Shown here in pieces: positions 1 to 64,000 of a DNA stretch of 64,000 nt. Source of the DNA: Podarcis bocagei (taxonomy: Eukaryota); assembly GCA_964188305.1 (NCBI GenBank), contig OZ076885.1. One strand, given 5' to 3'. The translations under genes and the position numbers were made by a program. How positions within the stretch are numbered: the stretch's first letter is position 1; the number at the start of each line of letters is the position of its first letter. A model generated the notes under the pieces. That model was not told the DNA's origin, searched no databases, and saw only the letters and a list, made by a program, of their open reading frames with translations.

Positions 1-6
1 TTGCAG

Positions 7-157
7 CTTGATATTGATCTCTGCAAGCCTAGCCCTTGCCAGAATGGAGCTAAATGTTATGATCTGCGAGAAGACTATTATTGTGCTTGCTCCGATGACT
101 ATGATGGAAAGAACTGCTCTCACCTTAAGGATCACTGCAAAAATAATTCGTGTAAAG
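7..157 (+). CDS. JAG2: Jagged-2 coding exon (~exon 13; EGF9)
   Basis: ttgcag| acceptor, |gtatat donor; 151 nt; translates [50 protein letters not shown]. Confidence 0.93.
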
Positions 158-642
158 GTATATTTGTCCTGTAAACCTGTTTACTTGGTAGTAGCTAAGT
201 ACCTACCGTAGAAGCCGTATAAAAATGGACATCTTGCAGGAAATGTGGCCGTTGGTTAAATTGCTTTTTTTCTTAATTAGTTTGACAAGTCTTGCTAGCT
301 TAAAAATGTAAACGCAAGCAATACAGTTTGATTTTAGCAGTAAAACTAAAACTCTAGGAAGTAAAATAGAACAAGGTACAAAAACTAGAATGTGCCATCC
401 TTCCTATGGAAAATTAAATGAAAGGGGGGAAACATTGCCTACAACATGTACCCTTGTAGGCCCAACTCTCCAATCTGCTTGTGAATGAAGTTTCTTAGAG
501 CATTCTAAATATGCCTACTAAATATTAGGAAGACTTAGTTTAATGAAATGCTGTGCGCTGCAGGTGAAAAAGCTGCATTGGAAGGTGGACTGTATGCAGG
601 ATTTGTTTTCTTTTACTTAAAAGCCATATGTCTTATTCTTAG

Positions 643-807
643 TAATAGACAGCTGTACAATAGAGGTCTTCACAAATGCTACCCGGAAAGGCGTCCGATT
701 AATTTCCTCCAGTGTATGTGGACCCCATGGACAATGTGTCAGTCAACCAGGAGGCAATTTTACTTGTGCCTGCGAGAAGGGCTTTACTGGAACATACTGT
801 CATGAAA
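643..807 (+). CDS. JAG2: Jagged-2 coding exon (~exon 14; EGF10 with the Jagged/Serrate-type insertion)
   Basis: cttag|...|gtaagt; 165 nt; [55 protein letters not shown]; missed by the ORF track. Confidence 0.95.
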
Positions 808-1760
808 GTAAGTGGCAGCGGAAAAAAATATTTTATTAAAAACTAAGCTGGTATGTACATTGTTGCTGCTGCTGTTGTTATTTCAATTTATATGCCACCC
901 TTTATCAAAAGATCTCAGAGCGGTGTACAGCATTAGAAACACATTTGTTTTGAAACCATTTAGAGTGAGAGCTTAGGCTCCTAATGGGATTTAAAGGATT
1001 TCATTCCTAGGTCATTGGTTCAAGATTCAAAGCTTGATCATGGCAGACCATTTCTATGAACAGGAAAAAGGCAGGTGTCATACCACAGACAAACATCACT
1101 GTAGTGCAAATATTAAATGGCAGCTACTTCCTCCTGAATTCTTGAAGACTGATTGGATAATTAGTCAAATGCCATGGTTCGCTGGGTGGTTGTTTCTATT
1201 TCTTTAAAACACGCCTGGGTACCATTTCAGCAGTTCATAGCAAAACATCATAGCCTGTTACATTCACACGGAAGGCATCTTGTAGTCAAACATTGGTTCT
1301 ATTTGGCCACCACTCTCAAAAAGTGTATTAGGCAGGAGGTAGATCAGAATCTACAGTAAGATCTTGGGGAGATTTGTAGTGGACTAGCAAGGGTTTCCAG
1401 CTTTCAAATGTTTAAAAATAGCAACTCCCCCAAAACCAGCTGAAACAAAGTTTGGAGAGGACTGGAGTTTTGTGTGGCAGAACTTGGAGGTTAGTTCTGG
1501 CATTGAAAAAATTCTGGACTGAGCATGTGCGCAGAAGCATCCTTTTCCTTTAATTGTGTTCTTTGTTCCCTTATCCACAACTTCACACCTTTCTCCAGTT
1601 GAGCTGGTACCTAAAAATTATTCCCATCTCTGTTCTACAAGCTGACACACCTTTTCCAGCTGAAGCAATCATGACTTTCCTCAATAGATGAACACTCTTG
1701 TGGTGGCTTGTCACACCAAATAAAATGGTTCCAGTGGTGATTGTGCATTGTCTTCCTTAG

Positions 1761-1874
1761 ATATCAATGACTGCCTTGGAAATCCATGCAAAAATGGTGG
1801 GACCTGCATAGATGAAGTTAACGATTTCAGGTGCTTCTGCCAGACAGGCTGGGAAGGAAAACTGTGCGATATAA
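1761..1874 (+). CDS. JAG2: Jagged-2 coding exon (~exon 15; EGF11)
   Basis: ccttag|...|gtgagt; 114 nt; [38 protein letters not shown]. Confidence 0.95.
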
Positions 1875-1916
1875 GTGAGTACAACTAACTGTTTAAATAG
1901 CACAAGTAGTCATGAG

Positions 1917-2365
1917 TAGGGATGAGGCAGAATTTTGTTTTGGTTCACATTTTAATGCAAATCTACTTAATTCACATGTCCTAAAAATGCAAGCTGAAGT
2001 ACAGCTCTCCTTCAGAATTCACACTTCTCCACATTTTACACACTGCAGTTCTGCAATCAGATAATCAGTGCAAAAATTCATAGTTTAGGGTAGGTGCATA
2101 AAATGCATTTTACTACAAACAAGTGGTGTGTAAATTTTGTTAATTGTAAAAATAAATTTAAAAAATATGTGGGTGAAAAGAACAAAAATGCATTAGGATT
2201 AATTGCTTGCAAAATGTGTATATCAGGGAACATTAAATATAAAAATGTGTACAGTAGGCAAAAGGCACACTAAAATACTGATGAATGTTGACTGGAGAAC
2301 TGAATTTAAGGTTGGAAAAGTGAGAAACCTTGAGAAGCCAAAAGTGACAACCTTGTCCATGCCTA
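1917..2365. mobile_element. non-autonomous hAT-like DNA element
   Basis: termini TAGGGATG...CATGCCTA; degenerate 8-bp TSD gtcatgag/gccaggag; related sequence near 41250-41730 and 51330-51930. Confidence 0.55.
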
Positions 2366-3249
2366 GCCAGGAGACTGACCTTTACCTGCAGCCCAAGTTT
2401 TACTCAGAAGTTTCCTGGAGCTTATTTCAGGAAAATAAATTTAAGATTATAGCCTTAAACTCAGGTAAACATGGTTTTCATCTGACCAAGCGTTCCAGAG
2501 TGCATGCCTAATTTAAAAGCACACCCCCCCCTAAAGAAAGAGGAAGATGGCTCTACTTATCCAGACTATAATTCTTAAGAAGAGTTTGTCTCTGTGATCT
2601 TGTTTGATAGCTCTCAAAATAGAAAAGGTGAATTCAGATAAAACATCTCCTAAGTGCTAACAGTACCATTTGTATCTTTCTAAATATGAACTGTCCTTTA
2701 TATCAGAATGATTTAACTTCTGTTAATTAAACAATATGTTATGACACCATAAACAATTCATTCTGGAGCATATAAAATAATTACCATTTGAGCAGAAGTC
2801 TGGGACCTAATTTTTACTGTTCCACTTTAAACACTATAAAGTGTTGTGTCTAGACCAAACTGATCAGATTCTTTATGGATGTGAGTACATGAAGAAGCTG
2901 CCTTTATACCGAATCAGATTACTGCTCCATGTTGCCCAGTGTTGGCTGCTGCCTGGCATTGCCTGTCTCCTGTGTCAGGCACAGTTTCCTTTTCCAGCTC
3001 TACAGCATGAGATGCTTTATCTGGAAAGGGCAGGGGTTCTGGATGTGAAGCAAACACTTGTCTTACTGAGCTGTGGTCCTCCCATAGAATTAGCAGGGTT
3101 GGGAAAAGGGGGTGATGTAAGGTGCTGAGATTTCAAACAGTGATTTGATTCAAAAGACTTTCTGGTTTGGTGCCCAGGATTCAAAAGAGCCTAGTCTATG
3201 GTTTAAAGTAGGATTTGCCTTCTGATTAAACTATAGTACTATATAAATA

Positions 3250-3365
3250 CTGAGAGTCTTAATCTCAGGGTTGTGGGTTTGAGCCCCACGTTGGGCAAGT
3301 GATTGCTGGATTGCAGGGGTTTGGGCTAGATGACACTCCCGTCCAACTCTGCAGTTCCATGATTC
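3250..3365 (+). mobile_element. short tRNA-derived SINE (Squam3-like)
   Basis: aatctcagggttgtgggtttgagccccacgttggg...ctagatgac; same family at 42915, 44650 and 60218. Confidence 0.6.
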
Positions 3366-3530
3366 TATTAATCTCATCTTGGCTTCGTAGGTCATTTAAT
3401 ACTGAAAACAGTTTCTAATTGCTCCTGCACAAGCCATGTTACTGAGATAGGCATCTCTCTTTTGGTATTCTTTTCAAAAAATAATTTCTGCCTCTTTTGC
3501 TAAAGTACTTCTTCCCTTGGAATTTTTCAG

Positions 3531-3644
3531 ATTTCAATGACTGCTTGCCAAATCCATGTCACAATGGAGGCCGATGCATTGATTTAGAGAATGACTTCTA
3601 TTGTGAATGTACAAGTGGCTGGAAAGGCAAAACATGCCATTCAA
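3531..3644 (+). CDS. JAG2: Jagged-2 coding exon (~exon 16; EGF12)
   Basis: tttcag|...|gtaagt; 114 nt; [38 protein letters not shown]. Confidence 0.95.
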
Positions 3645-4245
3645 GTAAGTGTGCTTTAGATGGTATAGTTCAGCTCAAACCCAGAAGTTAAAAGAGGAAA
3701 GTATTGTAAAGTAACTGAAGTAGCTTTGAAGGGACTCTAAAGAACTGCAGAAAGGGATTTGATGAAGAGAGTCATGTAGAAACAAGTCCAATCACTGTCT
3801 GCTTTTCCCCAAATAAAACCACTAAGTAAAAAAAATAAAAAAATTGGCACACTATATTGAAGCTGAAGAAAGAAAGTTTGGAATCCTGTCATATCAAAAT
3901 GAAAACTGCAGCTCTGCCCAATGCTTGTGGCATAATTTTATGAAATTAAAACTAATTTCAAACTGTCTTTTGGAGCAATTACTTCCACGGATGAGTGAAT
4001 CATTTATATATATATCTACTCATTTAGGTTTGTTAGCTCCATGCCATCCTGGAACCCCCTGAGTTGTTCCAGTGCATAAAGCAAACACCCTAAAGAATAA
4101 GCTCTAAACATTTTGGCTCGTAAGATTCCATAGTAGTGTATCTGGCTCTAACAAAACATTCGTCTCTGGTTCCTAAAGCAAAAAAAAAACAACAAAAAAC
4201 TTAGACATGCGATTAGCTGCTTAAATTGTTTTCATGGCTTTTTAG

Positions 4246-4359
4246 GTGAGTACCAGTGTGATGCGAATACTTGCACAAATGGAGGAACGTGTTACGACGA
4301 CGGGGATACTTTTCGGTGTTCTTGTCCTCCGGAATGGAAAGGAAGCACTTGCAACATTG
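4246..4359 (+). CDS. JAG2: Jagged-2 coding exon (~exon 17; EGF13)
   Basis: tttag|...|gtaagt; 114 nt; [38 protein letters not shown]. Confidence 0.95.
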
Positions 4360-4742
4360 GTAAGTGCTTAATCTGCTCAGTAATATATTCAGATTGGATG
4401 TACGTCTGCTTTGCTCAGGAAGCTAACTATAAACAGCCTGTGCTTTTCCCCCCCTTCCCCAATCTCATTAGTGATCAGGGGAAAACATGGTTAGAACATA
4501 GTAGTAAACGTGAACCCTTTACTGGTCTTGCTTTTGCTTAGCGAGCTCTCTTCCGTCACAAAAACCACAGGCAGTTTTGACTATAACTGCACAGGAGAAG
4601 AAGTAGAAATGGTTTTCTTCAACTTGGCTACTCTAGAACCATTTTGAAGCCAGAGCTGTGGGAGGAACCGTCATTTCTCTGAACAGATATGGGTAAAAAT
4701 ATATTTTGGCAACATCCAGCTATCGTTGACACATTTAGAATA

Positions 4743-4981
4743 CAGTGGTACCTCGGTTTACGAACTTAATCCATTCCTGAAGTCCGTTCTTAAACCGAAG
4801 CCGTTCTGAAACCGAGGTGCACTTTCCCTAATGAGGCCTCCCGCCGCTGGTGCCCTTCCACCGTTGGCTTCCGTTCGTAAACGGAGGTAACGTTCACTAA
4901 CCGGAACACTACTTCGGTTTTGCGGAGTTCGTAAACCGAGTAGTTCATAAACAGGGCTGTTTGTAAACCGAGGTACCACTG
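4743..4981. mobile_element. Tc1/mariner-superfamily MITE
   Basis: perfect 19-bp TIR CAGTGGTACCTCGGTTTAC/GTAAACCGAGGTACCACTG, flanked by TA on both sides. Confidence 0.88.
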
Positions 4982-5391
4982 TATATAAGGTTGCAGGTTC
5001 AATGCCCATAAGGGATCACTACATATTCTTCCATTGCAGGGGGTTGGACTGAAACATAGCACACACATGCAGTCAGAAGTATGGTTTGTTGGTGCCGAGG
5101 AGGGTAGTGCCTAGACTACAGAATTCTCCCTGGGGGAGGCTCGCCTGCCTTTTTTTGATACTGGCTTTAAATAACCTACAAAAGCTCATTTCATTTTGGC
5201 AGGCTTTTGCTGACAATTGTAGTGTTAGGTTATTGACTATTGTATCGATTACTGTTGTAACCAGCATTGGGGTCTAAAAACTAAAAGGTGGGATTAAAAT
5301 ACGTTTCATAAGATTGGTGCAGTACTAGGACTTTTGGCTGAACGCTTTCATATTTTTAATTTCCTTTCCTTTCTTTTTTTTAACATTAAAG

Positions 5392-5508
5392 CTAAGAACA
5401 GCAGCTGCCTTCCTAACCCTTGTTTAAATGGTGGAACCTGTGTTGGCAGTGGAGATTCCTTTTCTTGCATTTGTAAAGAAGGTTGGGAAGGGCGTACGTG
5501 CACACAGA
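5392..5508 (+). CDS. JAG2: Jagged-2 coding exon (~exon 18; EGF14)
   Basis: pyrimidine tract then taaag|...|gtaagt; 117 nt; [39 protein letters not shown]. Confidence 0.94.
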
Positions 5509-5639
5509 GTAAGTGTTTTCCTCTTTTGTGTCAAGACTGACACTTCTAATGGCTTCACTCACAAGGATCATGGGAACATGCAAGCCTACTCACCACAACA
5601 AGGTGGCGATCCGGCGAGTGAGTGGCTTTTACAGATAAA

Positions 5640-6065
5640 GCCCTAAATGGACTGCGGTATCTCAAGGACCTCAAAACCCCCTCCCCCATTGACCAACCTG
5701 GACCCTGCAACAATCATCTGAGGCCCTTCTTTGTGTCCTTCCTCTATGAGAGGTCCGGAGGATGACAACATGAGAACCGGCCTTTTCTGTGGTGGCTCCA
5801 CATTTGTGGAATGCTCTCCCCAGGGAGGCTCGCCTGGTAGCTTTGGTACATATTTTTAGGCACCAAGCGAAAGCATTTCTCTATAACCAGGCCTTGGGCT
5901 GATTCTCTGACCTTTTAAAAGTGGGGGTTTTGGGGGGAGGGGGTTATTTGGTTTGTTTGTGTTTTTGTTTTGTTATGTATTTTGTGTTCTCACTTTGTAT
6001 TTTTATGTTATGAACTGCCCTGTGATCTTTGAATGAAGGGCAGTATACTACTACTACTACTACTA
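5640..6065 (+). mobile_element. L2-like LINE 3' fragment
   Basis: degenerate ORF2 end (...AFSVVAPHLWNALPREARL...), then tgaactgccctg...gaagggcagtata and a (TAC)n tail. Confidence 0.6.
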
Positions 6066-7254
6066 ATAGTAATAATAGCTCTTGTTCAAAATATCCAGAA
6101 AGTTCATTATTGCTTATAATTGGGAGTCCTGCATATCACCAGCTTTTGAGACTGAACTATATAAATCATGTCGGAATATTTTCCTTAGTACTACCTTGGG
6201 AGATTTTAACTAGCATGCCGATAAGCTGATTTGCTTAGGTGTGGCACAGTTTGAGTTTGTGGCTCAAGTCGGAACATGCACAAAATGTTATACCTAGTCA
6301 AAAACTTCAACCCTGCATTGAAATTACATTTAATTGCCTCTGTCTTGGTTAAGTTGTTAGCCCTCGCCACTGTTTATAGTGCATAGAGCTACCAAAACAG
6401 CTGGCTAGGAGAGGGAGGGAGGCTGTTCTGGTAGTGGCTCCATGTGAGGGAGCAGTCTGTGGTACCTGGAAATGACTTCTTGCAACTATTCTAGAGCCCT
6501 TTAAACTGTTTCCTCACGCACTTTGCAAGTTGATTAGATAGGAGAGGAAGTTTCCTCAACACACATCAATCTGGAATTTAGCTGTGTAGTCGAAAGGTCA
6601 GTGGGAAGTGGAATCTAGTTGAAAGCAAGGAAAGGAATCCTTAATTCAAATATTGTCTTGTGTTAAGTGGTCATTACACAAATTACAAACCCAAAGTTCT
6701 AAATATGGGATCCAGCCCAGATTACTTCTACAAGGTGTGGTTTACGCACATAGCCTTATATAGTGGGAAATGACATAAAAGCTGGTACTTGCTCAGCATA
6801 TCTTGAGAAATGAATTCAGAGGTCCCATCCCTCCTCTTAAAAGTACATTTGTTTTCCCTCATTATATTTTGATGGGCCTTACCATACAGTTCTCCTGTAC
6901 TGCTGATAGCCACATTTAAGAGTTGAAGTGGTGCCTTTACTGTCTAAAATGTGTCATTTTTGAGGTTGGTAACTGATGTTTGTGTGCCACCTATACCTGC
7001 AACAGTCATGTGACATTTCCATAGCGCTGTCATGTGATGAGAGCCATGTAATGACATTGGTCACACACAACAGAAAACCATGGTTTAGTGGTACTCAGAA
7101 AGCTTCTAGGAGCCCAGGAAAAACCTTGGAGTTGCATGCTCTCCCATTTTCCTTCTGTACAGTCCATCTTCTCCTTCTACATATGAGAGGAAGACTTCTG
7201 AGTTTAGTTTTACTTTTAACAAATCACTGCTTAACGTTTTTAATGTTTGAAGTT

Positions 7255-7405
7255 TTATTCTGTTTTTAATGTTCTGTTGAAAGCCACCCAGAGTGGCTGG
7301 GGAAACCCAGCCAGAGGGGCAGGGTAGAAATATTATTATTAGTAGTAGTAGTATTAGTATTACTACTACTACTATTACTATTATTTGTTGTTGTTGTTGT
7401 TTATT
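7255..7405 (+). mobile_element. L2-like LINE 3' tail with microsatellite
   Basis: agccacccagagtggctggggaaacccagccaga matches the tails at 29050, 42195 and 58880; followed by TAT/TAG/TTG repeats. Confidence 0.6.
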
Positions 7406-7575
7406 ACAGACCAGGGATTCTGTTTTAAAACTCTATAGATTCTAAATAAGCCAGTAAATTAATATGGGTGGCATGCAAGAAAACTGTGTGTACATAGACC
7501 TGCTAGATCAAGGTGCAGTTTTTATACTGTGTACATAATTCAATGCACTGATTCAGTTTAATTTTCTTTGTTCAG

Positions 7576-7603
7576 ATATTAACGACTGCAATCCACATCC
7601 ATG
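7576..7603 (+). CDS. JAG2: Jagged-2 28-nt micro-exon (~exon 19; first part of EGF15)
   Basis: ttcag|atattaacgactgcaatccacatccatg|gtaagt; NINDCNPHPC; phases fit both neighbouring exons. Confidence 0.92.
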
Positions 7604-9719
7604 GTAAGTACTCATGATCATTCTTTTTTCAAAATGTCCTAGTACAATAGCTGAATGCGGATAATCCTGTTAATCAAGGCTACTTAAGCCCTATACTCTA
7701 AACTGTTGTGCTGGTCTTTCCTATGAACTTCCTGTATTTCTTTGCTAACTGGCAGCTCTGCCAATACGTATTCTCCTATGGAGCCTGGTTTCTGCTCCGT
7801 AGTGGTAATATGAGATTTGTAGTTTGAAAAGTTCTATGAAATTAGCCTAAAAGAAAAAAAATTAAAAATCCCACTAAAGCTATTAGGCTCATTCAGTTAT
7901 AGGTATTTGGCATTTGTGCCAAGAGTAGGAGTTTAAAGTGGGAAGACAATAACAAAGCAGAAAGCGCCTAAGTGTTAACCATAATGAATCTTGACATGAA
8001 AATAATACCACTGGTTTTATAATTGAGCATTTGAGGACACAGTGTATACAAAAGATTCCTGTGCCCATTTTGACTAAATCCTTGCATTTGAAGGGCTGAA
8101 AAGGACCTCTGCCATCTAGTTGAACCCAGCAGCATATATGAGGAGCTAGTTGACCCTAAGTGTGAAGAACCACCTGCCCATCCTCTTAAAAGCTGCCTCG
8201 CACATGTTAGGGATGAGGAGAGAATCCAGAAAGCTATATCTCCAAAGCGGACACACCCTACCCCATCTGCCCAGACCAATTAGGGCAGGTGCTTACTCTG
8301 AAACCCACACTTGAAAGATTCCTAGCCTCCTGTAGATTTGCATATGAGGTGGCCTGACAGCTGCTTGTCTGTCATCAGCTTTCGCTGTTTTTAGAAAAGG
8401 TAATTTCAACTTCCTAAGGGTGGCTAGCTAGCACACGGGGCTCCTCTCGCCTCTCACTTTGAAATCAATGTAGAAAGCCCACCTGGGAGTAGTTGGTCTT
8501 GACAATATGCTGTTGGTCTCAGGTAACTTTATGTTCAATTTCCCCTGAGACTCTATAAGGGGGAATTGGATGTAAAATGCACATAAAATTTCTCCTGAGA
8601 GCCAAGGCGCATCATCAGAACTTCTCTGCTCGGGCGACTTACTACATTGATTTCCACAGAGTGTTGTCCTCATATCTCTGTCACGCTTGTCTTGAAGCGA
8701 AACAGTACAGACATCTAGGGAATGTTCCTGGGAGTGAGCCGCAACTGACCAGTGCTCACTTCATATGTGAAATTTTGATGCGTTTGCGTCTCCACTCTTT
8801 CCAGTCAAATATTACCAAAAGGATGTATGTTGAGGATGCAAAGGCAACACACGCTTTCCTCTTGTAACGTGCGAAGCAGCCTTCAAATTATTCAGAGAAA
8901 TAATTTCTATCCCTTCTTTATAGTCCCTATCCAGTCTTTTTTAAAAGTACATTGTTCCTTCTACAATCTCAGGAAAGCTGATTGCTATCTGCTTATTGAA
9001 CAGCACAGTTCTCCAGTGCCTCTTTGTCTTTCAGTATTCCTGCCCTGTGTATAATAATTCAGACTTTGGTGTACTGTACTTTGTCTACATGTTGCAAAGC
9101 TTCCAAGTCTTGTTCTCAGCTCGTGATGGTTGTAGAGTTTCTGGAACCTGCTATAACTGCATTCAGAAGTTCTGCAGTCATAGGAACCTGGAACATGGCA
9201 ACCTTTTTTGATGCAGTAATCTAAATGTAATGAAAGCAAGTGGATTTTAAAATGTCAAGTTAGCTTTGGAATGAGTACACATTTCTAAAGCTGTGTCTTT
9301 GCTTAAAAAGCAGTTGGTCTAAGAATTATTCTATATTGCTCCTTGTATTCTTTAAAGCATGTCTGTCCCATTGTCTTTCCATTTTATTAGAAAATATGGG
9401 GTTTGAATGAAAACTTATTCAATGTCATCCTTAATATGCTGCTTCTCTTAATGGGAATAGACCTCCTCCTCTGTGCCACTGATTATTTAATTAACAATGT
9501 TTAATTGGAGAAGTTAAGACAATGCAGATGGTTTATTAAATGGGCGTACATTATGAATTAACTAAGCATCTTGAATCCTGCATGACTGAATAGTGAGACA
9601 ATGTCTGTTGATACAAATAAAAGAAATTTGCATTTGAACAGGCCATTATGTACATAAACCCAAAGGTTCTTATCTCTCGGCTTGTGAAACTACCCTGACA
9701 GCCTTCATTGCAATGATAG

Positions 9720-9869
<150 letters not shown>

Positions 9870-10444
9870 TGAACTCTTTGTTGCATTTGAGTTTCGATGC
9901 ATTAAGCATTCGTCATCTGTATCCCAAATAATGAAGCAAAAGCTAACTGAATTATTCACAGATCCTGACCCTTAACTTGTAAAGAATGGTGACCGCTTTG
10001 TTTTGGGACAGAATTCCTTTCTTCATTTGAGAAATGCAACTAACAGTGATTTGGCGTAAATTGTATTTAAGCTGTACACCCCAGCCCTTAGTGAAACCTT
10101 TCCTTAGACAGTATCCATAAACAAAGCATTGGTATTTTTTTTAATAGGACTTGCCCCTTGAAGTGTATCTTTACATGCATTTCACATGCTAAATATATGC
10201 TGCTTGAAAGAAATAGTAATGTTCTGATATCTTCCTCTAGTAAGAATGCATACTAAAAATGGTGTAACCTATCCTGAATCTTTTAGTGGCAGTACAACTC
10301 CAGTAGAACATCTTAATTCCTGGAATGCTCAGCAGTGTTGCTAGATCATTGGGACATAAATGTTAGTTAGCACGGGAAAATGCAAACAGAATTATTTGGG
10401 GGCATTTTCAGTGCACAGCCACAGGTTACACATGATACTGACTA

Positions 10445-10672
10445 GTTACAGATAGGTAACCGTGTTGGACTGCCATAGTCAAAATAAAAAATTCCTTCCA
10501 GTAGCACCTTAAAGACCAACTAAGTTAATACCCCTCCCCACCTTCTCACTATATAGAAGGGTCTGGCAACTTCTGTTTCAGTGTATCTGAAGAAGTGTGC
10601 ATGCACACGAAAGCTCATACCAAGAACTAACTTAGTTGGTCTTTAAGGTGCTACTGGAAGGAATTTTTTATT
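10445..10672 (+). mobile_element. Penelope-like palindromic insertion, copy 1
   Basis: 13-bp TSD atgatactgacta (10432-10444, 10673-10685); perfect 45-bp inverted arms at 10483-10527 and 10628-10672; homologous to 15583-15790. Confidence 0.75.
10583..10620 (+). ncRNA. minimal type I hammerhead ribozyme motif
   Basis: GUAU-CUGAAGA-A-GUGUG(CAUG)CACAC-GAAA-GC-UC-AUAC: both core boxes, stem I, stem II and a palindromic AGCU stem III. Confidence 0.65.
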
Positions 10673-10850
10673 ATGATACTGACTAATGCTTCTACAGATG
10701 AGTCTTCTTACTTTTTAGCATACTGTAATACTGTATAAAGCCTGTTTACAACTTTATACAGATGTCTGGTTGGGCTGAACTGTGCTCCAAAATTGTAAAC
10801 AGTTTGTACATAGAGCATTGTATTAAAACGCTTGTTTTCTTCCCTTTCAG

Positions 10851-10964
10851 ATATTGATGAATGCCAGTCATCTCCGTGTGCATACGGTTCTACATGTATT
10901 GATGAAATAAATGGCTACAGGTGCATTTGCCCCCCTGGGAGAGCTGGAACTAGATGCCAAGAAG
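10851..10964 (+). CDS. JAG2: Jagged-2 coding exon (~exon 21; EGF16)
   Basis: tttcag|...|gtaact; 114 nt; [38 protein letters not shown]. Confidence 0.95.
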
Positions 10965-11066
10965 GTAACTTAATGCTTTAAACTGAGAGCAATAAATATC
11001 AAATGCTACTTCACAGTGTCTTGCACAGCGGCATGTGTTATAGCTTATCTGTAAGGTGAACTTACA

Positions 11067-11430
11067 GGGACGCGGGTGGCACTGTGGGTAAAAGCTCAGC
11101 GACTAGGACTTGCCGATTGCATGGTCGGCGGTTCGAATCCCCGCGGTGGGGTGCACTCCCATTGCTTGGTCCAAGCGCCTGCCAACCTAGCAGTTCGAAA
11201 GCACCCCCGGGTGCAAGTAGATAAATAGGGACCGCTTACTAACGGGAAGGTAAACGGCGTTTCCATGTGCTGCGCTGGCTTGCCAGATGCAGCTTGTCAT
11301 GCTGGCCACGTGACCCAGAATTGTCTGCGGACAGCGCTGGCTCCCGGCCTCTAGAGTGAGATGAGTGCACAACCCTAGAGTCTGTCAAGACTGGCCCGTA
11401 CCGGCAGGGGTACCTTTACCTTTACCTTTA
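11067..11430 (+). mobile_element. Sauria SINE (divergent subfamily)
   Basis: GGGACGCGGGTGGC head, B box GGTTCGAATCC, (ACCTTT)n tail; near-TSD aaggtgaactt/aagtgaactt. Confidence 0.85.
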
Positions 11431-11512
11431 AAGTGAACTTGGTATTCTCTTTTGGCTTGATCCAATACTTAAAATGAAAACTATTCCCTGTTCTTTCTCT
11501 CCCCCCCCCAAG

Positions 11513-11628
11513 TGATAGGATTTGGAAAGTCTTGCTGGCTTAAAGGAACATCCTTCCCCCATGGCAGCAGATGGGATCAAGAATGCAACAACTGCCACTG
11601 TCTGGATGGCCACATTGACTGCACTAAG
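11513..11628 (+). CDS. JAG2: Jagged-2 coding exon (~exon 22; vWC/cysteine-rich domain)
   Basis: cccaag|...|gtagtt; 116 nt; [39 protein letters not shown]; the VIGFG start is JAG2-like rather than JAG1-like. Confidence 0.94.
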
Positions 11629-11824
11629 GTAGTTACATGAAGTTGAATGCTAAATCATTTAAATTCCCTATTCCTTCAAACTTTTCAACCCTCACCGCAC
11701 TCACGTGTCAGCTTCATTAATTTGCTAATTTGCTCCCTCCAAGTTTCACCTGATATTCACTTAATGCACTTAATGCTTATTATAACTTAGGCTTGACATC
11801 CGTCTTGCTCAAGAGACAGTGGAA

Positions 11825-12192
11825 CAGGGGTCTCCAAACTAAGGCCCATGTGCTGGATAAAGCTCGTTTATTGGGCCCGCGACAACCCCCACCGCCCGCT
11901 CTTACCAGTGCTGTGCTGCGCGGCTGCCCACTTCCGGGTTGGAGGAGCACCGGAATTAGCTTGTGCGCAAGCGTTATTTGCACATGCGCAAGCATTATTT
12001 TCGGTGCACATACGGGTTGGAGGAGGCCTGTGCACATGCGCACAAGCTATTTCTAGTGCTCCTCCGACCCAGAAGTGTGCTGAAAATGGTGTGTGTGCAT
12101 GCGTATGGGCACGCACTCTCCCGCTCTCCAGCCCGCCGCGCAATCGGCGCTGGAGACACCGGCCCGAGGCGTGGTAAGTTTGCTGACCTCTG
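11825..12192. mobile_element. hAT MITE
   Basis: TIR CAGGGGTCTCCAAACT/AGTTTGCTGACCTCTG; perfect 8-bp TSD cagtggaa (11817-11824, 12193-12200). Confidence 0.85.
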
Positions 12193-12446
12193 CAGTGGAA
12201 TAATCCCTGTAATGATTGTATGCACAATGTAAAGAAATCAGTGGTATTGCTGAGCCTAGAAGTGCAAGTTTCGGTGCTTTGTAATAATCACCTGAGATAG
12301 GAGATGACCATTACAGTCTCCAAAATCTTCTGTGGCTTGGATTAGCTAGAAGAGAAGCCTCCTTGTTTGAACTACAAGCTACTACAACCCTCATTTTCAT
12401 GATTGTCCATTGTTACATGCTAAAAATCCCCTCTGCTACATTCTAG

Positions 12447-12695
12447 GTGTGGTGTGGGAGAAAATCTTGTTTGTTGACCAAACATGGGGACCATGCTAGT
12501 CACCAATGCTCCAGAGGTCAAGAATGCCAAGAGAAAATGTACACCAAATGTTTCCAACCACCTTGTGCTGACTGGGGGGAATGCAGTGAATCAGAACCTC
12601 TTCCTGTCAACATCAAGTGTCCCCCCAATTCGGGTTACTTGGACAACAGCTGTGCAAGAATCACTCTGATTTTTAACAGAGACAAAGTACCCCAG
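12447..12695 (+). CDS. JAG2: Jagged-2 coding exon (~exon 23; cysteine-rich region)
   Basis: ttctag|...|gtgaga; 249 nt; VWCGRKSCLL...CPPNSGYLDNSCARITLIFNRDKVPQ. Confidence 0.95.
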
Positions 12696-14181
12696 GTGAG
12701 AATTCAAAGTCTTATGAACATCTTGACAGAGTTTCTAAGCAATGCACAACGTTGAAACCTAGAAATCTTGCTTGAAAAATGTGCTTCTTTATCACTTCCA
12801 ACTGCCTCGGTTTTTCAGACATCTGCCATGAAGTTCAGCTGAGTGATCCATAAGAAGGTACATTAGACTGAGTTAGACCCATTGGTCCATCCAATGGGCT
12901 AATAACTGACTGGCCCAGGCTTTCTCGGTTTTCAGATAACCTTTCCCAGGGATTGAACCTAAGGACTTTCTGCGTGCAAAGCATTTCCTGTACCGCTGAG
13001 CCCTTTCCCCTTTGAGCTCCACTGAGCAGAGAAGGGGAAGTGCTGCTTCTAAGCACCAGAATTACTCAGCACTAGTTAGTTCTGAAATAAAGGCTTTGCA
13101 TGGGTGCAGATTAGGGTGCAGCTGGCTTCCTCCGAGGAAAATCCATTGAGACTCCTGTGTCTTGGTTTGAGTTAGCTTTGGATTTAAAGAAAGGTGTGAA
13201 TTGTTTGTTTTAAATGCTCTAATGCGTTTCAGTGCACTGCCCCAAAGAACGAACATCAGTGATAGATTGCAGTGTAGAGCTTTCAGAATGATCCAAGGAC
13301 GCAAGCCAGTTTTGTGAAGGCTAGGTACAGGTGTTGTGGACCTCCCTGTCTTTGCTTTTTAAAGTGTCTCTTAAACAAGCCACCAGCTTTCCAGTCTTTC
13401 AAAACTTGCCTTGCTTGTTAGGCCCTTATCTGCACCATGGAGTCTTCTGCAGGATGTTGAGAACGTTGGGTGTCCTCTGACTTGCCAGTGGCATCTTCAG
13501 TGGGCTACCATTCCTCCTGCTCCTAGTGAAAAGGAAATGCAGCAATCCCAAAGAGCGAGCACAACTTTAGGAAAGCTTTGGATGCCAGTTCATAGAAATT
13601 ATTTATTACTGTCCTTTATACTTTCCCATCCATCACCGTCATCAGTCAGTGCAGCAGTTTGGAGTTGAGGTTACTTTATAAGTAACCAAAAGACCATTTC
13701 ACATTGGATTTACCTGTAAAGTAAGCCGGTGTTGTGCTTTACCTTTTCTACCTATGAATTCACAAGACAAACACATTTGTAGTGTCAGATTGTTTCCTCC
13801 CAGCCTTGAGAATAAATTCTGTGGGAGAGGGTGGTCATCCTGGGAGGTGAACCCCCCCCCCATTCCTTTTGTTCAGGTCTTCATTAATACCACCTGTGAT
13901 TTAAGGTAAACTTCAGTTCCCTTCCTATCTTCCCAGAATGCTCCAAGAGAATACACAACAGTCCAGTGAGAATGCTGAACATTGGAGCAGTACTTCTAAT
14001 GTTTTAAGCCCCCTGTTTGTGTGCCTGTCCATCAAATGACACTGGGAGATTTGGAGCGAGCCTTTTTTCTACTTTACTCTTATATCAATTTATCATTTCT
14101 AAATTGTTCTGAAATTAGTGTGTACTTTAATTTTTATACTCCGGTTTTCTAGAAGAGTTGGTCTTGCTTTCTTTCTCACAG

Positions 14182-14313
14182 GGCACTACTGTTGAAAATA
14201 TTTGCTCAGAAATCAGATATTTACCAGCCACTAGGTCCGTTTCTAGTGAGAGAATGCTACTGGTGTTGTGTGATCTATCGTACTCCATAGAAAACGCCGT
14301 GGAAGTTGCTATT
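14182..14313 (+). CDS. JAG2: Jagged-2 coding exon (~exon 24)
   Basis: cacag|...|gtaagt; 132 nt; [44 protein letters not shown]. Confidence 0.95.
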
Positions 14314-15582
14314 GTAAGTATTAAACTTCTTTCTAAGTGTTAAAAATGTGTTGTCTGTGGTTGCCTTGATGAAAGCAGGTGTCAGAAAGACTCAAGACCC
14401 TGAGCTAGTTACCATGAGCTTCATCAGGAAACCAGTTGAAGACTTTACTTACTTACTTACTTATTAAAATATTTCTGTACCACCATATCATAAAATATAT
14501 CAAGGCAGTATACACTAAAACAAAACATCATTACAAGGTTTCATCACTTAAAAAAAAAAATAACAATAGTCAATTCAGATGACAACTATTCAAAAGCTAA
14601 ACAGATGTTGAGATGCATTGTTGAAATGCGGCCAAATCTATCAAAGATACTGGCATGATGACAAGAGCAGAAGGGTTGGATGTGTGAGTGCGTGAGGCAG
14701 AAGGACAATAGGGTTGAGACCTTCCTTGGGTGAGAGACAGAGGAGCAGAAGGCCTTCAGTTCACAGTTAATGCAATTATGGAAGAGGGCAATGGATGTCT
14801 TGGGTAGGTAGAAGCCAGGGAAAGACTGGGTTTAACCTGGTAGCCACTGTACAAAAAAATTAAAGCCTTCCACTAAGCGATCTTTTGCTGCTACCCTGTA
14901 CAGAGCCAGCTTCAAAACTCCATTGTAATATTGCTGGTTACACTAAGACAACTGCTTGAGCAAAACAAAAAAGCATCAGAGAATGAAGAGAGGGTACAAG
15001 AGCTTTTCTCATCATAGCTGTGCCTTGCAAAAATCCCATCTGACCTGCTGAACTGAAGCTTGCTTAAAGCAAAATCTCTTCCAATTTTACACACATATGA
15101 TACGATCTGATTCAGCAGGTACGACCTGATTTTTGCAAGGCAAAACAAGGAAAGCTCTCAGACCTTTGGGGGGGGGGTTAATTGGTTACACAATATGGGT
15201 CAAGCAAAAGTGTGGGTGACTCCTAGCACTCTGCTGCTTTTCTTAACTGCCATCAAATTGTTTTATGAATTGTTTTACTGATTGTAACATTTACGCTACT
15301 GTGTATGCCTCTTTTGGTGGTGGAACAATGGGATACATGTTTTGTGTGTTGTTAGTGGTGGTTATTTGTACCTCGTGCATCTGCCTTAGCTACTCCAGGC
15401 TGCTTCCAACAAATATACAAACATAATAAAATATATATAATGCTGGAGTCAAGCGTGAATTGAGAGAGAGGCTGCTACCTTTTCTTTATTTAGAAGCAAA
15501 ACATTGCAAGTAATGTAACCCATCCTGGCCCATTGTTTTCCGTGTGGCAAAGCAGTTATGATTACAAACACAGCTCTATATC

Positions 15583-15790
15583 AGATAGGTAGCCGTGTTG
15601 GTCTGCCATAGTCAAAATAAAAAAATTCCTTCCTGTAGCACCTTAAAGACCAACTAAGTTAGTTCTTGGTATAAGCTTTCGTGTGCATGCACAGTGGTAT
15701 CTGAAGAAGTGTGCATGCACACGAAAGCTTATACCAAGAACTAACTTAGTTGGTCTTTAAGGTGCTACAGGAAGGAATTTTTTTATTTTG
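15583..15790 (+). mobile_element. Penelope-like palindromic insertion, copy 2
   Basis: 13-bp TSD acagctctatatc (15570-15582, 15791-15803); perfect 83-bp inverted arms at 15611-15693 and 15710-15792. Confidence 0.78.
15695..15736 (+). ncRNA. minimal type I hammerhead ribozyme motif
   Basis: UGGUAU-CUGAAGA-A-GUGUG(CAUG)CACAC-GAAA-GC-UU-AUACCA; 6-bp stem I. Confidence 0.68.
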
Positions 15791-17110
15791 ACAGCTCTAT
15801 ATCCTCGCTGTTCCTCTGAAAGTGGAAAGTGACTTAGGACCAAAGACTGCTGTTGATGGAGGAGATCCTATTTTGTTTGCGTGTGTGTGTATACACGCAC
15901 ACACGCAAGAGAGAAGGACGCTTAAAATCAGGTGTGGAAGTCTCCGGGGTTTTTTATTGCGGCAGTGGTGCCAGTGAAGAAAGTATTTAACCCTTCCTGT
16001 AAAGAATTAGCCATAGGGTGAGGAAACTGTGTGAGCCTCTGTTTCTTCCCCCAACCCCGCTTTTGTGGGATTAATAGTAGCTTGTGGGGAATTTGCACAA
16101 GGGAATATCTTCAATTACTCCCTTCCCCCGGTAAAACTGCTCTGACACACATACACACCACAGCTGTTTTCAACAAACAAAAACCAGATGGGATAGCCAA
16201 GCACGCATCTCTCGTGCCGCATCTGTTTCAGGATTTGATGAGTAGTTGGTAGGCTCATTGGGAAAGCTACATAGTTGGCTCTCTCAATACATGGAGCTGG
16301 TCAGAAAATAACAGATCCTGCTTGTCTCTGTCAGCCCTTAGTGCCTTCATAGGTTGGAGAAGGGAAGAGCAACGATTATAGGATATACACGTGAGCAAGC
16401 TAGAGGTTGCCCTCCTAAACTTGGTTTCTTTCTACTTGCAACATGAATTGCCTAGGAAATAAACAGTTACCTACAATTGTGCAGTTCAGAGTTTGGTTGT
16501 AGACTTCCCTGCTGCACTGCTTCTGTTTAAAAATTGGTTAGTAAAGTCACCATGAAATTGCCTCTGATGCCTCTGGCAGAAAGATAAGGTGAGTTCAGCT
16601 TGGGAGAGGGGAATGAACTTGGATTCCCTAAGGGCGGAAGGCTGTTAGCTGTCACCTTCCTTGTTATTAGGGCAAGGGAAAGAGGTCCTCGCGCCAAAAG
16701 GTGTAGTATTGGCCAGATATTCTTAGCTGCTCTGCTACATCTGCAACTAAAGAATACTCTGTGCTGTGATGCAAACTGGAAAGCGCACAGTTATATATAA
16801 CAGATCATATCATTAGTGTAGATGCCTAGTTGGATACCTTAAAAGCCTCCAAACGATGACTAAGTTTAGCTCAGAGGTGTAAGTAACACGGAAGTTTGTC
16901 ATGTGTAACTTACCCATACTGATCTTAATACAATGCTAGCATAATATTTCTATACTGGCGTCAAACCAGCACTCATCCTTTAGCAGCAAAGTGGGATTCT
17001 CAGGTTCTCAGACTTAAGTCTGGCCCCCTAAATACAAGGTAACATGGCTATTTTTTAAAAAAATACTTCATTGTAAACTTAAGTTTCCTGTCTGTCTTCT
17101 CTGTTCCCAG

Positions 17111-17267
17111 TCTTTCATCTCGCATCAAGAGGAGACCGATAACAGCCTTATTCAGAATGCAGCCAACACTATAGTAAACACCATTACAAAGCGACAAAAC
17201 AGTACAGTTATGCTGGCAGTAACTGAAGTCAAAATAGAGACCATAGTGGTTGGGAATTCTTCATCAG
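17111..17267 (+). CDS. JAG2: Jagged-2 coding exon (~exon 25; juxtamembrane ectodomain)
   Basis: cccag|...|gtgagt; 157 nt; SFISHQEETDNSLIQNAANTIVNTITKRQNSTVMLAVTEVKIETIVVGNSSS. Confidence 0.93.
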
Positions 17268-17863
17268 GTGAGTTGTGTGTGTCTTAAGTGTTGGGTTATT
17301 TGATGGCATAACTCAAGAGTTAAGCTGTGCATCGCATGCCATTCCATGAGGCTTTTGTGAGACGGTTTTTGTTCCGTTTTTACACAATGCAGCTGCTGAG
17401 GTTGCAACTTTGAAATGGAAGGCCAGTGGGGAGGAGCCTCTTGCATGGTCCCCGTCCCACCCCCACCCCCCGCACGCTAAAAATAGTTTCCTGGAGGCTA
17501 TTTTTACCTCCACTAGGAAAAAAATACCTGTGCCTTTTCCCTATTAGGGGTAAAATTAGCTGAGGGGGGAGATTATCAGCAGAAAAATAATGCAGGGTTT
17601 AAGAAGCACCACTCTCCCCCACTCCAGCTGGTTTTCTACCTCAAATTGAGTGGCTGCGTTGTGTAAGGGGTGTGGGAAAGGAAGACCAATGAAGAATCAT
17701 AACGCATACCATTATGCTTCACTTTTATTCATGCAGTGAGCAGTGTTGGATGCAATTTCAGCCCGCTCCCCTTTCTGGAACAAGGGCCGTGTGATTCAGA
17801 AGAGGGCCTGCATAACTCTGCAAGATTATTCTTGCTAGTTGTGCCAAATGTGGCTGACTGGTA

Positions 17864-18105
17864 CAGACGTACCTTGGAAGTCGAACGGAATCCATTCCAG
17901 AAGTCCGTTCGATTTTCAAAACGTTCGGAAACTAAAGCGAGGCTTCTGATTGGCTGCAGGCAGCTCCTGCAGCCTAGCGGAAGCCCCGTCGGACGTTCGG
18001 CTTCCAAAAATAGTTCTCAAACTGGAACAGTCACTTCCGGGTTTGCTGTGTTTGGGAGCCAGCTTAGTTTGAGAACTAAGCTGTTTGAAAACCAAGGTAC
18101 AACTG
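17864..18105. mobile_element. Tc1/mariner-superfamily MITE
   Basis: TA|CAGACGTACCTTGG...CCAAGGTACAACTG|TA; same family as 53578 and 62026. Confidence 0.78.
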
Positions 18106-18788
18106 TAATTGAAATACTAACAAATTTGATACCTACCATATTTGGCCTTTCCTCTCCCCCCCCCCCCTTTTTAAAGAAAAAATAGTGTTGAAGTCTAGGC
18201 TGGCTATTGAGGGGTGGTTGTTTTTACGTCCATGTCACTTCTATTTCCTACTGGCTAACAGATACCATTGCTTGGGCATATTGCGCTTTACGTGGAAGCA
18301 AGTTCCACATGGGACAGTTGTAGGGACAAGGGGTTTGCATTGTTGCTTTCTGTTTTCCACACAATGCTTTTGGAGGACCAAAATGGGCAAAACTTAAAGA
18401 AAAAACCAAAAACCTCAGGGATCGTCCACACTCCTATTCGTCCTGTGCCTTGAAAGCATGGGTCCAGATCCGACCAGTTTCCCCCTTGGCCTGCTTCTTT
18501 CTCAGGGAAAACCTGCTCTGAATCGGAGCAAACAGTCAATCCAGAGAAAACCCAAATTGCCATTTTTTTGCTCCAATTGAGCGCTAAAGAGAGGTTTCCC
18601 CCTGGGAGAAAGCAGCAGGACAGGAGGAAGTGTGGAATGAGACTTCAGTCGAACAACAGCTAGATTGTTAATGTCCCCTTGGAGCAGGTATTTATCACGC
18701 CTCTTGGAGACTTTATTTGCACATGCCTTCAATTCTGTCTCGCTTAGCAGTTGCTCACTAAGCTGTATGTTTGGCTTATGTTTTCTAG

Positions 18789-19261
18789 ATTACCTGGTTC
18801 CAATCCTTTGTGTAGTTTTTAGCATTGTGTGGTTAACCTGTATAATTATCTGTGTGTGGTGGACGCGAAAGAGAAGAAAAGAGAGAGAGAGAAATCGACC
18901 ATCCATAGAAGAGGCTGCAAATAACCAATGGGCGCCTCTAAATCCCATATGGAATCCTATTGAGAGACCTTGCAACCGCAAAGGCATTCATTATGAACCC
19001 AAAAATTTTATAGCTCCTCAAAAAAGAACTTACGACGGAGTAGAGGAGTACACAGAGTATGAGGAGGAGGAGGAGGAAGAAGAGAGAGAGGTCATGGAAA
19101 TGGACAAATTCCTCTCTCACAAACACTCTAAGCCTTTGTCAGCAAAGGCAATGGACTCCTTAGAGAATAGTCCTATTAAGAAATCTCTTCAGACAACCAA
19201 AATGGACAACAGATCTGTAAAAAATGTGAACACAGCAAACCTTGAAGGCGGAAGAGACTAA
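18789..19261 (+). CDS. JAG2: Jagged-2 terminal coding exon (~exon 26; TM helix and cytoplasmic tail)
   Basis: ttctag| acceptor; DYLVPILCVVFSIVWLTCIIICVWWTRKRRKERER...ANNQWAPLNPI...KMDNRSVKNVNTANLEGGRD*; lacks the JAG1 C-terminal RMEYIV PDZ ligand. Confidence 0.95.
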
Positions 19262-20220
19262 ATCTTTGTTCGGACCATATCCGCGCTGTCAACGTTGAAC
19301 AGAGTTGGAGAAATTGGCGTCTCCGCTTTGCACCAAGGACTTAATTGTCTGGAGTCCAATGTTCATAGTTACTTTATTTTGAATAAAAAAAAGTTAAAAT
19401 GATAAAAACTTTATTTTGTTTCTTTTAGCCTTGTATAAATTATTCAATGACTGTCAGATGATAGAGTAATCTTTGATAGTTGCTATTTTTGTAAACTTTA
19501 CGTGGAGAACACTTGCTGTGTTGGCAGAGGAGGGAAGTTTGTATTTTCGATTTCATAAAAGTTTATCACCCAAGACTCTACACTGTTTACAGAACGTGTT
19601 TCTTTTTACCTGTTGTAACAGTAGCTTAAAAACCTCCTGGTTGAGGAAGTTACTGGACTTAAGGGGTAAAAAAAACCTCACATGAACTGTTCTTTTGAAT
19701 CCATACTTAGAAACCACTCCCTGCGCTTAAGTTCTGCAAGTTTCCCCCCACCCCCCAAAAAATGCCTTATTTTTTTGGAACAAAAAAATCCTATAGAGAT
19801 CTTTCAAACTGTGGTTGGAAAAAGTGGCCTTTTTAATTTGACTATGTAAATTTGTTTTAATTACCTTAGGATTGCAGTATTGAAGCACGCATCAAGTGCC
19901 TTGAAATTTCAACTTCCTTTTTCTATAGCAACTGTCAAAGACTGCCATGCCCATCTAGGTTTACTACAAGAGGATACTATATTTGGTATCCTCAAGACTG
20001 ACAACAGTTTATTTTCAGATTACGAGAGTGTGTTTTTGTAAATATGTACATATTTAAATGAATCATTTCTGTATATTTGAGTTAATAACTTAAAATATTT
20101 TTGGTCTTTTTTTTAAACGTCATTCCTTTTTAATTTATGTCACAGAAAGGGAAGTTTTATGGCAGTTTCTAAAAAAAATGAAAAAATACAAATAAAACTT
20201 ATTTTGGTATTATGTCCATA
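19262..20220 (+). other. JAG2: JAG2 3' UTR (3' end approximate)
   Basis: AT-rich, repeat-free sequence after the TAA stop; AATAAA at 20191-20196 (another at 19382-19387). Confidence 0.65.
20191..20196 (+). promoter_or_regulatory. candidate polyadenylation signal AATAAA of JAG2
   Basis: canonical hexamer about 930 nt after the stop, with T/GT-rich sequence downstream. Confidence 0.55.
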
Positions 20221-21058
20221 TTAGGAAGTGATGTTAATGCAATCAATGTTGGGAATCTGTTGATCACTTTTTTGTGTGTACTTTTCCAATGTATCACCAT
20301 CATTTCACATGTAAATAGATCCAGACTATTTCCTCCCATCTCAAGAACGCAGAGTAAGTATACTGTACAGTATAAAAACAGGGCAATATTTTTCTTTCTT
20401 TTGTGAATGTCTTACATGTGGTATTGCTTTTTTGCATTTTATTTTTTTTTTAAATACAGGCCTAATGAAGGGAACAATATTTTTTTTTCTCATTTCTTGT
20501 TTCTGTTTTGCTTATTCACCTCTGTGGAACAAGGCTGGCAAACTCAGATTGGAGCCAGGCATTTTGGCAGATCCCAACGCTGACACCAAAACAGCAGTCC
20601 TGGCACCTCTTTTGTCTCCCTCTTTACTTTGATAGCAACTAGCGATGCGGAATGTTTTGACATGGCAATGCCCCCACCGCGTTGAGTTTCCCTGCCTCTG
20701 CTCCACTTCATTGGCTGCTACTAGTGGGGGTTGGGAAACCTGTAGCACATCGTGCCACACCTTTTGTGTATTAATTAGATGTCCGCAGGACTCCTCTTCT
20801 TGACCCCGTGATGCCCAGGCTTCCACATACCTGGACTCTTGGCTTGGTTATTATTAACGGCTTTGTTCCAGAATTCACTGCAGCGCCCGAGCTTAGATCA
20901 GGTTGCATGATTCAGAAGTCACTGCAGAGCAGGGGCAGAGGAAGGGGGATGCAGTAGGTGTGGGCCGCCCCGGGTATCACCACTGAGGGAGGGGTGACAA
21001 AATGCCAGGTGGCACTCAGCACGGGGCCTGCAGCGCGCCCAAGCCACGCGTCTCTCTT

Positions 21059-21503
21059 TTTTTAAAATATAATTTTTATTAAGTTTTCCATATTTTATTA
21101 CATTTCAGTATCAAAAAATAACTTACGACGTTGCTTAAATAAAGCACCGACCTCCTTCCTTCCCTCTAACAGACTTCCATATCTCATTACCAATTTCTCC
21201 ACATTCCTAAATTCACTTTTTTAACTTAAATCAGTGTTTTTAACAATCACCTACTTATAAGTAAATCAGCGCCTTAATTTCCCAGTACCAAACATTTCAA
21301 CTTAAACCTACAAACGTATTCAAAACTGTTTGCAATTTTCTTTCATATAGCGTATAAATTTGCCCCAGTCCTTTTGGAACAAATCATCACAGCAATTCCG
21401 AATCTTCCCTGTCAGCTTCGCCAGCTCCACGTATTCGACCATTTTTACTTGCCAATCTTCCAGTGTGGGGAGTTCTTGTTGCTTCCATTTCTGGGCCAGG
21501 AGA
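21059..21503 (-). mobile_element. 5'-truncated L1-like LINE
   Basis: ORF2 C-terminus LLAQKWKQQELPTLEDWQVKMVEYVELAKLTGKIR..., 3' UTR and A-tail; TSD cacgcgtctctctt/cacatgtctctctt. Confidence 0.8.
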
Positions 21504-23115
21504 CACATGTCTCTCTTGGGAGAGACACAGTGGCTTGGGCGCCCGCAGGCTCCGCGTTCCCCAAACGGTCCTCCCGCTGCCTCCCCCCAGCTGTAGGGCG
21601 GCTGAGTGGGGGGAGGCAGGCAGACCCTGGCGGCTCCGTGGTGCGCCCTGCCCCAGGCGCCTGAGCTTCTTCCCCTGCCGTTGCTGCAGAGCTCTAAGCT
21701 GCGTGGCTAGGTGTAAGCTAATAGGCCCAACACTTGAACCACACCCTAGCCTCTGCTTTTGGAGACTGGGCCAGTCATCCATGCGGTTGTTTTCACAAGC
21801 CTTGGGTCTGGGCAAGCAAGTGGGGACTCTCGCAAGAAGGCTGAGTCTGCTGCCGCAGATGTTGCTGTGACCTCGGTGACACAGCTGGCATGGCCAGCTC
21901 GCTGTCCCTTCTCGTCTCAGCCCTCTCCCTGGAGGCAAGCAGTGCTTCCCTGGCAAGAGACAGCAGCGGGAGGCAAGTCAGACTGCTCCCTGTGACAGCC
22001 AGGGTTATCTGCTGTCACCAAGGCAAGGCCTCCTCTCCTAGCCTGCTCTTCTCCCCAATTCCTAGACCAGCGCCTCCCTGGGAACCCCCGTTCTGCCCTC
22101 TCATCCCATTCCTCCTCCTCCTCCTCCTGGCCAATCCTGCCAAGATGTCTCCAACGGGGGTCACGGCACAACATCTGTCAAAATGCCTGTTTCCATCTCA
22201 GAAGGTGGAATGCCTTGCAAGAAATGGTTATTCATAACGGAAGGCTTGTGCATTATTTGTGGGGTGGTTGTTAATGATGTTTTTTTAAAAAAAGAAAAAA
22301 AGCTTTATTATTAAAGAAATGAGCTATATCTTTATTTTAATTACTGGGAAAACTTAACCCTACGTTACTTAGCTATCCTATCATTGCAAAGAAAATTGAT
22401 GTTTCTCTCTCAACGTTTTGGCCACTCAATGTAACCCTGAATGTTTTTTTGAATCCACTTTTATTTTATACAGTACATGAATGCGGGAATTTGCAGGAAC
22501 TTCTGTGCAGTACATTTTGTTTGACATGTTCTTCGATAGCTTTCGGAAGAAAACTATTTATTAAAGCATTTTATAACAAATGTTGCCAGTTGACACTTTT
22601 GTTCCCCCTTACTTGGCTCTTTAAATGTTCAAAATGGTTTTGGGACTATCATCCCAATATCTCCCTTCTCATTGGTTATTACTCTACCCCCCCCCCCAAA
22701 AAAAAATAAATCTAATGCAACTTTGAATGGGAACCTTTTTAAAAAAAAACAAAAACATCAATTGTTGCCCTTGTATAGCAGTGCCACTGCCTTCCAAAAC
22801 CTAGTAAAATGGTTTCACTGGTGTAACATTTCGAACTGCTTCTCCAGTGCTTTCTGCTTTCCTAGTCCCTTGGACCCTGTGGTTGTTCAGATTTGGAAAG
22901 CAAGATGTCGAGCTGGCCGTGCTAATAGCAACTCAATTCAAATGCTCAGTCCCAAAAAGACTTGAATGCACAGGTGTTTGTAACTGTAAATCACTTGAGG
23001 GGGGAAACTGTTCTTTACTTAATCCACCCAAAGTGTGTCAACAGTGGATTCTGAAGGAGGGGAATTCAATCTGCACCTCCTAATCTGATCATGCAGAACT
23101 TTGGGCTGGCACTGC

Positions 23116-23117
<2 letters not shown>

Positions 23118-23161
<44 letters not shown>

Positions 23162-23162
23162 G
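23118..23162. repeat. (TTA)n microsatellite
   Basis: direct reading. Confidence 0.95.
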
Positions 23163-24559
23163 CAACCCTTTCACTCACCAAACGCCTCTGATGTTCCAGC
23201 ACCAATTTATGCAGCCTGTAGTTCTTTTGGCCATTTGCCGTTTTCTGTGTTTGTTTGTGTTCTATCACCAACCAGGATAATTAACCCTCGGGAGATCAAA
23301 CAATACTTGAGTGAGACTCTCCTGCTGCAGAATGAATCTGAGGGAGCTGGCCTGCTTTTATAAGAGGATTCTTGGGGTGTTGTGAACCTCTTGGATTTCC
23401 ATGTCTTCCCCCATTCCACCCCCCACCTTCAGTGGGTCTCTAGCTTCTGTGCTGTGGGCCTGGAGATCCATTTCCTAATGGAGGAATCCTGTGAACACTC
23501 TTCAAAAGTCAGTAGGGTCCAACCCTTTGCAGAATCTTTGGACTGGGCTTTTAGGGTTGTATTCTGGATACAAAATGGATTTTTCTGTTGCAGCTTGCAA
23601 GCAGCCACTTCCTTTTTTCTCTCCCTTGGCATTTTGCAGGCAAGTCCTGGCAAGATTTGAGTTTAGGGTGGAATCTGGGCCAGGAACGGTAGAGTGCAAA
23701 GGCATGCAAGTAGGCCAGAGAGAAGAGAAGCATAGGAGGCAACAGGCAAGTAATAGCAAAGGTCCTATGTAGACATTGTCAGTTAAGCACACACAGAGAG
23801 AGGATAATCTCTGGCTTCTGCCCCTTCTGCTGTAGGATGTAACTTTCCAGGCTGTTGCTGCAGACCATACATGATTATTTGGACCTGTGTGCTGTGTACA
23901 GATGCCAAAGGCACAAATTTTTTTGCCTTAAGGGAGGAATGACTTGCATGTTGAAATTAGCAGTTGGTCGCCAAACATGGAGACATCTGGTCTTCCAGAT
24001 GTTGAACTACAGGTCACATCATTCATGACTGCTTTCCATGCTTGCTGGGGCTAGAGAGACCCCAGACATCTAGAACACCACAAGTTCCCTACCCCAGGTA
24101 CAATGACATGCTCTTCAAAGATGCTGCCTTCTCAGTTGTTTATTTGGGATCTATCAAGGAGTGGTAGTTGGAGAAGGATCTTCTAGATCCACTCCTTCTG
24201 GAAGATGGCCTTAATAGAATGCGGGTGACCATATTAATCCCTGGTGTGCATCGTTTTTTAGCTGAGCCAGGGAGAGGTTGATGGGGTGGCAGGTCAGTTG
24301 GCAAAAGAGCACATTACTTCAGTGTCACGTATAAGAAGAGGGAGCTTCAGATAAGTGTAGAGTCCTGCCCTAGAGCAGTGGTGTGGTGTAAAGCAGGGTC
24401 TCCAGTTGTTTTTGGACTACAACTCCCATCATGCCTAGCTAGCAGGACCAGTGGTCAGCGATGATGGGAATTGTAGTCTGAAAAACAGCTGGGGACCCAA
24501 GTTTGGGAAGGTAACTATACCACCTTAAGTGCCTCTGATTCAGCCCCCTTGGGCTGTTT

Positions 24560-24935
24560 GGGGATCTGGCAGAGTTGGAGAAGGTTTGGAAAAGGGCAAA
24601 CGAAGTCATCCAGAGGATGGAGAGAGACTCCCCTATGGAGGAAGGTTGCAGCGTTTGGGACATCATGGTTTATAGAAAATGTGAGTAAAAGCTGACATGA
24701 TAGAAGTTCCTAAAATGATACATGGCACGGAGAAAGTGAATAGAGAAAGGTTTTTCTCCCTCAAACACCAGAAAAGGGGACATCCCGTGAAGCTGAATGT
24801 TGGAAGATTCGGGGCAGATAAATTCCTTCATGCAGTACATATTTAAAGCTATGAAACTCACTATCAAAGGAAACAGTCATGGCCACCATCCCAGATGCCT
24901 TTAAAAGAGGATTGGATGACTTCGTGGAGGAGGGG
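24560..24935 (+). mobile_element. CR1 LINE 3' fragment
   Basis: degenerate ORF2 end (gagttggagaaggtt...cctatggaggaaggttg...gcctttaaaagaggattgga). Confidence 0.6.
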
Positions 24936-26192
24936 GACTACATTTCTACATTTTCTTTAAAAGGAATTCTCAAAAAAAATCAGCATTTTCATGAGAATTT
25001 CTATTAATAAGCAAAATTGCATGTATATAACAACAGTTTTTGCAATGCAATTTTCCCTAACATAATGGATTTGTTATATTATTTTCACTAATATATATAT
25101 GCATTTTATAGACACTTTTCTGCAGTGTGTGTATACACATTACTTGACTGGAGAACTGCATTGCAAAATCGGAGAAGTGTGGGTTTTTTGAAGGACACTA
25201 CAGTTTACATCTTGCTCTGGAAAGTGAGGATTAGGTAACTTCCCTTTAAGTGCAAAGTGGGTGGTATCCTTGCCCCCCCCCCCCAATCCCCATTCTGGGA
25301 TTGCCTGGGCAATGCATAGTGGTTGAAACTTATTCAAGTAGCAAAATGTTTTGAGCTGGCCTTGACCTGGGCACAGCACAATTAGGTGCATATTTTATGG
25401 ACAACAATCTCTTCTAGCTCCTATTGGCGATTCTGCCTTCAGTTACAGACTTCCTTGTAGCTGGGGGCTGAAGCTGCAGGTGGACCTCAGGGTGGGCTCC
25501 TGAGGACATCAATCTACAGAAGCAACCTTTCCATTGCTATGTTGCAGGGGCAGCCAATGAGGTGCTCTCCAGATGTTGCTGAAATAGAACTCCCATCATC
25601 CCCACCCATTGGCCATGGGGACGATGGGTTTGGAATCCATCGACATCTGGAGATCATAGCATTCACTGCACATGATATATTTAGTAAAACAGTATGGAAT
25701 TTGCAAACATACCCACTCGGTAAGTTTTGAGGAACTGACTCAGCAGTTAGGATGGGATGAAGTGTTCCCCAGCTCAAGTTGTAGATATTGCGTTTGCGCA
25801 TGCATATGGATATGATAGCATCTGAGCGCTCGTTTAACTTGTGCAGTTGAAGTCCAGCGGTCTGAAATTGCACCAATTAAAATGCGCACAAGGCAGAGAG
25901 CTTAAGAGCTCTCTTTTTTTGCTCTGGGTTTTCCCAGTGTGGGAAGAGTTTTTAAGCACTCTTGCCTCGCTTACCTGGCAAGGCCCACTCAGAACACCGG
26001 CTCTGGAAGCCTGGATCTCATGGGAATTTGGAGGGCTCTGCGAAATCTCCCAAGTGCATCCCAGAGCCCATGCACTGAGCGGGCCTTGTTTGGGGGTCCA
26101 GGACCACTTGTGCACCAGCTGCAGAAAGACAAGGATGCTCGCGGTTCTAGTGTATGCATTTTTGCATATACATGGAACGCTTGGAACGGAAC

Positions 26193-26194
<2 letters not shown>

Positions 26195-26242
<48 letters not shown>
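26195..26242. repeat. (GT)n microsatellite
   Basis: direct reading. Confidence 0.95.
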
Positions 26243-26244
<2 letters not shown>

Positions 26245-26478
26245 CAAGATTACAAATGATGATGCTCAGTTCCCCACAAAACCATCCCCATTAAGCTTTT
26301 AGGAGGCTCCACTTTACAACCGATTATACTGCTCTTCATTTATTATGGATTAGTGCTGATGGAGGAAAATGAGTCCCAGCAGAGCGGGTAGCGGGAATTG
26401 AAGAGGACCTCTGAAGAGGGCAGAGCATTTTCAAGCTGAAGGGCAAACAGAATAGGCTACCTTAGCCTTCCAGTGTTG

Positions 26479-26830
26479 TAAGGTAAAGGGACCCCTGATC
26501 ATTAGGTCCAGTTGTGGCCGATTCTTGGGTTGCGGCGCTCATCTCGCTTTATTGGCCGAGGGAGCTGGCATACAGCTTCCGGGTCATGTGGCCAGCATGA
26601 CTAAGCCGCTTCTGGCGAATCAGAGCAGCACAAGGAAACACCCTTTACCTTCCCGCTGGAGTGGTACCTATTTATCTACTTGCACTTTGACGTGCTTTCA
26701 AACTGCTAGGTTGGCAGGAGCAGGGACCGAGCAACAGGAGCTCACCCCGTCGTGGGGAATCAAACTGCTGACCTTCTGATCAGCAAGTCCTAGGCTCTGT
26801 GGTTTAACCCATCCCTTTTTTCCGCATCCC
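26479..26830 (-). mobile_element. Sauria SINE
   Basis: reverse complement of the Sauria SINE body with (AAAGGT) tail; TSD ttccagtgttg on both sides. Confidence 0.88.
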
Positions 26831-28404
26831 TTTTTTCCAGTGTTGAGTCCACATCCAGTTACTATGGTGGGCTGTTCCTTTTTTGAATGGCAACCCCTGA
26901 GGAAATGTTCAAAGTGGGATCACATCCATCATGATTGGGTATATTTTGCCAAATTAGTTCAGGGTGTCTTCCTTTCCTCCTTTGAGGACTGCATTTAGAA
27001 TCCAACATCCACCTGTTGGCCTTCTATAACTATGCCTGCACAATCTAACATGTCTTCTGGCCTCTCGGAGTGTCGGGGGAAAATATCGCCGTACTCCAGG
27101 GCCTTAGATATCAATCTACAAACAATGCAAGAGTCTGGACTTACTTTTCCGGGCATCCAGGAAATTCAGCCGGTTACTCTGAATTATTTCTAAGCGTAAC
27201 AAAAACAAAAAACGAATCCTTTTATCACAATCAGCTCTACTAGACATTAAACAGCCTTTTTATTTTCCCTCAGTCCAAAGCTAGGTTGAGAAAGGAAAAC
27301 CCCTTATTTTGTTTTGGTGAATATGAAAAAAGAGGGGTGTGGGAAGAATAGCTAAATAAAAATAGCCGACAAGACTTCAGGGATTCAGCAACAATTCGGC
27401 TCAAGGCGCTGGGGGGGGGGGGATGTTGTTCCAGCCACGAAGAATGTTAGGCCAAGTTAACAATGGACACAGTTTACATCGAACTGTATGATCTGCTGCC
27501 AAGATCATCCCTTGGAAAGGAACTGGGAAGGCAACTCTGCAGAGTGTGGCCGTGGAGATACCCCACAGCATATCCTGCTCCCTGTCTAAGTCTGCCTTTG
27601 GAACGGAGTGTGAAATATTTCACTTACAATAGCTTTAATATCTAAAAGAAACCTAGAGCGGAGGGGGAGGCCCACCCTTCCAGCAGGTTGCTTAACCCAC
27701 ATAGAAAGCAGATGGATTTTGTGCTGGGTATACAAGAAAAGGGTTCTGCGTAACACAAAGCACGCCCCCATACCTAGCCTCGCTGGAGTGGGCCTATATA
27801 ACCCGTATAATTTTTTTCCTAAAGTGACTTCATTGTGGCGCTTCCATGCCACTAGTGGCATAGCGTGGTTTGCTGGTGCCCGGGCAGGTGCACACACCAG
27901 GGGAGTGGGGTGTGGAGGGTGAACGGAGCCTGCCGCACGAGCCCTGCCCTTGCCGCCAACGCCCCCAGAGCGGCGCCATGCCCCAGCTTCTCTGCAAGGC
28001 TGGGAATTGGCTCGGGCCTGGCAGGGCAGTGTGAGAAGGACACAACAGACATGTGCCCTTCGATCCCAACCTCGCCAAACAAGGCTGGCAGGGTGGCATC
28101 AGCCCACCACCACCAAAAAATGCACCCAGGACCATTGCCCCAGCAGAACGTCCTCCCGAACTCTCTGTTATATCATCACACAAATGCAATAGAGGGCCTA
28201 GGAAGGGAGAGAGGAGGCAGAACGAAAACCTGCCACTTACAGAATGGGGGATACTTCCTCATGCAACATTGTTGAACTGTGGAACTTGCTCACCCCGGGA
28301 GGTAGTGATGGCCCCCTACTTGGATGCCTTTAAAAGAGGATTGGAAGGTTTCATGGAGGAGAAGTGTAGAGGGTGGGTATGCTCTGCCTCCACTGTCAGA
28401 GTCC

Positions 28405-28690
28405 GGTGTGGTGTAGTGGTTAAGAGTGTCAGACTCGTAATCTGGGGAACCGGGTTCGCTTCCCCGCTCCTCCACATGCAGCTGCTGGGTGACCTTTGGC
28501 CAGTCACACTTCTCTGAAGTCTCTCAGCCCCACTCACCTCACAGAGTGTTTGTTGTGGGGGAGGAAGGGGAAGGAGAATGGTAGCCGCTTTGAGACTCCT
28601 TTGGGTAGTGATAAAGCGGCATATCAAATCCAAACTCCTCCTCCTCCTCCTCCTCCTCTTCTTCTTCTTCTTCTTCTCCTCCTCCTCCTC
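28405..28690 (+). mobile_element. tRNA-derived SINE (Squam2-like) with (CTC/CTT)n tail, inside CR1 remnants
   Basis: A box TGGTGTAGTGG, B-box-like GGTTCGCTTCC, ctgggtgacct core, microsatellite tail. Confidence 0.7.
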
Positions 28691-29049
28691 AATGCCAGGT
28701 TCTGGATGTCACAGGCAGTGAGAGGGCTCTTCTGCTCAGACTCTGCCTGAGGGTTTCCCACAGGCGTCTGGTCGGCCACTGTGAGAACAAGATGAGCCAT
28801 TTGCCTGACCCAGCAGATTCTTCTTACGTTTTCATGTTCTTACAAACTTTCTGGCGGGGAGTTGCGATGGTCCGAGACCCATTGCTTGCTTAATTCTCAA
28901 AGTGACACCAACCAAGATAACCGGTTGCTTTTTAAGGTTATATAGATCCAGACAAATTTCATAGAGCTCAGAAAAACACAAGCTGGTTTGCAACGAAGTT
29001 TTGCCCTGTTCAATTTCACTCCTAGGGGAGGAAGGGTGCTGAATAAGAA

Positions 29050-29360
29050 GGTTATTATTTATATGCCACCCATCTGACCAGATTGCCCCAGCCACTCTGG
29101 GCAGCTCCCAGCAGAATATTAAAAACACAATAAAACACCGAACATTAAAAAAAAAAAACCCTTCCCTATATAGGGCTTCAGATGTCTTCTAAAAGTCATA
29201 TAGCTGTTTGTTTCCTTGACATCTGGTGGGAGGGCATTTCACAGGGAGAGTGGCACTTCTTAGAAGGCCCTCTACCTGGTTCCTGTAGCTTCACGTTTTG
29301 CAATGAAGGAACCGCCAGAAGACCCTTGGAGGTGGACCTCAGTGTCCAGGCTGAACGATA
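29050..29360 (-). mobile_element. L2-like LINE 3' fragment
   Basis: homologous to 42195-42505 (cttcagatgtcttctaaaa...gggagggcatttcacagg...gaaggccctc). Confidence 0.65.
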
Positions 29361-30133
29361 GGACACTGGTATGGTTGTTTTCTTTAAAGGTCTACATGAG
29401 CTAAAGGGTGGATAGGAACTGATGGATCAGCACACAATTCTTTCAAATACTTTTTTTAAAAAATGCATCAGCCATTGGCCTTAGTGGGGACATGTTGATC
29501 ATTGTGGGTAACTGGACCTAGATCTGAAATGACTCTCCCCTGGCAAAATGGCAGCCTCTTCTTCCCTTTATCCCATAGGAGGCAAATGCACCAAGCCTGA
29601 CCCAAGCCTAGTTATCACAATGAAAAACCATGCATTTCTTTCATTCCACTCCAGTAACACATCTGGAGCACTTTCAACTCTTTGATGTGTTTGTGTGCTT
29701 TTAAGTACTTGAAGGAATATGGGCATCCTCTGTGTCATTGAGAGCCAAGATCGGGGGCATACCTTGGAAGGACACACATTCCTACAAATAATGGATTTCT
29801 TCCAAAGATACCCAGGATCACAAGAAGCATTGTTTCAATAGTACTTCAATGTGCCTTTGACAGTTGCCCCTACAAGAAGAGGCAAAGAGGAATGGGTGAA
29901 AATTAGGATTCAGTTTCCATTTAAAGGTGAACCAACCTAATTCACTTTCTCTGAAAGCAAATTTCTGAATATTCGCTTTCTGAATGTGATTTCGCTTTCT
30001 GAAATTCGGAGAACAGAATTGAAGATTGGAAACGTCAGAAACGGAGAGCAGTCAAAATTGACAGCTCCTTCCCTCATTGATGCAGCATGATTTTGTGTGG
30101 GTGTTTTGCGGTGAAGGGATATCAACAGGCTAA

Positions 30134-30478
30134 GGGACACGGGTGGCGCTGTGGGTTAAACCACAGAGCCTAGGACTTGCCAATCAGAAGGTCGGCGGTT
30201 CGAATCCCCACGACAGGGTGAGCTTCTGTTGCTCGGTCCCTGCTCCTGCCAACCTAGCAGTTTGAAAGCATGAAGTGCAAGTAGATAAATAGGTACCGCT
30301 CCAGCGGGAAGGTAAACGGCATTTCCGTGCACTGCTCTGGTTCGCCAGAAGTGGCTTAGTCATGCTGGCCACATGATCCGGAAACTGTACGCCAGTTCCC
30401 TCGGCCAATAAAGCGAGATGAGCACCGCAACCCCAGAATGGGCATGACTGGACCTAATGGTCAGTGGTCCCTCTACCT
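30134..30478 (+). mobile_element. Sauria SINE
   Basis: full-length body; TSD atatcaacagg on both sides. Confidence 0.9.
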
Positions 30479-31559
30479 AATATCAACAGGTGGCCTCCTT
30501 CATATATAGAAATTGTCTCAGTGTGTCTTCTGCTGACATGGAATATTTCTGAGCTACTGGGAGAAAGTTTAATTAAAACAAACCAGCCTTTAGCTCTTGA
30601 GGCATTTTTGCTTTTTCTCACCAAACACTGGGAAGGCGCCTTTTCAGACTTTTCTAGCTCCCTCCCAGAACCAAGTGGGAAGGGAAGGCGAGAAGAATCT
30701 AAGCAGCTGGAACTCCTGTTCCAAGAATTTTCCTCTTTCTTTGCACAAAATTGGATTGGCAAAAAGAAATACAAGAAAGAATATATAACAGGGCTATTTC
30801 CCCACCCCCACCCCTTTAAAAAGAAGAGAGAAATAGCAAGCCCTTTCTCTCTGCTTGAAACCCTGCTACATACCCGAATACCACTCGCAAGAGTGAATGC
30901 TGGCTATAATAAACGAGATAAGATCTCTTCATGGAGGCATGGCAGCAGGTAAGAGCTCAAGGGAATTGTGCACATCTATCAGGCAGACTGGTTAGCATTC
31001 CAGAAAAGAACAGCTCTGCCCCAGTGCTTCCTGGGCTAGACCAGACCAGGCACGCTTGCCCAGGGAGGAATGCCGTGTAGTGGCAGCTTGTGTGCTAGAG
31101 AAGAAGAATGAAGCTAAGCGAACAGGGAGGACGGTTATCTCATTTCAGCGGGATTACAAGAGGCAGGCTCCCATTGGGCCTCCTTTACCTTTTGGTGTGT
31201 GCTTGGTACGTCCACCATGTGCCAGCGGCTGACTCCTTTAATTAAGTTTCTCCTGGTATTTCATAAATTCCCCACAATCACCAGGAGGAAAGGGAGGATG
31301 GGGAGGAAACAGTTGCCCAGCTTTGGGAACAACGAGACATTCCAGGGAGAGAGGGATGAGGAAGGGTTGCAATGTTTGGGGCTTCTATGTTCAGAGGTGG
31401 GTAGGAGGAGACATGGCAGGAGTTTGTAAAATTATTCTTGGCATGGAGAAAGTGGCTAGAGGAAAGGTTTTTCTCCAGCTCTCATAACCCCAGATCTCAT
31501 GGACACGCAATGAAGCTGAATGCAGGAGCACTGTGGACAGATAAAATAAGAGCCCTTCT

Positions 31560-31950
31560 TCGTGTTGTGGTCTAAACCACTGAGCCTCTTGGGCTTGCTG
31601 ATCAGAAGGTTGTTGGTTCGAATCCCCGTGATGGAGTGAGCTCCCATTGTTCTGCCCCAGCTCCTGCCAACCTCAAAGTTCGAAATCACGCCAGTGCAAG
31701 TAGATAAATAGGTAGCACTGTGGCAGGAAGGTAAACGGCGTTTCCGCACGCTCTGGTTTCCATCATGGTGTTCTGTTCTGTTCTGTTCTGTTCTGTTCCA
31801 GAAGTGGTTTAGTACTGCTGGCCACATGACTCGGAAAGCTGTCTGTGCACAAACACTAGCTCCCTCAGCCTGAAAAGCGAGATAAGCGTCGCAACCCCAT
31901 AGTCTCCTTTGACTGGACTTAACCATCCAGGAGTCCTTTGCCTTTACTTT
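31560..31950 (+). mobile_element. Sauria SINE inserted into a CR1 3' fragment (CR1 spans ~31340-32240)
   Basis: SINE body with an internal (GTTCT)n expansion; CR1 sequence continues on both sides. Confidence 0.75.
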
Positions 31951-32523
31951 AGTTTAATGGCTGGTGGCAGTGATGGCTACCAACTTGGACATCTTTAAAA
32001 GAGAATTGGGGGGGGGGGACATGGAGGAGAAGGCTCTGTGACTATTAGCCATTATGGCTATGATCTGCCTCCATAGCTGGAGGAGATAATGCTTCTGAAT
32101 ATGAGTTTCTGGAAACCACAGCAGAGGAGAATGCCTTGCGCTCTGGCCCTGCTCGGGGGTTTCTGGTTGGCCACTGTGAGAACAGGATGCTGGACTACAT
32201 GGGCCATGGGCCTGATCCAGCAGACTCCTCTTACATTGTAAACACTTAGGCCTTTGGGCTTCCTTTAGAGGAGAAGGAGCATATTGATATCTATAATATC
32301 TGAAAACAGGCAATCAGGAGAAGAGAAGGTTTGCTTTGAGCTGCAGACCAAAGGCACCCAGGAATGATTCTGGAAGTAGCTTGCCAAGTGAGGTGGGTTC
32401 GCTGTGGCAGTTTCCCAGCAGGTGGGTTGCTGTTGCTTTCCATGAGGAGGGATGCATGGGGGGGGGGTAAAAGAACCAGCAGGAGCACCAGTTTGGCTCT
32501 ACCACTGCATTTGCAGATGCTTT

Positions 32524-32872
32524 TTGTTGTTTAGTTGCTTAGTCGTGTCCGACTCTTCGTGACCCCATGGGCCAGAGCACGCCAGGCACTCCTGTCTTCC
32601 ACTGCCTCCCGCAGTGTCGCCAAACTCATACTGGTAGCTTCAAGAACACTATCCAGCCATCTCGTCCTCTGTCGTCCCCTTCTCCTTGTGCCCTCCATCT
32701 TTCCCAGCATCAGGGTCTTTTCCAGGGAGTCCTCTCTTCTCATGAGGTGGCCAAAGTATTGGAGCCTCAGCTTCACGATCTGTCCTTCCAGTGAGCACTC
32801 AGGGCTGATTTCCTTAAGAATGGATAGGTTTGATCTTCTTGCAGTCCATGGGACTCTCAAGAGTCTCCTCCA
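32524..32872 (-). mobile_element. Bov-B (RTE clade) LINE 3' fragment
   Basis: ORF RVPWTARRSNLSILKEISPECSLEGQIVKLRLQYFGHLMRREDSLEKTLMLGK...HGVTKSRTRLSN; (CAA)n tail; TSD gcagatgcttt. Confidence 0.92.
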
Positions 32873-33671
32873 GCAGATGCTTTACAGCAGTCCTTTAAAG
32901 GGCGATTAGACAAATTCATGGAGAATAAGGCTGTCAGCAGCTGCTACTTTATATCCTACCTCCATGATCGGGCGCAGCCTGTCTCTGAAAACCACTGGCT
33001 GGGAAGCAGCAGCAAGAGAGGTCTATTGCACTAACATCTGGCTGCCCAAGATGTCAGACTTGAAAAGCCATTGGCCTGATTCAACAGGGCTCATGTTCTC
33101 CTCTGGCTCAATTCCAGCTTGTGTGCATTTATCAAGACGCACCCTCTGAAAATATCCCCTCTACTGGGGCTCCCATTTTTGAATACCAGCTTTAGCTCAT
33201 CGGGAAGGCCAGAGACCAACGGCTCTCATGACAGCCTTTGACTTAGATGGCTGCCGACAGCCTCTCTGCAGGCTGCTGTCATCACACATTCCATTCCTCT
33301 TCCCTCCTTGGATAGACTCTGCAGAAAGCATCCCGCAGGAGGATGAAACCTCGGCCTGAAACATACAAGCCTGTTCGTTCTGTTCCCTCCCTGGATGGCT
33401 GCCTGCTGATTGGCTGCTGCATTGGCCTTAGAATGGAAGCGGGATGGAGACGGGAAATGAACCGTGCAAGGAACAAAACGATGGGAGGGTACCTGAGGAA
33501 TGAATGCTTAATTTTGCAAAATGTCATAGTTGCCTCTGCCACTCCTCTTAGTCAGAAGGGAAGTCATGTTTCTGCATTGCAGCAAAAGCCCTGACCTGAG
33601 AGCAGAGCTGCCGCTGGGCATGAGGGGCCAGGCTCCAATGAAGGAGCCCGTGGGACTGTGTGCCTGGTCGC

Positions 33672-34161
33672 TGTTGTTGTTGTTGTTTAGTCGTTTAGTC
33701 GTGTCCGACTCTTCGTGACCCCATGAACCAGAGCACGCCAGGCACTCCTGTCATCCACTGCCTCCCACAGTTTGGTCAAACTCATGCTGGTAGCTTCGAG
33801 AACACTGTCCAACCATCTCGTCCTCTGTCGTCCCCTTCTCCTTGTGCCCTCCATCTTTCCCAACATCAGGGACTTTTCCAAGGAGTCTTCTCTTCTCATG
33901 AGGTGGCCAAATTATTGGAGCCTCAGCTTCAGGATCTGTCCTTCCAGTGAGCACTCGGGGCTGATTTCCTTAAGAATGGATAGGTTTGATCTTCTTGCAG
34001 TCCATGGGACTCTCAAGAGTCTCCTCCAGCACCACAATTCAAAAGCATCAATTCTTCGGAGATCAGCCTTCTTTATGGTCCAGCTCTCACTTCCATACAT
34101 CACTACTGGGAAAACCATAGCTTTAACTATACGGACCTTTGTTGGCAAGGTGATGTCTCTG
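33672..34161 (-). mobile_element. Bov-B (RTE clade) LINE 3' fragment
   Basis: RDITLPTKVRIVKAMVFPVVMYGSESWTIKKADLRRIDAFELWCWRRLLRVPW... with an in-frame stop; (CAA)n tail. Confidence 0.92.
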
Positions 34162-35599
34162 CCCCTCTCAAAAATGTGCCCAGGCCATTGCATGCCTGCT
34201 GGCACGTGTGTGTGACATCAGCACGCCACAGGGGGTGCCGACAGGGTGTGCTGATGTCAGACACCCTTGTACCCATGGTGTGCGTGGCCCTGGGCGGTCA
34301 CGGTCCCGGGGCCAGGCCAGCAGGCCTGGTACCCAAAAATGGATGTAGCACTAAACCAGATCCAGCCAAGGTTTCATTTGAACAGAACATCTTCAGCTGG
34401 TGCAAAAAAAGAAGACATGAGTGAAGAACGCAAGAACATAAGGCAGGAATGGGGAACCTTTGGCCCTCCAGATGTTTCTGGACTACAACTTCCTTCATCC
34501 CTGACCGCTGGTAATATTTGTTGGGGCAAATGGGATTTGTAGTCCGAAATATCTGAAGGGTCCCACATTGGTTCTCTGGCATTAGTGTAAAGGATTTGCT
34601 TAGAAGCTCATGGGAGTGGCAGTGTTTTTCAAAACTGGAGTGGCAGGGAGGCACCGCTTTGGGCAGCAAAATGTCTTCTGCCAGCACCAAAACTTTTGGG
34701 ATGGAAGAGTCGTGTGCAGTTAACTCTCTTTGCCTATTGCAATTCAGAAAACAAAATGTGCTTCAAGGGAAACCTCCGTTTGCATTTCCTACTATGGGGA
34801 AGGAGTCTCAGGAGCAGAGAGGGAGAGTTGCAGTAGAAAAGCGATGGGAGGGAAATGGGTTAAGCACACTCACCCCTGCTGTTTCGCTGCTGTAAATCCA
34901 CACACACCCTGGCTCCTTTTTCTCTTAAAAAGAGGCAGAGAGAGAGAGCAGCCATCTGGGATTTTAAAATGTTTGCATCTAATGTGCCAAGCCTATCAGA
35001 GGTTCAGGGGATGCTGAGCTAAGCAGATCAGCCCTGGCCTTGCGAGGACATCCTGTGCCCCACCTGTGTCCTCTGTTCCAGGGTCACTGAAGTGTTCAGC
35101 TCCTCTGTGAAGCCAGGCCTGCTCCCCAGCCTCCTGTGTATTCGTGCTGCCATGCCACCAGTCTCCTGCGTTGAGGTGCTGCTATGCTTACTGGTCTCCT
35201 GAGGGCTACGGCTTCCCTGCTGGGCAAATGAAGGCTTGTTTTCTTTCCTCTTCTGTAACAGAGTCTACCCTGGATAACCCCTAATGCGCCTAAATAAATA
35301 AGCAAAGGAGGTTGTGCCAGTTGCTCGCTTCAGCACGTTGCTGCGATCCAGTGCTCAGAATATGCGCCAACTTCCTGGATGTGTGTTCGGAACAGTGGGG
35401 GCCAAGGAGGCTGGACTTGCGGGTGGGGAATCCCGTTTGAGTTAGCAGGAGGGTGGTTGGAAGCAGGTGAATATTGGGATGTTTAGGGCCACCATCAGCG
35501 CCAGCAACTGTGCTCTCTCTCTTTCATTATTTATTTATTTATTTATTTAATTTTATTAGTATCTTCCACAAAACAGCAACAATGCGAAAAATAACAATA

Positions 35600-35842
35600 C
35601 AGTGGTACCTCTGGTTACGTACTTAATTCGTTTTGGAGGTCCGTTCTTAACCTGAAACTGTTCTTAACCTGAAGCACCACTTTAGCTAATGGGGGCCTCC
35701 TGCTGCCGCTGCGCCGCCGGAGCACGATTTCTGTTCTTATCCTGAAGCAAAGTTCTTAACCTGAAGCACTATTTCTGGGTTAGCGGAGTCTGTAACCTGA
35801 AGCGTATGTAACCTGAAGCATATGTAACTCGAGGTACCACTG
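35600..35842. mobile_element. Tc1/mariner-superfamily MITE
   Basis: TA|CAGTGGTACCTC...GAGGTACCACTG|TA; internal AACCTGAAGC repeats. Confidence 0.88.
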
Positions 35843-35891
35843 TAGACAAAACACAAAAACCAACATACAAAAAAACCAAATCCATATCTTA

Positions 35892-36866
35892 AAGGTAAAG
35901 GTAAAAGGACCCCTGACCATTAGGTCCAGTTGTAGCCGACTCTGGGGTTGCTGCGCTCATCTCGCTTTATTGGCCGAGGGAGTCGGCGTACAGCTTCCAG
36001 GTCATGTGGCCAGCATGACTAAGCCGCTTCTGGCAAACCATAGCAGCACACGGAAATGCCGTTTACCTTCCCGCCAGAGTGGTACCTATTGATCTACTTG
36101 CACTTTGACGTGCTTTTGTTGTTGTTTTTATAAGATATTTATTAAGATTTTTTTAAGATATTACAATACAAAATGAAAAAGAAAAAAAAAGTACAAAATA
36201 AAAATGATTAAAAACCACTCCATTTTTCTTTTACTTATTTTCCTTAGCTTGTTTCCCGGACCTCCTCATACCTCCCTTTTTTGTATTCCAATTCAATTTG
36301 TTGGCTCAGCAAATCCTTACCCTCTTTGTTTATCCTAATCTTTGGTCTTAAAATAGTAACATTAGATTTTTCCCTATTAACAACCCATTTTTCATATTCC
36401 CTTAAAGCATTACAGCTGGAAACCACTTAATTTCTATCCAACATCATTCTAACATTCATTAATTTTACAATATTTCTGCAGATAGTCTTTAAATTTCTTC
36501 CAATCTTCTTCCACCGACTCTTCTCCCTGGTCTCGGATTCTGCCAGTCATTTCTGCCAGTTCCATATAGTCCATCAGCTTCATCTGCCATTCTTCCAGAG
36601 TGGGTAAATCTTGTGTCTTCCAATACTTTGCAATGAGTATTCTTGCTGCTGTTGTAGCGTACATAAAAAAAGTTCTATCCTTCTTTGGCACCAATTGGCC
36701 GACTATGCCCAGGAGGAAGCACTTTGACGTGCTTTTGAACTGCTAGGTTGGCAGGACAGGGACCGAGCAACGGGAGCTCACCCCGTCGCAGGGATTCGAA
36801 CCACCGACCTTCAGATCGGCAAGACCTAGGCTTTGTGGTTTAACCCACAGCGCCACCCGCGTCCCC
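35892..36866 (-). mobile_element. Sauria SINE split by an L1 insertion
   Basis: SINE halves at 35892-36118 and 36719-36866; outer TSD aatccatatctta. Confidence 0.88.
36119..36718 (-). mobile_element. 5'-truncated L1-like LINE
   Basis: open ORF2 C-terminus (...FMYATTAARILIAKYWKTQDLPTLEEWQMKLMDYMELAEMT...); 19-bp TSD gcactttgacgtgcttttg. Confidence 0.85.
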
Positions 36867-37833
36867 AATCCATATCTTACAAGTTAATAATATAAACACT
36901 AGAAAGAAAAACAAACATTGACTTCATTCCGGACCATACGGACCGTTCTGGATAAGAAAGAGGGATTTATATCCAGATGTTAGGATAGAGACGATAAGGA
37001 AAACAGGAAGACACCATGAGAGGTAAAGGAGGTGTTGTGGGATTGGTGGAAGTCAATGCAACTGTGCTCTCTCAGCACATCTGAATGGCACTTTCTTGCA
37101 AGCTTCCCAAATAGGTACCTGGTTGGTCACTGTGAGAACAGGATGCTAGACTACACGGACCATTGGCCTGACTCAGGAGGCTGATCTTATGTTCTTATTT
37201 TCTTAACCCACTCTGGAAGCCAAGAGGTACAATAGATAGAAATATCACCCAGCATCATTGGGAAGATAGGGCCCATCTAGTTCAGTATTGTCCACACTGA
37301 CTGGCAGCAGCTCTCCAGGGGTTCATGCAGGCCTCTCTCCAAGCCCTACCTGGAGACGCCGGGGATTGAACCTGGGACGTTCTGCATGAGAGGCAGATGC
37401 TCTTCCACTGAGCTACAGCCCTAGACGATTTGGAGGTCTGGATGCTTCAACCCCTGGTTCTTGGGCAACAGCCATGCATGGAGGACTTGCAGTAGGGCTC
37501 GGTTTAGCTCCTTCCCTTCTTTCAGCACCGCCAGCATCTCTGCTGCACAAACGGCAAATCAAGTCATCAGGGAGGTCAAGGCTAGAGGTCTGTGTGCACG
37601 TCCCTCATACCCATCTGGCTTCCCCGCTCTGCATGAGGTAGTTTAACTCAGGCTTGGAGATCGACTCAAGTGTATGCAGGAGAGAGGGAGGGCTGTGTTG
37701 AGGATAAGGGAGGCACACAGAGACATTGGACGAGCCACTGTAAGAATAAGGAGGCCACCAGCTTAATCCAGCAAAGCTCGGTTTATGTTCCTCTGCTCAC
37801 TAGCATAATTGCACGTCTTATTTAATAATAATA

Positions 37834-38093
37834 CAGTGGTGCCTCTGGTTATGAACAGGATCCATGACGGAGGCCCGTTCGCAACATGAAAAGAATGCAA
37901 CCTGCGGCGGCGCATCTGTGCATGTGCGGGTTGCGATTTGCCACTTCTGCGCATGCGTGTGACGTCATTTTGCACTTCTGCACATGGGTGAGCGGCGAAA
38001 CCCAGAAGTAACCCTTTCCGGTACTTCCAGGTCACCGTGGGACGTAACCTGAAAGAACGTAACATGAAGTGAATGTAACATGAGGTATGACTG
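37834..38093. mobile_element. Tc1/mariner-superfamily MITE
   Basis: TA|CAGTGGTGCCTC...GAGGTATGACTG|TA. Confidence 0.8.
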
Positions 38094-38282
38094 TAATAAT
38101 AATTGTTGTTGTTGTTGTTGTACACCAGCCATTGAATGTTACAAAACATCCCTATAGAGGGCTGCCTTCAGATGTCTTCTAAAGGTTGTATAGTTACTTA
38201 TCTCCACGTCTCGGGGGTCAAATGACTCCATTCCCTCCAACATTTCTCCAGTGAAAATAGGGATGTCCTAAGGAATGGCAGA

Positions 38283-38633
38283 GGGATGCGGGTGGTGCTG
38301 TGGGTTAAACCACAGAGCCTAGGACTTGCTGATCAGAAGGTCGGCGGTTCGAATCCCCGCGACAGGGTGAGCTTCTGTTGCTCGGTCCCTGCTCCTGCCA
38401 GCCTAGCAGTTGGAAGCACGTCAAAGTGCAAGTAGATAAATAGGTACTGCTCCGGTGGGAAGGTAAACGGTGTTTCTGTGTGCTGCTCTGGTTCGCCAGA
38501 AGTGGCTTAGTCATGCTGGCCACATGACCCAGAAGGTGTACGCCAGCTCCCTCGGCCAGTAAAGCGAGATGAGCGCTGGAACCCCAGAGTCTGCCATGAC
38601 TGGACCTAATGGTCAGGGGTCCCTTTACCTTTA
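38283..38633 (+). mobile_element. Sauria SINE
   Basis: full-length body with ACCTTT tail, inserted into an older repeat. Confidence 0.88.
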
Positions 38634-38955
38634 AGGAAGAGCAGGACATTCTGGGATCAAACCAGAAACCGGGGCGGCTTCTGTAAATCCAGGACTGTCC
38701 CTGGAAAATAGGGACACTTGGAGAATCTGCCCTCAGTGCTTTGCAGTGAGCAATTGTGGACAACCACACTGCCAGCTGCCCAGGACACATCAGAGCACCA
38801 GTAAAGGACGTCCCGGCAGCTGTAGCTTCAGCAGCAGCAGCTGTGAGTCCTTGGCAACTGTTTGTGGATGCAGCTTGTGTCCATAGAAAAAGGTCCTAGG
38901 CCAACTTTTCGCTTGCTGTGTTGTTGCTTTCAAATTACAGGGCATTCTGGGCAGA

Positions 38956-38956
<1 letters not shown>

Positions 38957-38997
<41 letters not shown>
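38957..38997. repeat. (ATT)n microsatellite
   Basis: direct reading. Confidence 0.95.
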
Positions 38998-38998
<1 letters not shown>

Positions 38999-40349
38999 CT
39001 TTATTAGAAGTATTTCTGGGGAAATAATTATCTGCAATTAAAACAAAAACTCCCTTCGATCACCCTAACCCCACCCTTCTCAGATTCTGGGCTGTCCCTC
39101 GATCAACTTGGTTTCATTTCCGGGGCGGAGAGAACGGGGAGGGCAAAATGGCCGTGTGTTTAACTGAGGTAAAACAGGAGGTTTGAAACTCCCTGCTCCG
39201 CCGCGACAGCCCTCGTTAATTGCACCATCCAGCTCACTAAACATGAAAGACGATCCCAAATCACCGCAAATCATTGTGCCTAATGGTAGGGACGGCATCG
39301 GCCTGGTACACAACGTTGATCCCGGTGAGCTTTCTGCTCCAGTCTATGGACTGACACAATGAACGCTATTCTGATCCAGGTTTTGGTGAGCTGCTTAGCT
39401 GGCAGTGCTTTGTGTTACGACTTGTACATTAACACAGAGAGAGACACAGAGAGAGGCATGTTTCAAGTAGACACAGGTTTCCGGAGAGACTATCTTTCTC
39501 CTTCCCCTTGAAATGTCAGCCATAAAGCAGGATGTGCCTTGGAATTCCACTCACGCGGGTGCTCTCGCGACACCTCTGCCAATCTGCCCGGGCATTTATA
39601 TAGTGGCTAACCTGATCCTCTTCCCAGAGCACGCTTATAACTGTCCTAGGGGCGGACGAGGCCTTATCTAATAATCCTCGCATTCCCCCACCATCAATCT
39701 AAACTATAAATGGTCAGCAAGGAGTTATTTTAGGGCCAAAGGTTGGGTGGCAGGTTTAAAGGCTTGCCTCCCGACGGGCTCTTTATCTCCTCCCTTAAGT
39801 CCCCTTGTCTCTATCCTGCACCCAAAGCGACCAGCCGTGACATATTTGGTGTGGCTGCTGTGGCTTTTGCCTTGCGCTCAGCTGCACGGAGAGCCGTCAA
39901 GTGTGCACTGGACACGACAAAGTAGAGACACGAGGGAACAGGTGCCGGCTCCCATCTGCGATGCTCCAGATCCCCGGAGGGTCACAAAAGATGAAGCATG
40001 GCCCCAGAGGGATAAAAAGGCTAGGAGGCAGGGGCCTGCCGAGATCCTGGCATCCGGTGTAATTCTACCACCTGACAGAGCAGAAGGGAAGGCTGGCTGA
40101 AGCTCTTTGGCCACAGCAAAGTCCCGGCAGAGGCAGCAGATCAGTGCAGGAACTGGGGATGAGATTTCCTCCCCCTTTTAAAACAAGCAAGCAAACATTT
40201 TATTTAGTTAACAAAAATATATGCCGCTTGATTGTGAAAAGAGGCCCTCTAAGCAGCTTGAAGAAACAAAACATAAAATTATGTTAAAAAGAACTCCTCA
40301 GAAAGTTTACAAAGTAAAGCAATGAGCTAAAAAACAACACAACAGATTA

Positions 40350-40632
40350 CTTTTTTATTTATACTTTTCAAATTTATACATTTCATTAGTTTTACAATCC
40401 ATGGAAATGGTTCATTGAATATTTACAGATAAGTTGTAAACAGATAAAAACATTAGCAGGATTGTTGTTAATAACCTGCAGTTGTAGAAGAGTATATTTT
40501 TACAGTAGATAATTAAATGAGCAAATTAAATGAATTTGGATATGCAGAAGAGATTAAAAAATAAATTTAAGGAGCCGCAGAAAGAGGGGGAAAGGAAGTC
40601 AAATTTTGAAATGTTAAATGGATTGTAAAAAA
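40350..40632 (-). mobile_element. L1-like 3' fragment with 5' inversion
   Basis: minus-strand tail at 40350-40402 joined to a plus-strand ORF end and UTR at 40401-40630; TSD aacagatta. Confidence 0.65.
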
Positions 40633-41351
40633 CAAAACAGATTAGAACACATTTAGACTTCTGCATTTCTGGATAGGTTTGCCTGATCAAAAATGCTTCT
40701 TTGCAGGATTATAGTGACGGCATCTGCCTGCGGGTGTCAATAAGCAGGGAGTTCCAAAGCTTCGATGTTGACATGCTACAAGATTGATTTCTTACAAGTG
40801 CAGAACAAATATAATAACTGCTAATTCTGCAGATCGAAGTTGTCTAGTGAGCACATATGGAGTAAGGCAGTTTTTCAATTAAATTGATTGCAATCTGTCA
40901 AGGGTTTTATGTATTAACGGTGCCATCACCTAGAATTTGTTATTGTAACAAATAGACAACCAGTGGATGGCCATCTATTAGCGATATCCTGCACACCCAC
41001 TCTCCCTATTTATCAAGGAAACTCCCTATTTTGCAGGGGGGCTTCCCTATAGAGCTGTATCTAGCACCTTTGTTCCCTGGGCTTTGGCAATTATGGTATT
41101 CTGCTTTGTGGAACCCACCACTTTAGCTGAATTTACGCTGTTCTGTTCTCGCCAGAGCTGTTTTATTTGTTTTTCTATATTTTACTCTTTGATCCCTTTA
41201 TGTAATTATGTTGTAACTGGGGATGGGGCAGAAATCCAATTTTGTTTGCACTGTAACGAGAAACGACCTAATTCACAGTTCTCAAACCCATATATGAACT
41301 AAAGCCCAGCAATCCTTTGAAATTCACACTTATCAATTTCATATGTTAGGG

Positions 41352-41453
41352 CAGAGCTTTCCAAACACGTGTGTCGGCTGCAGTGTGTAGGTGTGTCACG
41401 TGAATGCATGTCTAAAAAGTGTGTCACCAACGTGAAAAATTTGGAAAGCTCTG
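41352..41453. mobile_element. ~100-bp hAT-type MITE nested in an older element
   Basis: TIR CAGAGCTTTCCAAA/TTTGGAAAGCTCTG; degenerate 8-bp TSD tgttaggg/tgttggag. Confidence 0.7.
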
Positions 41454-41954
41454 TGTTGGAGTGAAATTGTGCATAGAACTCATCTATTCGTGACAACAAC
41501 GTGCAAAAATACTGGTAAATTTTCATGAGAAAATTGTGTTTCGAATATGTGTATATTGCTCAGAACTTCATCCAAAAATGTGTTTATTGGGAGGAAGCCA
41601 CATTTAAATGCTCATGAGGATTTTGAGGGTGGAATCCACAGATTGCTGCACAAATGTGCAGAATAGATTCTTAAGATTGGAAAAATGAGAAACATGGTGG
41701 AGGACATGGAGAGATCTGTCCATTCCTAGTTGTGACCTGCCCTGGGACCTTTGGTGAAGGGCAGGTAAGAAATCTTATAAATGAACAAGTAAAATAACAA
41801 ATAAATCACATGCCCCATTTTCCCCTCCCTCTTTGGAGATTCCTTTTGGTTTAGTGGTCACAGCAAAGTAAGAACTTGAATTGAATCTCCCCCAAGTGGC
41901 TGGAACCATGCCTGATGCTGAAACAAATAAAAAGGTACATTAGATTAGATGATG

Positions 41955-41984
41955 TCAGATGATAGATAGATAGATAGATAGATG

Positions 41985-42015
<31 letters not shown>

Positions 42016-42040
42016 GATAGATAGATGATAGATAGATAGA
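41955..42040. repeat. (AGAT)n microsatellite
   Basis: direct reading. Confidence 0.95.
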
Positions 42041-42188
42041 GTCATACCTCATGTTGCGTTTGCTTCAGGTTACGTGTTTTCAGGTTGCAGACCGGAGGAA
42101 ACCCTGAAGTACCAGAACGGGTTACTTCTGGGTTTCGCCGCTCGTGCATGTGCAGAAGCCATAAATCACACTTCACACATGTGCAGAA

Positions 42189-42505
42189 TAATAATATTAT
42201 AATAATAATTTATAATTTATACCCCGCCCATCTGGCTGAGTTTCCCCAGCCACTCTGGGCGGCTTCAATCAAGTGTTAAAAACAATACAGCGTTAAATAT
42301 TAAAAACGTCCCTAAACAGGGCTGCCTTCAGATGTCTTTTAAAGACAAGATAGCTACTTATTTCCTTCACATCTGAAGGGAGGACGATCCACAGAGCAGG
42401 TGCCACTACCAAGAAGGCCCTCTGTCTGGTTCCCTGTAATCTCACTTCTCGCAATGAGGGAACCACCAGAAGGCCCTCGCCGCTGGATCTCAGTGTCCGA
42501 GCTAA
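42189..42505 (-). mobile_element. L2-like LINE 3' fragment inside a mariner-type MITE (42040 to the gap)
   Basis: ORF end TLRSSGEGLLVVPSLREVRLQGTRQRAFLVVAPALW...FKRHLKAALF; (TAA)n tail; both flanks resemble MITE 37834-38093. Confidence 0.75.
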
Positions 42506-42613
42506 AGATGGGGTGGCGGAACGCCAAATTGCGCCGGCGCCGGCGCAAATGCGGCGCTTCAGCTTGCAAATGCTGCGGGTTGCGGACATGCCTCCATCAC
42601 GGATTACGTCCAC

Positions 42614-42884
42614 NNNNNNNNNNNNNNNNNNNNNNNNNNNNNNNNNNNNNNNNNNNNNNNNNNNNNNNNNNNNNNNNNNNNNNNNNNNNNNNNNNNNNNN
42701 NNNNNNNNNNNNNNNNNNNNNNNNNNNNNNNNNNNNNNNNNNNNNNNNNNNNNNNNNNNNNNNNNNNNNNNNNNNNNNNNNNNNNNNNNNNNNNNNNNNN
42801 NNNNNNNNNNNNNNNNNNNNNNNNNNNNNNNNNNNNNNNNNNNNNNNNNNNNNNNNNNNNNNNNNNNNNNNNNNNNNNNNNNNN
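42614..42884. other. assembly gap (271 N)
   Basis: run of N. Confidence 1.
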
Positions 42885-42914
42885 AGCACCAGGAAAGGGC
42901 ATTCACTAGTTAGA

Positions 42915-43050
42915 ACCATAGAACTGTAGCATTAGAAGGTACCACGCAGGTCATCTAGACTCCCTGCAATGCAGGAATCTCTTCGCTCGACATGGGGCTG
43001 GAACCCACAACCTTGAGATGAAGAATCTCATGCTCTACCAGCTGAGCTAT
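42915..43050 (-). mobile_element. short tRNA-derived SINE (Squam3-like)
   Basis: reverse complement of the 44650 family. Confidence 0.65.
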
Positions 43051-43336
43051 AAATTGTGGTGCCACAGCCCAAAATACCCTCTCTCCAGTTGCAAACTGTT
43101 TCACCTGCAGACGGTGGGTGCCACATATACGTCCTTCTGGACTCCATTTCCAAGGCTTCCAAAAGAGAGAAGGAAATCTCAAGAGGAGGGAATACCTGCA
43201 ACAGGTTTCAACTCAACCCACAATATCACCCCATGTAGCCAGTTAACTTCCCCTAACATAAGAACATCAGAGCCTGTTGCATCAGGCCAGTGGTCCACCT
43301 TGTCCATCACCCTCTTCTCACAGTGGCCAACCAGAT

Positions 43337-43630
43337 AAAGGTAAGGTAAAGGGACCGCTGACCATTAGGTCCAGTTGTGGCCGACTCTGGGGTTGTGGCG
43401 CTCATCTCGCTTTACTGGCCGAGGGAGCCAGCTTAACAGTGCACGGAAACGCCGTTTACCTTCCCGCTGGAGCGGTACCTATTTATCTACTTGCACTTTG
43501 ACGTGCTTTCGAACTGCTAGGTTGGCAAGAGCTGGGACAGAGCAACGGGAGCTCACCCCGTCGCGGGGATTCGAACCGCCGACCTTCTGATCGGCAAGCC
43601 CTAGGCTCTGTGGTTTAACCCACAGCGCCA
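43337..43630 (-). mobile_element. Sauria SINE with internal deletion
   Basis: lacks the central ~70 nt seen in other copies; TSD gccaaccagat. Confidence 0.85.
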
Positions 43631-43849
43631 ACCAGATGCTGCCCCCCAAAGCCCAATGGTGACTGACTCAGGGGCCATGAAGCTCAGGGGCCATGAAAAT
43701 CTGACTGTGATTAAAGACAACAAACTGGAAAGCTGGGTGTGATGGGAAATGGAATGGCTTGGTCCTGGGGGTGTAAACTGGCCTGAAATACCCCACACTG
43801 TGCAGGTCTCTCTTATATATTTAACAGCTCTTCCATGGTGCCCTTAGAG

Positions 43850-44581
43850 CAGTGGTTCCCAACCTTTTTTTGGCCATGCCCCACCTAAGCATCTCTAAAA
43901 TCCTGAAGCCCCCCTGTGACATATAGTTCTTATTATTCAAAAGTGAACTATTCGCGTGGAGGAAGCCTAAAAGGCTTTTCACTGTTGTTGCGATCACACA
44001 GGGTCCCCGGACGTTTCACCGTCTATTGATCCCTGTGCCACCCCTTAATTTCACGCTGCCACCACCCAGGCCCTACCTGGGACGATACTGAGTCTAGTCA
44101 GGGTCAAATCGAAACATAAAGTTCTGTTTATTTATTGCAGTTTGACAAGCGAGTGGTTTCATAAATGGTATCAGTCAATTACATTCATGGGTTGCCTATC
44201 CAGACCTATAACGTCCGCTACCTGCTCTCACTCACTAAACCACCTCTCAGATATTTACTTGTCTTCCTAGCCCCTAACTGTTCCTGACTCAGCTTATTTC
44301 ACTACACTAACTCAACCTACCCACAGACTCTATCCCAATTCACTCCCACCCCAACCAACCACCCAACTCCCAACGAACTCTTCCCTTCGCCCCTCCCAGA
44401 GCTGGTTTTATAGTCCCTCTGACTCCACCCCCGTGGGTTCTGATTGGGTACCTATTTAACTATTTCACCTCCAGCACTCTCATATGTTAACAGAACTGTT
44501 AATAACTCATTCTTGTATTGCCCCCCCTTAAAAATCAAATCGCCCTCCTGTGGGGCATATACCCCACATTGGGAACCACGG
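43850..44581. mobile_element. hAT MITE containing an LTR-like insert
   Basis: TIR CAGTGGTTCCCAA/TTGGGAACCACGG; 8-bp TSD ccttagag/ccttaaag. Confidence 0.75.
43986..44492 (-). mobile_element. solo-LTR-like element
   Basis: TGTT...AACA ends; on the minus strand CCAATCA (44441-44447), TATAAAA (~44406-44412) and AATAAA (~44131-44136) occur in LTR order; TSD unclear. Confidence 0.55.
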
Positions 44582-44649
44582 CCTTAAAGTCTCCAGGTGG
44601 CCTCTTCTTGGAGCACTGACCCCTCTCAGACCTGCTTAGCTTCTGCAGT

Positions 44650-44792
44650 AGGATAGCTCAGTTGGCAGAGCACGGGACTCTTCAATCTCAGGGTTGTGGG
44701 TTTGAGCCCCATGTTGGGTGGAAGATTCCCGCATTGGAGGGGGCTGGACTAGATAGTCCCCGTGGTCCCTTCCAACACTGCAATTCTATTAT
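44650..44792 (+). mobile_element. short tRNA-derived SINE (Squam3-like)
   Basis: ggatagctcagttggcagagc head; CR1-like tail ggtcccttccaac...attctat. Confidence 0.7.
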
Positions 44793-45331
44793 TCTGCAAG
44801 GTTTGCTGCAACGCTTGCTTTCCAACCACACCCTGGGCTCTGGCAAGGCAGCCGGCTATAGCTCATCAAGATGATCTATTCCCTTTGCCCCAGCCCCCTC
44901 CCCAGACCTCTTACGCTGGGATTATGACATGCTTGTAATTTACTATAGTGGGAGACCTCCAAAGCGGCAATGACATGGAAAGAATCCCAGAGTTTCCATC
45001 TGTTGGGTTCCCAAATGACAGTAACCCGACTCCTGATGGCAGGGACGCGGTCTGTGTTATTATTGGGCTAGCGGATTGAGCTGCCTCGGCTCCGGGTTAT
45101 GCATTATTAAGTGAGCTCACCAGGAGAGGGGAGAGCTGGAAAGCAGAGCCCCTCGCATGGGGGGAGTACAGGAGAGGGAGGAATGTCTGTCACGCTCATC
45201 TTTGTGGGGCTGCATTGAGATGGCGAGGCAGCCATTTTGATCGTCCAAGCTGAGCCTTCCCCTCCTCCTCCTCCTTTCTGGCTGGAAGTGTTGAATCAAA
45301 GAGGCTGCTGGGCTCCTGTACACATCACACA

Positions 45332-45368
<37 letters not shown>

Positions 45369-46711
45369 CATTTCAACCATTTCTTCTGCCAGATGATGGG
45401 CCCTTGCACACGAGTAAAAGACCTGCTAGTAAAAAGCAGCAATTGCTCCCAGCGAATGCTTCTGTTATACCGAGATCAAATATCTGGCATGGGAATGTTT
45501 TGCAGCATTGTGCCAGTGCCAGCGAAGGTTGTGTAACCCCATCCTGCAGCAGAAAACCAGCTGCCTGCTGGACCGAGTGATCCCCCCAGTGGCATTTGCC
45601 CAGCGCTGGATGGGGAAGGGAAGCAGTGAGGGAAGGTCGGAATCTGGTGTCAATCTATCTTCTGTCCTGAGTTAGCACTGTGGGCAGGAAAGTCTGCCCA
45701 GGCACAGCGAGCCACGCCGAGGGCTTCGTGTAGGTCAGGCGTGGGGAACCGTATCCGGATTCCTAAATCGCCCACCCCAGCCAACTCTGATAGGTGGGCA
45801 GGACCACCCACCTGTCAGTCACCTGGTGTCATCATGACATCGGGTGATTGGCACCAGTCAAAGGTCAAAGGAGGTCGCTGTCACCATCGGGGAGCTGATC
45901 ATCAGTTGCAGCAACGTACTTTGGAGACCGGCTTTCAGAATCGACCAGGTGATTGATGGGCCGCATTCTGCATCTTGAGCCCATGGGAATGGTGGAATTT
46001 TGGGGGCACACAGCCCTTTGCTGTGCTTGGGGAGTGGATAAATGTGAAATGATCTGTGCCTTCTCAGGGTTCCTCCAAATCACCTGTTTATTAGCACTCA
46101 TCCTGATTTGCTTGCACAAAGTTAATAGTAGTATTAGTAGGATACTGCCATTCTCCCCTAGATCTCAGGGCAGTTCATAGCATAAAAATACAAGATAAAA
46201 ACACAAAATGCACAATAAAAGCAAGAACAAGAGCAGAACAAACCAACAACCCCTCTGCCTGCCCCTCACTCAACAACCCCACTCAAAACTAATAACTTTC
46301 CACACCCAAAGCTTTTGTGTGTGGTGGTTAGATTATTTCTGGTCTTTATTGATTATTTGTTTTGATGTATTTATGGGTCAGTTATACAACCATGAGCATT
46401 TCTCCTGATCTGCTTGTGGGGTGTTTTCATATCTACATATTATTCATTCATTCATTCATTCATTCATTCATTCATTCATTCATCACCAGCACCTGGGAGA
46501 CCAAGGTTCCAATCCCCACTTGGCCACAAAACCTAACCCCGGGCCAATTGCTGCCTCTCAGCCTAACCTCGCAGGGTTGCTTTGGGGATTATCAGAGGAA
46601 GGTAAGAACCATGTATGCCACCTTGCAGAAACAGTTGAGACATAAATGCAGTAAATAAATAAATAGTCTCCTGCACCAAAGTGAACCCTACAATCTGGAG
46701 ACGATCTAAAC

Positions 46712-46846
46712 CAGCCTTTCTCAATCTCGGGTCCTCATATGTTGTTGGACTACAGTTCCCATCATTCCTAGCCAGCATGGTCAGGGATCAGGGGTGGTGG
46801 GTGTTGTAGCTCCAGAACATCTGGGGACCTGAGGTTGAGAAAGACT
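46712..46846. mobile_element. short palindromic hAT-type MITE (ggactacaactcccatcat family)
   Basis: CAGCCTTTCTCAA...TTGAGAAAGACTG; related copies near 24393, 34440, 53880, 55505 and 61310. Confidence 0.65.
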
Positions 46847-47240
46847 GGTGTGGCGGGTTGGTCATTCTGGCGCAAAGGCTGAAAAGTGAGTTGAACACAG
46901 TGAGCTGCCCTCCAAGACTTCAGGGTGAATCAATTCTCAGTAGAACTTTATGTGACAATGCCATCCCCCTGTGCATTTTCAACTGACTTCTTATGCTTCT
47001 GCTCCGATAGCCGTGCAGACTGCTGCAGGAATTAACAGCGGACAGATCTAACGCAAGGTCAACTTGCCTTTGATTTTCCTCGGTATCGTTTTCCTTTGGC
47101 TGCAAAATGCTTGCTCCTGAATTTTACGGCAGCCACGAGCAAGCGTATTTGGGTGGGAAAGAGAGAGTGGGACTATTGCAATGTGTGTTGCGGGTGGAGT
47201 GGGGGGAATTAGGAATTAGTCTTAGTCTAGATCAGCAATA

Positions 47241-47578
47241 GGGACGCGGGTGGCGCTGTGGGTTAAACCACAGAGCCTAGGACTTGCCGATCAGAAGGTC
47301 GGCGGTTTGAATCCCCGCAACGGGGTGAGCTCCCATTGCTCAGTCCCTGCTCCTGCCAACCTAGCAGTTCGAAAGCACGTCAGAGTGCAAGTAGATAAAT
47401 AGGTACCACTCTGGCAGGAAGGTAAACGGCGTTTCCGTGCGCTGCTCTGGTTAGCCAGAAGCGGCTTAGTCATGCTGGCCACATGACCCGGAAGCTGTAT
47501 GCCAGCTCCATCTGCCAATAAAGTGAGATGAGCGCCGCAACCCCAGAGTCAGTCACGACTGGACCTAATGGTCAGGGG
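47241..47578 (+). mobile_element. Sauria SINE
   Basis: full head and body; ACCTTT tail absent. Confidence 0.88.
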
Positions 47579-47899
47579 CAATGGCCAATGGGCACTTTTA
47601 TAGCCCTACCACATTTGAAGCAGACAGCCCTGACTATCTTTCACTTTTATAAGTCTAGGTCAGTTTTGGTTTACTGAATTTACGTGTCACTGCCCAGAAC
47701 AAAAGTCCCTGAGTCATTTATACAGTACCAGCAATAAAATACAAGAGTAATAATACAGAAGCATATGAAATGAGTAAAAACATCCAGTGACTGGTGCTGC
47801 CCAAATGTCCAAGGAAACAAAAAGGGTTCCAGAATGATAATAAAATTTTTACCTCCTTGGGGAAAGCATTTATAGACAGGGAGCTACTACAGAAAAGGT

Positions 47900-48429
47900 A
47901 TTCAGATTGGTGATTCTCCCAAAGAACTTGAAGTCTTTCTGCAAGCAATAATTGGGACAGAGGTTCTAAAGAGGTTGACTAATCTTTTTTATCTATGCAA
48001 CAACCGCAGCCAGGTCTTATATGTGCAGAAATGGAAAAAGGAACAGACTTGAACCCAAGAACAGCTTATCAAATTAATGGATTTATATTGAAATGGCGAA
48101 ATTGACTGTAAAACCAAGAGACGGAAATGATGAACTGTTTATGGAAAACGGGAGAGGCCTTTTGGGGATCTGTCAAAATATTTTAGTGACATGAAATCTC
48201 GTGCAGGATTTGAGATATGAGCGGAGCGGGGGGAATGATGTTAAGATGGAGTTGGGGGTGTTAGTAACAAGTATAGTGCAGGATTTAAGGATAAGAATAT
48301 AAACATCGGCGTGGGAGGGGTGGGAAGTCAAAAAGAAAAACATAAGTGAATAATGTATGTGAAGGAAATTTGTTTTTAAAAATTATTATTATTATTATTA
48401 AAAAAATAATAATAAAATTAATATTAAAA
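47900..48429 (+). mobile_element. 5'-truncated degenerate L1-like LINE
   Basis: frameshifted FIYATTAAR...KWK...EMAKLT; A-rich tail; 22-bp TSD agggagctactacagaaaaggt (47878-47899, 48430-48451). Confidence 0.8.
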
Positions 48430-49200
48430 AGGGAGCTACTACAGAAAAGGTCACATGGTGTGGGCCTGATCCCGTGGGGCACGTCTTATGCTCTGATCTG
48501 GGAGCCTCCTGTGCCCATGAAAGCCTCCACCATACCCAACCCCATCATTTTTGAACCCTGAGTTTCAAAATTCCTGCCCTGGGCAAGGGGATGGACTGTC
48601 TGCTGAAAGACCAGCTCCCAGGGTCAGGCTGTACATTTTTCCTTTAGCGAGCATTATGCCACACTGGAAAACAGCCAGAATAAGTAAGACAGAGGCATTC
48701 AGAGCTAGAACACGTACACATTTCTTTTAACCCCCCCCCCCGCCAAAAAAAGGGGAGGGTGTGTAAAATAGTTGAGCCCTGGAGCCACCGGTATTTTATA
48801 TCCAAAGACAAGATCATACATATAATGCTTAAGCAGTTATTTGTTTGCATGCTCAGTAACAAAAAAACACAGTCGTCATGGTAACGGGGACTGGCTGCCC
48901 CTGTTCCTTCCTATCGTTTCCATTAAAATGCTCAGATTCCTCAAATGTCTCCTATAGTGCTACCCCCATCCCAAAATCCCCCCAGAGCACATTTTTCCGG
49001 TCTTCCGTTCAGTTCTCCATGTTTCCACATCACTTTGCCATATATATTTTTAAGACCTCGTGAAAATTCATCAGCATTTTGGTGTGAGCTTCTCTGAATA
49101 TTCACATTTTTGCAAAGCAATCTTTCCTAATATAATGAATTTTTTGGGGGGTATGCCATTACATGGATATAGGCATTTTTATGCATGCTTTGCCCTAGTA

Positions 49201-49694
49201 CAGGGGTCTGCAACCTTTAAGACAAAAAGAGCCACTTGGACCCATTTCCGAAGAAAAAAAAAACTGGGAGCCGCAAAACTCGTCATTATAAAAATAACTT
49301 TTTGGTCACTTTTTTATTATTTCTTTGTTTGACCCCTCAGAATTACTCCTCCTCATAGAAATAAAAGTTAAATCAACAAGTTACCTTTGTGTGTGTGTGT
49401 GTTCTTCACTCCCCTTCAAAACAGTGACCAGCGTACATGCCCCCTTTCAATGCAGTGACCAGCGTACATGCCCCTTACAATGTAGCGGGCGGGCGGGAAG
49501 GTGACGTCGGGACGGTGCATGACTAACGCATGCACCGCCCCCATGTGACATCACAGCCAGTACAGCGCCCGCCACAGTGGGGAGTGTCGGGGCGCACAAT
49601 GCGCCTCCTCCCCTTGCTAGTATCCGCCCCGGAGCCGCGGCAAAGGTGTAAAAGAGCCACGTGCAGCTCCGGAGCCGCAGGTTGCAGACCCCTG
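49201..49694. mobile_element. hAT MITE
   Basis: perfect 16-bp TIR CAGGGGTCTGCAACCT; 8-bp TSD ccctagta/ccctatta. Confidence 0.85.
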
Positions 49695-50035
49695 CCCTAT
49701 TATATGAATTTTTGCACGCATTCTTTTGCTGGAAAACTGGTGGATGAGTCATGTGTTACAGCCATGGCGACTACTGTGACCCTCCTAAAGGCCTCAGCAG
49801 TCAGGTGGGTATGTAAGGAATCAGGTGGTCCTTAAAGTATCCTGATCCAAGTTATTAAGGGCCTTAGGTTCAACAGAGTTGTTGCATGAACAGAATGAAG
49901 GTTGGGAACCCCAAAATAGATTTAAGAGGTGTATGGGGAGAGGACTCCAGTTGCCTGAGCAGAAATTAATACAAGAACTTTGAACTTACCCTAGTCTCAT
50001 TTGGGCAGCCTGTGCAAAGTTTTAAGCTCTTGAGA

Positions 50036-50085
<50 letters not shown>
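50036..50085. repeat. (ATT)n microsatellite
   Basis: direct reading. Confidence 0.95.
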
Positions 50086-50086
<1 letters not shown>

Positions 50087-50245
50087 AATTTGTATGCCAC
50101 CTTCCATTCGGAGATCTCAGGGCAGTTCACAGCGTTATGAGTAGTTAGTTTTTGACAGTCAAAATCCAATAGTGCTTTTTTTAGTATTTAACAACTCTTG
50201 CTGAAACTCTAACCGCTTGAATTTCATGTTCAACAACCGATAAAC

Positions 50246-50276
<31 letters not shown>

Positions 50277-51474
50277 CCGGACGCTAAAGGGACTGACAAT
50301 GAATGTATAACACTGCATATTGGGACTTTTGAGGTCAACGTTTCAGAAACCAGACGTCTTTGAATTTCGCTTCCAGTTTTGAGATCTTGACAAATTGTGC
50401 ATGGAATTCCTTCGTTCTCTTAAGCAAAACTGCAATGCTGGGGCCTTCAAAGTAGTCTGTTCTCTCCTCTACACAGATGAGAGACTGAAGGCCAGATTTT
50501 GAAATGGTACGAAATTCTGTGTCCGCCCCAAGTATCGATTTACTTGGAGACACTTAATGATGAGCCTCAATGCCTCATCATTTATTAAACAACAGACAAT
50601 GGGTTTTTGCTAACAGTTGCTGCTTTTGCGACTGCAGCCTGGTTCAAACAGGGAAGCTTTTGCAGTATCTGAAAATACTTTAATGGAAGCATTTTTCGTG
50701 TGCCTGATTATTATTTTCTCTCCAGAGAGGACACATGGCTTGTGGGAAAGAGAAAGCATCCACCATGAAACAGGAACATAAGATGCTTATACTGAATCGC
50801 ATCACTGGCCATCTAGTTCTGCAGTGTCTGCACTGGTGGTTGAAGTGGGACTCAAAGACTGTGGACGGGGAGGGGCCTGCTTTAGACCACGCCAGGTGGG
50901 TGCAGAGCCAAGGAGACCCCAGAGGGAAGCTCCTGACATTTCCTCCCTGGTAGGTGAAGACCACCAGTGCCTTCTATTTACCGAGAGACCACTCTGGAGT
51001 GCAATTTCTCGGAGGCCAGATCAGTTGCTCTTGCAGATCCTGCCACCTCACCTTGCCTCAGGGGTGGGCCAGCCCTGCCGGCCACCCAAGGCCATTCATT
51101 TCCCCCGTGGCGAATGCATTCTGGTCCAAATCACCCAATTCAAGTCCTCCGAACAGTTGTTTCAAGCCAGATCATCATCCCTTACCATTCCTGGCGATGT
51201 CATCTGACAGACATGTCTCCAAGCCTCATCAAAGCCTCCTTGGAGATATAATTACTCAGCTGAGCTTATGGCCAGGCAGAATAATCAGCTGCCATTGTCC
51301 CTTTCAGCTATGTCAGGGTGGGAAGCAGGGGTGGAGGAGAAATCAAATGCAGTTTGCACTGAATGCAAAACACTTTTCGAAACAGGATGAGAACCGAACC
51401 ACAGACATCCTTCGAAATGTGTCCATATCTGAATTTTGTGATGCTGTTTTTCAGCCAACCAATGTTTGCAAACA

Positions 51475-51707
51475 CAGTCATACCTCATGTTACGTTTGCT
51501 TCACATTGAGGCTTTTCAGGTTACGCAAGTGTTTACTTCCAGGTTCACCACGCACGCGTACACAGAAGTGATCTGCACACTTTGCACATGCGCAGAAGCA
51601 CTCTATCACACTTCGCGCACACTCAGTAGCAGCGTTCTACTTATGGACTTTTCAGGGTGCGAACGGCACCGCGAAACGGATCGCGTTCGTAAGTAGAGGT
51701 ACCACTG
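51475..51707. mobile_element. Tc1/mariner-superfamily MITE nested in a hAT-like element
   Basis: CAGTCATACCTC...GAGGTACCACTG|TA. Confidence 0.78.
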
Positions 51708-53577
51708 TATGCACATATTAGAGGCAAATGAAAATGCGTTAAATTAAGGTAACTTGCTTGCTAAAATGTGCGCATTGGTCAGAACCATGAATATTTGCAC
51801 TAAAATGGTGGTGAATTTTCATGAGGTTTCTTTTTAAAAATGCAGATTGCTGCAGAAATGTGGAGAACCGAATTTAAGGATAGGAAACCAAGGAACTGAG
51901 AAACCCGAAACTGACAGATCCTTCTGTCCCTGGCGGGAAAGTTAGACGACAACATCCTCTGGTCATGGTGGCTGGCTTAATGGCTCCTGAAGTCCAACCA
52001 CAATCCTGAGGACCATAAGGCTCTCCCCCATCTTGTGCTACACATTCGTTCTCTGGAGACCTTGCCAGAACCCTGAGGGCTCTCGGCTCAAAGGAGACAG
52101 GAAACGCCGGTGCTTGCCAGGTATTTCGGTGGCACCAGAGTCCAGGAGAAGATGGGGATGTTGAGACTCTGTGCAAGGCTGGGATATGTGATTTTCTTCT
52201 CTAGCATCAGAAGAGATATAGATATAGAAATGCACACACATGCATGCATAGACTTCTAAGCCGTGTGTTTGCACACTCAGCCCAAGCACTTTGCCAAGCA
52301 ACCTAGAATTTCTGCCGTTCCAGGGCACCGCGTCTTCCATTTGCTTCTTAATTACAGGGTTGAACACGCAATTAAACAGCAGCTAAGCCCCTACACGCAT
52401 GGAATGTAACACAGCATTACTTTGTTTCACCTGAAAGACAACTTGTAAAAGCCACAAATGAGCAATTAAAAGAAAGAAAAGAACAGAAGAAACAGGCTGG
52501 AAGGGAGGTAATAAAAGGAGAAGCGAGATAAATGGTTTTCTCCCTCCTGTGTTCCCCCCGCTTCCCCCCACCCCCCCAAGTTAATAATTAATCTTTTTGC
52601 TATTCTGTTAAAAGACAACTATCTCCCCATCAGGAAGTGGTTGTCCCTGAAAACAGCTTCTGCAAAATTCTTAAAATGCGGCTTTTGTGGTCGAAAATGT
52701 AATGAATAATTTCCCGTTGGAAGGACTTTTGCTGATGCTGCTGCAGATTCCATAAGGACTTCTGTAAGGCATACAATTAGAAATTATTTGCCATGTTCCT
52801 ATTTCAACAAGTCCTTTCAAGGTGAGATCTTCCCCGGTCAGCATCTGTATTGGAATAGTTTTAAAGGTGTTCTTACGATACTTTTATTGTTTAATCACAT
52901 GTTTTTTGCCGCCCTGGGCTCCTTTGGGAGGCGGGGAGGGATGTAGAATCACAGAATCATAGAGTGAGAAGGGACTCCAAGGGTCATTGACCTCTCTGCA
53001 ATGCAGGAATCTCAGCTAAAGCATCCATGACGGATGCTTGAATTTAATAAAATAAAATTTCAAACAATTGAAGTTGTTTTTCCTTCCTGTTTTTTTAAAT
53101 ATTTCTTTCCAAAGTTTGTTCTTTGTTATTTCTTTGAGTTTGTCTTTTTGAAAACAGCAACCAATAATTATATTGCTGGCTGCAATATCAATCTTTTCTG
53201 ATTTCTACTAGTTATCGTCCTATTGGAATCAATATTGTGTTGTTTTTGTCTTGTGAACTGCCCTGAGATTTACAGATGAAGAGTACTATACAAATTTAAT
53301 TAATTTAGTAGTAGTAGTAGTAGTAGTAATATTGTACACATACCTTCACTGAAAATGTAATTATTTTAAAAATATTGCTCTTTCCCAGATGCCTTTGTCT
53401 GTGGTGGCAGGATCCTTGGGACAATGAACACACTACATGTTTTTTAGGAACTCTGTAAATAAAGAAAATAAGTGAGATATAAAAGTTGACTGAAGACTGA
53501 TAAAGGAGCAGGTTACAGCTGGACGGTCTAACACGTGTGTGAAATCTCAGGGCAACTTACAACATAAAAACACAAAA

Positions 53578-53802
53578 TAGTCGCACCTTGGTTCTTGAAT
53601 GGAATCCATTCCGGAAGTCCATTCGACTTCCGAAAATGTTCAAAAACCAAGGCACAGCTTCTGATTGGCTGTAGGAGCTTCCTGCACTCAATCGGAAGCT
53701 GCGCCAGATGTTCAGCTTCCAAAAATAATCAGATCCAGGTTTGCGGCATTCAAGAGCCAAAGCGTTCGAGAACTAAGCTGTTTGAAAACCAAGGTACGAC
53801 CG
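53578..53802. mobile_element. Tc1/mariner-superfamily MITE (degenerate)
   Basis: homologous to 17864-18105. Confidence 0.7.
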
Positions 53803-54359
53803 TGAAGAAGAAGAAGAAGAAGAAGAACTCTGAACACTGACCATAAATTCAGAGCTTTCCTGCATCCGACTGGAATGGGCAGCCTAGGATGGGCAACGTA
53901 TGACCCTCTAGATGTGCTTGTTCTAGAGCTCAGCTCCGACCACTGGCCCTGCTGGTCCTGCTGATGGGAGTTGGGAATCCAACAACATCTGGATGGCCAC
54001 AGGGTCTGCTTTGGGATGGCCAGAATGCTTGCAAATCTTTTGTACAAGGGAGAGAGAAATGGCACTTGGATGGAGTAGGGGAGGAAGAGCAAGAAAGGGA
54101 GATGAACATCAGGAAGAGCTAGGAGAGGGGGGACATGAAAGCCAGCTGCTGGGGTAAGACAGAGAGCATCAGAGATGTGGGTAATATCTGGCATTAGCCT
54201 CTGGTACCCTTGGCCTCATCACCTTGGCAAGTGCCCGCCACTAGGCACCTTAATAATTTTTTTTTCTGGCCTGACGCTCCCAAGTAGCACCAGGGAGCTG
54301 GATCTAGCTGCAGTTTCCCACAACGCCCAAGTGCGGTTTCCCTGAGGAATTGTGGTGGA

Positions 54360-54673
54360 CTGTGGTCTAAACCACAGAGCCTAGGACTTGCCGATCAGAA
54401 GGTTGGCAGTTCGAATCCCCGCGATGGGGTGAGCTCCCGTTGCTCAGTCCCTGCTCCTGCCAACCTAGCAGTTCGAAAGTACGTCAAAGTGCAAGTAGAT
54501 AAATAGGTACCACTCCGGCGGGAAGGTAAGCGGCATTTCTGTGTGCTGCTCTGGTTTTGCCACATGACCCAGAAGCTGTATGCCGGCTCCCTCAGCCAAT
54601 AAAGCGAGATGAGCGCCGCAACCCCAGAGTCGTCCGCGACTGGACCTAACGGTCAGGGGTCCCTTTACCTTTA
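54360..54673 (+). mobile_element. Sauria SINE
   Basis: body with a small internal deletion and an ACCTTT tail. Confidence 0.85.
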
Positions 54674-56814
54674 AACCCAGCTCTGACTGGGGTGCTGCCC
54701 CCTTCCGTGCCAGGTGAGCCCAGAGAAGGGACCCCACCATATTCTGCTTTGGCCACAGCCCTGTCAAACTCGGAGCTGGCCCCAACGTAGGGACTGAAAA
54801 TGATCATACGGGCCTTAGGTGACCCTTCTTCCAAATACTTCCATTTCCTGAATGAAGAAGCCCCCAAGTAGTAAATTAAAACCTACCAGCTTCTCTTTAA
54901 GAGTATTCTTATGTTTAAAAAGATTCTCAAACCCACCCACCCCTTTTTCTAGCAAAGGAAGAATTTCCATCAAAGCTTTGAAGGAGCAACTATAAAAACG
55001 AGCGTGGTCCCTGTACAGAGCATATAATCTTCACTTTAACCTGTAATTTTTCCCCCTACTGGAAGATCAAATTTAGTGCTTTAAGATACAGGCCTAATTA
55101 AGTGTTTTTCTTCTGTCTTTCTTCCCTATTCACCCTCCCCCACTCCTCCCTCAAACGGCAAATTCCTGCATAATAAAACAAGTTATATCACCCTGCAGAA
55201 TTATTATTTTTTTAGTTTGAACATGCCTGTCATTCCAAACAAATTAGATATAAAAGGGTGGGTTTAGGCACATCTCTGAGTAGTAATAAAACAAAGCACT
55301 TTGCAGTATTAAGAGGACAAAGCTGGTTGTTTTCTCCAACCGCGGACCAAGGTGTTAGTTAGGTCTGGGAATTATAGGGCAACGTGAAGAAAGATGTGCT
55401 ATTTTAAGAGCTGTGGGGTCCCATTTGACCGCAGTCTTGTCAAATTCAATACAAATATAGCCTTTTTCTATCCAAGGGAGAACTCTAAAAAGACAGGATT
55501 GCAGGTTCTCAAATCTTGAACCTGGAATAGTTGCCTTTAGAGCTCTTGTTTGTTGTTGGACTAAAACTCCCATCATCGGTGGAACATTGGCCATGTGGCT
55601 GGGACTGATGTGAGTTGGAGTCAAACAACATCTGGAAGGTGCCTATTGGCTAGTACCTGTGAGATACAGAGCTCATCCACACTTCTGTTTCTCCTATACC
55701 TAGAAAGCATAGGTGTAAGCAGTTTTCCACTTGACCCTTGCTTTTTAGGAATGGGCCCAAGACCTGCTCCTTTCCCATCATGGAAAACCCTCCCATTAGT
55801 GCTAAACTGGAACGAACATCAATCCAGAGAAAACCCAAATTGCCATGGATCATCTTTTGGACCCCAGCCGATTCCTGGCACTCGAGTCACCAAAAGAAAC
55901 TCACATGCTGATTTTTAACATTTGTCAGAAAGATTAACAGTACTTTTGTTGTTGAGGTTTTTGTATGTGTTGTGTGTTTCATTTCTGTTTCTGTCACCAC
56001 TTGATTCTACTCATCCTAATCCTAGACTTATTTTTATTATTATTTTTAAAAAGCAAGAAAGCACAGAAGGAGAACCAGAAAAACAACAACATGGAGTGAT
56101 TCTCTTGGCAATTTTGCATTTGATCTCTTTCCTTTCCTTTCTCTTTTCCACCAATGGGTTTTCCTCAACAGATGCTGCATAATTCTTCTGCAGCAACTGA
56201 CAGATCACTAATCATCTCTTTTAGGGGGGCAGATGTGGAAGATCACACCTTCGAAGGTGTTGATTGAATGACAAGCTGACAAGCAGCCAAAATTTCAGGA
56301 GGAAAGGGGGCGGGGGCTCAGCTCCAAAGAGAATCGAAAACAGCTCTAAAGGCCAAAAGATCAAGGTGAACGGTAGAAGGCAACAGATCCCAGGGAACCT
56401 TAGGGCCACTCTAGGAAAAAAACATATATTCCACAAGGTATGCAAAGTTGCAATACTCAGCTGGGATGCATCTAACTCATCAATGCTTCAGGATTTCTAC
56501 GCCACCACAAACAAACAAATAAATAAATAAGAGCAGAAGAGTTTGTTTGTTTGTTTGTTTACGTGGCAGAACATTTCTGCTTCCTCCTTCATCAATTGCT
56601 CTGATAAAGATGAAATGACAGCTGTTTCCAAGGTGGCCGTTGTAGAAAACCTTGAGGGTGGAGCGCTCAGAAGGGCTTCATTTTTGGTGATGCTAAAGCA
56701 GTGCTGGCTAGCGGGTCCAATGATCTAAGCACAGAGGGATAACTCCTGGACGCACAAACTGGACGCATTATCATCGCCTGGTCTCAACCTGGATGATCGG
56801 CACCATCGTCATTT

Positions 56815-57184
56815 TTATTTTCAATTTTTTTTATTAAATTTTCAAAATTTATAAGAAATAAAACACACAAATAGAAAAGAAAAAACAACATTACAATACT
56901 AAAACGGAAAACAACAAAAACAAACATATAATTACTTAATACTTTAAAACCTAATTTAATTTTCATTATTAGCTGACTTCCTCGACTCCCTCCTTACTGG
57001 ATTTCATTGAAACACGTTTTTAACATCTTTCCAATATCTTCTTTCTAATCAAATTATATTCCTTTAATTTACAATGTTCTTTTCTTTCCATAATTATCCA
57101 AATCCATAATATTTTACAATTTATTCTTACTATAATCCTAAGCCCATTTGGTACTTTCAAGTAATTTCTACTTATCGTATGTTA
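56815..57184 (-). mobile_element. L1-like 3' UTR/tail fragment
   Basis: T-rich tail; 16-bp TSD ggcaccatcgtcattt/ggcactatcgtcattt. Confidence 0.7.
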
Positions 57185-57693
57185 GGCACTATCGTCATTT
57201 AGGCATGCTACAGAAAGCCTTAAGGTTTTCGTATCTCAGGTAGCAGAAACCAGTAAACACCGGCAAGCTTATCTCCGTCCCTGAACAATTCTGGGGATCA
57301 GCACCTGGCAACCTTAGACAGCTCCCAGTGGCCCAACACTCTTCAGGACACATTGGTGCTACCATTAAAATGGCAGCCCTCAAACACACAACCATGTAAG
57401 CCAAAAAGGTCCACTAAACAGAGGAAAAGGCCCGCCAAAGCGCGTTTGAGCCAGGAGCCCTTCAGACCTGGAGCTCCCCTGAATGTTCCTCTGCCGTTCC
57501 CTGCCATCACCTTCCCCCCCCCCCCCGTCCCAGCACTGACACATATCTCTACCTTAGAATCAGCGGTAGGAAACCTTTTCCTGACCAAGGGCCACACTTC
57601 CTTCTGGGCAGCCTTTCAGAGGCCACATGCCGGAGGCAAAAGCAAAGGGAACACCAGATGTTCACAATCTAATAAATAAATAAGATTTCTATA

Positions 57694-57935
57694 CAGTGGT
57701 ACCTCGGGTTACATATGCTTCAGGTTACATACGCTTCAGGTTACAGACTCCGCTAACCCAGAAATATTACCTCGGGTTAAGAACTTTGCTTCAGGATGAG
57801 AACAGAAATCATGCTCCAGGGGTGCCGCGACAGCAGGAGGCCCCATTAGCTAAAGTGGTGCTTCAGGTTAAGAACAGTTTCAGGTTAAGAACGGACCTCT
57901 GGAACGAATTAAGTACTTAACCCGAGGTACCACTG
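57694..57935. mobile_element. Tc1/mariner-superfamily MITE
   Basis: TA|CAGTGGTACCTCGGGTTA...TAACCCGAGGTACCACTG|TA. Confidence 0.88.
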
Positions 57936-58008
57936 TACTGCCCTCTATCAAAAGATCTCAGGGCAGTTTGCGAGATACAAAATACAAGGTAAAAGCACAA
58001 ATAGATAC

Positions 58009-58530
58009 TGCCAGGAGCGAGCCAGCAGCCAATCACACAAAAGCAAGTGGAATTAACTCTTTAGTAGGGAAAACAGGATCTGCACTGGAGTGCCAGGCAC
58101 AAGGAGAATAGCAACTCTTATTTGGTAGGTCTTGCGCTTATGAAGCAGTTGGCAAGACTGAAGGGCCCCACCTCCCCACAGTTTACTAAGACCTCTCCTC
58201 TTCAGGGTTTTCCCCAAGCAATCTGAGACTCTGCCTGCATGCCTGCCTTTGCTCCTATCACTTAATGCCTCTTCTGGTTCTGGGAGACTAGTGACAGGGG
58301 AGATTAATCTAAGCAGGAGGGGGAGACACCCATGACTCTTCCCCAACCTGGATCATCTCTGCCTCTTGGCTTCCCTCTTCGCACTCTCCTTCTCCAGCTT
58401 CTGCCTCTGATTCTGGACTTCTCTCTGCCACAGACTCTCCCAGCTCACTAAGCCTTGTTACCTCTTCAGCTTCCCACACCTCCTCTTTCCAGTCTTCTCC
58501 CTCTGACCGCCCACCACCATCCCACCACCA
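58009..58530 (-). mobile_element. LTR-like repeat
   Basis: CA end on the minus strand; AAAGAGTTAA motif shared with 61496-61961; TSD not found. Confidence 0.45.
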
Positions 58531-58534
58531 ATGC

Positions 58535-59443
58535 AGCACTTATAAACACCATCTCCAACTCCTCGAAGGACTCCATCAATGGTATCTCTGAAAATTTTTA
58601 CGTATCACTTGGGAAGACAGGCAAACTAATGTCAGTGTACTGGAAGAAGCAAAGATCACCAGTGTCAAAGCAATGATTCTTCAACATCAACTTCGTTGTA
58701 CTGGTCAGGTTGTTCTGATGCCTGATTATAGTTTTCCAAAACAACTACCCTATTCCAAACTTAAAAATGGAAAGTGTAATGTTGGTGGTAAACAAAAGAG
58801 GTTTTTAGAAGACATCTGAAGGCAGCCCTGTTTAGGGAAGTTTGTAATGTTTGATTCTATTTTTAATATTAGTTGGGAGCCACCCAGAGTGGCTGGGGAA
58901 ACCCAGCCAGATGGGCGGGGTATAAATAAATTATTACAGTGGTACCTCGGGTTAAGTACTTAATTCGTTCCGGAGGTCTGTTCTTAACCTGAAACTGTTT
59001 TTAACCTGAAGCACCACTTTAGCTAATGGGGCCTCCTGCTGCCGCCACACCGCCGGAGCACAATTTCTGTTCTCATCCTGAAGCAAAGTTCTTAACCTGA
59101 AGCACTATTTCTGGGTTAGCAGAGTCTGTAACCTGAAGCGTATGTAACCTGAGGTACCACTGTATTATTATTAAAGACTCACTCAAGGAAAATCTTAAAA
59201 ATGTAGTATAAACGCTGACAGTTGGGAAACCTTGGCCTGCGAGAGAGAAACGAGCTAAGAAGAAGGCACATTTGGCAAACCCTCACCGTGATCAACTCCT
59301 GCCCGGAAACCTATGTCCCCACTGTGGAAGGACATGTGGATGCAGAATTGGCCTCCACAGTCACCTACGGACTCACTGTTAAAACCGTGTTCATGAAAGA
59401 CAATCTTACTCGGCTACGAGCGATCGCCAAAGTACAAGAAGAA
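58535..59443 (+). mobile_element. RTE-clade LINE 3' fragment interrupted by L2 and a MITE
   Basis: degenerate ...HLQLLE..ITWEDRQTNVSVLEEAKITSV..PKQL..LKNGK..QKRF | KDSLK..WETLA; GAA-type tail. Confidence 0.72.
58937..59162. mobile_element. Tc1/mariner-superfamily MITE
   Basis: TA-flanked TIRs; inverted relative to the 57694 copy; sits in the (TTA)n tail of an L2 fragment (58803-58936). Confidence 0.88.
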
Positions 59444-60386
59444 CGAAGGCCACCAATCCCTAGGCTCTAAACTGTCTTCCCTTGGGGGTTCCCCAGCTGG
59501 CTCCTCCCACCATTTCTCTGCGTCCAACCAATGCATGACAGCTACTTTCTATACAAGCTCCCTTGCTGGCTGGGGCTGATGGGAGCTGTAGTCTGGAAGC
59601 TGGCATAGACTGTCATGGTGTTTTCGTATTCCCTCTTCCCAGCTAACAAGCATGCCACAGCTGCAGATCCATCCCAGGACCTGATATCATCTTAGCGCAA
59701 AATGCTTTGCTGGGAGATCCCAATGCTTGCGACGAGAACATTCTGCTGTGTCAATCACGCTCTGTCTCTTCTCCCCCCATCCTTTGGGTTCTCTCACCAA
59801 ACCCAGGAATTTGTCAGTTCCCCTAAGATATGGGGGCACGTCCCACCCACTCTGATAACAGGGTGCACAGCAACTAAGAATAGCTTGTGGCTCGGTTGTC
59901 TCCCTCAGACTTGGGAGTGACAAGAGTATCGTCGGCTCAGAGGAACAAAAGAATCATGACGGCTATGAACCGCAGCGCCAAGAATATTTCATTTCAAAGA
60001 AACTCAGCCCACAACAGCTGGGGCAGCCCAGGCTGCCCTCACGTCCCAAGATCAGAGCTTGCGGAGGACAAGACTATCAACAGCTCCCAGCTATGGTGAT
60101 GGCGTGCTACCTCTCTCAATACCGCTGGCTGGGACTCACAGGTGGGGCGAGGTCCTGCTCATGGACTTCCTAGAGATATCTAGTTGGCCACTGTGAGAAC
60201 AGGGTGCTAGATTTAGCTGGGATAGCTCGGTTGGTAGAGCATGAGACTCCTAATCTCAAGTTTGTGGGTTCAAACCCCACATTGGGTTGGACTAGATGAC
60301 TCTCAGGGTAGGTTTGCCATATTTCAAAAAGTAAAAATCTGGACAGAAAAGTTATTGAGATTTTTCTGGGAAAGCTGTTGAGCTTC

Positions 60387-60389
60387 TTT

Positions 60390-60445
<56 letters not shown>

Positions 60446-60447
60446 TC
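60387..60447. repeat. (TTTC)n microsatellite
   Basis: direct reading. Confidence 0.95.
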
Positions 60448-60474
60448 GTTTTGACCAAAGTGATTACGCCTAGA

Positions 60475-60798
60475 TCTAGAGCTAGGACAAGGCTTAGGGC
60501 AAGGGTTGGAGGTAGGGTTAGGGTTAGGGTTGTGTTCAGGGTTAAGGTTAGAGTTAGATTTAGTGCTAGGGCTAGGGTTAGGGTTATAGGGTTGAGTTAG
60601 GGTTATGGGCAGGGGCAGGGTTACAGTTAGGTTTGGAGGTGGGGTTAGGCCTAGGTTTAGGCTTAGCTTTAGGATTGGGTTTAGGATTAGTGTTTGTGTT
60701 ACACTTACGTTTCAGGCTAAGGTTGGGTTAGGTTTGGAAGTCTGTTTAGGGTTAGGGTTAGCATTAGGATTAGAGCTAGGGTCAGGGTTAAGGTTAGG
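60475..60798 (+). repeat. degenerate interstitial telomere-like (TTAGGG)n tract
   Basis: GGGTTA hexamers mixed with GGGCTA, AGGTTA and GGATTA variants. Confidence 0.8.
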
Positions 60799-61495
60799 CA
60801 ATGCTTTTCTTCAGGGGGTACTCAACCATACACTGTTCTGGCACCTCTGTAACAACTTCATGGTGCCTACCAGTACCTATTTTTCTACAAAAAAACACTG
60901 TTTTCTACCATGGTCCAGTGCACGGGGTGGTTCCTGCAAGGCAAATACAGCCCTCCAAACCTCCCCCATCTGACCCTCAGTACTCACACCACCTCCCATC
61001 CCTGGGCCACGCCTCTCATGAACCCTGCTTTGCACCCTCCATCGGTGTTTCTGATTGGCTGGATTCTCAGCACCTGGTCCTGCCTCTTACTTGCTTGACT
61101 GAAGACCAGAGACATGTGTGTAGAATTTAGCATACTATATACCAGTAATATACATTTCTTGCACTGGGACACAATCCGTCCCATCCCCCCCCCCAAAGCA
61201 AAAGAAGAAGTCATGACTTCCCAGTCATGGCATTCCACCTCCCACTAAGTTCTGGGGCAGGTCTCCTTGGTTCACTTCCCAGCTGGCATCATTTCCCAAT
61301 TTCTCTAGCATAGGACTGAGGAACCTGCTGCCCTGCAGCTCTTGCTGGACTCCAGCTCCCATCAGCCCCAGCTAGCCTAGCCAATGGTCCGGGATGATGG
61401 GAGTTGGAGTCAAGGACCTGGAGAGCCACGGGCTGCTCACCTTCACCCCTCCTCTGAGTGATCCTCACTTTTCCCGATATGGAAGTGTTGCCTGA

Positions 61496-61961
61496 TGTCA
61501 TGGGCAATTCTCAGGAGAGCTTGTGGTGGAGGCAGAGGACCAGGTGAGTGACCCAGGAGAAGGGACCAGTGATTTATGGGGTGCAAGGCAGAAGGCATGC
61601 ACACAGCAAGGTCCTCCAGTGGTGGAAGAAAAAGAGGCTGTTCAGCTGACAGGTGGGTCAGACTCTCCACCTTTCCCTGCCCCGCTGAACCAGGGGGGCT
61701 CAAAGTGGAACAGCAGTGACTTCCATGCAGGAGAAGTCTCAGGTTATGGGCGCACAACCTATCAGAGGAGGGTTTGTAAGTGGGAAGAGGGATGGGGTCT
61801 CCCTGTTGTTGCAACTGACCCAGACCTGTGGATACCTGCCTAGAGGTGGGAAGTGTATGGGCATGTGTATTTGGAGCACCGTGGAAGCTGCTGTGTTTCT
61901 TTTGATAACAAAGAGTTAACTATCAGACGTGTGCCTTCCTTATATGGGACAGGCCGTGACA
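61496..61961 (+). mobile_element. solo LTR
   Basis: inverted termini TGTCATGG...CCGTGACA; 5-bp TSD cctga/cctgg. Confidence 0.65.
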
Positions 61962-62025
61962 CCTGGCCAGGTTTTTCCAAGCAGCAAGCACATCAATTCA
62001 GTGTGCATGCCACGGTCAGTCAATA

Positions 62026-62832
62026 CAGTCACGCCTTGGTACTCATATGTTTTGGCTCCCAAACGCCAAAAACCCAGAAGTGGTTTTCAAACGTTTTCCA
62101 GAAGGCGAACATCCGATGCAACTTCTGCTTGAGTGCAGGAAGCTCCTGCAATCAAACGGAAACCGTGCCTTGATTTTTGAACTTTTTGGAAGTCAAACAG
62201 ACTTCTGGAACAGATTACGTTCGAGAACCAAGTGTGATGGCCTGGGAATCGGATTCAGAGGCTGAACCTGAGGAATCCCAGCCTGCACAGGAGTCCCCGC
62301 CTTCAGGGCCGGCTGAGCTGGGGCTTGAACCTGAAGGGCCCTCACCTGTGCCGAATCCTCAGGAGCAGACACCAGCTGAATCCGCTCTGGCTCCTGAGGG
62401 GGTGAAGGACCCATTGCCTGCAGATGCTCCACTCTCAGCCCTGTCAGGGGAAGGTGAGGTTGCCTCTGGGTCCAGTAACCCTCCGGCCTCTCCTGAGCTG
62501 AGAGGCGGAGGGAACTAAGTTCTCCCAGGAGGAGTGCTCGCCTTCAGGCCAGGAGAGGCAAGTCACCTGTGGACCAGGGCTGCCCTATGCCTCGGGGCAG
62601 ATAAAAGCCAGTCAGCCCAGTCCCAGACTGTGGGAGCAACATCATTGGTAACCTGTTCCTGCCGGCACCCTGTCCTGCTCTCCTGCCAGAGTTCCTGACC
62701 ACGCTCGACTCCTCGCTTTGGACCTCGCTTCGCCCCTGATGGACAGCCTCCATACCCTCGACCTAGGACTGGACTTAGACCACGCCACACAGTAAACCCC
62801 CCCCCCAGGACCAGCACACCAAGGTACCAATG
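62026..62832. mobile_element. mariner-type MITE whose right TIR is split by a solo LTR
   Basis: TA|CAGTCACGCCTTGG...GAACCAAG[insert]CCAAGGTACCAATG|TA. Confidence 0.7.
62233..62818 (+). mobile_element. solo LTR (586 bp)
   Basis: TGTG...CACA termini; perfect 5-bp TSD ccaag (62228-62232, 62819-62823); GATAAAA and AGTAAA motifs. Confidence 0.78.
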
Positions 62833-62979
62833 TACAATCATTGTGGTGGCGCCATCTTATTCCTGCTGCTCTTGATGGCAGACTGGGAGCTAAGAGGATT
62901 TGCACGGGATTCGTCATGGATTGGATCCCTCCAAACCAACCAGCTCTAGATTTGCGTGGCAGTTCCAAGAGTGAATGTA

Positions 62980-63258
62980 CCGTGTTTTTCCGTGTAAAAG
63001 ACACTCCCATGTATAAGATGACCCCTATATTTTTAAACCCCCAAAATATTAAGAAATCAATATTTTAAACATCAAACAGAACAAATCTGAGCTTTTTTAA
63101 GGAAGATGTTGCCCAAAGTTGTTCAGTTTTTTTGAAGGAAGTTGGCTAAACCGGAACCCAAGTGCATTCACCATCCATGTATCAGATGACCCGCAATTTT
63201 TGACTGATTATTAATTTTTTTGGCAAAAAAATGTTGTCTTATACAGGGGAAAATACAG
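62980..63258. mobile_element. Tc1/mariner (pogo-like) MITE
   Basis: TA|CCGTGTTTTTCCGTGTAAAAGAC...GTCTTATACAGGGGAAAATACAG|TA. Confidence 0.7.
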
Positions 63259-64000
63259 TACATCATTTTGAGTGGGGGGGGGGGTTCTGTGTCAGCAAAC
63301 TCGCCTTGTCTTGCTCAAAATGATCTCCTCTCCAGCATCAAGCTCAGGCCAAAACCATTTGCATTTTGACATCAGAAATCAATTGTGCACAGCGTTGACT
63401 GGCTAGCGTCTGTGCATCACACACCCGCCGTCCCTGGAGCCGCTTTGAAACTGTTGAAAAATGATTTCAAAATATGACTTTCTGTATTCGTTTCGCCTTA
63501 ATTTTTAATTTTATTTCAAAATTAAATTCTGGGAGTGAAGGGAATAAAGTTCTCAAATAAAGCGATAAGCAGCACTTTAAAACAACGTTCAAAGGCCTCG
63601 AAGTAACGTGAAAGGTTCAAGAAGTACAACTGAATCAGCATTTAAATGTCTGGTTGGTGCATCTCTCAGATGCGTTGTGAAGAGAAGGGGCAGCTGGACT
63701 CAAAGGGGACAGACGGACAAGCAAATCTTCTTTTAAAATATGTCTTTATGCATGTAATGAGCATGGGTGGCTTGAAGAACCAAAAGAGGCAGGCAATCTA
63801 AAAATAAAAGAAAAATTCCTTTCCCCTGACGAATATTTTCTGGTCCCTAATGCTCCCCTTCTCCCAAAATACCACTGCCTCAGCCCCCACTTCCCTTCAT
63901 CTGCAATTGCAGCGTGGAAAAGAGCAGCGATAGTCAGCCCCTATCATGCTTTCGCATCATGTTTCCATGCACCTTAGAGTCGCACCGTGTGGGCTTGCGC

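Follow-up and report, generated by a model that had tools for sequence, protein, structure and literature searches.

A short insertion at 15570-15803 of a 64,000-nt window of the Podarcis bocagei genome (contig OZ076885.1; the window is the whole stretch of DNA that we analysed) combines a long perfect hairpin with a hammerhead-ribozyme motif, both of them far beyond chance. The locus raises the question of what the hairpin is for. A preliminary description of this DNA had read it functionally, as an antisense lock that the insertion brings with it and that keeps the host pre-mRNA from being cut. Our analysis indicates that the hairpin burying the hammerhead is an ordinary by-product of insertion by a Penelope-like element (PLE), not a demonstrated safety lock.

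The insertion, hereafter copy 1, is intronic in a Jagged-family gene and lies in sense orientation, because plus-strand exons encoding EGF, VWC and PF23575 (jagged-1-like) domains precede it, the last of them in the ORF segment 14131-14340, and an ORF for the transmembrane and cytoplasmic part follows at 18641-19258. These flanking domains bear out the intron, the sense strand and the gene family proposed earlier for the site; the gene, given there as JAG2, is placed here at the level of the Jagged family (JAG1 or JAG2). A second insertion of the same family in the same gene, copy 2, served as comparator. The features are as follows.

10432-10685, plus strand: copy 2, same-family insertion in the same gene (repeat searches, blastn, alignment, descriptor).
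15570-15582, no strand: left TSD of copy 1, ACAGCTCTATATC, identical at 13 of 13 positions to 15791-15803.
15583-15610, minus strand: PLE "tail", a 28-nt 3' extension of the inverted copy only, with no partner at the right end.
15611-15693, minus strand: left arm, a minus-strand copy of the 3' part of the pLTR (inverted-repeat search and alignment with copy 2).
15692-15792, plus strand: sense copy of the 3' part of the pLTR, without the tail (alignment with copy 2, with CAGTG in common; blastn match to 10583-10676 at 96-97% identity).
15694-15709, plus strand: 16-nt palindrome spacer between the inverted arms.
15695-15736, plus strand: minimal type I hammerhead motif (sequence reading, descriptor and fold of the isolated 42-mer; features per PMC4209133).
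15710-15792, plus strand: right arm of the perfect 83-nt inverted repeat (inverted-repeat search).
15791-15803, no strand: right TSD, ACAGCTCTATATC (direct-repeat search).

Repeat searches confirmed the 13-bp TSD, the perfect 83-nt inverted arms and the 16-nt spacer noted before. The element itself is 208 bp long and consists of head-to-head pLTR fragments, whose arms (15611-15693 and 15710-15792, 83 nt each) are 100% complementary and 16 nt apart. The earlier phrase "perfect 83-bp palindrome" is thus accurate for the arms, but it overlooked the left-only tail: copy 1 as a whole is not a symmetric palindrome, because the 28 nt at 15583-15610 are unpartnered on the right. The left arm is 5'-truncated inside hammerhead helix II and lacks a CUGANGA box, and a search of the minus strand with the minimal-hammerhead descriptor found no ribozyme motif there. 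The sense copy starts at CAG 15692-15694, where it and the end of the left arm have 2 nt of microhomology (CA) in common. The spacer holds the 5' strand of its helix I, its CUGAAGA box, an extra A and G10.1. At the other end, the last two nucleotides of the right arm (AC, 15791-15792) lie within the right TSD, which leaves a 2-nt uncertainty in the length of the TSD and in the end point of the element.

We then considered the motif itself. On the plus strand, 15695-15736 reads UGGUAU CUGAAGA A GUGUG CAUG CACAC GAA AGCU U AUACCA, and the core boxes, 6-bp stem I, 5-bp stem II and AGCU in place of stem III that had been attributed to it are all present. The core boxes are CUGAAGA at 15701-15707 and GAA at 15723-25, with identical boxes in copy 2. 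An extra unpaired A (15708) stands between A9 and 10.1, and the descriptor matches in both copies carry one such extra nucleotide. Helix II is closed by G15709-C15722 (G10.1-C11.1) and has 5 bp with a CAUG tetraloop. The palindromic AGCU (15726-29) takes the place of helix III, with a computed AGCU/AGCU duplex of about -4 to -5 kcal/mol, and H17 is U15730 (C in copy 2); cleavage is predicted from the motif between 15730 and 15731. Helix I measures 6 bp in copy 1 against 4 bp in copy 2, and the difference comes from a 1-nt G insertion. Folded in isolation, the 42-mer forms helices I and II at -12 kcal/mol (z -2.2).

The minimal hammerheads of metazoan PLEs (Cervera & De la Pena 2014, PMC4209133; Lunse, Weinberg & Breaker 2016/17, via PMC6765202) are built likewise: their topology is type I, their boxes are CUGANGA and GAAA, one nucleotide stays unpaired between A9 and G10.1, G10.1 and C11.1 close a helix II of at least 4 bp, the open-ended helix I has 4-6 bp, and H17 is U or C. 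They also lack helix III and loop 3, with a palindromic tetranucleotide (given as 15.1-16.1 or 15.2-16.2, AGCU here) that pairs only in the dimer, and they too sit near the 3' end of pLTR-like sequence and occur as opposite-strand pairs. In Schistosoma mansoni the members of such pairs are reported to lie 100-700 bp from each other, and minimal hammerheads occur in reptiles (both PMC4209133). What sets the present motif apart from other PLE minimal hammerheads is helix II, which is a perfect 14-nt palindrome (5 bp plus CAUG). For two ribozyme units, RNAcofold predicted a domain-swapped dimer through this palindromic helix II, not a dimer through an AGCU helix III.

The 64-kb window contains exactly two matches to a descriptor built from the published features, each within a Penelope-type insertion, and 300 dinucleotide shuffles contain no match. 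In contrast, the Rfam check proposed with the preliminary description did not support the motif: the models Hammerhead_1, _3, _II, HH9 and HH10 gave no match at E<=10 on stretches of 801 nt or even 63 nt, and none of the hammerhead models reached gathering score anywhere in the window. The poor fit of a motif without helix III to these models may be the reason. The string of helix II followed by GAAAGC was not found in the searchable literature, and scans of metagenome contigs with one query outside the ribozyme and one on it gave no match, which is unsurprising for a lizard repeat.

Copy 2 is flanked by its own 13-bp TSD, ATGATACTGACTA (10432-10444 and 10673-10685), and has the same architecture as copy 1 with different breakpoints. 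Its inverted copy runs from 10445 to about 10530 and includes a 33-nt tail (10445-10477) that is homologous to the tail of copy 1 (2 mismatches in 23); the tail is absent from the sense ends of both. The sense copy, at about 10531-10672, reaches 50 nt further 5' than that of copy 1. The arms of copy 2 are only about 44-50 nt long and enclose a unique centre of 100 nt. The hammerhead of copy 2 (10583-10620; its helix I has 4 bp and its H17 is C) falls outside these arms, and the inverted arm stops 11 nt 3' of the cleavage site, which leaves this ribozyme unmasked. Within each insertion the arms are 100% identical, as against 95-97% identity between copies 1 and 2.

The two insertions together identify the kind of element. 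In both, an inverted 5'-truncated copy directly abuts the 5' end of the direct copy, the TSD is 13 bp, and a tail is found on one side only (28 and 33 nt). In published PLE insertions the 5' end adjoins an inverted 5'-truncated copy, and a tail of 30-40 bp is often confined to one end (PMC8557442, PMC3846280), so tail, inverted 5'-truncated copy and TSD here are textbook PLE insertion architecture. Canonical insertions (Craig et al. 2021, PMC8557442; Arkhipova et al. 2013, PMC3846280) likewise consist of head-to-head inverted pLTR fragments with the tail on the inverted-copy end only, and a palindrome lies at their inverted junction or beside it; their TSDs are short too, 8-10 bp in the Adineta vaga examples versus 13 bp here. 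Copy 1 differs from them in being a 208-bp "mini" insertion with neither an ORF nor a direct pLTR pair.

Perfect inverted arms between TSDs are also what a fold-back or MITE-type DNA transposon with TIRs and a 13-bp TSD would show, its likeness to a hammerhead being incidental. We give that interpretation next to no weight: the element is asymmetric, with its tail at one end only; the much shorter arms and unique centre of copy 2 mean that the family has no fixed TIR structure; and seven independent features of minimal hammerheads occur twice here, compared with not once in the shuffles. The earlier identification as a Penelope-type insertion with inverted pLTR fragments, by comparison, is upheld by the tail, the inverted truncated copy, the TSD and the hallmarks of the minimal hammerhead. 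With a probability of roughly 85%, we take copy 1 to be an apparently young "mini" PLE insertion, derived from an autonomous source or from a mobilised non-autonomous relative, in which the hammerhead is the family's pLTR ribozyme, passively carried.

How could such an insertion have come about? Poseidon_Ac (PAc), the PLE of Anolis carolinensis, is a squamate element whose minimal hammerhead is organised in the same way (CUGAGGA, U, helix II, GAA, ACGU, C). The PAc protein cuts both strands of the DNA and extends them, and reverse transcription from two adjacent internal sites shortly downstream of the ribozyme defines the tail (PMC11167929). Compared by eye, PAc and copy 1 have no evident sequence similarity, and the double priming in the following scenario is carried over by analogy from those in vitro results on another PLE family. 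A PLE GIY-YIG endonuclease would have cut both intron strands about 13 bp apart, and both 3' ends would have primed reverse transcription of the element RNA. The tail-less, gene-sense copy (15692-15790/92) would derive from the bottom-strand cDNA. The inverted copy, 28-nt tail included (15583-15693), would derive from a top-strand cDNA begun at the second RT start, which is the more distal one. Meeting head-to-head, these cDNAs would then have been joined at the 2-nt CA microhomology. On this model both cDNAs copied one and the same stretch of RNA, and did so recently, which accounts for the identical arms and the perfect 83-bp palindrome.

Other routes to the joint were rejected. Snap-back self-priming does not account for the 16-nt spacer, which is genuine upstream element sequence missing from the left arm, nor for a tail that is present on the left copy and absent from the right one; for these two reasons neither arm can have been copied from the other. 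Moreover, 16 nt separate the junction of copy 1 from the midpoint of its palindromic helix II, unlike in canonical PLE insertions, so simple snap-back would be insufficient. Joining by annealing of the 14-nt palindromic helix II predicts a palindrome without spacer and centred on helix II, which is not seen. It is possible, though doubtful, that the sense arm is the run-off cDNA of a pLTR-initiated transcript; the copy 2 counterpart of CAG 15692-15694 lies exactly 30 nt past a TATATAG motif.

We also asked what the source element was. No RT or GIY-YIG ORF was found within the 64-kb window, and a Pfam search of two other long ORFs in it gave no match; the tie to an autonomous PLE therefore comes from architecture and motif rather than from a coding partner. 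The PAc ORF starts within helix II; here each of the three frames that follow the hammerhead closes within 12-17 codons, and the source may for that reason be a non-autonomous family. Specifically, it could be a short retrozyme-like PLE derivative with a unit of about 150-200 nt, mobilised in trans by PLE RT/EN, rather than the pLTR of a coding Penelope. The closed frames and the lack of an RT ORF in the window fit this source, as does the length of the sense part of copy 2 plus tail, about 175 nt, set against a mean consensus of 176 bp for reptile retrozyme families (preprint 10.64898/2026.07.22.740005). Animal non-LTR retrozymes (Cervera & de la Pena 2020, PMC7229834; Li et al. 2026, same preprint) are likewise short non-coding hammerhead units related to PLE pLTRs, and dispersed monomeric copies like these are common among them. 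However, copy 1 shows no tandem repetition and no evidence of circular RNA, copy 2 may itself be 5'-truncated, and non-coding pLTRs are common among PLEs. We consider such a source a tentative option, rather unlikely on balance.

To evaluate the proposed lock, we examined the folding of the insertion. The whole copy 1 element folds at -155.4 kcal/mol (z = -24), and forcing the hammerhead fold on it carries a penalty of about 40 kcal/mol. Pairing with the antisense arm upstream takes up 27 of the ribozyme's 42 nucleotides (15710-15736), and at equilibrium helices I and II have a probability of about 0 at every transcript length tested. In silico, then, masking of the hammerhead by the hairpin is physically real, and the statement that the antisense arm covers the ribozyme's 3' two-thirds proved correct. 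By these models the hammerhead is almost certainly catalytically silent in the Jagged pre-mRNA, because the 83-bp duplex would form instead and because the motif, without helix III, would need a second copy.

Whether the masking is an adaptation is a separate matter. On the adaptive reading, silencing of the ribozyme is the reason why the inverted arm was kept or selected, so that intronic insertions in sense orientation spare the host pre-mRNA. In its favour, the arm is transcribed first and abolishes the hammerhead helices in the fold, and hammerhead retrozymes are reported to be under-represented in Xenopus introns (preprint 10.64898/2026.07.22.740005), which makes some selection against genic ribozyme copies conceivable. 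Against it, copy 2, 5 kb upstream in the same gene and orientation, has its hammerhead wholly outside the arms, and arm length varies between insertions. Inverted, variably truncated copies are a generic by-product of PLE integration (PMC8557442, PMC3846280, PMC11167929), found also in Naiads without canonical hammerhead motifs (PMC8557442). There would also be little for a lock to prevent, because cleavage by single minimal hammerheads was undetectable in vitro (PMC4209133) and the anole PLE hammerhead showed no cleavage without added protein (PMC11167929); nor is cutting of an intron obviously harmful. The claim of a lock as a function is thus not supported, given the generic inverted copy, the unmasked copy 2 and the inactivity of single motifs, and we judge an adaptive lock very improbable. 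Equally improbable is a survivorship filter, by which sense intronic insertions with a hammerhead-burying arm would be preferentially kept and the "lock" would be a selected outcome. The run-off cDNA reading of the sense arm is milder and likelier than such a filter.

The hairpin could alternatively belong to a miRNA or siRNA precursor gene. Rfam models matched it, among them MIR2619 (65 bits, E 1e-14), MIR1222 and mir-466, and a perfect 83-bp duplex would be a Dicer or ADAR substrate if transcribed. Yet all scores fall far under gathering (65 vs 113, 38.5 vs 90, etc.), and plant and animal families match alike on both strands, indicative of a generic response to long hairpins; identity with the miRNA or snoRNA models was rejected on these grounds. 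The sequence is moreover a transposon fragment with no evidence of conservation, and a hairpin RNA gene is accordingly a highly unlikely explanation.

For a passively carried PLE hammerhead, the effect on the host is realistically that of a long, perfect palindrome in the intron, as DNA and as dsRNA, rather than that of RNA self-cleavage, and the 83-bp dsRNA may be an ADAR or Dicer substrate. Copy 1 alone is of little consequence, being another lizard Penelope-type repeat copy that bears every signature described for PLE integration. What modest value it has lies in recording that process cleanly in nature (two-strand-primed cDNAs, as we read them, a one-sided tail and a 2-nt microhomology joint), in keeping with what was found in vitro for the anole element in 2024 (PMC11167929). 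In addition, the masked and unmasked insertions within one gene form a convenient natural control for host pre-mRNA cutting by intronic minimal hammerheads.

The 208-bp insertion in the Jagged-gene intron (copy 1) carries a hammerhead motif within an inverted repeat. By searching the window with parts of this element, we found one further insertion of the family at 10432-10685 (+), hereafter copy 2. The features of both are as follows.

15570-15582 and 15791-15803: TSD of copy 1, the 13-nt direct repeat ACAGCTCTATATC flanking the inverted repeat
15583-15610: one-sided 28-nt stretch between left TSD and left arm, without a right-end counterpart
15611-15693 and 15710-15792: inverted-repeat arms of copy 1, 83 nt each, 100% complementary, 16 nt between
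15695-15736, + strand: hammerhead motif of copy 1, UGGUAU / CUGAAGA / A / GUGUG-CAUG-CACAC / GAA / AGCU / U / AUACCA
Within 10432-10685: TSD of copy 2, 13 bp, ATGATACTGACTA, same plan as copy 1
Beside the left TSD of copy 2: inverted copy, whose terminal 33 nt form a homologous tail (alignment of the four half-copies)
Adjoining the right TSD of copy 2, + strand: sense copy, without the tail (same alignment)
10583-10620, + strand: hammerhead of copy 2 in the unpaired centre, helix I of 4 bp, H17 = C

The 13-bp TSD and the perfect 83-bp arms with their 16-nt spacer were reproduced where the preliminary description had placed them, but that description had missed the 28-nt stretch present at the left end only. 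Computed folding of the full element gave -155.4 kcal/mol (z = -24). A direct repeat, GTGTGCATGCACA, at 15681-15693 and 15709-15721 exists because both arms contain hammerhead helix II, itself a perfect 14-nt palindrome.

The + strand at 15695-15736 does read as claimed, with the hammerhead core boxes, stems I-II and AGCU in place of stem III. Our descriptor combined features reported for minimal Penelope hammerheads (min-HHRs): the core boxes, with one additional nucleotide permitted after A9; helix II of 4 bp or more, with a G10.1-C11.1 pair; the sequence GAA-A-palindromic dinucleotide-U-H; and helix I, likewise of 4 bp or more. It matched twice in the 64-kb window versus 0 times in 300 dinucleotide-preserving shuffles, and every min-HHR hallmark is present in both copies. 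The two ribozymes differ only by a G insertion, which takes helix I from 4 bp in copy 2 to 6 bp in copy 1, and by U versus C at H17, both compatible with the min-HHR motif. The Rfam search suggested earlier gave no match whatsoever between the hammerhead models and the element, a negative that bears on those models and not on the min-HHR class; a motif lacking helix III would probably receive low scores from models built on ribozymes that have one. For two ribozyme units, RNAcofold preferred a domain-swapped dimer through the palindromic helix II over an AGCU helix III dimer. No further copies of the family were found in the metagenome contigs scanned.

Each part of the copy 1 anatomy is already published for Penelope-like elements (PLEs). 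PLE insertions are strongly 5'-truncated (Craig et al., PMC8557442), and the same layout is seen in rotifers, where the tail measures 31 bp, the TSDs are 8-10 bp long and palindromes lie at the inverted junctions (Arkhipova et al., PMC3846280). Minimal hammerheads were found in the pseudo-LTRs (pLTRs) of all PLEs examined by Cervera & De la Pena, occur in reptiles, and form opposite-strand pairs 100-700 bp apart in Schistosoma mansoni (PMC4209133). The Poseidon_Ac consensus (PMC11167929 supplement) is built in the same way (CUGAGGA-U-helix II-GAA-ACGU-C), but its sequence looks unrelated by eye. Whereas the Poseidon_Ac ORF begins in helix II (PMC11167929), all three frames of our family close within 17 codons; the family is therefore another PLE lineage, or else a retrozyme-like derivative that is non-autonomous (compare 10.64898/2026.07.22.740005). 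No RT/GIY-YIG ORF was found in the 64-kb window. In sequence and in architecture, the identification of copy 1 as a Penelope-type insertion bearing a minimal hammerhead is confirmed.

The arms are identical inside each insertion and 95-97% identical between the two, yet their breakpoints are not the same. Truncation of the inverted copy in copy 2 falls 11 nt 3' of the predicted cut, and its sense copy extends 50 nt more upstream than that of copy 1; the copy 2 hammerhead lies in the unpaired centre because these breakpoints leave it outside the inverted arms. Common sequence with unequal arm length disfavours both a fold-back DNA transposon and a hairpin copied as a unit.

The anole PLE protein, assayed in vitro, cuts both target strands and extends them, and reverse transcription starts from two adjacent internal sites, the interval between them being the tail (PMC11167929). 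By this route, a proximal-site cDNA primed by the bottom-strand 3' end would give the sense copy, ending ...TTTTG(AC), and a distal-site cDNA primed by the top-strand 3' end would give the inverted copy with its tail. As each cDNA is antisense to one and the same RNA sequence, joining the two would produce perfect inverted arms. At the joint, the left-copy end, ...GCACA (15693), and the sense-copy start, CAGTGG... (CAGTG in copy 2), overlap by 2 nt (CA). Snap-back self-priming is excluded, since the spacer is found only in one arm and the tail only in the other, and so is annealing through the palindromic helix II, which would leave no spacer.

EGF-like exons run on the + strand from the window start to ~10957, followed by a VWC-like exon in 11473-11637 (+) and, in 14131-14340, an exon that matches the 'protein jagged-1-like' domain of Pfam, PF23575 (E 3e-8, passing the cut-off). 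The ORF at 18641-19258 (+), probably the last coding exon, encodes a transmembrane segment with a basic stop-transfer signal; WWTRKRRKERER and a cytoplasmic tail resembling that of JAG2 follow the segment. The ORF had no Pfam match, and a protein-atlas search was uninformative. These + strand exons and the transmembrane ORF place copy 1 in an intron of a Jagged-family Notch-ligand gene, in sense orientation. None of the analyses separated JAG2 from JAG1. At 15874-15911, 75 bp downstream of copy 1, is an imperfect (GT)n/(AC)n palindrome, gcgtgtgtgtgtatacacgcacacacgc, whose weak mir-297/mir-466-type Rfam matches are low-complexity behaviour. Three tRNA-model matches above the Rfam gathering score, at 37351-37422 (-), 42992-43049 (-) and 60223-60280 (+), are probably tRNA-derived SINE heads, not tRNA genes; two of them span only model positions 8-63. 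An ORF call at 42293-42919 (-) crosses 271 consecutive N (42614-42884, an assembly gap or masked stretch) and is not meaningful.

The upstream arm had been proposed to act as an antisense lock, sparing the host pre-mRNA from cutting. Physical masking is borne out: the left arm is complementary to 15710-15736, that is 27 of the 42 ribozyme nucleotides, and a forced hammerhead fold is computed to be ~40 kcal/mol costlier than the hairpin. In partition functions for transcripts ending anywhere in 15722-15850, helix I and II pairs had a probability of ~0, and almost all sampled pairs of the long helix exceeded 0.97, with lower values only for a pair at the transcript 3' end. The proposed function is not supported. 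The copy 2 hammerhead is unmasked in the same pre-mRNA. As modelled, the lock is a thermodynamic fact without evidence of function, the masking being an automatic consequence of the points at which two cDNAs happened to end. PLE clades without canonical hammerhead motifs have inverted copies as well (PMC8557442). Single min-HHRs showed no detectable cleavage, and cleavage was poor even in dimers (PMC4209133). When no protein was added, cleavage activity was absent from the anole PLE hammerhead, and no RNA-seq reads were detected starting or ending at its presumptive cleavage site (PMC11167929). The copy 1 motif is therefore most likely silent, whether or not the arm is present.

Additionally, a TATATAG motif in copy 2 (10550-10556) precedes by exactly 30 nt the A of CAG|TG (10580), two nucleotides ahead of helix I, and the copy 1 sense copy starts at the same CAG (15692-15694). 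Internal promoters have been reported in PLE pLTRs (PMC3846280; PMC6765202). Judging from two copies only, the copy 1 sense copy may represent full-length run-off cDNA from an RNA initiated in the pLTR, not a random truncation. Lying in sense orientation ~270 bp upstream of an exon starting near 10851, the copy 2 stretch 10550-10583 could, from its sequence, act as a cryptic promoter or acceptor. This stretch, cttctgtttcag, also resembles a 3' splice site and recalls the D. virilis Penelope intron, which ends at helix I (PMC4209133).
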